Made by a program: the position numbers and the translations under genes. A stretch of 64,000 nucleotides of DNA from Oikopleura dioica (lineage: Eukaryota; Animalia; Chordata), in contig OU015568.1 in the NCBI GenBank assembly GCA_907165135.1, positions 6,696,001 to 6,760,000 of the forward strand, read 5' to 3'. This document shows, piece after piece, positions 1-64,000 of the stretch (the first letter of the stretch is position 1; the number at the start of each line of letters is the position of its first letter). The notes beneath the pieces are model-generated. The model saw nothing but the letters and a program-made list of their open reading frames with translations. It was not told where the DNA came from and made no database searches.

Positions 1-492
1 AAGGATCAATCAGCTTGAAATTCCAAAGCATGAAATAAGCTTGCCAGTTGAAGGGTCTGTCAAAAACAAATTCTTGGTACTCACATGAACAATTTCGAAA
101 GTTAGACATTTTTTGCACAACAGGACAATATCTTTGTATAGGCGGACAAGTTATCGAGAGAAACAAAAATTTCAAGTGGCGAATTTGACATTTTAGCAAG
201 GGGCGAACTTGGCCTCAATTTTGACTCAAAATTTCAAAATCAAGTTATTAACCCATTTTGTTCGAAGATAAAATTAAACCAAGGGCATATTTCGGCCAAT
301 TTTGGGCCATTTTCGGCCATTTTTCGGCTATTTTCGGCCATTTTTCGATCATTTTTGCCTTTTTTCCAACCTTATCCGAATCCGTTTGTCTACATTTAAC
401 TCTGAAACAAGGAACGCCTTAGTTGCTTTTGATAACTTTTCAATTGCCCAACAAAGAACACTTAATTGAAAATATAGCTATGGTACTATCAT

Positions 493-641
493 CTTGGTAC
501 TACCAAGAAATTGATCAACGAAAACGTTTGCCTGTCATATGCCAAGACAAACGGGTTTAGTTCAAGTGCTCCCACTTTTTCCCCGCAGGTGATTGTCGTT
601 GACGCTTTTTTGCCCCTTGAAAATTGCTTGGTAGTACCAAG
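493..641. mobile_element. Small fold-back / MITE-like element
   Basis: 20-bp inverted repeats CTTGGTACTACCAAGAAATT (493-512) and AATTGCTTGGTAGTACCAAG (622-641), 1 mismatch. No clear TSD. Confidence 0.5.
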
Positions 642-759
642 TTACATAAAACCCCCGCTCAGCAATACATCGGCAGCAAACGGTTTAATTTGTGTTTTCG
701 GAAATAAACTGTGTTTCCGGCCACGTGGAAGTTCAGAGGTTGAATTTGTTCTGAATCCA

Positions 760-1179
760 GAACCGGGCAAATTTCGCGTTTATTCTAAACGCCGTTTACA
801 ACAAATACGGATTATCATCGTGGCCAGGAGCGGCGACCTTCGGCTACACATGGGTCAGGCGCAAAAGTCCGGTCAGAATGGGTTATTTTATCACAAATTG
901 TATTTTCCTCTTAGCCTTTTAAATCTCTGCTTTTTAGAACCGGCTACGCACCACCTCGAGTTCCTTCAAGATTCCCAGAAATTGGCGGAAACGGACCAGC
1001 TGGCGACACACGATCGAAGCCTGGGCTCGGCAACCTGTGTAGAAAACCTGAGTCAGGGTCTGAAAGATCTTTAATGAAAAGCCCTTTCAGATCCTGACTC
1101 AGGTTTTTTACACAGGTTGCCGAGCCCAGATCCAAGCCTTTTGATCTGGGAGACCCTTATGGAAGACGATATTGAATGA
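760..1179 (+). CDS. 3' exons of an unidentified multi-exon gene entering from the window start; the last exon is interrupted by a MITE
   Basis: Acceptor-like sites at ~760 and ~938. After removing 1021-1137, one frame reads ...LAETDQLATHDRS-LLIWETLMEDDIE*. The true frame and upstream exons are not resolved. Confidence 0.35.
1021..1129. mobile_element. MITE, CTGGGCTC family, copy 1
   Basis: ~45-bp TIRs CTGGGCTCGGCAACCTGTGTAGAAAACCTGAGTCAGG... 8-bp TSD ATCGAAGC/ATCCAAGC (1 mismatch). Confidence 0.9.
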
Positions 1180-1980
1180 CCCCCCTCCCTTAAATTTCGA
1201 CTGTGTATTTCAAAACTTTTTCTCTGAAATTATTGCCTTTCTCTGAACTTTTCGAAATAAAAAAAATCTGATGAGACTTCAAGTGTAGTTGACCTTATTT
1301 CTAGGATCCCAACTTGTTTTGGTGATAATTTATAATAATTTGTCTAATGCAAAACTAATGATAAGGAGGGCTCATTTCTGTGAAAAAGTGGTAGTAAGTT
1401 CCAATGGTAGTGGCTCTAGTTCACGATCACATGATTGGAGAGTGCGATTAGCCTCCGTGTACATCCGGGATCATCCTTGTTGATAATCGCGCGTCGTCCA
1501 CCCTGAGCTGTCTTGTTTTCGCTGATGAGCGCAGCAGTCTCATAATAGCCAACCCTAACCGTCACAACAAATTGCCAAGGTCACCGAAGCCACTCCACTC
1601 TCCCCGTCAGCCCAACTTTCTAAAAGCAAATAATCATCATTGAAAAGAAGAACAAAAAAAGCAATCAGCCAACTTCCGACTTTGCCCTTATTACCGCTTC
1701 GAACTTTTTTCAAAAGTTTTTTTCAAAGAAAAAAAATGTTTTTCGAAATCTCAAAATTTCAAATTTCAACTATTTATTTGAAACATTCGGTAATTGTTTC
1801 TGGTGTTTACTAGAGCACAGCTTAGCTTATAATTCTTCAAGCGACACGTTTTACGCTGGTCATTGCCTTGGAGTCAAATATTTAGTGACAAAAGAAAAGC
1901 ATTCTCTAAAAACAATTTATTCTAACTGACCGGTATCTCACAGCTGTCTCAGCTTTTTTTAGAATCGTAGCTCTTAGATT

Positions 1981-2084
1981 TTGGCTCAAAAACCTGTGTA
2001 GAAAACCTGAGTCAGGATCTGAAAGAAATAACAAGCATCATTTAGACCCTGACTCAGGTTTTCGACACAGATTTTTGAGCTAGT
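1981..2084. mobile_element. MITE, CTGGGCTC family, copy 2 (diverged)
   Basis: Same AACCTGTGTAGAAAACCTGAGTCAGG arms in inverted orientation. TSD not recognisable. Confidence 0.8.
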
Positions 2085-2373
2085 TATTTATAAAAAAATA
2101 CAGTAATTCAATTTTTCTTTACTGTCAAAAAATTTCCTCGAAAAAAATGTATTTTTGTTTGAATAAAACACTTGATCCTTGAATCGCTTCTTTCATCATC
2201 TTTATTGCCATAATTATTCAATTATTTATAATTGAAATAATGGCATTTTGATTTTGCTGTCAAAGCGAAAAAGTAGGCGCGTCGCCACGAAAAATCATTC
2301 GGGTGCACCAGCGCACAGATCGTGATTACGAAGTACGAGCGCCACCATTTTCCCGCACGAGCGCGCGTTCCGT

Positions 2374-2383
2374 TATATATAAG
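2374..2383 (+). promoter_or_regulatory. Candidate TATA box
   Basis: TATATATAAG ~40 nt upstream of ATG 2419, after a GC-rich stretch. Confidence 0.45.
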
Positions 2384-2418
2384 AAACTAGACGGGGAGGG
2401 AGACGATAAACCCGCTCG

Positions 2419-4118
2419 ATGATGAGTTTTTTTACTAAATTTGTTACGCTCGCTTCACTCGCCGCAGCATCTGTTCCTGCAAAGGTACTAAAGAGAATTG
2501 AACCGATGAATTGAAAATTTCAAGAATCAGAATTTCTGAAAACTACGACTAAAGAGAAAATAACAAGCCTAGAAAAAGGTCCTATTTGTTGACTTAGGAT
2601 AAGAAAAATGAATAAATTTTTCTGATTAGGATTCAATAAGGGTCTTTATTTCATAGTAAAAGGTTAATAAGGGTCTGAATTTGAAGGTTACGATATAAAA
2701 AAGAGCGATTTTATTAGATAATTTATTAAATTTTACGCTATAAAATTCATTTTTTATGAAAAAATTGGGAAACACGAGCGTTTTTTTTAATTTTTCATCA
2801 TGTTTTTCAGGTTTCAGATCTGGAAGAATGCGTAGCTGGTGGCCAGTCAAACACCTGCCACGACCTGAGCGATAAATGGTCGAAAACCAACAGTTGGACC
2901 TGCAGAGCTTGCTTCAACATTCGCGTCCACTACAACATGCGTTCGATTTCCAGACAATGGGCGAACAACTTCAATGCTCGAAGAAGCTCAGTCGTCATCG
3001 CTCTCACCTCCAGAGTTTCATTTGACAAAGTTGCAGCACCAATCGATGGTCGGGCCGAATCCATCATCGAACTCGGCTACGACGCGGACGGAAACTACCT
3101 CTTCAGACTGGAGTTCCAGAATTCCTTCAACCCAGGAAACGACGAAGTCGACTTCAATATAGGTTAGTTAGAGAATCTCTCATTTCTCAAATCAACACTC
3201 TCCTTTTTCCGAATTTTCCCACGCCCTCGAAATTGGAAATCCCCGCCCGTGGAGAGGAATATTGAGAGTCTACCGGAAATCGCTTCTCGTAGCAGCATTA
3301 GTACAGATTTTCAAAATCAAAAACACAGTCTGTAGGGATGGGAAAATACAGTTGTAAAAGCACTTCAAAACTTACTTTTTTCGTTAAGAATATCAAGAGC
3401 GAGAGGGAAGTGCCTCCGTGGCCTACATCTGGTCCTGCGATTGTCGAGATTCTGCTGCTAGAGAAATCGAAGAAACCACCACTATCTCTTCCACAACTTC
3501 GCCAACGACCACTACTACGCCGACCACAACTTCGATTACGACTACGACCACAAGTTTGTCGACTAAATCAAAGAACGAAGATGGAATCCCATGCTCCGAT
3601 ATCTACCAGGTCTTCCCAGATAGTGCTGATGTCTCAGGAGAGGTTCAAAAAAGAGAGCATTTTTTAAGGAAGATTATATTTAAAAAAACCTCGACTCAGG
3701 AAGCTGGAATTGCGAAAACAACACCGACGAGCTGCGCCGATGGCGGTGCAACTTCGTCTGCGACGACCTCTACAACACTAAGGCCACTACAGTTTGTATT
3801 AAAAACCATAAAATGCTCGAAGAGGGCGATGACGTATTTGTCTGGACTGACATTAGACGCGGTAGATTTGACTGCAATTCTTGCTCAGTCCCCGCCGCGT
3901 ATGAGCAATTTACTATTAACCCGCTCGAGGACGGCAGTGTGCCCGAACTCGTGTGCTCTTTGAACACGGAAAAGAATAGCCACATTAGAACTTGTAAACT
4001 TAACTGCCCCGCCGGCATGACATCAAAGCACGAGCTAAAATGCAGAAATAACGGAGGATGGCGAATGTCGCGTGGTGGCGCAAAAAGCCGCGTCAGCAGG
4101 ACTCTCTTCTGCAAATGA
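2419..4118 (+). CDS. Secreted Cys-rich protein with a Thr-rich stalk and two divergent CCP/sushi-like modules (oikosin-like candidate)
   Basis: Signal peptide MMSFFTKFVTLASLAAAS, exon with W..TNSWTCRACF, poly-Thr linker (3470-3560), C-terminal modules GSWNC...CNFVC and IRTCKLNC...KCRNNGGW. GT-AG introns join in frame. Confidence 0.7.
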
Positions 4119-4404
4119 GGAGCCAACTGGACGACGACACACTTAGAAGAACACCGCTTCAATTTCAATTTTGTACACATTCATACTTTCAACCCTGTAA
4201 ATAAATCTTTCAAATAATCTTTTCAAATAGTCGTTTTTCTTTTTGAGTTCATATGTAAAGATCAAATGCATTAATGACGCCTGAAATGAGTAAATATTAC
4301 GGTGGAAACTCCAGATTTCCCTAGGAAAGGTTTCCTACGTTTAGTGCTCCTCAAACTTCAATTCTATATAATCTGCTGGTTTTGACCATCTTTTTCAAAA
4401 AAGT

Positions 4405-5934
4405 ATGAAAAAACTTGCTCTCTTTTTCGTTTCGACAGTGTTTTCAACGCTGTCAAGCGAAATTTCAAATCATGTGATTGACGAAAAAACTCAAACAAGA
4501 GATATTGCGTCGACAGCTTCCTATCCTGAACATATTTATCTCGAATCATCACTTGATATTTGCGAGTTCGAAGTGTTTCCTTTCCCGAAGTTTTATTTAA
4601 AAGAAGGAGACATTATTTATATCCAGTCACCAGGATATCCTAAAAACTTTACTCAGATACATTGGTGCGAATTACACTTTTACTCGAATGAAAGTTTGGT
4701 TGTTCAATTTCACGATATAGAAATGGCTAACCCCTCTCCAAGTACCCATTCTTGCTATTGGAGTTCCCATTATGTTCTTGTCGGTAACGATTACTTTTGC
4801 GGCCATTTCAATTCAATTGTAAGTCATTAAAGAATTTGGACTTGAGGATTACAACTTCATTAAATAAAAGTCATTAAGGAGGGGGGTCGACGAGAATTTT
4901 TTTAAGGGTGATCGTAATTTCGCGTGGTCTGCGTATAAATCATATATTTTGGAATCTACAGATTCTCACGAATCTGTTGAGCCTATAATCATTTGATGAA
5001 AATAACATTTAGGGGGTGAAATTAGCAAAATTGTAAAAAAAAAATGAACATTTTTGGTACATTTTCGCGAAAATGGCCCTACTTTGACGGGATTTTGGAC
5101 CGATTTATTCTGGCCTAAAATTTTTCTACTTTTCGCCGGTTAATTTTTTCAACTCTTTTTTATTCGGCAATAAATTCAGATTTCGCCTATCTTATCAGGT
5201 TTTCCCACATTTTTGGTCACGAAAATCCCGATTCTCGTCGATCCCCCCGCCTTAAGTTATTGATAATTTCTAATAGCCTCCGAAAATTGTAAAGCCCGCA
5301 CTGGATGGAAATGAGGCATCATTATTGATACGTTTCTATAATTCTTATCACGAAGGAAAATTTCAGTTGAGCATAAAAAGCGAAACAACCACTGATATTC
5401 ATTACCGTGGATCCTATAATATTTGCTCAGGTTCGCTGAACAACAGTTTGGAATTGACAAACGACAAAGATTACATTACAATTCATTCCCCAAACTACCC
5501 GCAAGTCTACGAGTTTTGGATAAACTGTATAGCTCAAATCAAGTCGAATTTAATGCTTACCTTAATATTTCACGATTTCCAATTTTACAATTTTCCACCC
5601 TGCTCGGTATATCTGTCAATAAATGATGTAAAATACTGTGGACATGACATTGTAAGTGTAAAAAATAAGCAAAATTGCGTGAACTATCTAATAAAATAAA
5701 CGTGTTTAGCCCGAACCAATTATAATAAACTCTTCTCCGAATATGACTCAATTCGACTTGGATTTCAACACAAGGAGCGACTGGTTTTTACCAGGTAGAG
5801 GATTCAATCTGACGATAAGAGCTGACGACCCTGATCTCATCTCTGAGATTCCAGATCCAGAAGAAGATAGCACAAAAATCTCGATGTTGTCAATTATGCT
5901 ATTGATTCTACCCATATTTTTTACTTTTTTCTGA
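4405..5934 (+). CDS. Membrane- or GPI-anchored protein with two CUB-like domains
   Basis: Signal peptide, two IxSPxYP...C motifs (IQSPGYPKNF, IHSPNYPQVY), FCG/YCG motifs, hydrophobic C-terminus MLSIMLLILPIFFTFF. Confidence 0.8.
4878..5251. mobile_element. TTAA-flanked MITE in an intron of the CUB gene
   Basis: TIRs GGAGGGGGGTCGACGAGAAT / ATTCTCGTCGATCCCCCCGCC, flanked by TTAA at 4874-4877 and 5252-5255. Confidence 0.8.
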
Positions 5935-6307
5935 TTCAAAAATAAATCTGATTTTGTTTTTAATATTAGGTTCGTATTCGCGAAAATAATAGCGCTTTAT
6001 TTCCAGCATCGGCACTCATTTTTCCCGACGCAATTGTTCGGCCAGAAGCCGCGGACATTTCTCTCATTCTCGTAGATCAAAAAAACCCCTTGCAAATCGG
6101 CTGCGCAAAGTTGAACTTGCTCGCTTCGCAACCACAAATCGTTTCTGGCTTCAAGCCCTTATCACACAAACATAGAACAGTACCAACAAGATTGTGTCCA
6201 TAATTCTCGAGGAAATGACAAGCGCTTACGATTCAGTTGCTGAAACCACTTTCGCACTAATTTGCTCCTCGAATTTTTCAATAGAACGGACCCATCAACG
6301 GGTGGCG

Positions 6308-6564
6308 GGCGCTGAGGTTATGCCATAACCAGGTTATGCATTTGCATGGATTTTGCATAACCTGGTTATGCATTCTCGATTTAAATTGGAGCAATTTGAG
6401 GCTAAATTGGTTCCAAAAGACTTAAAAACGATGTTTTCTCTAAGATCAGGCGCGAAGCGCACTTGAACTATCTGTTACATATCAATTAATATGATTTTTA
6501 TTAAGAGTGCATAACCTGGTTATGCATTTGCATAACCTGGTTATGCATGCATAACCTCAGCGCC
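6308..6564. mobile_element. MITE with repeated GCATAACCTGGTTATGC near-palindromes
   Basis: 16-bp perfect TIR GGCGCTGAGGTTATGC / GCATAACCTCAGCGCC. Several internal palindromic copies near both ends. Confidence 0.75.
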
Positions 6565-6861
6565 ATACACCCCCATCAAGACCTTCTGATTACGCTTTCA
6601 GATACAGACGATCTACTCATGAGATTTTTAAGATCGGAATCATGGAAGACTCATCCTAGATCTGTTTTAAAATTCGAAGATCTGATTCGCTTAAAATAAT
6701 TTTGGACTCCGCTTTTCATGGATAATAAAATATCAAATAAATAATTACCTGAGCTCCTTGAAATAAACGATGATTGAAATGCTATTAAAAAGGAATCCCT
6801 GAATCGCTCGAAATCGTAACAATTTAATCGAAATTTATCAGAGGTCTGATCGTGAAAGAGA

Positions 6862-9339
6862 ATGATATTTTATGTCTTTTTACATGTGCTTATTAGTCCT
6901 TTCGTTTCGCAATCAGCAGAAGGGTCAGCAGAAACACCAGAAAACGATCAAATCGATAATGTTGTGAATGACAATTTCATTGAGATCGAATACTCAATAA
7001 TCATCGAAATGAAGTTTTCATTGATACCCGGCTTGATTTCAAATGAACTATTTGAATTGAGCTCGAATATAGACTATGACGAAGGCAATGATGGTATGCG
7101 TGATGTCTACAAGAGCTTTGTTGCTGCCAATTCTTCTCTTGCAAGCGAATTTTCCGCCATGTATACAAATCTTACTGGAGAAGACGAAGAGAACTTCAAC
7201 GGCTTATTGATATTGAGATTCTCTGCCGCTCGCCAAACCGGTAAGAAACGAAAACGTTCAGAAGAAGAAGACTATGATGTCTCTGTTACAATCGCTGCTG
7301 GGTTCGAGCTGAATAAGAAATACCTGATTCCCTTCAATGTGAGCAAAAAGTGTAGCGACCCAGTCAAGATTGATTTTAATGGAATTGATAAAGGATCCAG
7401 GGACGCAATAGGTTGTGATCTCGCAGAGAATGCAAGTTCTTTGGAAAAAATGGCAAGAACTGCAATCAACGAAGCAATATCTGAGATCGACATTGTGAAG
7501 GGGCCACCTTCGCTGGTCATATATTCGGAACCGGGGACATTTCTTATTACAGAACTGAATTACAGAGCTGGTGAAGATGTGAATGGCCGAGCGATCATCT
7601 ACAATCCTGTTAATACCGGAAAAACGAGAAATGAAAAGCTGAGTGAAAACCAAGGAAAAGGTTGTCTACCTGGTTGACTGGTACAAATTTAAACGGGAGT
7701 AACTGAATATCGCCGCCTCGTGCCGCCTCGCGCCGCTTCGCGCCACTCAGTGCTTCTTGGAAGTTGATCGTTAAAACCCTCATAAAAGTCCAAGTCCGAG
7801 CAATTTTCTACAGAGACCAAGATCATTCTGAACTTCTGAACGCTTGCAAAGATGCTGCAGAACTGCTTGAGAACAAAAATTCAAGGAAAAAGTCAATCTT
7901 GATCCTCAAACTTGAAGTTCTGCAAAATGACTTTTGACAAGTTACGTTTTCCGCAAAGATTTTATTTATTGCAATCTGTTGAACACTGCACTTGTCAAGC
8001 CCAAAGATTTATGCTTCGAACAATCCGAGCTGCTGACCGTCACTTTTAGTCTTCGGTCAAAAATCGAAGTCAACGAAGTCATTTTTAAAGACAATCTGAA
8101 AGAAAAGCTTTACAAGCTGGAATTATTTAAGATCGTTCCTTATTCTCCCGAAACAGAAAAGTATTTCGCGGTGCAATTGACATCTGTTATTGTTGTCATT
8201 ATTGGCGGAATCGCCCTTATAGTTGCAAATATCCGGAAAGAAGGAAGGTTTACATTATTTCACTCATTTATGTTCGGCCTTATGAGGGTTTTTGACATTT
8301 ATCCTGACGTTTACGCTTGGTACGAGTACAATACAGATCCGAAAGTCGCAGTTGCTGTCAATCAAATCGTCTCAACGTTTTTGATCGGTAAAATTAAATT
8401 GCTTACCCTCATTTTGTCTTTAATAGTTTCATAAGTTTTCAGCGTTTTGAAGCAAATAAATTTCATTGTTACTATAAGCTTGGTGTTCCTCAAGGATAAA
8501 TTGGAAAGAAGAAACAGTTCGATAATGAAGAAAGTATTCAGTCTTGTTGTTGAAACGAGCCTTTTGATGCTTATCTTTGGCAATGTTCAAAAGTTTTTGC
8601 TTTATTTTTATGTTGGATTCGTAAAATCAGCCTTTTTTAACCATGAAATCTTAACCCGTTGGCGAGCGGTAGTCTTAAAAATGCTTTCCACGCCAATAAC
8701 TATGCCGTATTTCGAGCCTCCGGGCATGTCGTAGCAGCGAAACTGCCACGCGCACGGCAACGGGCTAAGTTTTAAATTTCTGAATCTTATAAAAAGATGG
8801 GACGAAATATGATCCCAGGCAGTCAAATTACCGCTGCTTTCTGGCTCTCCTTGCTTTCAAATATTATTGCTTTCTTGGCAACAATGATCGAGTTTTTTGC
8901 TTCAACGTTGTTCCCGAAAATTGGTTTGAAAAAATGGCTAGAGTTCCACAACAAGCAGAAAAAGCTGAAAAAAACCTACAAATTTTGGTCGACGAAAATG
9001 GGTTTGCTTTTTCTTGGAATGCAGTTTGTAAATCTGATTTGTTCTGTTCTCGAACTAATACAGGTTCAAATCGTTGACAGCTGTGTGGAAATCATTGATG
9101 GCATCAACAAAGAGGAAGAGGTAGAAAAGACTTTGTTTTGCAGAATATTTGCCCCGAACACAACTTGGCATCGAGAGCGATTGCAAGAAAATGGGCTCTG
9201 TGTTCAAAATCAATTGACTGAAAAGTGTGATTGCAATGAATGCGACTTCCAAACTGTAGTTTGTCCATTTTGGCCTGCTTGCTCGAGCATAATTGAGTAT
9301 TTTTCTATAGGACAGTTTTCTTTAATTTATGACTTTTAG
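6862..9339 (+). CDS. Multi-pass membrane protein with signal peptide and SEA-like ectodomain (unknown family)
   Basis: ORFs 6862-7677, 7934-8434, 8447-8734 and 8797-9339 are separated by short intron-like gaps and contain several hydrophobic segments and a Cys-rich C-terminal region. The SEA-like call is tentative. Confidence 0.6.
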
Positions 9340-9722
9340 AGCAGTTGTTCAAGTAGAGATTTATTGTCTCTGATTATGAAAACAAAGAAAAGCTTTCCAC
9401 GGAATTTCCTTACTTTGTGGACTCGTCATTTTCTTAGGTCCACGTCAGAAAAATACTAACTTTGAAGATGTTGTAAGAAAAAGGAAGCAGAGAACAAAAA
9501 AAGAAGTCTGATTAAACTTGTAATTTGTCTATTTTTAAATACTAATGTACTAGAATGCTTTTGTACAGACTAGTGAAAAACGATCACTGTGAATAAATGT
9601 TTAGGTTTGAACCCAGTTAGCTTCTGTGTAAATTCTGATTAATTTGTGTGATTTTCTAATTCCCGTTTCTTCTTCAAATAAGGCTTGCATTCCAATCATT
9701 CCAAAAAATCACTTATCTTAGG

Positions 9723-10650
9723 ATGAAGAGATTGTTAGTTTTGCTCGTTTTTCTCATCGAAAATTCTAGTGCTTGCTCTGCATTGAACGAGCAGTTCATT
9801 GGAAATATCACTTCAACTGATGGAGAATCGGCAGTTGAAGTAGTTAACCCTCTGAGTTGCGCTCATCTGTCACCGAAGGTTACCTCTTTGATAATGGAGC
9901 TTCGAAGAGGTATATTTTTATACAAGAAAATGCTAGTGATAATAAACAACTTCTACGTGTAGCAAAACGGCTGCTTCGAAAACTGAGGAGCAACCACAAA
10001 GAGGCTTCCTTAAAATGCGAAACAGAAAACAAAATCACAAAATATGAGCTTGAGAAACAACTTGAAGAATGCCAAGAAGACGATGGAAGACAACCAGAAC
10101 CTAAGGCAAATATTTTTGCCTTCCTTGAGTATTATTTTCTTTAAGAACTCGACAAGCAATGAGCTTATTCAAAAGTACGTCCGAGAAAGTGAGCAATTCA
10201 AAGCAATAGAAGAAGAGCGACGTAACCTTTCGGAAAGTCTTCAGCTTCAAAATTCTAGTGCACGAGCTTGAATCTTCTTGAATAGATGATTGTGATAGTT
10301 ATTTTCGAGCTTTTTAAAGAAACGATGATTTGCAAGAAGAGCTGCTTTATTGGCAATAAAAATACGAAAATTGCTCTTCAAGAGAAACGAAAGCAAGGCT
10401 TGATGCCGACTGGAATCTAAAGAAGAAGAAAGAGCGAACTGGTGTCTATCTAGCCGCCATCGAAAATATTACAGAAATTATTTCCCGTGCTGCTGCGGAA
10501 AATGAGGTTTCAATACTTTTTTGAATACGCATCTTCAACCATTTTATTTTAGGAATTGAATGGAAAGTCTGTAATAACTGAAGCAACGCGGAGTGAGTTA
10601 CCGAGGGACCTTGAAGATTCCTTGAAGATTCGAAACTTGTTAAAGATACC
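9723..10650 (+). CDS. Secreted coiled-coil protein
   Basis: Signal peptide MKRLLVLLVFLIENSSA and heptad-rich exons. Includes a GC-AG intron at 10106-10145. 3' end approximate. Confidence 0.55.
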
Positions 10651-10832
10651 AAAAAACTGCTTCACCAACATCAATATATTTTTAAATAAATAGCCCTTGA
10701 GCAATTCAGTTGATTGTTTTGCTCGTGATTGATTTTAAAAGTTTCCACAGCTTCAGAATGATTGTTCAAATAATACTTTCTGTATCTTCTCACGATAACC
10801 CCAAGTACAAGACCTTTCTTACCTTGAGCAAG

Positions 10833-11460
10833 ATGAAAGAACTGCTCATCTTGCTCGTTTCTTTCTCAGAGAAATCTTGCTTCGGCCACAATTTGAATCG
10901 AAATTTTACTATGTCTTATTCTACGAGCATCAATTTCCAGGTAGAAATCAATCTAGTGATGTAGTGGTATAATTTATACCGTATAAATATCTTTTGCTTC
11001 CAAGGAATTGAAAGAGGATAGCAACAGAACCTGTGTCCATTTCCATCAAATCCTCTGGGAAGAAAACTATTCATCTTACGATAGCTCCTGGTACGATGGC
11101 GGATTCTACCGAATAATCGAAGCAAAAGAAGCTTGCTCAAAACTTGGCGGAGAACTTGCTTTTTATGAGAACGAAGAAGAGCACGAAAAATTCAGAGAAG
11201 CTGCTTCACACTGGCCTTATGCTTTCTGGGTCGGCTTCTTTCGCTCTGGCGATTCCTGGAAAAACGTGAGGGAACGTGAGATCGTACCGGAAAAGACAGT
11301 TCTGGATTGGCAATGGGGAAGACCGCGATATAATGGCAGTGAAGGGGAAAATTGCGTTCATACGAATAAATCGGGCAATGGAAAGCTGGAAGACTCAAAA
11401 TGCTTCTTTCGAGATGGCTATCGAGCTTTGTGCAGATTTGAAACTAATGGAGACTGTTAA
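10833..11460 (+). CDS. Secreted C-type lectin domain protein
   Basis: Signal-like MKELLILLVSFSEKSCFG; CTLD motifs EAKEACSKLGGELA, FWVG, W..GRP, ENCVH, LEDSKC, ALC. Confidence 0.85.
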
Positions 11461-11621
11461 TAGAAAAATACAAAAAAAATCCCCAGACCTTCGCTCTTTC
11501 TTTCGTTCTCCGCAGCTTCTAACTTGCCAATAGTGAGTCGTTCAATCGTCAATATTTGCTTCTTCTGTTAGACTTGCCTTTTGACCTCATTTTGAAATTG
11601 ACTGCTGAGAGAATTGAGAGA

Positions 11622-12733
11622 ATGGAGATCATTTGCGCCGGTTTTCCGAAAACATCTTCGAAGAGCTGTTCCTCTTGTCTCCGGTTTATTAATACTCAAA
11701 AGTAGACCATTACTATGATTCTACTTCAGGACGCTTGGATACAAAGTAGCAGACGTCATTGAAACCCAAGAATTTTTATCTGATGTTTGGGTTGAATATT
11801 TGGAAGGGCGATGTCCTATTCGACGAGTTATAGAAGAATACAGGAAGCATGGCTTTCAGGGTTTGTGGTGTTGAGAGAGGCGATTTGGAAGTTATTTTTG
11901 TTAAGCGAATCAAGACGTTCCGGGCAATATTTACTGGGAAGAACTTTATCATGCATCGCCAAATGCAAAGGCACGAACTATTCGAACCAATTGAAATTTA
12001 ATAAGATTAAAAGGTTATCCTGACTGTGAGAGACAACATAGAAGTCTGGAGAAAAAGTCTGACTTCATTTATGGAGCAAGAATCAGAGCGCTACGGAAAC
12101 CCTGGGTTTTGGCTGTTTCATAGATTCAATGCTTTGGGTTGGACGAGTCCGAGAATGAAAAACATGGTCAAGATAATGGAGGTGCGTATCATGGAATTGA
12201 TTGAATTTTGAGTCTTGTTTAGTTCATCTTGCGAAATCACTTTTTTCGCAACTGCTTCGTGGCAACATTTCCAGCCGACTGGAAAGTTTTCACGTGGCAG
12301 CAGCAAAACAAACTGATCATGCCTTATTGGGAGGCGATGGAGGACAACTACGAAGCCCACATTCGTCGCATCAAAGAAACCGTCCCAAAAGAAAGGCTCC
12401 TCATCTGGAATATCAAGGAAGGATGGGAGCCCTTATGCAAGTTTCTTGATAAACCTGTGCCGAACATCCCGATTCCGGTTTGATTTTTGAAGATTTTTTG
12501 AGCTAAGCACGCAATTTAAGCATGACAACAAGACAGGAGATATCGAATACATGCAGAAATATTTCCAAGAAAGTGCTGTTGGAAAAGAAATATTTGCATA
12601 CATGAAGTGGTATTTTGCCAAGTTCTTGGTGAAATCAGCGCTCATCACTGGAGCTCTCATCTACGAGAAGAAGACTGATTTCAGAATCACGAAGTCGATC
12701 TTTTCCTTCTTGCGGACAAAATTACAATTATAA
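11622..12733 (+). CDS. P-loop sulfotransferase-like protein (Sulfotransfer_4 / PF17784-type)
   Basis: IICAGFPKTSSKS P-loop, DVPGNIYWEELY, KVILTVRD, VPKERLLIWNIKEGWEPLCKFLDKPVP. Five short introns, one GC-AG (11971-12013). Confidence 0.85.
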
Positions 12734-12964
12734 TCATTCAATAAAAAATCCCTTGAATATATTTTTATTTGATAACAGCTGCGATAGACAATTATTTGTC
12801 AATATTTATACCGTGTCCTCAGATGTTGATATTTCACCGGGAAATCTTGATCATCAATTATTTTGACAAAACCATCCTGACCTTTTCCTTGGTGAATATT
12901 TTGAGAGTCTTTCGTTGAGAATTTTACTTTTCATTCACAATTTCTGACGAAGAAATAAGAGAAA

Positions 12965-15116
12965 ATGCCGGGTGTTGGTCCGATCGGTGAGCCCATCTTG
13001 GCACCACCAATGCCCCCGTTGAACTACATGGACAATGATCGAATTTGGACCAAGGAGCAAGCGCTCAAGGCTGGAGTCGATATGACGAAGGAAATGTTAT
13101 GACGATTTTTTTTTATAATTTTGCAGATTTTTTTTAAGTTTATAATTTTATACTTGAGAAAAATAAATCAACATTTAACAGGCGAAAATTCACCCTGAAC
13201 CCTTCGGCCACACCTCTTCCGGAACTCAAACTCGAGGAGCCGGTAATGTGGCCCGATGGCCCGGAAATACTGATGGAGTCGAGGGTCGACCATACCTCCT
13301 CATTCCGTACCGATTTACCAACGGAGCTCACACTTCGATCGCCGGTTCGCAGCAGTACATCTCCGATTCATTCGACATGATCACAGCCGATGTTGGTGGA
13401 TGCATTCGATTTGTTGACGACTCGACTGATCAAGCTCACTCTCACTGGATTGACATTCAGGATAGTGCAACTGGCGGATGCGTTTCATACGTTGGCTACC
13501 TAGGTGGCCATCCTTCCTTTCCAAATGGACAGATGCTCAACCTTGCCCCTGGTCAAGGACCTGGAACTGGTGGCACCTGCCTCGCGAGTTATGTCGTCAA
13601 CCACGAGATGCTCCACGCTCTTGGATTCAATCACGAGCAAGAACGAGCCGATCGAGATCAACATGTGACAATTCATTTTGATCGTATCCAAGAAGACAAG
13701 CAGCACAATTTCGAGAAGCTCACTGCTTCCGAATGGTTCGATATGTCAAGTCCTTACGATGGCCAGTCTGTCATGCACTACTCTGCTTACTCCTTCCAAA
13801 CAGCTGAAGCTGATGCAGCCGACTTGCCAACAATTACCAATTTGGCTGGCGAGCCGGTTCAGTGGCCTCGAGTCCAGCGACTTTCATCGACTGATGTTCT
13901 TCAGCTCGCGAAGATGTACGAAGGCTTTTGTGGTCAGCCAGGAGGAGAGTTCATCAAGGTCCGAACTTGCAACAGTGGCGCTCAGTATCTCGAGAGCCGA
14001 GCTTGCGACGGAATCGCTGACTGCGCTGATGGTTCTGATGAAGACGCAGCTTTCTGTGATGCGCTTTGTGAACCAGATACCTTCTACGTCACTGAAAATG
14101 GCTGCAATGATAGCCAAGACTGGACTGGTACCTATGCTAAGATGGCTGACGGTGCATACCCTAAGTCTCTTACAATCTCGCTCGTCGGAGGTGATGCTTC
14201 AACTGGTTTCGATTCGGGAACCTTCATTCGAATGGACCAGGCTGACTGGTGCTTTGATACTCCAAATATTCCAAGTTTCAAAAAAGTCGGCGCGGAGAAG
14301 TACATCTGGCCCATGCCAAACGGTATGTGGTACATGGGCAGCGAAAATTGCGCTAGCTTCTTGAACTATTACTACTCGCCAAGTCAAAATGGCGGCGTTG
14401 CTAATTTCTGGGACATTGAAGTTCCCGTTTTTAACAGATGGGTCGGCGAATGGGCTACTTCTAACAATCAGCGATTCAAAAAAGGCGCCGAAGGCTGGCA
14501 AAATGGAAACTTCATTCTTAGCATCGCCGCTGATGGAGCTTGGTCAATTGCTGATGGTTCGTCATCAATTCCTCTCGGAAGCAATGCTTGTGTTACAGGA
14601 GATCATGATGGTGGTATCAAGGTAACTTTTAGCAACGAGAAATTGGGTGTTATTGTTTTCGTAGATTTCTGAGCTGGCATCATCTGGTTCCTCTTGTGCT
14701 GGAACAACTACAACAACATCAACTCTTGCTCCAACAACGTCCTTCACTACCACTGACGTTACAACAACATCGACGACGACAACTACGACTCCGTCAATCT
14801 CAACAACGACAACTATGAGTTGGGAGCAATGTGAAGCGACTTGCCAGCCAAACTGTGACGCTGAGTTTGGTGTTGGAGAAAAGAACTGCTCGTGCAACCT
14901 TTTCGACAATACTTGCATGGTTTGCGAGGCCGGATTCGTCTTCGATTTCATGTCAAATGCATGCATATGTAAATCTTATACAACTATATACAAACCAAAT
15001 AAATATATCATTCCACAACAAATTCGGCATTTCAAATGCAAATTTCAGCTCATCTTCTATTTTATCCTCCAAGAAAATCAATAGATCCTCCGCTTTCGAA
15101 TCGAAAAAATAGATGA
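12965..15116 (+). CDS. Astacin-family zinc metalloprotease with LDLa module, Thr-rich linker and Cys-rich tail
   Basis: HEMLHALGFNHEQERADRD zinc motif, SVMHY Met-turn, CDGIADCADGSDE LDLa. The 5' exon joins only through a GA-AG intron (13091-13181). True start uncertain. Confidence 0.92.
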
Positions 15117-15918
15117 GCTTGAACTTCCGCCCTAATCTTCAAGCACCTTTTAGCAAATCAAATTTTAAAAGGGTATTACTCTCCTAGTACTTTCGGATGA
15201 CGTCAAAAAAGCGCTTGAAATATAAATGCCTCCCTACTCAAAGTGGATAAATAATTAATTGATGCTCTATCATTGATGGGCATTCAAAAAAGTTGAGAAA
15301 GCAGAAAAACGTTGCTAAGGACAAAAGGGTAAGTGCCACTTGAACATATTCTCACCTTGTTCAAAATGATGAAATCAAGGAAGAAAATCTGATTTCAATG
15401 AGATTTGTCGGGTTTTTAACTCGTTGTCATAGTAAATATTCTAGCTTACTCTCAAAAGATGGGTAGGAAAAAGACTGTAGCTTAGCGGTAAACACTGTTC
15501 GAATGACTGAACAGGTCGTCAGCATAATTTGCGGAAGGGCATTGTTTGCGATCGGGGAGGTCAGTTGTGGCAACGCAATTAGTTTTGCCCCGGGGCGCGA
15601 GTTTTTGGACAGTGAACGTGTCTCCAATTGAGAGTGGAATTGATTGACGCGCCGCCCGCGTTTAATTTTTTTTTCTCTCGCCGCTGGCGTGGGCGCTCGA
15701 AGGTGCCCGGATATTCAGATCGTGTTTGAATATTTATTATTCAAAGGCTGCCTCACTCTACTAGCTTTAGAATGCACTCGCCACGGGCCAGTTCAGCAGC
15801 AAATTAATACAGTCACACAGCAAAATTCTAGAATTACGCTGATACAAAAACAACAAGGAGTTTGCCAAAGCAGAGAATTTTTTGAAGAAGGAAGTGAAGA
15901 AAGAGAAATTTTCTCAAA

Positions 15919-18679
15919 ATGGCCGACATCGACGTTAGAAAGCAGCGCTTGGAACAATCTGAGCAGCAGCTTCAGGTAAGAAATTTATTTAACCCGTTAA
16001 CAGGGTGGTCGATTTCGCCTACGCTTTTGCTTGTCTGTGATTGAGTGAAATCACGGATCTGGGCACGCGATTGGCTACTCATTTCCACGCGTGGCCGTGA
16101 GACGGCCACGCGCCTGTTAACGGGTTAATTAATCGTTTTATCGAATTTATTAATAAAATAATATTTTGAAACATTTTTCTGGCTAATTTTAACAATAAAT
16201 ATCTAACCGCGTTTTTCGGGGTAGATACCCTTAAAATTCACTTTTTTCTTTACCGAAATTTTCAGCAAGAAAGTCCGTAAATCTGATTTAATAAACCTCT
16301 CTTGTTAATAGCGTCTTTCAACCTTTTTTTCCTCAAAATTTCATTCAGGACAAAATGAACCGTCGACGGCAAAAAGGCATGGGCGGATTTCACTCAGGTG
16401 GTCGACCCCGGTCCGCCGCTGGCCGCCGCCGACCCCAAACAGCTGATCGTTCGATGACACCGGTGAGCATGCCCGGACAAGCCGAAGGGACTTGGTTGCG
16501 ATAATAAAGTTAATCATATTTTGCGTAATGCTGACATCGTTCGATTTGTTTATTTGACCAGAATTGAGTAAATTTGGCTAGTGATATGTTTGAGGAATGA
16601 TAGGAAATCCGAATTCAATAGGACTATTTTTGCAACCAATAAAAGTCACGGCGTCGAATGCATTCAACAATCCGGCTTTTGATGAGCCAGAAGTAATCGA
16701 GGTCATCTCCAACGGCGCTGATATCAAGCCAACTTCTCGTGGCAGCTCTGCAAAGACGAAAAAGCCCGAGGAGACACCCTTCGACGAACCCCCTGTCGTC
16801 GATCGGTTGGTTGTCTCGCCGAGCGAAGAGGTCGAAGAAATTCCAGTAGCAAAGACTCAGCCAGAAAAGCCAAAGAGCGAAAAGAAGAAGAAAAAACGCG
16901 TGCCTAAACCTGTTCCAGTTCCAGTTCCCGAGCCAGATGAGCCTGAAATCGATCTTCCGAAAGTGGAGACGCCTCCAGCAGCACAGCCAGTAGCGAGACC
17001 GAAGCTTGAAAGAGATGACACGATTCTGTACAAAGGAGATGAATACTACGAAGACCGTCAGAATGCGCTAGAAATTGACGAAGCCACGCAAGACGTTTCG
17101 AATTCTGATGAATTTTTGGCACCCGTCCAACCTGAGGAACGGATAAATCTCACCTTGATCAATGTTCTTTGTATTTTATTACAGTGAGTTTTATCCAATA
17201 AACAGGGCCCCGTCGCTGACTTCCGCCCCGCATCGAGGATGTCCGTCATGACAACTTCGCCGCCAAGCACAATCGACGACATCGACGACTTCGTCTTTCG
17301 CCCCGCACCCCAGGACGAGCAAATAAAGGTGAGAAAACTCGGCGGCCATAAAAACGTGCTGAAAAATCAAACAAAGGGTGTTTCTTTCTCAATTGTCTCC
17401 CCTCATTCAATGGGCTCTCTCTTTCAATCTTTAGTTCGGGAATTCTTCAAACTGTAATCCAAACAGTAAAAATGTTCTTTCTAGTGCCGGATAAGTCGAG
17501 ATCGCAAGGGCATTGACAACCGCGCTTATCCTATCTACTACCTTCATTTGGAACGCGAAGGGCAGAAAAAGGTAAATTTCCATCAAATCCGATTTCCTCA
17601 GCTTTCTTCTTAAGATGTTCCTCCTTGCCGGGCGGAAAAGAAAGAAAACGAAGACATCCGCGTACTTGATCTCAACCGATCCAACTGAGCTCACGAAGAA
17701 ATCTGAAAGCTTTGTGGCAAAAGTCAGGAGTAACATGATGGGAACCCGGTTTGAGATGCCAAAATGGCCCTGAAATTCACATGAATATATTCAGATTCAC
17801 GAGTTACGACAATGGAAACGCGTATTCCGACCCCGGAGCTCTGATAGACCCATCTGCCCTGCGGCGTGAGCTCGTCTCAATCGCTTACGAGACAAATGTC
17901 CTCGGTTTCAAAGGTAATCAAAAGTCTTTATTAAAAAGCAGCCGAAAATGATTCCACATAAAACAGATAAAACCACAGCTTTCATTTTGAAAACAAGGAA
18001 GAGTACCAAATAGTAGCAAGCTTTCTCTTTTGCGGAGTCAATTTTTTCGGATAAATCTTCGAACAAAAGCATTTTTTCCTTCACTAAAACCGTTAAAATG
18101 CCTTCTTGAGATTTTAATATTCAGAAAGACTAGTAAAAAAAGTCAAAAGTAATACACGAATTTAGGCCCGCGCAAGATGACAGTTGTTATCCCTGGCATG
18201 GATTTGGACTGCGAACGACTTGAATGTCAACCGACAAACGGTATGTCAGAGTTAACATATGTAGAAAATAATATGGCGCTTTTTACAGAAAAAGAAACGC
18301 TCACTGCGAAGTACGACTCGAAGTTGCGAGACAACGTGACAGTTTTGCAGAACAAGTCGCCTGTTTGGAACGAGGACTCTCAGGTAAAATGCTGACTCAC
18401 GAATTGATCGGTCTTTTGAAATTCTAGAGCTACGTGTTAAACTTTCATGGTCGCGTGACGCAAGCCTCGGTCAAGAACTTTCAAATTATTCATGAAAAGG
18501 AGCCCGATTATATCGTGATGCAATTTGGCCGTGTCGATGAGGTAAAGAAACACTTAGAATTTCTGACTCTAACGGAACAATAGGACGTGTTTACGATGGA
18601 CTACCGCTACCCCCTTTGTGCAATTCAAGCCTTCTCCATTGCCTTGTCGAGTTTTGACAACAAGCTCGCCTGTGAATAA
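15919..18679 (+). CDS. TULP: Tubby-like protein (TUB/TULP family)
   Basis: N-terminal [10 protein letters not shown] helix; Tubby domain [33 protein letters not shown]...MQFGRV...[25 protein letters not shown]. Confidence 0.95.
15993..16124. mobile_element. piggyBac-type MITE (132 bp) in Tubby intron 1
   Basis: TTAA-CCCGTTAACAGG ... CCTGTTAACGGG-TTAA, with an internal hairpin CGCGTGGCCGT/ACGGCCACGCG. Confidence 0.85.
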
Positions 18680-19066
18680 CTGTTAAAATATCTCTTTCTG
18701 ATTCTTCTTCTCTAATTTTCTACTTTGCAAAGCTAATTTTGTATAACCCAAAGAGCTTATTCTATTTTTGCTACTAAAGAAATAAATTCTTCAAATTTTT
18801 ATATTCAATATCATTTAATTTTTGCATGTAACAATGTTAGGTATAAGATGATGAAAAATCGTTCTCTTCAACTTTCGGGAAGACGAAACCATTTTCTTTA
18901 GGAATCGCTGGAGAAACATTTCTTCGTCCGCCTTGACCAATCTGAGAAAATGGCGTTGACGGGGCATCGGAATAATCACTAAAAGAAAATTCATTTTTAA
19001 AAAGGAATTCATTTTTACTCGATGGTGGAACGCCCTCGTTCGTATAAAGAATCGAAGTTGCCGGGT

Positions 19067-22000
19067 TCATAAGGATTTGAGAAATCTGTTGATGCTCGTG
19101 ACGAGTCCATCTGAGCTTCGAACTCTTTTTGCTTTTCGACGATGTCTTCTTTCAACTCTCGATAGGTTCTTGCTTGGGGAGATTCTAAAAAATCCTCGTG
19201 ACCTTGAGTTCAGAAGCTTTTCTACAGTACCATAAGCTGATGAATGTACAGAAGGAAGAACAGACAGCTCTGTATCTTGTGTTACGTTGGACAAGAAATT
19301 CGCTCCAGATCGTCTCTTTGATACTCTTTGTTGATTGTTGCCAGAACTTAGTTTTTTCTTCGACTTCTTTTTCGTCGAGTTTGTTGCGTCCAGAACACAG
19401 TAATCTTTGAAGTCTGGATCTTGACAGTCGTCATCTTCCGGTTTCGGATCGTTATCGCTGTCGCCGTCGCTGTCAAGCAAAATCATCTGCTTCGTGTTTA
19501 ATTTGTTGTTCTTAAATAACTTGAAATGCTTAATAATTTTTGGTGCCTTACCTCTTTGATTTTCTTTTTATATTCTTGATTGTTTTTCGCATATTTTTGT
19601 TCATCGGCAATATTGATATACGCAATGTAATGGAAAAGTGTCGAGACTCGATGCCAAAGCATGCAGATTGTCTGGGTAAAGATGATGACGAGGTAAATGA
19701 AGAGAAAGAAAAGACTGAAAGGCTTGGAATGGATGAGCTAATTTCAAGTCACTTATAATAATTTTCAAGAAGAACGATTAACTGATCCTGAAGTCTGAAT
19801 ATATCAGGGTTCGGTATTTTGAATTCGTCGAAAAATTCGCCAATACACGCAGCGAATATGCTCTTTTCTTAAGCGAATGAGCGATTGTTCGCGAATCGCC
19901 TACTCGGGCGAATATTCGCTCGAAATTGAGCGTACAGCCCTGGATTGGCTGAACTCCAGGGCCGCGGGCGAGAAAAGGGTGGCGCCCGCGAGCTATAAGG
20001 TTATTTGGGCGGTGAAAATAAAATTATAGGCTGCGCAACGTCAAAGCCCGACCAGGGTTCAAATTCTGGGCAAAAAATTTTGTATTTGAGCGAGCGATGA
20101 GCGAGCGAGACTTGAGCGAGGGTTGAGCGAGCGAGTTGCTGAGCGAGTTTTTTCGAAAATCGGCTGAGCGAGCGGAGCGACTGAGCGAGCGAGATTTGAG
20201 CGACATCTGAGCGAGATTTGAGCGACTTTTGAGCGACTTTTGAGCGATATTTGAGCGGCGCTCGAGCGAAAAATGGAGCGATATTTAAAACTTTTAAGGC
20301 AGATTCAATAAGACAAAAATGATTCTTAATTTTGTATTTTATTCAAATTTAATATTATTTTCTCGGCAGTACTGAAGAATGGCAGTTTTCAGTTTTTGTG
20401 CATCCCTGAACTGACGTATAAATAAAATAGTCTCGTTTTTCAATCTGTTGCGGCATGGATCCATCGAGTCGCGAGTTGTTTGAGAAAACTCTCTTTCGAG
20501 ATCACAGGATGAGCCAGGGCAATTTATGCACTAAAATCACTACAGAACCGAACAATTATATAAGTGGAACCTGAAGAGCAGCTGCTGAAAGGCGGGGGAA
20601 TCTTGTGCTCATAGCCTTCCAGAAGGCAGTTAATTTTTTATGAATGAAGTGAGGTGAAGTCTCGACGATTCCACCAGTTATTTCTTCCCATTCTTCCGAT
20701 CCTATCTTGCCTTCATACTGCACATATTCTTCTTCCAGTGGGCTCAATCTGACAGTCAAGGATGCTGCGGACTTGACGATCTTGAAGTCATCGTTCGGAT
20801 TGAGCTGAGATGAACTTCCACTCCCTTCTGGCGTAGTTTGTTTCTCCTTGTCATCAACTTCCTTGAGCTCCTTATCCATATGCCAGATAAAATCTTAATG
20901 ATTGATAAGTACAAATTAAACGTCCAAAAATTAACCTTTTCCTTTCTTCATGAACTCGGCACTATTTTTTTCGACCAGTTTGATGTTTCTTGCAAAAATT
21001 GGAGCGTCCCCTTTAGCGAGTTCATTTCGGAGACGACGAAAGGAGCACGTGTACTTGCTTGGTGTTAAGTAAAGACAAGCAAGATTCAAATCCGTTGCCC
21101 TGGCTGGTTCTTTGCCATCGACAAATGATTCTTCGCTTTCGTAAAAACCGCCGAAAATCATTTTCATCAGTTTTATAAATAGCCCTTGGCGGAGCTTTGC
21201 ATGAAACTGCTTCTGTCGGATCGATGTAAGCCGCTTATCATTTTCCTTCGTGCAGTAAATCAGCATCTCTTCAAAGATAAGCAACTGGTCGCTTACCTTA
21301 ACACCTTTAGTATTTACCGTGGAAAATAAACAACCTTTGACTCAGAATGCTCGAGGATGCGCACATATTTCATCAAGTCGGAGGTCAGAAAAGAGAGGCT
21401 TTTAATGAAATCCAGATCAGGAAAGGAAACGCGCTGCGGAATAAGGTAGGCGTATGGATGATCTGATTTCGATAGATCTTCAAGCTTAGGTGACCAAGAA
21501 ACGAGCACCTTCAAATTTTCCTCCTTTTTGTTCCAGCGAATTCCGTTGTCACTCGTTATTAAGGGAAATCCTTGTATTTTTGCTGCTCTCTTCTTAATTT
21601 CATCGGCTGTCATTTCGCTGGTATCATGTCGAAGCTTGAAGATCCGTTCTTTTTCGTCTTCAGAGATATCTTCATGCGCGAAATATTGATTGACAGAGGA
21701 GAAATCAGTTGGCTCTAATTTGAGCTTCTTTTTCTCCTTGAAAAACAGCCCATTGCGACAATGCGATACAAAGCTCAAAAAGTCTTTGTGCAGATCGGAA
21801 TCGAGAGAGGCGTAGCTTTCGGCATTTTGAATCATTCCATCGAAAGCACGAATTCCCGAATGTGCACCGCAAATTGCTGCTTTGATAGATATGTACTCAG
21901 CAACTCCACGCTGCCCTCCATCGCAAATGACACCTAGCAGTCGTTGATAATCTTTGATTCCGTATTCCGCAAGGGCCTCTTCTACTTCCATCGCACAAGC

Positions 22001-25000
22001 TACATCTGTTTTATCGGTGATGGGAGCATACTGGAGAAGATAAGTAACTCTTTTATCAGTCGTAGAATCGTAGAAGACAAGTAATGTTCCCAATGCGGAA
22101 ACCTCAAGGTCTCCACTTGTCGTTCGCCCTGTATACTTCGTGTCGATTTCTAGCGAAATCGCACCTCGCTTCGCCAAGATAGGAAGAACTTTTTGGAGAA
22201 AATTAAGCATCTCCAGATGTGAGGTGAACAAAATTGTTCTTATTTTGTTGTAGGACACATCAAGCTGCTTCGAGTCATCAGGATTTCCTCCCCCGGCGAC
22301 AAAAGCATTTTGAATGATTGCTTCGAATTGTTCACTAAATATTGAATCACAATTTTACAAAAGAAATTTTGAAAACCTTTCAAGAAGACGGAAAGAAACA
22401 TGCTTATCGGAAACAAGCGACACTGCAGAGTCGCAAAATTTGGCGATCACTTTCTTTGATATCTTTCTTCGAGGTCGAAAATGTACTGCGGCCTGCTCGC
22501 GGTCCTCCTGCACTTTCGCCATCTCTCTTTCTTTCTCATTTGAATCATTGGTCAAAGGAGCATGATACCGTTTTGCATGTCGCCCCACTACACATAAAAG
22601 TAAATAGAACAAAACTGATTTAATTGTACCGTTTCCTGTTTTGATGCCAGTACTTTCAGATTCCTTGACAGAGAATGGCTCGTTATTGTTACGACATGGC
22701 CCAACGCAACGAAGATAATAGGTAAAATTATTCTCGGCGTCCATTTCTTTTTCGTACTCTTGCGGCGTAAAGGGAAATGTTTGAGTGAAACCTGTGAGCC
22801 ACCTTGAAAAAGTTTCATTCGTGGAAATGTCGAATTTGACATAACGAACGTCAAGTTTTCGTTTTTTAGCCCGACTCATTCTTTTTCAAAAATAGTTGAT
22901 AAAACGAAAAACTCCTTGAATTTTAGCTCATAAGATATTCTATTATCCTATATGTCAGTTTTCAATAATAAAGGCACTTGTGCACAGGGGCAGTTATTTT
23001 AAGGCAGTGCTTTCTTTTTTGCTGCTGGGCCGGTGGCGGGCAGTGCCGAGCGTTTCTTCTTGGACTCGGTTCGCTAGAAATTTTCAGGGTCAGATTTTAA
23101 TATTTGCAGATTTTTTTCGAAAATGGTTTTTTTAGGAAAACTTACAATGTCTAGTGTGTACTGGCTGCCGACAGCTGGAGTAGCGCGCTTCTCCAGGATC
23201 ATGTTTTTCCAATAGTCGATGCTTTGTTTTATGTCGGTCTTGAACTTTTTCTCCGTATCCCAGTTGAGTTGATGTTCCAAGCCGAAAGACGAGGCTTTTT
23301 TACTAATATACTCATTAGTTTTTCATAAAACGATTAACAACTTACTCGAAGACCTCCTTTGTGACGGGCGTATGCGATCGAAGCAGATTTTTGAAATGCT
23401 CGAGTTTTTGGGCATATGGTTTTTTCAAAAGGCGCGGGAAGTAAGTGAGAACCATTTCGCTTACTCCCAGTGGACTGTAAGTTGTCTTCATTTTTTTCCA
23501 TCCTTCAACTATCTTGCGACAGTTTGAGTCCTTTTTATTCTTTTCTTTCCAAATTTCCAGGTTCTCGAATGAAAGCCCAGACTCAGAACTCTTCTTCTTT
23601 GAATATTCATACATGATGAACTTTTCCCACGTGAATTCTCGGGAAGCGGGGTCAAGAGGCCGTACGTCTTTGTAAAAGACTAAAATGGGAATTGATAATC
23701 ATTTTGTATTTGAAGAATTTTCTTACCGACAGGCATTCCCCGCCCCATATTGATAATTTCATTTTTCTTTCCTCGTTCACGTTCTTTGAATGTAGCTTTT
23801 GTGCAGGGAACGATTGTCTCGATGGAGCTGGAACTAGCACTGCTAGAAGGCGCCGCATCGGATAGAGCTGCATCGGATGCTGCCTCATCGGCATCCTCGA
23901 TTTCGTCATGAAGGGGAAGACCCGAAGGATTTTTGTATGCTCGCATCTTGATAACCGCGAACATATTCTTCAGCTGCAATCGTCGGAACATGAGGAAATA
24001 CCGAGTCAGAGACTCAGTTTCGATCTTAATAATCGGTTAGCCAGAGTCGCCTATTACTGGACAGTTTATTATAAAAGCCGCTGAGCGGCTTTCTGCCCTT
24101 ATTGTACTGTCCCTAAAGCCGCAGTACAAGTAGTCTTAAAAGTCTCTTCGCGGCTTTTTACACAGTACTTGAAGCGCTAGAAGCCGCACTGCGGGTTATT
24201 CAGAATGATCAATTGACTTACTTGAGTTCCTGGATTTTGGATCATTTTTCGGATTAATTCATCCGCCTTGGCTCGGGATGGAGGATGTTGGAAGTACGGC
24301 TTCAGTTGAAGGAGCCAATCGAAGACGATGTCGATTTTAAAGTCGAAAAAACATCCGTCCGCGAATTCTCCTTCTTCGCCGTGCGCTTTTACGATTTTAT
24401 CGAAAACACTGATAAAATTTTAATGATTTTTTAAATTTTATTTACTAAACTATGGGTTTGACAAGGGGTTGAAATTAGGACTGACCAAAAATATTTTATA
24501 TTAACTCACTCAACGGATGTAGACGGCGGGGAAAACCCACGACCTAACACGCCATCACGGATATTGTGAGCTAACATAACTAATTTTTAGTCGAGTCGAA
24601 AATATAAAATGGGTTCGGGGTAGTGGGTTTAATGTTTAATTGTTTCTGACTCAATAGTTGTAGACGGCGGGACAAGCCCACGACCTAAGTAAGGTCACCT
24701 AACACGCCAACCGTATATTGTCGGAAACAAAAAAAAATTAAAATTTTATCAAAAATTAAACCTTCTGGGGATTCTGGAGGTCTTTTTGAGGGCCCCTGGC
24801 TCACCCTTGTCACTCATTCTGAAAATAATAAAGTGAATTTCTCTTTTAATAAATATTTGAACAGTTATTCATGTTTGGCAGAAATTTCTCTTGGAAATAA
24901 AGTCGAGACTGTGCGTGAGTCTTGATTTTCTCTTCAACTTGCAATAAGCCAATAAGCGTAGAGCTTTAAGAAACCGGCCAATCAAAGAGGGATATTCTAA

Positions 25001-28000
25001 ACTCACGCGATCGGTGGTGAAATTTCTCTTCTCAGGGCATTCGTCGCTGCGCTGACCAATAGGAGCGCAGAGTTTGCGCGTGAGTAATGGGCATTCTTAT
25101 TTTCGCTCGATCGCTCGAATCTCGCTCGAGCGTCGCTCAAATCTCGCTCAAACGTCGCTCAAACCTCGCTCAGTTGTCGCTCGAATCTCGCTCAAACGTC
25201 GCTCAGAAATGGTATGTTTTCAACTTGAGCGAGCGAGCGACTGAGCGACTCTCTAAAAAAAGCAGTTGAGTGAGCGGAGCGTGAGCGATCGCTCGCTCGC
25301 TCATCGCTCGCTCACGCTCCGATATCGCTCAGCGCTCAGCCAGAATTGGAACCCTGAGCCCGACCAATCAGAGCGCGCGGCAAAGCGAATATTTGAGAAA
25401 TTCGCTGAATTTCTGAAAAATTCTCCGAGAAAATTCGTTTTCATTCGTTTTGCATATTCGCTCATTAGAGAATATTCGTAAACGAATAAATAGAAATTCA
25501 AATGAAAAACGAATAATTTTGCGAATTCAAAATACCGAACCCTGGAATATATATTGTTCTTCATAACTGCAGCAAGGAAGACAATAGTCACGATCTTTTC
25601 GAGCATCATGAAAACCACCAAACTTTGGCAGTGGAATGCAGTCGTCGCAAATAGACTCATTTTCGCAAGGCTGGTTATCTTCATCTTCATCCTCGAATTT
25701 CATTCCACAAGTAGGAAACTGCTCGTGATTATTAATTGGAATATCAATATGTCCAAGCAAGTAAGAGTACTTCAAAATGGTGCAAGAGACAATTATCCAA
25801 AGAATATTGATGAATATAAAATACATGAACTTCTCATCCTTGAACTTTGTCATTTCCTCAGCCAATTTGTTTTCGTGCTTTTCGACTGTTTTGCTGTTTC
25901 TTCCCTTCTTTTTGATCCCAATGAAGCCATCAGTTGGGTCTTGCATTCGTTCCCAAAACTCTTGCTCAGGATTGCTCAATGTGTAAACCTTGCAATCTGA
26001 AAATAAACAATTTGCCTCTCTGTCTTTACATAAATTATCAGGTCAAATCTTACTTTTGTGAAACGGAGATCCATCACCAAGGACCCAACTAAGATATTTC
26101 GATTGAAATTTCTTATACAGTTTGATTTCCCTATCCCTGACGTCCTCCAGTTTCCAGTTTCTAAACTCTCCCTTCGGTTTCTTTTCTTTGCGATTCTCCT
26201 CTTTCACGCGAGGGTTGTTCATGAAGAGACACCAATGCCTTTCATCTTGGGATCTCAATGTTTTGATGGTGAATCCTCCATACAGCCGTTCTTGCGTTAT
26301 TGGTTCTAGGAAAACTTTATCGCTTGCTTCAGCAGCCGATGACTCATCCCCAACAGCTGTTTGATGCTGACTCTTTCGTCGTTCATTTTTGTTATTTGCG
26401 TACTTTATTTTTCCCTCAATCTTTGCTTTCATTATCCCCTGCTTTTCTAAATCTTCTTCTTTTTCAACGGGAAAAGTCTCTCTTTCTCGAGTTGGAACAA
26501 ACTCATAGTAAGTTTCTGGACGAGCTTTTCTTTTAAGTTTACCGCTATTTTGAATCTTTTTCTTCTTTTCTTTCGTTTTATCTTCATTTTTAGGCTCTTC
26601 AGTTTTTGCTTTATCCTTAGTATTCGCCTCATCCTTCTTCAACAGACTCTTATTCTCGCCTTCTTCTTTCGATCTTATATCATACGAGTCCATGCAAATC
26701 AAACAAGCACAGTTAGTTCCATCAAGACCTTCTTCCTCCTCTTTTCGAATTTGCTCCGGATTTTTCCCGGTAACCCGTTGCCAAAAGGTCTTTTCAACTT
26801 TCTTATCTGTGCTTGCTGCTTGCCTGGTTCCCCAAGAACAGTCATTCAAGTTCGCGATCGAGTAGATTTGCAGAAAGATGAAGCAAGAGGGAATGAAAAG
26901 GAAGTAAACCACCCCACAGAGAAGAGCATAAAAATCCCAGTGAAGAATCGCAGCGACTGATTCAGTTCAAAATTTCCATGAAAGCAACTTTTTTCTTTGA
27001 GAAACATTTTGAACTTTCCTATGTGTATTCCAGCCATCGCCACAAAAAACATGAAACTTGGGGAGAAAGGGCAAGTCATGCCCTCTATAAAAATTCCTAT
27101 GAACACAAGCGCCATCAGAAAAGAAAATGCAAGCGAGAACCAGGTGGCGAGCTGAATTTGAAAGTCTCCGTCGTTTGATAAATAACAAGCCATAGTAAAA
27201 ATTGCGACGGGAAAAATTACGATGAAATAGCAAACCCATCTAGGAATCGAGTTTCCTATAAGTATGATTATGTTTCTTCTTATTAAATAAGCCACTTACC
27301 AACTCCAAGAGAAAATGCTTCCGCTACCATCATCATTGTCGTCGAAACGCCTATAAGAGCAAATACCATGACGGTGAATTGGTACAAAATGTAGGGCACA
27401 GATATGTACGGGTTAGAGCTTCTAGCTAGTTTCTGTTGAGCAACGAGATTCCAGATGTTTGCTGTCGTTGATGGACCCCATCGCCGCCGCTGTTTGTAAA
27501 ATGTTGGAAGATCTTCTGGAGCAAAGGTATTACAGTGAGAAGATCCTTCGTACTCTATTCGTCCACCGGAAAAGAGCATCAAAGTACAGAGCCATCTATC
27601 TTCACCCTGATCATATTGAAGCTTTTCCATCGGATTCAGCGCGAGAGACTTGTACATCGCCATGACATTCGGTTCACTCAAATAACTCACTCTCATAAGC
27701 GAAAAACATCCTGGCGAGCAAAGAACACAACCCAACACATGTTCCGCTGCTTTTTGGAGCCAGTGACCCACCGCGTATTCAAAGTTCTGATAAGCCACCA
27801 GCCAACCTGATCCTTTAGGGTGAATCGCGCCACAACAAGCGGCAAGTTTATCGTTTCTCATGCAGCGATCAAGGACTAATTCGAATGCATCAGGTTCAAA
27901 ATCAACATCGCCGTCAAGAGCCAGCACGAAAGACTTTGATTTCTTTACTCTCATATTATCAGAATCTCGAAGCTCACAGGCATCAATCTTCCAGCCGATC

Positions 28001-30507
28001 AGGTAGTAGAGATACATCACTTGACTCCATCGTTTTCCACGTTGCACGAGTTCGGCGTCCTTCAGGTGAATGACGAAATCATAGCCGGCGATTTTATAAA
28101 CCACTCGACCGCCATAAGGAGTTCTGATGATTTTTCCTTCTTCGAGCGCTTTGGGTGTGATGTATTCGTTATCTTCGTACTTTGAAAGAACATCTTTGAA
28201 TACGGTTTGAAATTGAACTACCCATTCGTTCAGCTGCATCCATTCTTTCGCGTCAATAAAGTCGTCTGTTGGAAGTTTTTTCGGTTTACTTTTCTTTTTA
28301 TCTTCATTTTTATCACTTTTCTCGACTTCTTCTCGTTCTTGTTTATCCTTTTTGACTTCTTCTTTTTCTTTGTCCGTCGGTTTGTTGACGAAAACATTGT
28401 CAAAGAAAATGTGCATTTCGAGTTCATACTGATTTTCTTGAGAAGGATCATTTTTTTTCATCCGCGCGTGGCGGAGAAGTTTGACCACCGATCTCAAAAG
28501 AGTCGCCATTTCAAAATCTTCTTCGTGCCACAACGTTGTGCATATAAAGATGTAAGGATTCTTCTGCCCCTTTGACCACATGCCTGACTTGTTCGTTTTT
28601 CTTCCGGAAACCCGAGTTGTCTTTTTCGATCCAGAACTGAACTCTTTGTTGAAAGCGTCACTTTCTTGCTCTTCTATGATATCAATGGTTCTTCTGTTGA
28701 GAAGCGAAAATGTGGATGTTCCAACGGGGCGAAATGCAGGAAGCATAAACACGTGTCGATCAAGAGGGTAGATGAAATTTCTCGGCGTCCAAATATATTG
28801 AGTGAGGCAGAGTAGATGCAAGATCCCCAAGAGCCCGGTGACAAATGACATGATCAAGGAAGTCTCAATCGTTGATGATTCCCGAGTAGTATCAGAAAGT
28901 GATCGATTCTGATAACCAGGGACTTGTGGATAAACTTCCGTAAAAAGCAAATGATCATTCTCGTATTCCAGTTCCCCTTGAAAAATTTGCGATTCCATTC
29001 GAGTAGCATCTTGAAAAAATACCGCACAAAGCGCGATCAGGGGTCCTAAGGCTCCGGATACAGCTAGACCAGATTTTTGAAGGCCAAGTTTTACTGATAC
29101 TTTTTGCAGATATGATGTCATTACTGTGCTGATTGCATAAACGATCATCCAGAGCTGGAAGTTGTCCCCAGGGTGCTCATATGAGGGCCGATTATCGTGA
29201 GGAAGGAAGACGATGAGGGCGAGAATGATGCATTTCATCGGAGTTGCAAAGAGGTGCGAAATGATGATCGAAAGTTCTGGGTCTTCTTGCTTCTTATTTT
29301 CTGATTTCTTAGGGCTTCGATTTGCCCCTGAATCTGGAGATTTCTTTTTGATTCCTCGGCCAACAGAATGGATCGTTGCAATTACAGAATTACTCGGGCA
29401 AATTGAAAAGTTGATATAGTTTGGAACGGACATCATATTCACGCAAAGAATTACGAACAAGCTCTTCACGATGTCGTCCGTGTCGAAAAACATCATCACA
29501 TGTCCAATCGTAAAGAAAATCCATTGGCCGTAAGGGGCGAATTTTTTCAAAACAGAAAGGATTGGTTCACAACATTTTTTCAGAACCCCTTTTTTCTCCT
29601 CGATTTGAACTTGTTGATTACCAGCGTTAGCTTCTTCCGCCGCTTGTTTAGCTTCTTCAACTGTTTTATCTTGAAATAAAGAGAACACTAAGGGCACGGC
29701 TGTGGGAAACATTAAGACCGCCACGTTCATCGTCCTTAATTCATCGTCAAACAGATAGCTCTAGCGCTTTTCTGACCTTGATATATCCGGTGCAAGATAA
29801 AACACATAAAACCCCACTCCAACGGCGTATATCATTTCGGTGACACAAGTTACTAGGATCTGTAGGAATTTGGGGAATGGCGGTCTTTTGAAGATCGCAA
29901 AGTAGAGGCAATATAAAAATGTGTAGAATTCTGGGATGAGGAGTACCGCGAACAAGATTTTGAACTCTGAACATAAGTGTCATCAAATCAATTCAATAAA
30001 TTCATAAAATATACGAGAGATTAAAGTACCTGTAAAATCTTCTGCGTTTCTTGAGCTTCTATATTCCATTTGATAACCGCCAAGTATTCGAGAGCGAGTC
30101 TCACTACCGCCAGGTGTTGTATCTTCACTTATGCTCGCTATATGGAACTCATTATTCATCTCAGCAAAAGAAAAGTACTGAAGCGCATTCGATACGACGC
30201 ACAAAACCCCAATTAGAATATTGAAAGTGTGCCATAAAATGATCCTATTTCGATGCGATTTCGACGACGGAAGAGCGAATTCTGTTATATTTGGTTCTGT
30301 TTTTGCAATGTTCCATGGCTCGGTCTTCTCGTCATCTGCCTTTTTTGCCTGCTGCTCAGTTGAATCTTCGGGAGCTTCTACGACTTGTGGATCAGAAAAT
30401 CCGGCATTTGAAGGATGGGAAATTTTATCAGCAGCGCTTTCTGTTGTCGCACTTGTTGGAGGAGATTCTCCTTCAAACTGTACTTTAGTTTTTCTTGACA
30501 TTCTCAT
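19067..30507 (-). CDS. CHS: Chitin synthase (metazoan type), with a late coding exon interrupted by nested transposons at 19805-25544
   Basis: CTTLWHE, DGD, QNFEYAVGHWLQKAAEHVLGCVLCSPGCFSL, GEDRWL and QRRRW motifs in 27283-29730. The conserved C-terminal TM motif (TQTICMLWHRVSTLFHYIA) lies on the far side of the insertion at ~19600-19740. More 5' exons may extend to ~31160. Confidence 0.95.
20339..22879 (-). CDS. hAT transposase, 5 exons, ~790 aa
   Basis: BED-like C..C...RHAKRYH; SFRLLESEQF; DDE residues in SLEID, VICDGG and PGSSCDLEREFS; CGAH (CxxH); IRWN; FWKAMSTRFPRLS dimerisation motif. Four GT-AG introns keep the frame open. Confidence 0.92.
22999..23991 (-). CDS. Second gene inside the hAT element (4 exons, ~280 aa, function unknown)
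   Basis: In-frame GTAAG..AG introns at ~23727, ~23345 and ~23140. Acidic, Ala/Ser-rich N-terminus; ends ESKKKRSALPATGPAAKKKALP* (NLS-like). Confidence 0.75.
24518..24721. repeat. Imperfect ~50-60 bp direct repeat inside the hAT 5' region
   Basis: TGTAGACGGCGGG..AA.CCCACGACCTAA...CACGCCA..ATATTGT at 24518-24567 and 24659-24721. Confidence 0.7.
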
Positions 30508-31769
30508 TTCTCTATCTTTTTCAACACGGCAGTTAGAAAATTACTGGGCATTACTATCTTTTTTTTAGTTTCTTTTCCCTTCTGAAGACCAGCCAGCCGT
30601 TTCTGAGCATGAAACTATTTACCTGGGCACTTTATGGACCGATAGGAAACACGCGCACGGTCAGATAAAGGTCACTTCATTGCGACAATTTTGATATTTT
30701 CAAGCATTTGAGAATTTTTTTCTTTCCTGATTTACTGTATTTTACTGCTTCTAATCGACATTAGCGGCGATACATGAGTGTCTGTCTTTCCCACATTCTC
30801 TTCCTTGATTCCACTTCTTTCAGTCATTTTCGAGTAAATACAGTAACTTAGCAGCCCTCTTACATGTTTCATTAAAAGCATCTTCCTTCGCTGATTAATT
30901 CCAGTACAGTAAGAATAACCAAAAGCAGCAGTAATTAGCAGCCTCTAATTTGGAAACTGGCCGTCCTCTAAGTAAAGTCGGCTCGGTGGCGCTCGATCGA
31001 ACTGGCCGAAATCATCAAAGAGGAAAAACTCATTATCTCACTTGAAGAGAATTTTGTTCAAGAAACATCCCATAAATCTTTTTCAAGATATGATTATCAT
31101 CTTCCTTGCAGCTTTCTTGAACTTGGCTTTCAGTCAGTACAGTTTCAGGACCGTGGATTTTAGTTCCTTGATCATTTTCTAAAATTGAAATTCTAGTGAT
31201 AATTTGAAGTGCTCCCCGGAGAAAGTGGACTAAACCAATTTTCGGAAGTGAATTTTTGGATAACCAATAAGATTGCTGTATTTGGCCTACCGGCCAATCA
31301 AAACCCTTTCCATAAAAATCTGTTCCAAAAATTGGTTCTACCCGAGAAAGTTGCTAGAATCCATTTGTCAGCTCAGAAAACTACTTGTTCAAGATATCAG
31401 AAAACTCGGAAATTGGGACGGTTTTGGAGGGAGATTCGCTTAAAGTCCGACCGGCATGCGCAGAAGTTACGATGAACATATTTTCTCCTGACTTTGATTT
31501 CAATAGGAAAGTTTTACAAAATGAATCGAGATTCATTATGAGGTATAATTTGTAATACGTAATAAAAGCGCTGGGCAGTTGGTTTCATTACGCGTGTTCG
31601 ACCGCGAAGCTCAAAGGAAAGGGTTCTGCTGAGGATGATCCGCTCAATCGAGCCTCCATCTGGATACTCTTCGCCGTAAATCGATATTGAGATGATTCTG
31701 CATAATTTAGAAAAAAATAATTACTCGGATAAAATATATTGACCGCGCATTAATATTGACACGTTTCAG

Positions 31770-34700
31770 ATTTTGATCAACAAATTCAGAATATACCCTC
31801 TTTCAAGTCGATATCAGTTTCATATTGAAGCCAGTATTGGCGAAGTTGTGACGTTGACGGCGTTTATTACAGGCACTGCTCATCGAAAATAATGACCAAG
31901 TTTAAAAACCTGTGTAAAAAATCTGAATAAGGGAACCTAACTTAGGGTGTGAAGAGTCATAAACGAAAAGCCGCGCAGCGGCTTTTTTAATCTCGAAGCC
32001 GCGAAGCGGCTTTGCCCAAATTACCATTAAGAATGGTCCATTCTGACCAATTTTTAATTCTAGCGAAGCCGCTTCGACCCTGACTCAAGTTTTCTACACA
32101 GGTTGCTGAGCCCAAAATTTGGTAAAATTTTTCGAGCTTGAAAAAGTCGAAATCATGGATGAAAATGACAACTTCCCAGTTTTCCTCAAACCCTACGATT
32201 TTATTTCTATTCAATGGGCCCCAAATCAGACTGTTTATAATTTGAGTGCAACAGACGCAGATCAAAATTGGAATGGCCAAATATATTATCGGCTTACTGA
32301 AGATACTGATCTATTTGTAATTGAAGGGAGTATTCTGCGGTCAACCTCGATCGACCCGGGCGAAGAAACGCAATTAATAGAAATTGAGGTGCTTTTTGAA
32401 AATGAGCTGTTTCTCTGTAGTAAATTGATTTTAGGCTTACGATGGGGGGATTCCTCCGAAATCTTCGACGATGATTCTTCAAATTTCACCGACTTCGGAC
32501 GATTTTGAGTCCGGTCCAAAGATAGCCAACACTTATTTCTCTGTGGAAACATGTTATCAGCAGCAACAGGTTGTTGGAAAATTGGAGGTCAAAAACCTAA
32601 AATCAAAGTCGACGGAACTAGAGTTTAAATTCGTCGAGAAAAACTCAAGATTTGAAATTGACAAAAAATCTGGGTGGATTTGGACGAAAAATTTGCTCAA
32701 ATACTCTTCTTATGAATCAATCGCAGTGAGAGTTATTGTGAGAATAAAAGAAAACGAGGAGATTCAACTCAGAGAAGAAATTAAAATCAATCTGAGCTAC
32801 TGTAAGAAAATCGCGCCAGAAATCAAGACAAGCTCTTTATCCGTCCAGATTCATTATCAATCTGAAAGAAGCTTTGTCGTTGGAAAAATTGAATATTCGA
32901 AAGAGCCGATTTCAACGCGTTTGGAAATTCTGTGGGTCGAAAACGTTCGCTACTCGACGAACTCGTTTTGGATCGCGAATGGCAATCTGCTCATGGGAAA
33001 ACGCTTCGATGGCGAAAATCGAAAACTCGAAAGTACTCGAAAAGTTCTGCTGCGCGCGTGTTTATGGGAGTCCCTTACGGTCTGTTCCCTTCGAAACATT
33101 ACAGTAAGCATCAGTGATCAGCGACTTGGCGCGAGTTTTATTCATCCATCAGTGATTCCCGTTGAAAAGGGAAGGAATAAATTTACATTGAAATCATTCG
33201 ACGGTGAGGGGCGAAATAGTGGAAAGAAAATCGACTTAGACTCATTCAGCAAAAGATACTCTTTGTCCTCCTTTGGCAGATTCTCCTTTACCGGCGAGTT
33301 GAAGAATACCGAAGAAGTGTTTCTCAGTGTGGGATCATCTCCTGCGAAATTGACGCTGATTCCAGTCGGAGAAAAAGTCGCTGGAAATTGTCAAATCGTG
33401 CCGGAAATGATTACAATATTCACGGATTCCGAAGACGTCCCATTCGCGGAAATCAACACGAATTTGACGACTTTGTTTCTCGCGAATTTCAGGAACTTCG
33501 ACTCTGACTCTCCTCAACAACCATTTTTGAAAGTGAAGAATCGACGAATTTTCCCAGAAAGTAGCCTGAAATCCACCCGGGTTGGGCTTTATACAGCGGA
33601 TGTCTACTGCACTACGGGCAAAATCTATAATTTGGCGAAGATTTCGATCAGAGTTGTTTCGAAGGAATTAAATTTCATCGCGACCGGATTTGATCGACCA
33701 ATTTATACGATCAAAGGAAAGGATTTCAAAAAAGCACTTTCCTTTTTTTGAATAATCGAGCTTTGGAAATCCTTCTTAAGTGTCAGAAAACGTCAAGCCC
33801 GGAACATTTCTTCTTTCTTTGCGACGGGATCGAAGATGTCCAGGAGCGCGATATTCGACGGCGACGGATATTATCGAAATTGATGCAAATTTGGGGCATG
33901 TTTCATTGAGACAGAGGCTCGATTTTGAAACGCAGAAGCAATTTAGGCTTTCTTTATTTTACCGCTGTGGGGAATTCTCGGCTTCTTCGGTGCTTGAAAT
34001 TGAAGTCGTCGACATCAACGATGAGGCACCTGCATTCATCACGGCTGAAAACTTCATATTCATCGTCCAGGAAGACTACAGGGGCGTTATTGGAAGAGTT
34101 GAAGCTTTTGATAGAGACTCGGAATTTCAATTCACTGTTCCAGAAAATGATTTCATCATGATCGAGAAGTCAACTGGTATTATATCGACGAACAAGGGAG
34201 CAAAGTTTTCTTCGAAAATGGGTCTCTTTGGATTCAAGTGCTATCTCGACGACGGAGGTTCGAAATCAGAGCGGATATTCTTCTTGAAAATAACTCCAAC
34301 AGCTGCGAATTCTTCGAAATTTTCGACAACGAAGATTTCGAATTTTAAAGATTCTTCCTTGCTCGGCATCCACAGCATTTCTGGACGACGGCATTTCATC
34401 AAATCTTCCTCACCAGCTCGGCTTTCCTCTTTTCTCGAGTACACTCCACTTTTCGGCATTCTGAGGAGAAAAGATTCACCAATCTTTCAGACTTCTCTAA
34501 CAGGAAACATAACACTCGCAGCAATCGATGAGAAAACTGAAACAATCACCGAAAAAGTCCTTTCAATTAGCCTGATCGACGAGCAATCGCCACGACTTAT
34601 TCCGCCACCTCCACCAAGATTGTCGAAACAAGCACCAAAGAAAGACGAAATTTCTGAGCAACTTTATCGCGAATTTAATGTGAGCGAATCAGTAGAAGTC

Positions 34701-37700
34701 GGGGAGATGATTGCTAGTCTGAGCTTCACAGAAGGATCTCATTTTGAAAACATTAACTCAGAAGTTTTCTCTATCAATTCTATAGGGGAGATCATCGTTA
34801 GAAAAAGACTGGACTGTGAGACAACGAAGACAATACCGGCCGATTTCAGCGAAAGAAATCTGAAGTACCCAAGCTGGTCAAGGACGATCAAAGTCACTTT
34901 CAACATTCTCGACGTCAACGACGAAGCGCCTTACATTTCCAACGCTCCTGAATCCATCAGCATCAGCGCTTCCCAAGTCGGCCAAATCATCGCCGTTCTC
35001 GATCTCAAAGATGACGACACTCCCGATCCGTTCTTTTTGAGTTCTATTTTCTCGACGCCCTTCGATCTTTCTGACTGCTTTTCGATTAACAACTTTGGCG
35101 AACTAACTCTTCTCAAGTATCCAGAAGACATAACTACAGGCGAAATAAGAGTGGTTGCTTCCGATAATGCCAAAGAAACTATCACTCCAATTCGAATAAA
35201 TGTGGAGAAGAAGCTCTCCAAATTTAGTGGCTTTACTGCAAGAAGCTGTGAGACCCCGGAATACTCTGAAAAAGTGGCCGAAAACGCTAAAATCGGCGAT
35301 AAAATCTTAAATTTACGAAAGAAATTTAGGATAATTCACGAAAATGACAGCGATCGAGCCTATTTTCGCGTTTCTCGCGGATTGTTATTTTTGAAAAAAG
35401 AACTGGACTTTGAGAAGATCGAAACTATTTTCATCCTTCTCGAGATGACCAGAGAAAAGTGCCAAGCAGTCTTGACAATATTGGTAGAAGATATAAATGA
35501 CGAAGCACCGAGATTTCTAACAAAATTTGTTTTCAACGCGACGAAAGAAATTGGAAAGTTTATCGGCAAAATCAGAGCATATGACGCAGACAAAAATGAT
35601 ATTCTCTCTTATTCGTCGGATAACCAGTTTGTGAAAGTTAACGAAGTCGGCGAAATCGAACTGAAAAAGGTTCCGAAAGAGGACAGCATCGTCATTTCTG
35701 TTGCGGCATCTGATGGGTTGCACAAAACGCAGACAGATGTCATCATTTCCTTCAAAGATTCGGCTGAAAAGATGGCAGAACTAATCACGAGTTGGACAGG
35801 GCTCAACGAGACCGATCTCTACACATTTACGTCTGCGTCTGATTTATTCACTGATCATGATCATGGATGTCCATTATTCTACATAAAGAGCAATGTCCTC
35901 AAGTTCAACGATAATTACGAGCGCACTCCTGGAACATTCAACTTATCAATCATCAACACTGAAACCAGCGAAAATTCGACTTTATCGTTGACGCTTTGTA
36001 AAAGAGGAGACCCGATTATCAGCTACAAACTTTCGTTCTCCTCCACACCCGTGAAGCTGTATTCCTTTGGTTCCTGCAGCTCCAGCTCTTGGATTGCCTC
36101 GCTTCCTGAGTTTTTGGAATTGAACGGGGAAAATCTCTTTCTTAATATTTCTGATCAAATTCAATTTCAAAAGTCCATTGGCAAAGAAATCTCGGTCGAT
36201 TTTGCTTGTTTGGTGTCATCGACAATAAGAACGATAAAATTTGAAATCACAGCTGGCTACTTTCCGAAAATGGACTTTGAGAAGGAGCGATACGTCTTTC
36301 AAGGAACAACCGGACGCGTCAACCTTCTTCCGACGAAATTTCAAAGCTATTTCTCGACGAAAAGCGATTCCATTGAAATCAACAAAGACGGAAGTATCAA
36401 CCTCAAAACTTACGGAAATGCATCGAAAATATCCGTCAGAATAGATGCTGTCAGCTTTACTTATCCGACAGTCACGGCAAGTACGATCGTCACTTTCAAT
36501 AAAATCTCAGAGCCAAGAAAAATTATTGAATGCTTCGATTTTTGCCCCGCTGATGATCGGGTCATCCTCAAAGCAGATTCGAAACTAGAAAGGAATAAAA
36601 CTGGACAAATTGTGCCGAAGAAAGCTTCGTCTTCTGAAGCACTGATTATTGAGAAGGGATTATATGGCGATGGGAAATCTTCGATCCTTGCAATAGGAAT
36701 CTCTTCGCAATCAGCAGTAAACTTGAAGCCGTCTGAACAAAAATTGGTTCTGACAAGAGACTCGAAGTTTATCGAGCTTGCAGATGGAACAGTTCGCTTG
36801 ATAGATCCCTCCATCCAGACCACGATTGAAGCTTTTATTTTCGAAAACAAGGAGCCGATAATAATAGACTCTATTCTGCTCCTTCCTTCTTGTGGATCAA
36901 CCTGCTCGCAGAGGGAAGAAGAAACCTTTGAGCTCAAATGTAAAACGACTGATTTGGACATTATTTCCTCCGACAACTGCAGCATCAAGAAACCAGAACG
37001 GTCAAAGTCTTTGAAATATCCATTGGAGCTTCTTGGTGGCGCTGTTGGAATAAGTTATGATTATAAACGGATCAGAAGAGTGGATTACGAGATTGACATG
37101 TATGATGATGTAGAAAGAGTGATATTTAGCTCTTTTTCTTCAGATGGAAAGTTCAGAATTGCCATTTCTTTGGACAAATGCGGCTTCAAAATCTATCAAA
37201 ACACTGGGGCGCAATTCAAGTCTTCTGGCTGCGAATCTATGAAGCTCAAGAATTTCGCGATCTCTTTTAATGACCGGATATCTATTCAATCTGGCGGGAA
37301 AACGGTTCTAAAAGGACCTCCTGAGCAACCCTTCCAGATGATTTTCGGTGGAGGTGTTTATGGACCAATAAATATTGGAGGAAAGCTGATTCAGCCGTTT
37401 TTCGGGAAAATAAATAACTTGGAAATATTTCCTGAAAACAGCATTGACTTCGTCGACATTGATGATGTTCTAAGGTCAATTAATTCCGATATTTCCAACA
37501 CAGAAGAGTGCAAAAATGATCTCTCTTTTGAGCGATTTTTCTGCTCAAAATCATCAGATAAGAATTTTAGCTCTGCTGGATTCTTAGGAAAGGTTGTCAT
37601 TTATAATTTCATATTGCTTTCGTTTCATAAATACTTTCATAAAACAACCATGCAAGCTTCATTTTCCATCGCTACTTTATTCGCGATAATATTTCTTGCG

Positions 37701-37976
37701 ACATTGAATTTGGTTTCCCGACGGTTCAACTTGTTTTCATTCAAGCCAATGGAGAAGAAATCAAACTCCCTAGCAACACTGCCCCAGCCAATGACCCCGA
37801 TGGCAAATCAACAAATCACTCAAGAAACGCCGATCATGAACGATGCGAGTTCCAACGCTAATCTTTCTGTCAGCAATCGGCACGAGTACTTGAGCGCCGT
37901 TTCTTTCAATTCTCTTCGCCGACCTCCAAATATCATTACCTCGCCGGGAGATATGGAGCGCGAACTTGTTCTTTGA
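31770..37976 (+). CDS. Divergent large cadherin (many EC repeats, LamG-like domain, TM, short tail)
   Basis: Repeated DxNDxxPxF (DENDNFPVF, DINDEAPAF, DVNDEAPYI, DINDEAPRF), LDFE/LDCE and AxDxD motifs; IFGGG...FFGKINNL LamG-like; TM IATLFAIIFLATLNLV. 5' end approximate. Confidence 0.85.
31896..32115. mobile_element. MITE, CTGGGCTC family, copy 3 (diverged; in a cadherin intron)
   Basis: Right arm CCCTGACTCAAGTTTTCTACACAGGTTGCTGAGCCCA, degraded left arm, internal AAGCCGC...GCGGCTT palindromes. Confidence 0.7.
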
Positions 37977-38197
37977 CAAAAACTTTCTGTAATAAAATTT
38001 TTATTTATTTAAAACAAATTATTTCTTAATCCATTCCGATTAATATATTTACGTAATGATTATTTGCCTTGCACATATTTTATTTTATAGTATAAATAAT
38101 AGATTCAACACGCACGAGGCTATTTTATTCTCGAATTTATTCACCAGATATATCGACGATAGAATTTCAGGAAAAAAGCTCCTTGAGTATTTTTCTT

Positions 38198-38771
38198 TTA
38201 GCATTTTTCTGGATACTGACCACCAAAGCGTTTCGATCTCAGTCTTTTCTCCCATCCGTTTTCAGTGCAAACAATAACTTGGTTTAAGCCTCTTGAGAAG
38301 GAGTCACACTTCGCATTACATACGCGAATATTATACCTCCTAAATTTATTTTTATCTAAATGCCTTGCTCGATCTTTGCAATCCCATGATCCGTTCTCGA
38401 TTGGGAAGAGTTTTGGAACGTCATCGAGGTGGCATAAATTCTTGACTGAGGCAATTTGCGTTGATTATTGGTCGCTCGCCTCCGACAAAATCATCCTCAT
38501 CGTTATTGCAATAGCCATTGCAAACCCAGCGTTTTGCTTCAGCATCATCAAAACCAGCATTCGATGGCGGAAAACCAACTCTTTTCTTGCAATTCCAAAA
38601 CCCATTTTTGATTGGATTCAATTCTTGAAGCTTTAATTTTTTGAAATAAATACTCAGATTGTCTGTTTAACGAACCTCTGTTATGACACTCAAGCAGTCT
38701 CCTCCTATAACGACTCTCGACTCTTCATCCGAAGCTGCGGTAGCTAGAAAAAAAGCGGAAAAAAGCTTCAT
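38198..38771 (-). CDS. Small secreted protein with two CCP-like modules; apparent frameshift at ~38450
   Basis: Signal MKLFSAFFLATAAS; modules PIKNGFWNC..WVCNGYC and PIENGSWDC..IRVCNAKC..CTENGW are in different frames with no plausible intron between them. Confidence 0.6.
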
Positions 38772-39036
38772 TTTATGACAAGATATAGAAATGAATTTCC
38801 AGCAAGCTGACTATTTTTATAAAGAATACAGGTGGCGCTAGAACAATCCCACACAAGTATTCCCACGGAGAGTCTTTTTGTCAGGCTTGACCTGCGAGTT
38901 TGGAATGTTTAGGCTAATCAGATTTAACCGTACGCGGGACACGCGCGAAACAATATCGCTGATATGAACTCATAATATACATAATGTATGGAATTTCCAT
39001 TAGAAATGAGAGCATGAAAAACTGTTTTATTCTAAT

Positions 39037-40105
39037 TTACAGATTTGATTGATTAAAACTCATTCTCAGATTATGATTGTTTGGGTGGACATTTACATAA
39101 TCGTGATCCTCGACAAGACCACTCGGAATGAAGACGTCATAATTTCTGTCGAAATTAGTCGTCATCGAAGGAATATAGTCTCCGCCGAAGACATCTTCGT
39201 TGAGCTCTTCGTCCATAGCTGGATTTTGAAAACCTTCATTGTGAGGAGCGTCAGCGTACTCTCTGTCGGACTGTCTGTCTCGTAAGATGTGCTTGAGATG
39301 ATCGTTTTTTCGAAAGAGTGATCCAGATATCATCAAGAATCCGCCAATGAAGCTCAAAACGGATGAGACGATGCCTAGGAAAAAAATTTTAATTGACGAT
39401 TTTGATCGATTTTGATTGAATCTTACCTAGAATAAAACCAGTATCCGCTTCCATGGTGATACTATCCGCTCTTGGCTCTCTGAGTCCAATATAAGGACTT
39501 AGGGAATCGTACGTTTCGCGAAACCTCAGCACCATGTAGTAATACCAAGTCATCACCGAAGCAAAAAAGAAAATACCGCTTATTAAACAGCCCAGACCAG
39601 CCAAAATGCCGAAAAATCTCTTCGTTGATATCAACAAGTTGAAATCGCTCTCATACGCGTCTGAAGAGTTGAAAACGCCGAACGTAAGAAATGATATTTT
39701 TGAATTTCGAAGTCTTGGCTCGAGTCGAAGTGGAAGATGGTTGGAGAAAAGACTGTTCATTCCAATTATGAACGCGAAAAACCAGAAAATCATTGATGAA
39801 ATTCCAAGCCCTCTTGAAGATTTGATGAAGGGCGGGGTCATCGTAAAGATCCTTTGAAAAGATTCTTACAAGTCTAAATTTCAAGTAGAAACTTACTCAG
39901 AATAGGGAATGCAGAGAGCAGAGCTAGAGCTCCCACCAATTCCACGATCTCGCATCGAGCACTTACTCCAGAGCCCGTAAACATGAGTCACCGCAGTGGT
40001 GTCTGGATTTTGCTTCGACCAAAAGTCCAAGCAAAGACAAACCAAGAAGAATATTCCGCAGCAGATGTGTAGTAGAAAACCGATGAGTTGAAATCGAACA
40101 TTCAT
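39037..40105 (-). CDS. Claudin/PMP22-like tetraspan protein, downstream copy
   Basis: TM1, then FW...YGLWSKC...LC extracellular motif, further TMs and a cytoplasmic tail with NPA motif. Confidence 0.8.
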
Positions 40106-40147
40106 TTCTCAATCATCTGAATCAGAATAAATCAAGTTTCGTTTAAT

Positions 40148-41184
40148 TTATAAGTCGTTGTTGTCAAAAGAGCTGGGAATATAAGCAGGATTTCTGAAAT
40201 TTTCATTTGATTGGTAGTTTCTTTCAGTGGCCTTTTCAAGGCTCTTTTGAGTGAGATATGTTCTCGAGCTCCACCAAATTAGCACTCCGTTGACTATCAA
40301 TAGAATCGCGAAAACAAGAGCTAGAATACATCAACAAAACAATTATCATTCTTTATTTACCAGCATAGATAACAGGTTCTAATTTCTGTTCGTTAAAGTC
40401 TGCTCCCCAAACTCCAAACGTTCCAGTTAGAGTTTCCGCTTTCAATTCTTTATGAGTGTTCTCAAAGTCAAAGACGTAGCGGACCATCCAGAAACAAATT
40501 GCGACGATCGAAAATGCTCCGCTGACGACAGAAAGCACGCTCGAGAAGATGCAGAATAATCGTTTGTTTCTCATGTTTCGCTGGAGGCAATTTGTGCAGG
40601 ACATTCCAACAAGCTGGGTGCATAGAGCTAGAAACCAGCAGACGGACGAAAGGAGGAGAAATATTCGTACGGCGATTATGCCCTCTTTTTTACAGTTACA
40701 GTTATACGTTTGTGATAATATTTGTTTGTAAAGATGTAAGGTACCCTGGAAAAGTCGCCGAATGTCGCTGAATGTCGCCAAATGTCGCCGAATGTCCAAA
40801 AGTTTCTTTTGAAATTTATGCATTGAAAACCAAATTTCTTCTCGAAAATTCTGTTTTCAAAAATAATCGGCGACATTTGGCGACATTCCGCGACATTTCG
40901 CGACTTTTCCAGTGTCGCCCGAAGATGTAACCATAGCTGGAATTCCAACTTGAAGTTTATCGTAACTCCTGTAACCTCCATCTTTCCCCTCGATTGTCAG
41001 GGACTTTTTCCAAATTCCGTATCGCCAAATTTCATCGCCATCTTCTTCAAAGCTCCAGTTTCCGATTACGAAGACGATTGTGATGAAAAGGCCACAGAAG
41101 AGGCAAATTATGAATTCTGAGTATTCAAGACCTGAGTGTTAACTGCAAATTACCTAGAATTTGTATGCTGGCTGTGGAAGGCAT
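40148..41184 (-). CDS. Claudin/PMP22-like tetraspan protein, upstream copy
   Basis: W...YGIWKK loop, IIAVRIFLLLS, LVGMSCTNC, TM3 and TM4, NPAY tail. Start codon uncertain. Confidence 0.75.
40744..40914. mobile_element. MITE with AATGTCGCC subterminal repeats, in a claudin intron
   Basis: TIR CTGGAAAAGTCGC / GCGACTTTTCCAG, with inverted arrays of AATGTCGC / GCGACATT. Confidence 0.75.
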
Positions 41185-41721
41185 AGCAGAAGTTTGTTCT
41201 CTATTTGAAAAGATCGCGAAGTTAAAATAATTGAACGAAATCTGGAGACAATGACGAGACAATAAGAAAGGGAAAGGGCTATAAAATCAGCCGCGTAAAA
41301 TCATTGTAAGCCTACCAGTCAAACAAATGCCTTCTGAATACCGTTTATCCTCCATAAATTAGGACCTCCCTAATGGCCAACAAAATACACTATGCACGTC
41401 GATGCATGAATATTAATTAAATTCGCTTCCGATAATTGCCTAAGTGTCCATTAAAGTGCGAATTATATAGATTACACTGTAGTCCATCCATCAGTTTGAT
41501 TTTCTGCAATTTTAAACAACAGTCCGTTTTTTCGTCAATTAACAGGCCGCGAAAAAAAAGAAGAGGTTGAGGGCTTCTTACGCTTCAGCTGCATTAGCGC
41601 CATCTCGTTATTTTTTCCTGTTGTTCTTGGACGGTCACAAGTCAGTCTCTCGCGCCCGTTTTCGTTTATATTCAATCGGAAAAGAGAACAAAGCAAGGAG
41701 AAGAAGAAGCAACTTGCCAGG

Positions 41722-44039
41722 ATGGAATATGTTTCCGAACTTAGGTGATTATTTTTTTTTCTGATTAAAATCAAGGAAGATTTTTCAGCGAATCCGAGCT
41801 AGCCTGCTCCCGGGAACAGTGGCAACACTATCTGCATTCGATCAACGCTTCGGAACTCATCGGCGAAAATGAAATGTTGTTCCACTTCTGGACAGGGTTC
41901 AACAGCTTTTCTTCATTCTCTCGCGACCGTAACGAGTCACTAATGCGTATTGATCCCGCACAAACCTCATGGGTATACATTCACGCCAACTTTTTGTGAA
42001 CAAAAATGACCGGAATGAATGAGTAGTAGTAGGAATAATTGATTGGAATGAAGTCACTGTAGATCGCTATAAATTCTAATTCTAAAGTATTGAACTCTTG
42101 AAAAAGGGTCGAAATTCAGCGAACCGAGCCCACTCTCATGCGACTTTTCGACGCATTCATTACTTCCGCAGTGAAGGAAATCAGAAGCTTGGCGTGCGAC
42201 AAGTCCATTCTTCTGGAAAGCAGAAAATTGTCAAAGCTGCAGATGAAGAAGCTATATGACGAGATGAATACATTCATTTCTGATGAGCGCGACCGTCTTG
42301 GAAGAGAAATGACTTCGCAGCTGATCCGTAAACTTGAAGGTAGAAATAATTTCTGAGCTCACAAATCAACAAATTCTAGAGCAGCAGAATCAGCAAAACA
42401 CGGAAGTCTTCATTCTTTCGAAGGAAAAAGAAGTTATTGAGCAAGAACTTGACCATCTAAAAGGCCTGACTACGACGCAAAAAGACCAACTCGAAGAATT
42501 CTCCGAAACGCTGGAAAGACTGACCATCAAGGAAGAAGAGCTGCATTTGAGAAACAAAGAACTAGAACTGGAAAACATGAGGCTGCAAAATCAACTGAAA
42601 AACTCGCAATTTGACCTCCAGCACCACCAATTACTTTGCGAAAAATTAGTTACTGAAGCTTTGAATGAAGAAGACAGACTCAAAGGTTCATCGGACTTCT
42701 TGGTCATTTATGATTTTTAATGAATTCAGGGACGATTGACAGTTTGAAGAACAAATTATCACACTCTGCCAGTTTGAGTTTTACAGAAGTTTACAGCCAT
42801 CCTGCACAGGAATGCGTTTTTTTCCCTAGAATCTATTGGCTGAATATTTTAAAGAACGCATAAACAGTCGATAAAAACTCCCGATCGTCTGTACAAAGTG
42901 ATCATGCTTGGCGACTCTAACGCTGGCAAAACTTCGATTATAAATCGATACACAAGAGATCAGTTCACGATGACGGAACCAACTATTGACATAAGTTATC
43001 GGATGAAAGCTCAGCTTACTGCCAGGGGACTTATATCGCTGCAAATATGGGACACAGCAGGCCAGGTAAATCAAAAGTCCCAAAAGAATTTCTCAATTTT
43101 CCTACGAACCAGAATTGCTTCATTTTTGCTGAGTTGAGCTGAGCTGAGCTAGCCTTTTTTAGGGTAGTTGAGCTGAGCTGAGCAGACCCTTATTAGAGCT
43201 CACCTGAGCTGGTTGAGCTGAGCTCAGCTTAGCTGTTTTCAACTGTGTTTTAAGTAGAAAATTTGTGTTAAAATCATTGAGCTGAGCTGAGCTAAATGAT
43301 TACTCTCTGAGCTAAGCTGAGCAGATCATGTTCGAAAATAATTGAGCTGAGCTGAGTTGAGAGAGAATCGTCTGAGCTGAGCTGAGCAGATCAGGTCATT
43401 TTCAAAAATCACTGAGCTGAGCTGAGCGGCTGCTCAGCTCACTCACCTCAGCAAATTTGCAACTCTGCCACGAACTAAAGAATAAAAGAGTAAGATCTAC
43501 ACTGTAGATTCTACAGTAGCCGAAACTAAAATTATTCCCAAAGGAACGATTTCGCTCAATCCCTCGGTGCTACTTTAGAAAGGCTGATGGTGTCCTGGTT
43601 TGTCCCATTACCTTCCTTCTCTCGACAATAAAAAGACTGGTTTTAGCTTGTTTATGATGTCACCAATACACAAAGCTTGCTGAATGTTCGGCGATGGCTG
43701 AATGACCTGGATGATATTACTCAAAAAATGATCGTAGGAAATAAAGTCGATCTCGCCAAAGATCGCCTGGTAACGGCTGATCACGGGCGAAAGATGGCTG
43801 ATGATCTTGATTGCGAGATGATCGAGGTTTCAGCCAGAACTGGCTTCAATATTCCCCAGGCCTTTGAAAAGCTCTCGAGGCTCATGCAGGAAAATGAAGA
43901 CGCAGAGGTAAGCGAGTGGATAAATCATAATCTCGGGATCATTTGCCTGTAGCTCGCCATGATTACCAGATCAAATACCAAAATTGCCCTGGCTTTCGAC
44001 CCGACCTCGGACGAAAAGACCTACTCCTCCTGTTGCTAA
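41722..44039 (+). CDS. Large Rab GTPase of the RASEF/CRACR2A/Rab44 type (coiled coil + C-terminal Rab domain)
   Basis: EPTLMRLFDAFI...LYDEMNTFISDER resembles the proximal region of CRACR2A/RASEF; coiled coil; PDRLYKVIMLGDSNAGKTS, WDTAGQERF, GNKVD, EVSAR; ends SSCC*. Confidence 0.85.
43110..43467. mobile_element. hAT-type MITE, AGCTG family, in a Rab intron
   Basis: CAGAATTGC ... GCAAATTTGCAACTCTG. TSD CTACGAAC/CCACGAAC. AGCTG pentamer arrays. Confidence 0.9.
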
Positions 44040-44219
44040 ATACTCCCGTGCCATGAAAAAAGAGTCGTTACTATGTTTTCGCTGAAAACTATGCTGCGAA
44101 AAAAAACGCTCTTCGAACAATAAAAGTGGTTGCATTATACTATCAATGCATTTATAATATCAAGGCCTTTCTTCTCAAAAAACGTGAGAAGCGATTTTTT
44201 TCGCGCGAGTTTTTCTTTG

Positions 44220-47200
44220 ATGAGGAAAGACGGGCAGAGAGTCGAGTTTGTTGAGCAAAGTCTTCCGGATTTGCGGTAATAACAATTGCTTTAATAAGAA
44301 GCTTATTTTTTCTTTGAATTTATTCAGAATCGAGTACAAGCTCCCCAAAGTCACAGGCGCAGAAATTCGTAAGCATAAAGAAAAGAAGCGAGTGAGCGTG
44401 CCGATAGAAGAGACAATTAGGCAGTTAGCAAATCAGTTTTTTCTTCCCGGAAAATGGGAATTTTTGCTAACTGAAGAGAGGAGCAGTGTTTGGAAAAAGC
44501 GCTAGAATAGGAACCAACACTGCAAAACCAAAACCACAATTAATTAAATTGTGGAGTTCTTTTAATTCTTTCATAATCCAGCTGGTCCTTTTATGAGTTC
44601 ACAAACAGCCGGCCTTACTATTGAGAAAAACACTGACTTAGACTTGACACTGCCTTTCGGAATAATCGACGAGATTTGCTCACAAAGCTTGCTTTCAGAA
44701 GAATTGTAAACGTTTTTTGACCTTTTAAATATTCTGAAAGTAGTCGTTGTTGACAGAGAACAAGTTTTTGGAGCGTAATTTTGAGCTTCCAAGGTCAGAG
44801 ATAAAATAACAAAAATTATCGATTTCGAGAAATTTTCAATTAAAAAAATCTCCGAAAAAAAGAGCACCAAAGCCACTTTATCCCGCCGAGAAAAAATTAG
44901 AAAAAACGACCTCTTTTCAAAACAAGTCTCGGTTTTGAAAATAAACTGAAAAAATTCCGACACTGAAATTTTCAAGCCGTCAAAATAGGTCCGCTCGATA
45001 TCAAGGACAATCGGAAAGGCGTCTCAAATCTCAAAAATGCTCGTTTCAGAGGGTAACGCGCTTGACACTCTGAGAGCGGCAGTCATAGCTTCTAACAACT
45101 TTCCCGCGAAGACTAACTAAACATAATCTTGAAATCTGCTCCACAAAAAGAGCCTTTCCATAACCACCGTTTATTATTTCTGCAGTGTCTTCTACTAACC
45201 AAGCTTCGAAATTGAAGACATAGAAGAGTACCTCAAAACATGAATCGAAGGAGAGCGATTTCAATTTTTATAGGAAGCCGAACATGCGATCGTCTTCCGA
45301 ATATGCAGAGAAAAATGACAGTTGTCGACATTCAGCGATTTCAGCGATCGCAAAAGGCTCGAGAAAGATGGCGGCGAAATTTGAAAACGCTCAGATTGCT
45401 TTGTGGGAATGGTTTTTTTTGTCATTTTTAAACATTTTATGATATAAAATTTTGGCTTTTTTATTTATTCAATTTGTCACTTACTTTTCAAATTTCAAAT
45501 TTGGAAATTTATATTTTATTTATACAAGTGCGTAAAAGTCTTTTGTTCGCGAAAAATCGACATTCAAAAATTCGAGAAATTCTCAAAAAAGAAACCATCA
45601 AAAGAGTCTGCATCGCCTGTAAGAAAGCGCTAGAATCCGTGATTCCCAGCGACTCGTGGCAATCAATAACAACAGGAAAAGAGTGGGAACGCTTCTTATC
45701 AAAAAACGATAGAACACCTACGTTAATACAGGAGGCTCGATTGCTTCTGTTGTGTTGACGGAGAGATAAAGTCGGCCAATTTCAGTAATTCAGTTTACGA
45801 TAGAAAGCTGTCACTTTGCGTTTGCACAAGCTCGATATCGATAAAAACGACTCAAAGTATTTTCCAGCGACTTTTTTTTTCACATAGAGTTCCTAAATCT
45901 AAGAGATGAAAAGAAAAGTCAGAAAAAACTCTCTTCAATTCGACACATCGTTTTTCAGATCTCGGACTTTGCGGACAGAGATTTTAAATCGACAGCAGAA
46001 ACATATTCTTACTTCAAAGCCTGATGGTATTTTCTTGGCTCTGAAACCTGTGCAGAAAACCTGAGTCAGGGTTTGAAAGATCATTAATGGAAAGCTGCGT
46101 AGCGGCTTTTAAAAAACGAAGCCAAAAAGCTTCAAAATAGCTTTCCAATTGACCTGACAGACCCTGACTCAGGTTTTTACACAGGCTGCCGAGCCCAGGG
46201 TAACTTTACCCATTGCCAATGGGCCATTGGAAACTCTAACGACGATAATTTTAGTGAGGCAAGATGAAGACATCATTGCAGTCGTTAGAGGCCTCCAAGC
46301 GCTGGAAGAATTCACCTTCTATTCAAAAACAGTACAGTATGAATTCGCCAAATACGCATTCTTGGAGACATACGGACCAAACAGAGTTATTTTCAAAGAA
46401 CGGCATCGAGCTGATTTTCTGTACATTGTTATAAAAGGTGATCAAACAGTTGGATCAACATTTATTCATTTTTTCAGGAAAACTGATCTACAGAAATGCA
46501 ACGGAATCGACTGTCATCGGAAAAGGTGAAAAAATCGGCGAAGACGAAATTATCGGAAACCGACTTCGAGGCGGTACTTTGACGACTCAGTCTGATGAAG
46601 TCCAGTTGCTCTCATTGCACAAAGAATATTTCGATGAAATTACCATCGGTAATGCTCTTATAAATGTCAAAATATCTTACTTTTTCGCAGCTGAGAACCA
46701 AAGAGGAACGCAGCTAAGAGAGATCATTGCCAGATCATCTGTTCTGAGACTCTGGCCGACGCAAGAATTACTCAACAGACCTCAAGATTGGATCATTCGA
46801 AATTACAAAGCCGACAGTTGGATTTCGGAAGACCTCTGGAACGACGACTGGGTTTACATCGTCAAAAGTGGCTTTTGCGTCGTCGCCAAGGGAATGGACG
46901 AGATTGAAATGCACCTTCATTCGCACAAGAAGAAACTGAGAAGAAAACGGCGCGAGAAAATGAAGCAAGATCTAATTCACCGGAAGTTCGGCGGTGGAAT
47001 CGTCCAGAGGTACAAACGCAAATTTTGATAAAAACTCTGATCTTTTGTTTGCTCAGTTCAAATGCTTTCCGGCCACTGCAGTCACGTGGAATGGCTCCGA
47101 GGGACTGGAGTTCACAGCGAGCAATGCATGAAATGGACTCAAATATCATCAGGTAAGAGATAGCTTTGACTTCTATAACAAGAGTTGCAAATCTTGTGAG

Positions 47201-47892
47201 CTGGCTGAGCTGAGGTATCTGAGCTAGCTGAGCTACAGCTCAGCTCAGCTCAGGAATTTTGAAGGTACGGTCAGCTCAGCTCAGCTCACTTTTTTTAAAG
47301 AAAGCTAGCTAAGCTCAGCTCAAATGTTTTTCAAAAAGAGCCAGCTCAGCTCAGCTCAGCTCAATTTCGACCTCAGCTCAGAAAAAATTTTCAAAAATTT
47401 GCGACTCTGTCTATAACCGCTGTTCAGGGAGCTAAGAGCGGGCAAAAGCAACGACTCAAAATGGTTCGTGGCAAAAGAACTTCACCCTGGCGATGTTGCC
47501 GCAGTCGACAGCTTGACAGACACAGAGAATCAAATTAACCCCCGACTCGCCCTCGTGACCTCTCAAGGGACAGAACTCCTTCAGATAAAAAGAAAAACAT
47601 TTCAAGTGCGTTTACTAACTGTCTCTCTAGTTTAAACAAGCATTATCTTTATAGCGATTCATTTCCGCAGACTTGAACAGCCTCCTGACGATAATGTCGA
47701 ACTCGTATCCGTCGTTTGACGATCTTCAGCGATCAAGAAATCATCATATTGAGTGGCAAATGTACAAAGCCGCCGTTTTAGCTGGGGCAATGAAGGTTTT
47801 TCTTTCAAAAAATACAACTTTCATAACAAAAATTTTAGGCTCCCAGATCACACAGAATCAAGCTCCAGCCACTCAGTTTCTCTGTTGCCTAA
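44220..47892 (+). CDS. Cyclic-nucleotide-binding-domain protein (CNBD1/CNBD2-like)
   Basis: RQDEDIIAVVRGLQALEEF...YGPNRVIFKERHRADFLYIVIKG, GEKIGEDEII...RGGTL; second cNMP-like domain DWVYIVKSGFC. Confidence 0.8.
46034..46198. mobile_element. MITE, CTGGGCTC family, copy 4, inserted at a 5' splice site
   Basis: Same TIR arms as copy 1. TSD GGTATTTT/GGTAACTT (6/8 match) coincides with the exon-intron junction at 46026/46027. Confidence 0.85.
47180..47409. mobile_element. hAT-type MITE, AGCTG family
   Basis: AAGAGTTGCAAAT ... ATTTGCGACTCTG. Perfect TSD TCTATAAC. Confidence 0.92.
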
Positions 47893-47962
47893 ATAAACTC
47901 ATGCATATTTCAAACTTGGTTTTCCTCCATGATTTCAATGAAATTCGGATTGAAATTTATTA

Positions 47963-48133
47963 TCAGCCATAAATCATTAAGCCTTTGTCATCGACTTGCT
48001 TTGAAATTTGAGAAAGAATTCTTCCAAGCGAAAGAGTCCATTCGTCGTCCATATTGTCAAAGAGACGAAACACAGTAGACCTTCCTTCGCAGAGCTGAAG
48101 AACAATCCAAAGAAAAAACAGATGGAAGCTCAT
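47963..48133 (-). CDS. Small secreted peptide candidate
   Basis: MSFHLFFLWIVLQLCEG signal-like segment followed by a 39-aa region ending KGLMIYG*. Confidence 0.35.
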   Translation of the reverse strand: MSFHLFFLWIVLQLCEGRSTVFRLFDNMDDEWTLSLGRILSQISKQVDDKGLMIYG

Positions 48134-48468
48134 TTCTCTCAGTAAAAATATGGTCTTATTCAAAAGGCCTTGTCTAAAGTAGAAGTCCTCTTTGCAGCTG
48201 ATTAACTCAGGCCAATTAGCCAGACAATTATCCTCTTATTTCAGACTTTTTAAACTGCAGTTTTCCAAATTGATGATGCATAAATTAATTTTAGACTTCA
48301 TTTAAGATGAATTATATTTTGACATGCACGAGAATCTCGTGACGAGATGATGCAACTAAAATGATTAAACTAAGATTCGAAAGATTTATTTTTTATAAAG
48401 CTTGTTGAAGAAAATTAATATGATGGTTCAATACTATCAACTTATTGACAGAATATACTGACGTTTTT

Positions 48469-51400
48469 CTAAAGATTGTATGCAAGATAATGTTCTGATT
48501 TGAAATCTATAGGCAGGACAAAGGAACTTAGTGCAGCTTTGCTCGTGTAGCTATCATAGTAAAGTCGCTCCACGCTGTTTCTGCCGACAATTAGGTAGAC
48601 ATCGTCAAAAGCAGCAACAGCAGGATTGAAGTAGGCCTAGAGATAAGATAGTTAACAATATTTCTCAATAAGTTTACATGTTGAAAGGAAGATAGCTGGA
48701 CCCATTTCTGCTCCCAATTGTTCTTGAGTATATAAATTGACTTTCCGCCATTATCGAATCCTCCAAGAGCGATCATGCTTTCATCGTCCAAACCAATGCA
48801 TTGTTTTCCATGCGAAGGTCTGAAAAATAAAATTATGAAAAATTTCTATCGAGGCTGATACTCATCGTTGTTGAAAAAGTCGCTGACTTTCTCCCAGTTG
48901 ACAGTTGTCGTCGTATATCTGGATCCGCCCCAATATCGATCATCGTATTCGTCTGCCCATCGCTTTCTCCTCTTTCTCCACCATCCTCCATATCCTCCCT
49001 TTCCCCTGGAATATGTCGTTGTCGTCTTTAATTGCTCGACGGAATGTGCCATATTTAGGTCTGCCGATCCAACAGCTATAAACTTCTTGTACGATTGCGA
49101 CTTAAATCTGTTATTACCTGTTATGTCGCCTTTGAAGAGTCCGACGCAACCGAGTCTATGAGACATTTTCGTCTTCTTTTCATAAATCTTCACTCGATCG
49201 CCGTTGAACATTTGGCATTCGTCAAAACTTCCCCAGCCGAAGCAAATATACACTGAATTGATGCTTTCAGAACCCTGGGGTTAATGGTTAAGGACCCCCT
49301 CTCCCCCACCCTCGTCAACAATTTTTAATGGGGGGGGTCCTTAAGGTAGTCCATTCCATCGAAAGAAGCAGTTTTGTAAGTTCAACTGATTGAATCACGG
49401 CGAGTCAACAAAACTAGTCTACTAAACCTAGTAGTGCTAAGTTTCTTCGCCGAAGCTGGCATCTTTGGTCAGACAGAAAGACGTGTGTTTCGCCGTTTTT
49501 GGCATGTAAGGTAATTCTCGCCTGCGTGGACCTTCTAAACTTCCAAGTAATCGAGTCGGCCCGGGGATTATTTTTAGTGATCTCGGTATAAAAGGGTCCT
49601 GGGAGCGGCGGTTTAGGTTAGATTTGTTTTACATCAGAGAGATATTCCCTGTGCGAAAACACCACGAAAACGAATGAAGAAATGGTTCGAGATTATTTCG
49701 AAAAATAAAAATAAAAAAATTATTCTAAATTTTATAAAAGAGAAATCATGAACCGTAAAAAGCTCCTCTCAACCTTTTTCTTCACATCCGTCCTCGCGAA
49801 AGAGCCTCAAGGTCAAGATGACTGCCCCAACTCCGCCTGGCAATTCGTTGCCAGCGCTTCCGGAAACTACTGCAAGCCGATCGGAGTCTCTGTAACTTGC
49901 GACAACCGGCTTATGCAAGTCGAGTTCACTCACCAGCACATCTACAAGAATCTCGACCCCGTTCATCTCGACAGTGAAGGATCTGCCGCCATCGCTGGTT
50001 TCGACGAATCCTGTTCTACGATCTCAAAAAGCGGTGGAGTCTACACGGCTTCGATCAAGCTTGACAAGTGCAACACTCAAGTCACTCAAGACGGCGGCAA
50101 AATCGTCTTCGAGAACTCCTTCAGCGGCAACACCGCCGCCCTCACTGTCCAAGGCATCATCATGACCAAAGTCCTTTCCTTCCCCGTCAGCTGCACCTAC
50201 GACGACTCAGTCACGCTCGAACTCAACCCTCTTCACTTGCAAGGCAGCGAAATCGACATCACTGGCATCTCGAACAACGGCACCTTCGGCGACTACTTCG
50301 ACATGGTCGCCTACCACGATCAAGAGTACAACACAGAAATCACGAGCGATAATGCTATCGTTATTGGTGAGACCGTATTTGTTCGAATCTTCGAACTGGA
50401 GAATATCCCGACAAATGTTGATTACTACCTCACCGACTGCACAGGCACCGGTTTTATTTTTATTAATCAAAAAGTTAATTTCAAATAAAAACCGACCAAA
50501 GCGTATAAAAAATTCGGAAAGCCTAATGCAGGCAAGTTCGAAATCGTCGACCAAATGTGCTACAACGAGCTGGTTTCTGCCACCAACGACCAGCCCATCC
50601 GTGGTGGTCAAAGACAGGGCGAAACTGGCATTACTTTTGACTTCACCGCTTTTGCTTTTGAAGGACAACCCGATCAGCTTTCAATGGTAAGTGAAAAGTG
50701 TTTTGGAAGTCGAAAAAATAAAAATGAATTAAGCAATGCTCGTTGAAACTTTGCGCTCTTGCTGTTGATGGAAGTACTGTCTTGTCCGACTGCGCTGTTC
50801 AAGCCGATCCCTGCCCGGCTGGTTTCTCCGATCAACTCGAACTCAGCAGATCGTTAGACTACCCTGAGCCTTTCCCAATTGAATAAATACTGATAATAAA
50901 TGCTTGTTCAAAATGAAAAAATGACGCTCCTTCGCAGGTACCTCAAACGCTAGAATATTCTCGCACTTTGAACTTACCCTCGTCTCCTTCTGAGTCAACT
51001 TGGATTCCAGACGAGAACTTGTGGCTTTAACGAGTCTCAAATTTCAGCATAGCTCGTTGTTTTTCAACATGAGTTGAAGCGGGTTTGAATTTCAAGCTCT
51101 AATACAAACAAGAACAAACGGGCCGGTACGCAATATCGATAAACTACCAAGTAGTAACCAAGCACGCAACTACTAAGTAAGAAGATTATTTGAGAGTATC
51201 CTTTGTTTAAGCTTTTTTCCACTTGCTTTTATTTGACTTCCCTCCAATTTCAAAATCTGAAAAAGACATTATTTTGGAAAAAGAAGCCCTCAATTCTACC
51301 GCAATCGAATCCACGTGACCGCCAAAAAAGTACGCCTTATTCTTGAAAACAGCGATCCCAGCATCTTTGATCGCTTCTTCGATTTGTTTTCCTGGGTAGG

Positions 51401-53843
51401 AAAGTCCCTCTTGATTTATTTTTCCAACTGCGTTCAAGTCGTACATTCCCGTTGTTGTCAGGACCTTGATCGAGCGATGTTTCTTAATAAAATAAATGAA
51501 TAAAAGCTTTTTTATAAACAGTCCCTTGCATTCTTCAAATCGAGGTCTTTGAACTCAGACTCTGATTCTCAGAGAGTGGGCATGAATTCCGACCTTATAA
51601 ATCTCACATTTTAGTACTTTCTGCAGTATCAAATTTATAAGGTCAGTCTTCCTCGCAGTTCCGCAAGTAAATAGAAGACATGAAAAATTTCAGACCTGAG
51701 ATAGAGATTTGGCTGTAACGGAGGGTTTTAGAGTACACTCTTAATTGTTATTTATTTTCAGAAAAGTTTTCGATGGCTGTTTTTAAGTTCTCCCTTTCGG
51801 GATCAAGATCTTTCTGCAGCCTTGGCTGCGGCAAAAAAATGGGGATACTTCTTTTCTGGTTTTTCTATATCCTCTGCTTACCGATCGTCTTTATCAATTT
51901 TATTTTCTGGAAAGAAAGCAAAAATATTTCAACTCTATTTATTAATTTTACAATTTTAACATTTTTAAAAAGGCCGTTTGCAATTTTTTACAAATGCTGC
52001 TGCTGCCGAAGATACTCTCAATTTCGGAACGAGCTGATAATGACAACTTTTGGTCTCTTGGGCTACGTCACACTTCTTTTACTGTGGATCTTCTACGGTT
52101 ATGATTACTGGGCGATTTCCGAGAATGACTGGTATAATTTATTGTTTATCGTCTATTTCTACGCGATCGGGGCTTCACTGTTTATCTTTTTTAAAATTGC
52201 TCTTGTTGCTTGCTTAGGTACTATAATCTCCTAATAGACAATGAAAGATATTTATAGGAGATGAGGAAGAAGACGACGAAGATGATCAAGCCGCAAGATT
52301 TCTTGCTGGTCTCATCACGCTTCGCATTTTTCAACGACAACAAGAAGAACGGGCTCGCCGACAGTATATCTCTGATATGCTTGAACGAGCCTTTAGCGAT
52401 TCTTGAGGGAAAAAAGGTAATTCAAGGTAATATTTCGATTTAGTTCTACGATAGTGTATTTTCAGAAAATCCTCTGTCAGCCAAGATTTCTTTGAATAAA
52501 TTATTCTCGCTCAAAAATACGAAAAAAAAACCTTTTATTTTACCTCGCATGATTTGCCATGAAATCCAGCAGGACATTTGCACTTGAAAGTTTTCTTGTC
52601 TTTATCGGTCCCACAAATTCCTCCATGTTTGCAAGGCTTCCCATCACAAGGTTTCTTTTCGCAGAAATTGCCGACAGTGTTGTCAGGGCAGTCGCAAACT
52701 TCCTTGTTTTGATAAACATGGCATTTTCCACCGTTTTTACACGGATTGATCGAACAGCGCTCATGCTCACAAAGTGTCCCGTGGAATCGAGTTTTGCATT
52801 CGCAAGTGAACTCGTCCTCAGGTCTTGGTTCGTGCTGAAATGAATTTTTGATGAATCTGCTGTTCCAAATACACACTGTACCTCTTTGGTTTTCTTACAG
52901 GCGCCATTATTCCGGCACGGATTTGGGTTACAAACGTCGATCTAATTTTAACGGGTTTTGATTTTTATTCGCTCTGAATTCAAACATCGTTTCAAATTAA
53001 TAAACTCAAAGCCCGTTCCTCGCAGAACTTCCCATGCCGACCTGGAACGCAATCGCAAACGAAGCCAGGTTTCTCCTCGTCCACAAGGCAAACTCCTTTT
53101 GATTCGCAAGGATTTGGTTGGCAAAACGACGTTTCGCATGTTTCGCCATAATGGGAATTTGGACAGGCGCACTCGAAGGAGTAAGTTTTGTTGTTGACCG
53201 AGCAAAATCCGTTGTTTTTGCACGGTTTTTCTTTTTACCAAGGTCAAATTCAGCTGGGTGGGACGGTTTTTAAAATGATAAAAAGGTTGTTTTTAGCTCT
53301 AATTTGTTTGATTGACTTTGGTTTTCCTTACAAAAAAAGGGAAAACCAAAAAAATCGTTGAAGAAAAGAGATTTTTAAGGGGGATATTCATCTAGTCAGG
53401 AATGTCAAAAATGTCACGAATGTCGGAATTTACCCGAAAATCGAAGAAATTTCAAAGATTGCGAAAAAGCTTAATCCTAACCCAGTGTTCGTAACACTAA
53501 CCCTAACCTGAGGTTTTTGACTAAGTCAGTGCCCCTCCCCCTCAACTTTGACCCGTCCCTGCACAAGGCTCCAGTTCACAGAAACTACCGGTGAATTCGT
53601 CAGGACAGCTACATTTGGCCACAATTTTGGACATATTTCTATTCGCCAAATCACACAAGCCCCTATTCAGACATGGATCTGGATCGCAAACTAAAAATAA
53701 TTTCTCTCAAGAAGTCTCTGATTGATTTTTTTACTTGTCGTTCTGAATTGAGTAAACCAAATTGCGAATAAAATCCCTATAACCAAAATTGCAGCGCCGA
53801 GGCCTTTCAGACAGTTCTTTTCCTTTGTTTTGAGTTTTCTCAT
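48469..53843 (-). CDS. Type II membrane protein with ~8 EGF repeats and a kelch-like beta-propeller
   Basis: N-terminal TM (LGAAILVIGILFAIWF); EGF exons at 53560-53690, 53020-53230 and 52545-52940; propeller exons with AYFFGG, VYICF, FIAVG, MIALGG. Exons join in frame across introns 51483-52543 and 49275-50977. Confidence 0.75.
49292..49340. mobile_element. Minimal TTAA-flanked fold-back element (49 bp)
   Basis: TTAA-GGACCCCC...GGGGGTCC-TTAA. Confidence 0.6.
49587..49593 (+). promoter_or_regulatory. Candidate TATA box of the nested ZP gene
   Basis: TATAAAA ~160 nt upstream of ATG 49748. Confidence 0.45.
49748..50886 (+). CDS. Secreted ZP-domain protein, nested antisense in an EGF-kelch intron
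   Basis: Signal peptide; VSVTCDNRLMQVEF, IKLDKCNTQV, FPVSCTY, GETVFVRI, YYLTDCT, FDFTAFAF and QCSLKLC ZP pattern. 3 exons. Confidence 0.9.
51773..52406 (+). CDS. Small multi-pass membrane protein, nested antisense in an EGF-kelch intron
   Basis: 153-aa ORF with 3-4 hydrophobic segments and CCCC; GT-AG intron to an in-frame acidic last exon (GDEEEDDEDDQ...FSDS*). Confidence 0.7.
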
Positions 53844-53985
53844 TTTCGAATATTTTATTTTCTGCGCTTGAGGACTCGTCAAGGTAGTTATCTTGCTCGT
53901 ACGGTGAACTTTAGAGGCGAGTTAGCGAGATTAGACCTTTTTTAGGATTTGGAAACAACGTAACAATAAAATTATTGTTAAGGGG

Positions 53986-54368
53986 CAGAATTGCAAATCT
54001 TGCTTTATTTTTGCTGAGCTGAGCTGACCTCAGTAAAAATTTTTCTGAGCTGAGCTGAGCTGGCCTTTTTCAGAGGTAATTGAGCGGAGCTGAGCTGAGC
54101 TGAGCTAGTTGAGCTGAGCTGAGCTAGTTGAACTGAGCTAAGCTATTTTTAAAATCATTGAGCTGAGCTGAGTGAACATAGTCTGAGCTGAGCTGAGCAG
54201 ATCAGATAATTTTCAAAAATCACTGAGCTGAGCTGAGCGACTGCTCAGCTCACTCAGCTAGCTCAGCTCACTCAGCTAGCTCAGCTCACTCAGCTAGCTC
54301 AGCTCACTCAGCTAGCTCAGCTCACTCAACTAGCTCAGCTCACTCAGCTCAGCAAATTTGCAACTCTG
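53986..54368. mobile_element. hAT-type MITE, AGCTG family
   Basis: CAGAATTGCAAATC ... AAATTTGCAACTCTG. TSD GTTAAGGGG/GTTAGGGG (1-nt indel). Confidence 0.9.
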
Positions 54369-55427
54369 GTTAGGGGTCCTAACTTAGCACTGTTTCCAGC
54401 ATCAACCCTATTTCCTGGTCGATGGACTGGTTGAGAAACCCATATTTTTAAACGCTTTCAATCACGTGTCGATGGAAAAGAATAGTACTAATACTACGTC
54501 AGACTGAGGGACCAGCTTTGTTTTCATTAATCGTGACGACTTCTGTCTACCTGAAGATTTTTATAAGTTTGATTTTTCCCTTACGTAAAAAGAGAAAGAG
54601 CGAGAGCCGATGGCGCTGCACTGCTAGTAGTATTCAAACGTAGTCGCCCCTTTCATCCGTATAAACCAAATATTCGATAATGGCAAAGCTCGTTCGTGTA
54701 TTTTCTTTTTTATGCATTTTTCCAAGCCTTTTTCTGCTGAAATTTGCGAGGAATCCCCGCTCCAGAGAATTTCCCAAGCTTGGAACGAAAAAATTTACGA
54801 GTTTTTCCGGTCAAATCTGTTGCTTGTAAAAATTCAAAAAATAAAAAAGGTAAAAAATAAAGGTCCTCAAAAGAAGATTCTTCATTAATTAATAAGGAGA
54901 AGAGACAGTAAGATGTTCGATAAAATTCATCGAAAAAATCGACGGGAAGACGAAAAAGATTGTTGTGAAAAGTATGTCTGAGTTTGCCCAAGAAACAAAA
55001 GCGACGAAAAAGTTCAAGGGCGTGATCGTGACTTCTGCGGATTTGAAAGTTGTAAAAGGTACACCCTTATCATAAAAAATCAATCCAAATCTTCGTAGAA
55101 ACGATTTCCACGGAGAAGAAAGACTGGAAGAGCTTCAAAAGGTCCTCAAATGTCGAAAGCAAAAGAACTGTCTCAAAACGCCAGAGAAACTTTTCAAACT
55201 CAAGAAGCCGAAAAAGTCGAAGAAGAGTCCTCACTTGATAACGTAAGTCGATACTTGTTACGTCGTAACTAAAACAATGAAAAAGTGAATGTAAAAAAAA
55301 TCCGTCATGTGTTGACATGATAAATATCGTCAGGGAATCAACAAAAGTGAATGTTGGTTTACATCTGGCAGTTATTAAATGACATCATAAAATAGAAAAT
55401 TGATAGTTTTAGCTTTTCTCACGGACT

Positions 55428-55655
55428 CAGAGTTGCAAATTTTGTGAGCTAGCTGAGCTACAGCTCCGCCCAGCTCAGCTCAGCTAGCTCAGTTTGAGAA
55501 ATCGTCAGCTCAGCTCAGCTCAATTTATTGAAAAAAAATCAGCTCAGCTCAGCTCAGTTTTTTTAAAAGAGGCCAGCTCGGCTCAGCTCAGCTCAATTTC
55601 GACCTCAGCTCAGCTAGCTCAGCTCAGAAATAGTTTTCAAAAATTTGAAACCCTG
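55428..55655. mobile_element. hAT-type MITE, AGCTG family
   Basis: CAGAGTTGCAAATTT ... AAATTTGAAACCCTG. Perfect TSD CACGGACT. Confidence 0.92.
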
Positions 55656-56151
55656 CACGGACTCATTGTTCTATCTTATCTCTTTCTATGACTGTTCAAA
55701 ACCTAATGAGTAGTTTATATATTCATACTATTAATAGATGCATACTCTTAGTATTTCGGATTTTAACAGTCATAAAAAAGGGATAAATTGAATTGAACTT
55801 TGCGAGAAAAACTTTCACTATCAATTTTCTTGTTTATGATATAATTGGACTGTAGCGGCAAATTAAAAAATAGATCAATCAAGATTCTGCTAGAAGGATT
55901 CTTTCGACACTCATCGGGAGTCGGCAAGGTCTTTGTCTTCCTTGATTTCAAGTATCAAAATGAGGGTCATTGTACCATAGTTTGTGTAGTATTTACTCGC
56001 TGATTCAAGCGTTTGACACAATCTTGCGATAATGGCCCTTGAGAAGCGGGCTTTAAAAGATCTTGGAAAAACAACACTTTCTAGCGTGAATCACCCAATT
56101 CTCCGGAAGCGACTCATTTTGCTAGGAATTCTGAAAAATTGAATATTTCAG

Positions 56152-57030
56152 GGAAATTCAAATCTCCACGACAAAGTCGTTCATTCCCGGTTTTCACCAG
56201 ATCACTTGGGATGTTCAAGAATGGAACGGGACGAAAATTGATGTCGACTCCGACTCTCGCTTCAAGACGAAAAACTGCGACAAGGGCAAAAAGTGGACGC
56301 TGAAAATTCTCGAGCCAGAGCATCGAGGAATCTACTACGCCCATGTTGGAGCGACGAATGATTATGAAAGAGTGGCGATTACGAAGCAGAAGAAAGCGGA
56401 TTACATTCACTCGGATTTTTTGGACGTCTGTAAATCGAGCGAAAAGAACTTTTGCTCAATGGTAAGGCTTGAATATTACCTTGAATCTTTCAATTAATTT
56501 TGTTAAGGAAACGTCGCTAGAAATGAACGGTTGCAACGGCGGGTACTGCTGCGTCCATGAAATTTACACCGAGCCAGAATGCGTCTGTAAAAGCGGACTG
56601 GTCGGAAAAACTTGCCGAGAACTAGCCAGAAGCACGGAAAATCTACCGACAAACGGGGGTCTTCAGCTGAAAGAATGGATGTCGACGTTGTTCTTGTTGC
56701 TTTTTGTCGCTGGATTTGCTTTTGGGTCTGTTCTGCTTTGGAAGAGAAAGAAAAATGACAGGAAAGGATCAGACTTTTTTTCCTCCGTTTTTAATTGATA
56801 AAAAATGATCCTCAAACAGACTGCAAATCGAACGAAACCTCGAAAAGCGCCGGAATACAGAGCAGCTTGAAAACTCGATGACTTTTCTCGCTAGTACCTT
56901 AGATGCTTCCCAGCAGCATTTACAGATACCCAACTCTGTATCGAAAGTTTCTCTTGTTTCAAATAGAAGTGAGAAATCTTTGCTATCTCCACCTTGTGGA
57001 CATATTTTTAATCAAAGCCAGTTTCAGTAA
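56152..57030 (+). CDS. Ig-like + EGF + TM protein, neuregulin/EGFR-ligand-like (upstream exons probably from ~54900)
   Basis: ITW...WTLKI...GIYY (Ig-like); VCKSSEKNFC...CNGGYC...ECVCKSGLVGKTC; TM; basic stop-transfer KRKK. The tail joins through a GA-AG intron (56762-56819). Confidence 0.55.
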
Positions 57031-57308
57031 AGTTCAAAAAAGAAACTAAATTCTGTTGAAATTCAATTTGTAAAATTTGTGTTCCCTATTTTGCCTACCG
57101 TATACCTGTCTGTCTCTTTTGTATCTAAAACTGTATATTGTAATAAAAAATGAGCAAAGTCTTCAAAATCGACTCTCGTTTACCTAAAATTTAATCGATA
57201 GATCATTATTACGAATAGTAGTATTTATTCAGTGATTTACTGTTCTGACTTTCAGGGAGTGACAATATTTACAGCAGTTACAGTGTGGCAGATTTACTAT
57301 CAACGTGT

Positions 57309-57703
57309 TTAAATCTTCGCGACGGGTATTTGCGTTGAGTTCTTGAAATAGCTCCTCAAAATTTCCATGGATCTTTCGCTTCTGGAGTCGTTGAGTAGAA
57401 CCGCGCCGTATTGTGACGTTGCAGGCGAGGACGTAACGCTGCTTCCTCGAGGGACGTAATCGTACAGTACCCGTAAATCACGCTGCTTCCAATTTCCATA
57501 GATAGTAGATTTAGTCGGCTTATGAATCATAAGTTATGATCCTCCTCTCGGCTCGGCATTACGACGCATTTAACGAAGATAAACACCATCGCCATGATAC
57601 AAAGGCCTGTAATGACAACATACAGGAACATCATCACAGCTGGGAAGATAAACTCCAGACGCTTTTCTTCGGCGGCAGTCAGAGCGGCCACTTCGAGTCT
57701 CAT
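57309..57703 (-). CDS. Small single-pass membrane protein
   Basis: MRLEVAAL...FIFPAVMMFLYVVITGLCIMAMVFIFVKC; probable GA-AG intron to ORF 57309-57530. Confidence 0.5.
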
Positions 57704-58041
57704 CTTTTTTCGCAGATTAAATTTCCCACAGTGACGTTAATTCTCTTCTATGATTTCAACGCTTGAGGAACAATTGTATAGTGATTCGGTACTAATTGTT
57801 GCGCGCTTATAAACCGGTTTTCACCCCTCTCTCTAGCGACTATTGCAAATTGCAATGGCTACTATTGAACACAGTAGGAGCTAATTGAACGAGTCCGATC
57901 AACATTAGATATGCAAAATTAGAAAGAGATCTAAGGACAGATGATTTCCGATATTGATCAATCCGAACCTGCAGGTCGCCACAAGTAGGCCATCTGGTCA
58001 ATTCCTCCCCCATGCTACCTTTATTGCTCTCATAAAATAGT

Positions 58042-58630
58042 TTATTCGTTTTTATATCCAGAAATCGACTCGACAAACAGTTCAAAAGATGAGTCAAATA
58101 TCTTGTCAGAAATTAGGAATCCGATTCCTTTCAATTGGGAAGGATCTATTGGCGGTATTTTGGACACTTTTCGGCCTCTCCAGAAGAACTCGGCGGAATC
58201 AAAAGGAATTTTCACCGTCGTCCAGTCTTTTTTTGCTTTGAAATTGGCAATATATGATCCCTGACAGCTAATGATAAGAAGAGCGTAACATATTGCCTTT
58301 TACCTTTGCGTAACTCATGGTCATGTCGGTTTGAACGGGATAAAAGCGCGCTTGAAAGTTACGATTTTCAGAGCCTCTGACGCTCATTTCGATGCCGTCA
58401 AATCCTGCAAACGTTCCTGGTTCGAATTGAGTCTGGCAACTTGCGAAACCACCGAAAAAATGATCCGATAATTTTCCGTAAAACTTTAGCATTTTGTCCA
58501 TTTTCTCTACATAGCCGACGCTAGAATATTGTTTTATAAAGCCCTCTATCTTTGTTCTTATCTACCTTGATCCAAGCATAACAGTATCATTGACGGCAAA
58601 CCATGTATTTTCCAAAAAGTTGAAGTTCAT
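58042..58630 (-). CDS. Stand-alone CIA30 (PF08547)-domain protein, paralogue 1
   Basis: WFAVNDTVMLGSS, GGFASC, SYIANF, WTTVKIPF, WRG, GIGFLISDK, FELFVESISGY. Confidence 0.85.
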
Positions 58631-58783
58631 TATCTCTATCAGAGGACTATGATACGCTGCTACTCCCCTCAAGTAGCTACCTTGCTTTAGGGCACCGAAA
58701 CCTGCTTACTCTTCAGCTTTTTCTAGGTCAATTTTCTTGTCAATGGTACTTAATAAGTCGACATAATCTTTTTTGAGATAGTT

Positions 58784-59444
58784 TTATTCATTCTTGTAGC
58801 CAGAAATAGAGTCGACGAAGAGCTCGAAAGAAGAATCAAAAACCTTGTCAGCAATGAGAAATCCCATTCCCTTCAGCTGGGCTGGATCAATTGGAGGCAT
58901 TCCAGATGGTCGTCGTCCTCTCCAGCTGTATTCAGTCGAGTCAAAGGGAATTCGGACGGTTGTCCATTCTGGGGTGGCTTTGAAATTGGCAGTGTATGAT
59001 CCCTAGACATGGAAATTTGCTCGTGAATAAAAATAAGTAGGGAACGAACCTGAGCGTATCTTCCGTAAGCGTCACTTTCAACAGGATGAAATCGGGCTTG
59101 GAAGGTTCTTTCGGATCCTTTGACGTTTATTTCAATTCCGTCGAATCCAGCAAGCGCTCCTTTTTCAGCGATAATGGAAGAGTTCCATTATTGAAACTTT
59201 CAATTTGAAAGTATCATTTTATCGCCCTTTCCTGGTTCAAATCGAGTCCGGCAGCTGGCGAAACCTCCGTTGAAATCGGACGACAACTGCCCATAGAACT
59301 TGAGCATATTGTCCAGCTTCTCGACATATCCAGCGCTAGAATCGATTACATAACACCTCCTATCTCTTCTCCTTCTTACCTGACGCCTCCCATGACGTTG
59401 TCATTGACAGCGTACCATCTCAGTCCCAAAAAGTCAAAGTTCAT
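58784..59444 (-). CDS. Stand-alone CIA30 (PF08547)-domain protein, paralogue 2
   Basis: WYAVNDNVMGGVS, GGFASC, SYTANF, WTTVRIPF, IDPAQLKGMGFLIADK, FELFVDSISGY. Similar intron layout to paralogue 1. Confidence 0.85.
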
Positions 59445-59824
59445 CTCAACCGATTTCGCTCTAATGTTCAAAAAACAAAAAGAGATAAATTTTGTTATTC
59501 TCATCTCGAAAATGAATTTCAGTTTTTTCAGGGCAGGCAAAAACGGACTCGCGAACAGTTACGTCAACAGCTAGTCATATTTGGGTTCAACCGAGTTCGC
59601 TATTCGTTTTTTGGGCAAATTTGGGAAGACAACATTGATCATCCTTTATTCTTCTTTGACAAGCTATAAAAGCAAGCGAGGATACCTACTGAAAATGGGC
59701 GGAAGTGTGTGGTCCTGCCTTTGGGCCAGACAAAGGAACCTAGTGAACATTTCTTGAGTTGGACATAAAACTGAACTAAAGAGGTCAAAACGATCCAGGC
59801 AGAAAAGATGAATCATCTTCAATC

Positions 59825-60103
59825 TCACATAAAATCGTCGGAATCATTGTCGGAGTCGTTGTTCGTCGTCGCGGGCGGATCATCTTCAAAGAGTCTATCG
59901 TATGACTTTTCGTATCTTTCCTTCTCGCATTGCAGCTTGAAGGCCTTTTCTTTCTCAGCTGCGTCTTTCGCCTTGGCTTTTTGCTCGGCGAGGACTTCAG
60001 CGTCCCGGGCGAGTCGTTCCGCCTGCAGATCTGGCTTCATGTCCTCTGAGCGCGTCTTTTCGATCTTTTTCACGATGTCGTTGTTTTTCTTCGCGGTGAT
60101 GTA
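59825..60103 (-). CDS. CCDC25: Last exon of CCDC25; the rest of the gene is not found in the window
   Basis: KKNNDIVKKIEKTR...PDLQAER...SYDRLF...NDSDDFM* matches the CCDC25 C-terminus. Preceded by GCTAACTTCAG acceptor with an in-frame stop upstream. Confidence 0.75.
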   Translation of the reverse strand, partial: YITAKKNNDIVKKIEKTRSEDMKPDLQAERLARDAEVLAEQKAKAKDAAEKEKAFKLQCEKERYEKSYDRLFEDDPPATTNNDSDNDSDDFM

Positions 60104-60547
60104 CTGAAGTTAGCGTCCCGAGATCAACTCCGTCGTCCATTCTAATTAGTGGTTTTTGTAACTCGGTAACGCTAAGTTAGAAGACGGCGACGGGAAGCCG
60201 CGAATTCATTAATGCGTACTTTATTGTAGGATCAAGTCCTGAGGTACAGAAATGGCGCAGTAAAGAGAGACCAATTAGTAACCGGTCAAGCATTGCTTGA
60301 AGTGTAACGTGGAAAATTGATGGAGCGGGATGTATTTGATGGAACTATGCATGTGAGTGTGCGTTCACCCATAAACGGAAGAGCGAAGAGTGATAGATAC
60401 TTTTAAAGAAGTGTAAGCGAGTATGCGAAACCCAATATATTAATATTGAAACGAAATTGAATAGGTCTTGAGGTGATTTTAAATCGATTTCATATTTTTT
60501 CTTCTATACTCAGCTTCGAAAAAAGAATTTTTAAATCGTTGAACAGC

Positions 60548-62250
60548 TTATTCGGTTTGGCCAACCAAAGCGTCTAATTGTTCGTCCGTGATGCCGTCTT
60601 CTTTGGCAGCCTCTCGGAGCGTGATTCCTTCTTTATCCGCGTTCTTGGCGATGTGGACGGCCTTATCTTGTCCGAAGTGGAGGTGCAAAGCTGAAAAAGG
60701 GTTGAAAAATGGGTTACTTGGAAATGTTATCACCTGTTACCAGCATAAGAGACTCATTGAGAAGCGGATCGATCGAGTTATCAACGAAGGCATTGCACGC
60801 AGTGCCGATGAGCTTGGCAGATCGGAGAACGTTCGACGCTATGACTGGCTATTGATTGAGTGTTATGAAGGGGTTGATAATAGAATAAAATTTACCGTGG
60901 AGACGTTGAGCTCAAAGTTATCGCCAGCGTTGACAAACATATTATTGGCCATGACCTGCGTACAGACCATAGTGATAGCTTCAACCTGAGTTGGGTTAAC
61001 CTTCTCCTTTTCGGGAAGACCACAATGTGGTCCAGAAGCGAGGAGGCGTATACCATTGGCAATCTTCTGGATGACTCGGGCGACAACGTTGAGAGCGCGG
61101 GAAACCTCAAACATGGCCTCATGGTTGGGGAGAGCATCGAACTTGTTGGGAGCGGAGACAAATCGAAGACCGGTGTAGTTGAAAAGCTCCTCACAGCAAG
61201 CCTCTGCGAAACCAATTCCAGCGTTGAGACCGGTTCCAACAGCGGTGCCACCGATGGCAAGTTCGTATACTCTCGGAAGAGTGGCTTCAACACGGGCGAT
61301 TCCGTTATCGAGCTGTTGAACGTATCCAGACAATTCCTTTCCAAGAGTCAATGGAGTACGGTCCATCATATGATTTCCGCCAATTTCGACAATGTGCTCA
61401 AAAGGCTTCTGCTTCTCGTAGATGGCATGTCGGAAGTTCAAGAGGGCTGGGAGAAGATCGTTCTTGATTTCAAGAGCGGTGGCGACGTGCATGGCCGTAG
61501 GAAAGGTGGAGTTGGAGGTTTGAGACTTGTTGACGTGATCGTTGGGGTGGACGGGGAAATTGGTGCCGACTTCGCTGTCGAGGATGAGATTGGCGCGATT
61601 GGAAATCACCTCGTTGGTGTTTATGTTCGCCTGGGTGCCAGAGCCAGCCTGGAAGGTGCAAAGAGGAAAGTGACCCTCGTCGTAAAGCGTCCCATAAATG
61701 ACCTCCTCGGCGGCCAGTTTGATGGCGTCTGCGAGCTGGGCATCGAGTCCAAATTTCTGGTTAGCTTCGGCGCAGGCCTTCTTGAGATAACCAAAAGCCT
61801 AGTGAAGCGGTTACAAATGGAATAATTTAATTATCAATTACCTGAATTATCTGTCGGGGAATCTTATCGCCCTCGCCGCCAATGGGGAAATTTTTCAACG
61901 ATCGGGCAGTCTGGCAGCCATAGAGCTTGTCGTTTGGCACCTGCATCTCACCCATGGTGTCGGTCTCGGTTCGGAAGCCAGCCGCCTAGAATTTATTTTA
62001 AAATGGCCAATTTATCACGATGGCGATGAAACTGAAATTCAGTTTTATATTATATAAATCTTACCGCTTGCTCATATTCTTCCACTGGCTCCTGAACTAG
62101 CTCCTCAACTGGCTCGTGAACTGGATCCAGATCTGGTTCCATAAACGGTTCCAGAAATGGTTCCTGATCTTGTCCAACGTCTTGATCTTCTCCATCAGCA
62201 GGTCCCTCAGCGGGAATTTGCTCGTCGGCCGGAACTTGAGCTTCCAATTC
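60548..62250 (-). CDS. Class II fumarase-like protein, predicted catalytically inactive
   Basis: [57 protein letters not shown]. The frame is open over at least 5 exons but GSSIMPG is absent. Confidence 0.9.
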
Positions 62251-62333
62251 CTAAACGTTCGTAATTTTAACCATCTAAAAACCTAAGAACCTTTTCCCAC
62301 AATTGATTATTGACTATATTATTTTTTAATTGA

Positions 62334-64000
62334 CTACATGTTATTAATTTTATAACCGATTTCAAAAGACTCAAATTCGACCTGTTCCGACGTTTTTAAG
62401 CAGGAATGCTCGGCTGACAACAACGAGGAGAAGATCAAAAGTGAGGATACGATCGAGATTGATACAAATAATACGAACGAGAACAGCAATGGATCTGCTT
62501 CGTTGATGGAGATTTTCGGAAAAGCAGGATTTCCAAATGGCATTCCAGGATTACCAGGTTCGTAAAAAAGTCGATCTAACTTCTCACAGTTCAAGCGCTC
62601 AACGGGCAAATACAGAATCCAATTAAAGCCCTCTTCGCTGGACAAAATCAACAATCCCTTTTATGATAAAGTGGCGCTTAAAAACTCCGCAAAGAATGCC
62701 GAAAGCAATCGACACTTTTAAGAATCTTGGTGATCTAGTAGAAAATGTATCCCTTTACTTTTCCGACGATGACTTGCGAAAGATGGTTCTCCTCGATCCT
62801 GATCTCAGATCTTTATTCAAATCGATTATTTACGTTTGTTTAGACATCCTCCTAGAAAATGCTGAGCATATAAAGGCCACTGCCCGAATCTTCTACATGC
62901 ACGACTTTACACTAGTAGAATCTAAAGGAACGAGGCTGACGATTCTTTTCCCTTTGTTACAGGGTTTCCAGGCAATTTCCTAAGTCCGCAAAAGCCATCT
63001 CAACTCAGAATCCTAGTTGTTTGACGTCAAAGCTTTTTTCGATTGATGCAACTTCGAACCGATACACGGATCTAGATAAACAACTTTTCTTTCTGCTCCA
63101 CGAGGCGGGCTTCACCACCAAGCAGATCAGATACAACCCGCTTTTACTAACAACTGAGAAGGCCGTGAATCACGGCCCGTGATAACTGAAAGACTTCTCT
63201 TTTTGCGAGAAACGAATAGGATAAATTTTGACATCAACGCCGAAGGAAGTCCAGAGCATGTGCCTATTGATGCACTTTGTCAAGTGTTCAAAACTTAGCC
63301 TATTAGCGATTCTCTGCGTCCAATATTGACACGGAACGATGGCAGCCCTCAAGAGATCATGAAAAGATCTTTTCTGTAGAAAAAATTGTCGCCAGCGACA
63401 ATTGAATAAGCTCAGGCAGCGAAGAGCAGCACTGAGAAGCGAATAAAGACGACAAAAGGAAAAGTCGACAAAATGGAGCTGCAAACAAAGCTAGGCAAAA
63501 TTTAGTCACTTAGAAGATATTTTTTAACCGTAGAATTACAACTTTATCATAATTATCATAAACATAAAGATAATCTCTGTTACTTAGATGGGGAGGTGCA
63601 TTTGGAAGTCGCCAATGTCAATAAGATCCGGGATCTTAGATCCCCTTTGCCAAGAGCCAACGCTTAGCAAAGCCGGTATCTTACGGTAAATGGGACGAGA
63701 CGATAGATGGGACTGGAAACACTCCAATGTGCCCTCAGTATGACGGATTCATCGACAAAGTTGATCAGATGGAAGGACAGACTTATTAATCGCCCAATGT
63801 TCGACAAATTGGAAGGTTTTTTAAGTCATAACCGACAATAAATATGGCTAAGATTTTATAAAAAAAAATGTGATAAAAACACAGAAAAGGTGGCTAAAAC
63901 GGAAACCAATGACGAAGTATTACATCTCAGTGTATATACTCCTTCAAACTTTCAATCATCTACAATGGTCTTCAATTGTTGACTTTGAACGTCTTTGATT
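62334..64000 (-). CDS. Fragments of an unidentified gene with a hydrophobic TM-like segment
   Basis: Open stretches at 62334-62654 (LLFSFVLFVSISIVSSLLIFSSLL), 63170-63484 and ~63600-63790 with GTAAG donors. Exon structure unresolved. Confidence 0.3.

Follow-up and report, generated by a model that had tools for sequence, protein, structure and literature searches.

Organisation of the locus

The window, by which we mean the whole analysed stretch of 64,000 nucleotides, belongs to the reference genome of Okinawan Oikopleura dioica, where it lies on the pseudo-autosomal scaffold. On its minus strand it carries a chitin synthase paralog, one of about ten such loci in the O. dioica genome. Towards the 3′ end of this gene, a coding exon is divided by an insertion with two layers, a hAT transposon within a MITE. 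In the direction of transcription, the following parts of the gene were identified:

27283..29730, minus strand: large catalytic-domain exon with the QRRRW motif; PF03142 (Chitin_synth_2), E 2.2e-26, 93 bits against a cut-off of 27
25553..25996, minus strand: exon upstream of the insertion, encoding the penultimate membrane helix together with a cysteine-rich loop; its frame enters the MITE and ends with QGSVF and a stop codon
19783..19796, minus strand: final 14 nt of the same exon (RLQD and two bases), severed by the insertion
19715..19782, minus strand: conserved GT-AG intron of 68 nt, with identical splice sites in the larvacean contigs L015 and L016
19552..19714, minus strand: exon for the last membrane helix and the adjoining segment, 54 codons, conserved in relatives and in at least four paralogs
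19067..19510, minus strand: exon for the C-terminal tail up to the stop codon, about 147 aa provided that there is no further intron

Besides QRRRW, the motifs EDR and SWGTR are legible in the open frames of the host gene. A search with the 815-aa host exon (proteins up to 1426 aa) matched three metagenomic exon fragments. The conservation of the last helix was established among larvacean relatives and the paralogs of the O. dioica genome. In two related larvacean contigs, the orthologous exon is uninterrupted exactly at the insertion point, and the downstream exons agree in identity and order. A comparison with other assemblies, as proposed in the preliminary description of this DNA, thus yielded the uninterrupted exon, whereas an allele with the MITE only was not seen at the locus.

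The same description had joined the exon parts to ...EEQYIF RLQD H followed by the eight residues 'SSIPSLSV'. The first part of this peptide is right; the eight residues arise when the 68-nt intron is translated in another frame. If the conserved splice sites CA/GT and CCTTTCAG/T are used, the correct junction reads ...EEQYIF RLQD H LFFLFIYLV.... The stop after QGSVF that had been predicted for an unspliced transcript was found as described. Together with the PF03142 match and the rebuilt MITE (see below), the restored exon supports the proposed nesting on three levels, hAT in MITE in chitin synthase exon. The exons downstream of the insert are still intact and conserved, which fits continued use or merely a young insertion.

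The outer element is a member of a young MITE family

The outer layer consists of the following features:

19797..19804 and 25545..25552: target-site duplication of 8 bp, GAATATAT, perfect, read directly (left and right copy)
19805..25544: whole outer element, read directly
19805..20052, plus strand: left arm of the MITE with a 23-nt inverted end, GCGAAT-type subterminal motifs and, at 20045-20052, the hAT target AGCCCGAC
25365..25544, plus strand: right arm of the MITE; the inverted end of 23 nt occupies 25522-25544

The inverted ends (CAGGGTTCGGTATTTTGAATTCG) pair at 23 of 23 bases between 19805-19827 and 25522-25544. When the inner hAT element and one copy of its duplication are excised, a MITE of 428 bp is rebuilt, which shows 93-99.8% identity to 11 other uninterrupted copies in the genome. 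A chance match of 8 bp has a probability of 4^-8 for each duplication pair; the match to a family is the stronger evidence for the MITE. Perfect 8-bp duplications flank 10 of the 11 uninterrupted copies. The classification as a MITE follows from the length of 428 bp, the perfect 23-nt ends, the 8-bp duplication and a sequence with no apparent coding capacity.

In total, the family comprises 13 copies in the genome, a low count for a MITE family, and most of them show three or fewer differences from the consensus. The copy in the chitin synthase gene deviates at 2 of 428 positions (0.5%). No autonomous partner bearing the ends of the MITE was found in the genome, as all 13 pairs of the 23-nt end belong to MITEs. 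A common repeat beneath the copies was considered and rejected, the flanks of the copies being mutually unrelated.

Long open frames hold 3 of 11 MITE copies compared to 57% of random positions, and this scarcity fits selection against exonic copies. Only two of the 13 copies lie in clear coding frames. The second one, at C2:10718405-10718832 in the genome, is inserted in a coding exon of a multi-CUB gene and agrees with the chitin synthase copy in orientation and phase. It had also been suggested that the outer MITE became a safe landing site for further insertions. A nested element is present inside 2 of the 13 copies of the 428-bp MITE, which is a weak indication in this direction.

The inner element and its transposase

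Within the MITE, the following features were assigned to the inner element:

20045..20052 and 25357..25364: target-site duplication of 8 bp, AGCCCGAC, perfect, read directly
20053..25356, minus strand: hAT element of 5304 bp, with one full-length occurrence in the genome
20087..20269: left subterminal array of GAGCGA motifs with a period of 11 nt, mirroring 25111-25314
20339..22879, minus strand: hAT transposase gene, annotated with six exons; matches the database protein CAG5082993.1 (733 aa)
22744-22631, 22588-22379, 22336-21332, 21293-20937, 20894-20571 and 20530-20342, minus strand: transposase exons, with the stop codon at 20339-20341
23074..24420, minus strand: second set of open frames, located upstream of the transposase and on its strand, apparently spliced and unique to the hAT element
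24490..24688: internal direct repeat with a spacing of 141 nt, common to the non-autonomous relatives of the hAT element
25111..25314: right subterminal array of TCGCTC motifs, inverted partner of 20087-20269

Direct reading of the coordinates confirmed that there are two pairs of inverted ends, each with its own perfect 8-bp duplication. The hAT ends have a length of 17 nt, start with CAGGGTTC and pair at 16 of 17 bases (20053-20069 and 25340-25356). Both layers are hAT-type. Their ends are alike in the first 8 bases only (CAGGGTTC), and their subterminal motifs differ. The subterminal arrays of the hAT element are likely to be transposase-binding repeats.

Perfect 8-bp duplications were also found at nine further members of the hAT family, namely eight shorter relatives and one sister element of 5633 bp. 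The non-autonomous relatives match the hAT ends with 82-90% identity, and the 5304-bp element is likely the driver of these relatives, which span 0.5-3.2 kb. In sequencing run X6, a contig of 272 nt exits the left end of the hAT into a sequence unlike the MITE. An origin of the internal repeat from a tRNA or SINE was rejected, since a tRNA search found none. For the second set of open frames, neither a Pfam family nor a paralog in the genome nor a convincing Atlas neighbour emerged from the searches.

In the database protein CAG5082993.1, the C-terminal hAT dimerisation domain PF05699 was detected with 32.1 bits (cut-off 21.4, E 9.8e-8). A Pfam search with the single transposase exons gave no match at the cut-off; PF05699 is split over two exons, each of which stays below it alone. 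Residues 13-47 show the pattern Cx3C...Hx4H, a region where Pfam gave no match for a BED-type zinc finger. In the alignment of the transposase family, D173, D247 and C264xxH267 are invariant, and E682 aligns with the SERTFS motif of Hermes. The open frame of the transposase permits an earlier start at 22879, and directly after the stop codon an AATAAA is found.

The AlphaFold model of the transposase has a pLDDT of 80. In the Foldseek search with this model, the top 12 matches are all Hermes (E 1e-10 to 7e-8, TM 0.55-0.67 by target), followed by the next match with E 0.02. Against solved structures, the family profile gave no match, and the single-sequence search gave weak matches to Hermes only (E 0.025). 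Among 1.84 billion representative proteins, 20 relatives of the transposase were detected. From the duplication, the ends, PF05699, the D/D/CxxH/E residues and the Hermes-like predicted fold, we assign the inner element to the hAT superfamily. The preliminary description had called it autonomous. With PF05699, the conserved residues, the predicted fold, an intact frame of 733 aa and relatives with matching ends, this is plausible.

Proposed history of the insertions and consequence for the gene

Both insertions had been proposed to be recent. This is supported by the deviation of the MITE from its consensus by only 0.5%, by the perfect duplications and by an identity of 99.3-99.6% between the hAT element and its counterparts in other samples. 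In the history that we favour, the non-autonomous hAT-type MITE of 428 bp would have cut into the exon encoding the loop that precedes the last membrane helix, producing an 8-bp duplication. The hAT of 5304 bp would then have entered the MITE, producing an 8-bp duplication of its own. Transcripts of the chitin synthase gene would continue into the MITE, where the frame meets a stop codon five codons later, or, alternatively, they would be terminated by signals belonging to the genes of the transposon on the same strand. The RNA run X11 (raw reads, oligo-dT) yielded 0 reads on the window, which speaks neither for truncation nor for splicing. By either route, the protein would be short of about 206 C-terminal residues including the conserved last membrane helix, and the allele would therefore be null or weakened. 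The insertion may be tolerated because there are about ten chitin synthase loci in the genome. We consider it rather probable that the locus represents such a recent truncating allele, tolerated by paralog redundancy.

In the analysed sequencing data, an empty allele was not observed. The joint expected for an empty site, lacking 5748 nt, was found neither in run X1, the best-matching DNA run, nor in X5 or X6 (flanks of 147 and 93 nt, with X6 lacking cover of the right flank). A joint lacking 5312 nt was present; it stems from other MITE copies and is uninformative on the chitin synthase locus. An exact search of metagenome contigs did not find the restored junction, and the assembly contains no alternative haplotig of the locus. 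Since an empty allele was not observed in the sequenced animal, a homozygous carrier appears to be viable, which also fits a harmless insert that is removed by splicing.

The order of the two events might have been the reverse, as the structure alone does not fix it. In this case, the hAT would have entered the MITE elsewhere, and a composite of 5740 bp would have moved into the chitin synthase exon by means of the MITE ends, so that an allele with the MITE only never existed here. The perfect 23-nt MITE ends of the composite, its perfect outer duplication and the fact that a MITE-only allele was not observed at the locus would suit this course of events. However, the genome has no autonomous partner with the ends of the MITE that could be assigned to such a move (13 of 13 end pairs are MITEs), and from general knowledge of hAT transposons a composite of 5.7 kb presumably moves less efficiently than an element of 428 bp. 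Two single steps are also the simpler account, and we regard the reverse order as unlikely.

A further explanation is that splicing takes the MITE, together with its hAT passenger, out of the pre-mRNA as a nascent intron; the gene would stay functional, and the scar would amount to 0 to 4 residues. By direct reading of the sequence at the insertion site, three candidate in-frame routes were listed, one GT-AG and two GG-AG, with the outcomes RLQ to QGS, RL deleted, or RLQD deleted. For the GT-AG route, the candidate donor TCG/GTATTT lies 9 nt within the inverted end and the acceptor ACTTCAG/G 7 nt beyond the duplication. The candidate GG donors are CAG/GG or CA/GG, with ACTTCAG/G or the native CCTTTCAG/T as host acceptors. 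Such splicing would be in line with the carrier animal in which an empty allele was not seen, and with the second MITE copy, which lies in the CUB-gene exon with identical orientation and phase. In addition, about 11% of the introns in the Okinawan assembly are non-GT/AG (PMC8008620), and MITE-derived introns are described for the related larvacean Fritillaria borealis (PMC11282704).

On the other hand, the intron would have a length of about 5.7 kb, compared to a genome median of 49 bp (PMC8008620), and it would contain two genes of the same strand, each with splice sites, as well as the AATAAA that directly follows the stop codon of the transposase. By chance alone, an in-frame AG should occur within 100 nt, and many such routes exist at the CUB site too. 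The family also does not behave as introners do, with many copies as introns: clear coding frames account for no more than 2 of its 13 copies, and the copies are scarcer in long open frames (3 of 11) than random positions are (57%). Overall, removal of the insert by splicing appears improbable, and somewhat more doubtful still is the particular case of a brand-new intron with a live autonomous hAT inside, which would combine a donor in the element end with an acceptor of the host.

In run X1, short-read contigs join the left flank to the MITE and the MITE to the right flank, and a contig of 4991 nt covers the inner element with zero differences; the depths are similar (226, 319 and 250). Because these independent contigs cross both outer junctions, the misassembly envisaged in the preliminary description is not borne out, and we are practically certain that the nested structure exists at the coordinates given above. 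A wrong repeat join in the long-read assembly is therefore highly improbable: the two inner junctions are not spanned by short-read contigs, as the flanking arms are repeats, and the assembly is haplotype-merged (PMC8008620), but a wrong join would not leave two MITE arms that add up to an intact member of the family, broken at a perfect 8-bp duplication.

Comparison with known systems

The introners and MITE-derived non-canonical introns of F. borealis (Henriet et al. 2019, as summarised in PMC11282704) are likewise small elements with inverted ends and a target duplication in larvacean coding sequence, with possible splice signals in or adjoining the element ends. The families of F. borealis comprise thousands of copies, in contrast to the 13 copies found here, most of which lie outside open frames. 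The introns of Fritillaria are mostly AG-AC or AG-AT, pairs that the chitin synthase insertion site does not offer at frame-keeping positions.

The locus lends itself to genotyping by PCR, where three alleles are expected: empty, MITE only, and MITE with hAT. Such genotyping would measure transposition, the cost of exonic insertions and the rescue of insertions as new introns by the larvacean spliceosome. Whether such a rescue occurs in Oikopleura bears on the question how Fritillaria gained its MITE-derived introns. If the improbable case of a new intron were true, intron gain would be under way in a chordate, in an intron that already harbours an active transposon.

That a transposon breaks one member of a ten-gene family is, by itself, ordinary; the distinguishing feature of the locus is the nesting of a full-size hAT within an exonic MITE. 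Nested transposon insertions are known from maize and other genomes; there too, one element is inserted in another and each has a target duplication of its own, from which a relative order can be read. Compared to these nests, the present one occupies a coding exon, in an animal genome that is compact at 64 Mb, and both of its layers are hAT-type. An apparently active and very divergent hAT family, with an intact copy of autonomous size, a sister copy and shorter relatives, exists in one of the most compact animal genomes, together with a young MITE family, distinct from it, whose copies enter coding exons.

The inner element resembles Hermes, Ac and hobo in the 8-bp duplication, the short inverted ends starting with CAGGG, as those of Ac likewise do, and the short subterminal repeats. 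The transposases are alike in the C-terminal hAT dimerisation domain and in an RNase-H-like core with D, D, CxxH and E. The identity to Hermes amounts to 12-14%, with only the C-terminal Pfam domain detected, and unlike Hermes, Ac and hobo the Oikopleura element has a transposase of six exons and an extra set of open frames upstream of it.

Architecture of the nested insertion

The window is part of the pseudo-autosomal scaffold of the Okinawan Oikopleura dioica reference genome (PMC8008620), and the search for copies and paralogs covered 64.28 Mb of genome sequence in 19 pieces. The preliminary description had proposed a hAT transposon inside a MITE inside a chitin synthase exon, and its coordinates proved exact. 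The first four features below were obtained by direct reading of the window sequence.

19797-19804 and 25545-25552, outer duplication GAATATAT
19805-25544, outer element (MITE), perfect inverted ends of 23 nt
20045-20052 and 25357-25364, inner duplication AGCCCGAC
20053-25356, inner element (hAT), 17-nt ends matching at 16 positions
23074-24420, minus strand, apparently spliced open frames inside the hAT, upstream of the transposase
24490-24688, direct repeat internal to the hAT, 141-nt spacing
27283-29730, minus strand, large exon with the chitin synthase catalytic domain (PF03142, E 2e-26)

The ends of the MITE and of the inner hAT have their first 8 bases in common and nothing further, and the subterminal motifs differ (GCGAAT versus GAGCGA).

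Support from sequencing reads

The DNA sequencing run X1 gave the best match to the window and is likely the source sample. Short-read contigs of X1 cross both outer junctions, one of 3734 nt running from the left flank to 28 nt inside the MITE and one of 5739 nt linking the MITE to the right flank; misassembly of these junctions, a check named in the preliminary description, is therefore excluded. A further contig of 4991 nt covers 20163-25153 with 0 differences, and the depths of the three are similar (226, 319 and 250, respectively). No contig joining both host flanks was found in X1, at a contig level which a rare or divergent second allele could escape, and this animal shows no trace of an empty allele.

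The same hAT segment (20163-25153) is present at about 99.3-99.6% identity in two runs from other samples, X5 and X6, which have few 31-letter words in common with the host flanks of the window. Since the hAT is nearly identical despite unlike flanks, it is either younger than the host allelic divergence or has recently spread between populations. A 272-nt contig of X6 continues from the left hAT end into DNA unlike the window MITE, a hint of another insertion site in that sample. The right-flank contig of X5 stops at the boundary of duplication and MITE, possibly like a branch point.

Consequence for the chitin synthase gene

Two marine metagenome contigs, L015 and L016, which come from related larvaceans and are 63-78% identical at the protein level, carry the orthologous exon uninterrupted, reading ...EEKFVY RLQDQ... 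at the insertion point, where the window has ...EEQYIF/RLQD. A conserved small intron (CA/GT ... CCTTTCAG/T) is seen in both, and in L015 the following two exons are present in the order of the window. This correspondence places the exons at 19067-19796 in the host gene, as had been proposed; the restored-peptide stretch SSIPSLSV was wrong and represents the small intron translated in another frame. Beyond the insertion there are 4 codons and a split codon, followed by the exon of the last membrane helix (54 codons) and by a tail of about 147. Because at least four paralogs have a recognisable counterpart of the helix exon, it is a conserved portion of the protein. The chitin synthase family is expanded, with about 10 loci in the genome (e.g. 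C1:4516484-4521863 and C4:13086329-13089311), and the nearest paralog is 78-89% identical within the catalytic exon.

The previously described read-through was confirmed: in the minus-strand frame, ...EEQYIF is followed by QGSVF and a stop within the inverted end. Without splicing, the chitin synthase would terminate five codons inside the MITE and lose about 206 residues. The transposon genes share the strand of the host gene, and the transposase stop is followed by AATAAA, so that transcripts of the host gene may also terminate inside the transposon. Another MITE copy (L003:1313-1740; G000:C2:10718405-10718832) interrupts a 673-codon frame in a gene with multiple CUB domains (Pfam CUB, E 3e-105 on the upstream side and 4e-47 on the downstream side), with orientation, codon phase and QGSVF-stop read-through equal to those in the chitin synthase.

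We consider a truncating allele, tolerated via paralog redundancy, the reading with somewhat better than even prospects. A nascent intron, by which MITE and hAT are spliced out of the chitin synthase pre-mRNA, is improbable, even though three in-frame routes can be predicted: GT-AG from TCG/GTATTT (9 nt inside the end) to ACTTCAG/G (7 nt past the duplication), changing RLQ to QGS; GG-AG, deleting RL; and a GG donor (CA/GG) with the native acceptor, deleting RLQD. Non-canonical introns make up about 11% of those in the Okinawan assembly, but with a median intron length of 49 bp (PMC8008620), one of 5.7 kb with two genes would be exceptional. Moreover, 3 of 11 MITE copies lie in long open frames versus 57% of random positions, a scarcity that fits selection against exonic copies. 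Both observations lead us to prefer truncation over the nascent intron. If splicing were true, the case would gain much interest.

Insertion of the MITE first and of the hAT second is the simpler order, and we regard it as doubtful that a MITE already carrying the hAT moved into the exon as a single composite. Gene-breaking insertions and nested transposons are well known; the distinctive feature here is an intact hAT of autonomous size within an exonic MITE.

The inner hAT and its transposase

The window encodes a transposase that matches CAG5082993.1 (Oidioi.mRNA.OKI2018_I69.PAR.g10252.t1, Oikopleura dioica; 733 aa) at 100% identity, with six minus-strand exons from 22744 to 20342 and introns of about 40 nt. 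This database protein served as the query in the searches with the whole transposase. Its hAT dimerisation domain scores 32.1 bits against a Pfam cut-off of 21.4, and the single exons all score under the cut-off. When the protein is aligned with nine relatives, D173, D247, C264 and H267 show no variation, and E682 lines up with the glutamate in the Hermes SERTFS motif. The best 12 Foldseek matches of the AlphaFold model (mean pLDDT 80) are all Hermes transposase (E 1e-10 to 7e-8), followed by E 0.02. The family is sparse, only 20 of 1.84 billion representative proteins attaining E 0.001.

No second full-length copy of the inner hAT was found in the genome. Eight shorter relatives (487-3155 bp) have ends 82-90% identical to it, and a sister element of 5633 bp on another scaffold (L026:289-5921; G000:C2:12670088-12675720) encodes a transposase 63% identical to that of the window; perfect 8-bp duplications flank all nine. 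The inner element is thus a hAT transposon whose transposase is intact, and at the sequence level it agrees with the superfamily in everything but a recognisable BED-finger profile. The frames at 23074-24420, with no Pfam family, genome paralog or counterpart in the sister hAT, could represent a second gene or captured DNA, or be noise. Seven non-autonomous relatives retain the direct repeat (76-87% identity), and read depth over it exceeds that of the remaining hAT.

The outer MITE family

Rebuilt by removal of the inner element and one duplication copy, the MITE measures 428 bp and is 93-99.8% identical to 11 other uninterrupted genome copies, ten of which have perfect 8-bp duplications. Genome-wide there are exactly 13 pairs of its 23-nt end and none of the reversed control pattern. 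Of the 428 positions of the family consensus, 2 differ in the window copy and three or fewer in most copies; the expansion is recent. A larger element with these ends was absent among the 13 pairs, and judged by sequence the outer element can be classed as a MITE in all respects save a known autonomous partner.

One copy (L017:155-2409; G000:C1:7672754-7675008) holds a nested non-coding element of 1824 bp, Tc1/mariner-like in appearance, with perfect 58-nt inverted ends and a TA duplication; nests are therefore found in 2 of 13 MITE copies. The copy in L008 (1501-1929) has flanks that are 80% inverted-complementary across 77 nt and may itself lie inside another inverted-end element.

Follow-up and report, generated by a model that had tools for sequence, protein, structure and literature searches.

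The delta-1 crystallin of birds is an inactive paralogue of argininosuccinate lyase; delta crystallin keeps the SS loop and the fold of the enzyme, is massively expressed and shows clear purifying selection. In class II fumarases, the active site is formed by three segments. Delta crystallin is listed as a member of the same superfamily (PMC11880804), and the SS loop has been found in all characterised members, in which mutants of the loop serine are inactive and Ser-to-Ala mutants in particular lose activity (PMC11880804; PMC6650407). The tunicate Oikopleura dioica comprises deeply diverged cryptic lineages, among which the Okinawa lineage split off about 25 million years ago (PMC11067885). 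We searched the literature for Oikopleura fumarase and for fumarase pseudoenzymes and found no paper. The canonical mitochondrial/cytosolic class II fumarate hydratases (FH) known from O. dioica, PAR.g12277 and g12256 in Okinawa and CBY23881 in Bergen, carry a Lyase_1 and a FumaraseC_C domain and have three internal introns. The gene described here shares these domains and intron positions, and its frame is open across intact splice sites, with the catalytic loop gone.

The gene lies in a window of 64,000 nucleotides of O. dioica contig OU015568.1, and all positions below refer to this window unless a locus is named. It is encoded on the minus strand in four exons that span 61985-60548, and its spliced frame is open for 434 codons. 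Exon E1 (61842-61985, minus strand) contributes 48 codons and is 93% identical in nucleotides to canonical exon 2, while E2 (60896-61798, minus strand) contributes 301 codons that make up the Lyase_1 core. E3 (60734-60848, minus strand) is 115 nt long and ends in phase 1, and E4 (60548-60690, minus strand) holds a remnant of FumaraseC_C and ends with a TAA at 60550-60548. The three introns measure 43, 47 and 43 nt, and all of them are bounded by GT and AG. The exons were searched against databases one by one rather than as a spliced full-length protein. E2 matched the Pfam profile Lyase_1 (PF00206) with an E value of 4.2e-65 over profile positions 32-311 of 312, and it matched chains of human FH structures with an E value of 2e-97. 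E4 scored 37.8 bits against FumaraseC_C (PF10415; cutoff 32.5), with a deletion of 10 amino acids upstream of the domain and with the final six residues absent. These matches identify the minus-strand gene as a class II fumarase homologue of the aspartase/fumarase superfamily. An AlphaFold2 model of E2 alone reached a mediocre mean pLDDT of 65, was of low confidence at all active-site loops and is silent on assembly.

The protein closest to the copy is the canonical FH of Okinawa O. dioica (P0001), which is 81% identical to it in amino acids and has all motifs intact. The Okinawa canonical gene (L001) and the copy are 84.6% identical over 1563 nt, introns included, with a dS of 0.19. Because the alignment runs through introns at the same positions as in the canonical gene, the copy arose by duplication at the DNA level; a retrocopy origin is ruled out by these shared positions together with an intron identity of 88.6%. 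The copy and the Bergen canonical gene share only 72.9% identity, compared with 78-81% between the Okinawa and Bergen loci. Since the copy is closer to the Okinawa than to the Bergen gene and has Okinawa-specific residues in common with Okinawa FH, its parent was an Okinawa-type FH, duplicated after the split from the Bergen-type lineages. Set against a dS of 0.86 for the split of about 25 million years, the value of 0.19 would place the duplication, as a rough inference, a few million years ago.

The duplicated segment is incomplete at both ends. On the 5' side, the copy ceases to resemble the canonical gene at about 62065-62075, where the alternative mini-exon ATGATTCCG lies, and the counterpart of the ATG of this mini-exon in the window is 2 nt out of register. 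Intron 0 (61986-62064, minus strand; GT at 62064-62063, AG at 61987-61986) is homologous to canonical intron 0 along its length. On the 3' side, homology extends to 60552 and so falls 18 nt short of the canonical stop; the copy's own TAA is placed exactly at this junction. The canonical presequence exon (L001:9623-9676, MRQFVLSRVVRPKIPSRF), which matches the N terminus of the Bergen protein P0129, has no counterpart in the window. Judged from these boundaries, the copy is a partial, lineage-specific, DNA-level duplicate that begins with the alternative mini-exon and intron 0 and breaks off 18 nt short of the stop.

In both Okinawa and Bergen, canonical FH is situated in a block of thiolase, thymidylate kinase (TMPK), pseudouridine synthase (PUS), one further gene (x), FH and UQ_con. 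No thiolase, TMPK, PUS or UQ_con neighbour is present within the window, and the locus shows no synteny with the canonical one. Together with the intact canonical genes of Okinawa (P0001, P0128) and Bergen (P0129), this bears out the claim of an earlier note, made from the sequence alone, that the gene is a paralogue rather than canonical FH. Unlike canonical FH, the copy thus occupies a different locus. Missing from it are the SS loop and 13 further residues, as well as the exon of the presequence and the final six codons, and 26 of its invariant residues are replaced. The genes recognised in the window encode astacin, chitin synthase, cadherin and ZP-N proteins, and MITE/hAT repeats are also present. 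Transposon capture was considered and rejected, as there were no inverted or direct repeats flanking 60100-62400 and no flank was repeated elsewhere in the window. Searches of the flanks at 62401-62983 and 59828-60073 against Pfam and Atlas gave no match, and only a CIA30 fragment was found at 58271-58501.

The lesions of the copy were scored against human FH and 10 canonical fumarases. A canonical stretch of 23 residues around the SS loop is reduced to 10 residues (60992-61021, minus strand) by deletions of 15 nt and 24 nt, with junctions near 61020/61019 and 61004/61003. The resulting gaps of 5 and 8 amino acids remove GELN(L) and PGSSIMPG, both serines included, and leave the Lys and Asn of KVN. 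The signature GSSxxPxKxN is therefore absent from the copy, with G, S, S, I, M, P and G deleted and only KVN left. Elsewhere in E2, GRTH is changed to GGNH (61370-61381, minus strand; Arg to Gly and Thr to Asn, with His kept). In addition, TSNST (61505-61519, minus strand) replaces the SSNCT of canonical Oikopleura FH and the SSNDT of the human enzyme, the first Ser being changed to Thr, and QTGSGTQ is changed to QAGSGTQ, which places an Ala for Thr in an active-site segment. The HPNDHVN stretch is retained. A 9-nt deletion in E2 has turned GGMNGHFELNV into AGDNFELNV, with 3 amino acids lost near 60919; a 30-nt in-frame deletion in E3 has removed 10 amino acids (CVVGITANEA in the canonical Oikopleura protein) near 60775, before LNESLMLVT; and the C-terminal six codons (DMLGPK) are missing. 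The exon indels of 15, 24, 9 and 30 nt are all multiples of three.

These comparisons agree with the earlier note in its description of a fumarase paralogue that has an open frame and lacks the catalytic SS loop, in the changes of GRTH to GGNH and of SSNDT to TSNST, and in the statement that all lesions keep the frame and that the introns look normal, with every GT-AG intact. The further in-frame deletion that it placed before LNESLMLVT is also there, with a size of 10 amino acids rather than about 12. Given that every superfamily member characterised so far has the SS loop, that serine mutants of the loop are inactive and that the copy has the loop deleted, loss of catalysis in the copy is near certain on present sequence comparisons. 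The copy is an enzyme homologue without essential catalytic residues, which is one of the marks of a pseudoenzyme, a retained paralogue that is catalytically dead.

The deletions were recovered in independent DNA. A Logan DNA contig from sample X3 covers 60474-60978 with 0 differences from the window, and a second one covers 60968-61304 without gaps and spans the site of the SS loop. A Logan DNA contig from sample X4 covers 60644-60816 and is gapless over the deletion site in E3. In four DNA runs from three studies, the k-mer shares of the gene stretch were 0.95, 0.85, 0.68 and 0.47. Since X3 and X4 are different samples from different studies and their contigs are gapless at the sites they cover, the concern that the deletions were assembly errors was not borne out.

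Contigs of X3 and X4 also revealed variation. The window differs from the X4 allele by 8 synonymous changes and 2 replaced codons, and 7 of these synonymous differences show the canonical state in X4, 5 of them in consecutive codons. These five codons (TLPRV, 61268-61280) are each synonymously changed in the window in relation to both the canonical gene and the X4 allele, which would point to an event that changed several nucleotides at once or to a tract converted from an unseen donor. Because 7 of the X4 synonymous differences are canonical and 5 of them are consecutive, gene conversion may be involved in the synonymous pattern that separates X4 from the window. In X3, a second version of 61111-61277 carries 14 differences without gaps; over 170 nt, this second haplotype or copy has eight residues replaced, one of which is G294D in the conserved GGTAVGTG motif, and at sites not matching the canonical gene it shows 10 non-synonymous and 3 synonymous nucleotide changes. 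Either a very divergent allele or a further dead fumarase copy would account for it. Around the gene, a stretch of 297 nt just 3' of it (60146-60442) is represented in X3 and X4 contigs by a 39-nt sequence, an insertion/deletion polymorphism, and 65 nt at 62536-62600, in the plus-strand region upstream of the gene, are skipped by an X4 contig.

To evaluate the selective constraint on the copy, changes were polarised with a Bergen-type cDNA (L002). A total of 28.5 synonymous and 81.5 non-synonymous changes were assigned to the branch of the copy, which gives an omega (dN/dS) of 0.86 that is not different from 1 (bootstrap CI 0.57-1.37), while the canonical branch received 13 synonymous and 3 non-synonymous changes (omega 0.07). 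The earlier note had proposed a retained paralogue and had named a dN/dS near 1 as evidence against it, and the value obtained goes against that proposal; neutral evolution with an omega of about 1 is what is looked for in a pseudogene, and the copy shows it. Among the positions that are invariant in 106 class II fumarases, 26 of 160 (16%) are replaced in the copy and 12 more are deleted, compared with replacement at 16-25% of the variable positions, and the replacements at invariant positions include G-to-D/R and P-to-R. In addition, GC3 has relaxed from 0.65 to 0.60. Taken together, the omega of about 0.86, the replacements that are blind to conservation and the drop in GC3 are read here as the signature of a lost ancestral constraint. 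The copy resembles delta-1 crystallin in being a duplicate within the superfamily that has lost catalysis and has an open frame. However, unlike delta crystallin, it has its loop deleted and an omega of about 0.86, and no sign of structural recruitment was seen.

The integrity of the frame gave a different picture. No stop codon has arisen in the copy despite 128 inferred substitutions on its own branch, for which simulation gave a P of 0.02-0.03. In O. dioica alignments, indels numbered 0.07 or more per substitution, and in 81-96% of cases their length was not divisible by three; at the rates inferred from these alignments, about 7 frameshifts would be expected in the exons of the copy, and 0 were observed (Poisson P about 6e-4). 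The introns of the copy do carry 1-nt and other small indels, while its exons carry only the four in-frame ones. All 14 splice-site bases are intact, with a chance of about 0.2 under neutrality. Overall, 0 disabling lesions, whether stop, frameshift or broken splice site, were present in the 434 codons and 3 introns, and their joint absence would have a probability of about 1e-5 to 1e-4 under neutrality, a figure that is less extreme given ascertainment, as the finding was picked for its open frame. The frame and all splice sites are thus intact beyond the neutral expectation, which speaks for the earlier reading.

The changes are also unevenly distributed along the copy. The order of non-synonymous and synonymous changes is non-random (runs test p = 0.013), and the longest stretch free of replacements comprises 36 codons (p = 0.03). 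This stretch (61225-61345, minus strand), which includes the five TLPRV codons, shows 8 synonymous and 0 non-synonymous changes relative to the canonical gene and would be explained by constraint acting locally or by a tract of gene conversion. For the first 60 codons omega is 0.15, as against 1.1-4.7 elsewhere. Among the variants, the 8 synonymous changes and 2 replaced codons that separate the window from X4 are in line with constraint, but the X3 haplotype or copy with its eight replacements is not. The integrity of the frame and this patchy constraint suggest that the frame has been kept by selection.

We searched for expression of the copy and for a complete 5' end. Among the indexed runs, the gene stretch was found in DNA runs only and in no RNA run. 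Two RNA runs (X9 and X6) gave 0 reads over the whole 3.2 kb, neighbouring genes included; they probably come from a different cryptic lineage. Searches of public proteins between 165 and 926 aa long recovered canonical fumarases only and no copy-like protein; P0146 (649 aa) represents an unrelated, partial tandem duplication. Exact and degenerate scans of metagenome contigs for the junction of the SS deletion found nothing. An in-frame start lies within E1, where the ATG at 61955-61953 in the context ACCATGG predicts a product of 424 aa, and an in-frame TAG immediately precedes E1 at the acceptor of intron 0. Further upstream, a candidate acidic leader exon E0 (62065-62250, minus strand) provides 62 codons in phase with E1 via a GT donor. 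It is not derived from the canonical gene, and the plus strand is open there too. The X4 allele diverges over it at 62084 and stays in frame for at least 10 codons. No X4 contig reaches 95% likeness over 62161-62374, which means that the X4 organism is strongly different around the candidate leader. A second candidate upstream exon (62382-62543, minus strand) starts with an ATG at 62543, encodes a hydrophobic stretch of 24 residues and could be joined to E0 in phase through a GT donor. As it lies opposite an acidic/Asn-rich frame that is open on the plus strand, its strand is ambiguous. Both candidate exons are outside the duplicated segment.

We therefore have to ask what the open frame stands for. 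Neutral decay would be expected to have left the frame in far worse condition, which makes a retained paralogue plausible, and we consider the chances that the copy is a retained pseudoenzyme to be about even. Under this reading, the duplicate would have landed at a new locus without the exon for the mitochondrial presequence, and it would be translated now, or would have been until very recently, as a non-mitochondrial, inert protein with a fumarase fold, starting either at the ACCATGG in E1 or in a recruited acidic leader exon. Its value would then rest on full-length translation and not on the constraints of the ancestral enzyme, which would make it a pseudoenzyme in the making; its translation, cellular location and any function are proposals, whereas the DNA shows directly where the copy came from, what it has lost and that its frame is intact. 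Among the functions suggested earlier, a dominant-negative subunit fits worst, because the part that forms the tetramer core is the least constrained: central omega is about 1.1 or more and only the N-terminal part is constrained. A binder of fumarate or malate is doubtful, as residues are changed in all three active-site segments. A still-active lyase, with fumarase activity or an altered chemistry, is very improbable. In its favour, the copy retains the HPNDHVN stretch, the His of GRTH and both Lys and Asn of KVN. Against it, the entire mobile loop is gone and with it both serines of the SS loop, the other active-site segments show changes of Thr to Asn, Arg to Gly, Ser to Thr and Thr to Ala, replacements affect 26 residues that are otherwise invariant, and serine mutants of the loop are inactive (PMC11880804). 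That the locus is an artefact of assembly or collapse, with the deletions absent from the DNA of the animal, can be practically dismissed: nothing was found that speaks for it, the independent X3 and X4 contigs cover the deletion sites without indels and the k-mer shares are 0.47-0.95 in four runs.

The strongest alternative is an unprocessed pseudogene, that is, a partial duplicate that was dead on arrival, has since drifted neutrally and whose frame is open by luck, by recent death or through the help of occasional gene conversion from the canonical gene; we regard this as a real possibility, though somewhat doubtful. Like unprocessed (duplicated) pseudogenes, the copy is a partial genomic duplicate with introns, a near-neutral evolution of amino acids and a relaxed codon usage. 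It is without the first coding exon, the last six codons and a promoter, several active-site residues and four segments of coding sequence have been lost, such a protein is absent from or unannotated in public proteomes, the stretch was found in no indexed RNA run, the divergent X3 haplotype has roughly neutral changes, and MITE/hAT elements are present in the window. However, such pseudogenes differ from the copy, which has diverged by about 10% along its own branch and yet contains neither a stop nor a frameshift nor a damaged splice site. The low joint chance of these absences, the small indels that the introns of the copy do show, the non-random order of replacements and synonymous changes (p about 0.013) and the omega of 0.15 in the first 60 codons all argue against neutral decay. 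An intact frame together with an omega of about 1 would also be predicted if the frame were kept for a reason that has nothing to do with the fumarase fold, for example to let a transcript that serves downstream genes escape NMD or because the copy is the tail of a chimeric gene. In the operon variant, the copy would be joined to a coiled-coil ORF and a CIA30-like gene, and ORFs on the same strand do begin downstream at a distance of 475 nt, which shrinks to about 217 nt in alleles that lack the 297-nt insertion; in the chimera variant, the functional part would be the upstream anchor and the acidic leader, for which in-phase upstream ORFs with donor sites are available. We consider a reason of this kind unlikely, as no RNA evidence was found for any proposed join, both strands are open over the upstream candidates and the N-terminal fumarase part is itself at low omega. 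The specific arrangement in which a signal-anchor exon (62543-62382) and an acidic linker (62250-62065) precede the dead fumarase as the C-terminal body of one chimeric gene seems to us a little less probable still; if it were true, an enzyme fold would have been turned, as in delta crystallin, into a structural protein that is secreted or tethered to the membrane, and this would have happened in a single Oikopleura lineage during the last few million years.

If the copy is translated, it would be a dated and very young case of an enzyme of central metabolism becoming a non-enzyme while the parent gene is still present, and, with its loop removed by two clean in-frame deletions, it would offer a convenient case for studying what selection favours first in a fold that is being repurposed. 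If it is not translated, it would be an ordinary duplicate pseudogene, and its open frame would be a caution for annotation pipelines that would call it a 'fumarate hydratase'.

The assignment of the window to a lineage was complicated by its astacin gene (13248-14669, compared with L003 and L004), which is 83% identical in amino acids to a Bergen protein and only 63-78% to the best annotated Okinawa protein, whereas the dead fumarase clearly goes back to an Okinawa-type FH. The Okinawa match is probably a paralogue. If the window were not of the Okinawa clade, an Okinawa-type fumarase copy would have crossed lineages.

Several further observations concern the canonical genes and the neighbourhood. 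On chromosome PAR of OKI2018_I69, there are two canonical FH loci about 75 kb apart (L001:1-14312 and L005:3897-17267) that are 97-99.9% identical in nucleotides and have the same neighbours. A segmental duplication of recent date or a haplotig that was left uncollapsed would explain the pair. Of the two PAR models, the second (g12256, 529 aa) has an N-terminal extension that is doubtful. In the Okinawa canonical FH, the presequence exon MRQFVLSRVVRPKIPSRF, as in Bergen CBY23881, is situated upstream of the annotated mini-exon MIP (L001:10001-10009), and these two alternative first exons of the canonical gene could give rise to mitochondrial and cytosolic forms. Downstream of the copy, exons of CIA30, a complex I assembly factor, are found on the minus strand at 58041-59540. 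They contain an internal or tandem duplication in which 58041-58527 and 58783-59342 are 74-76% identical, and they may belong to one gene, to two genes or to fragments.
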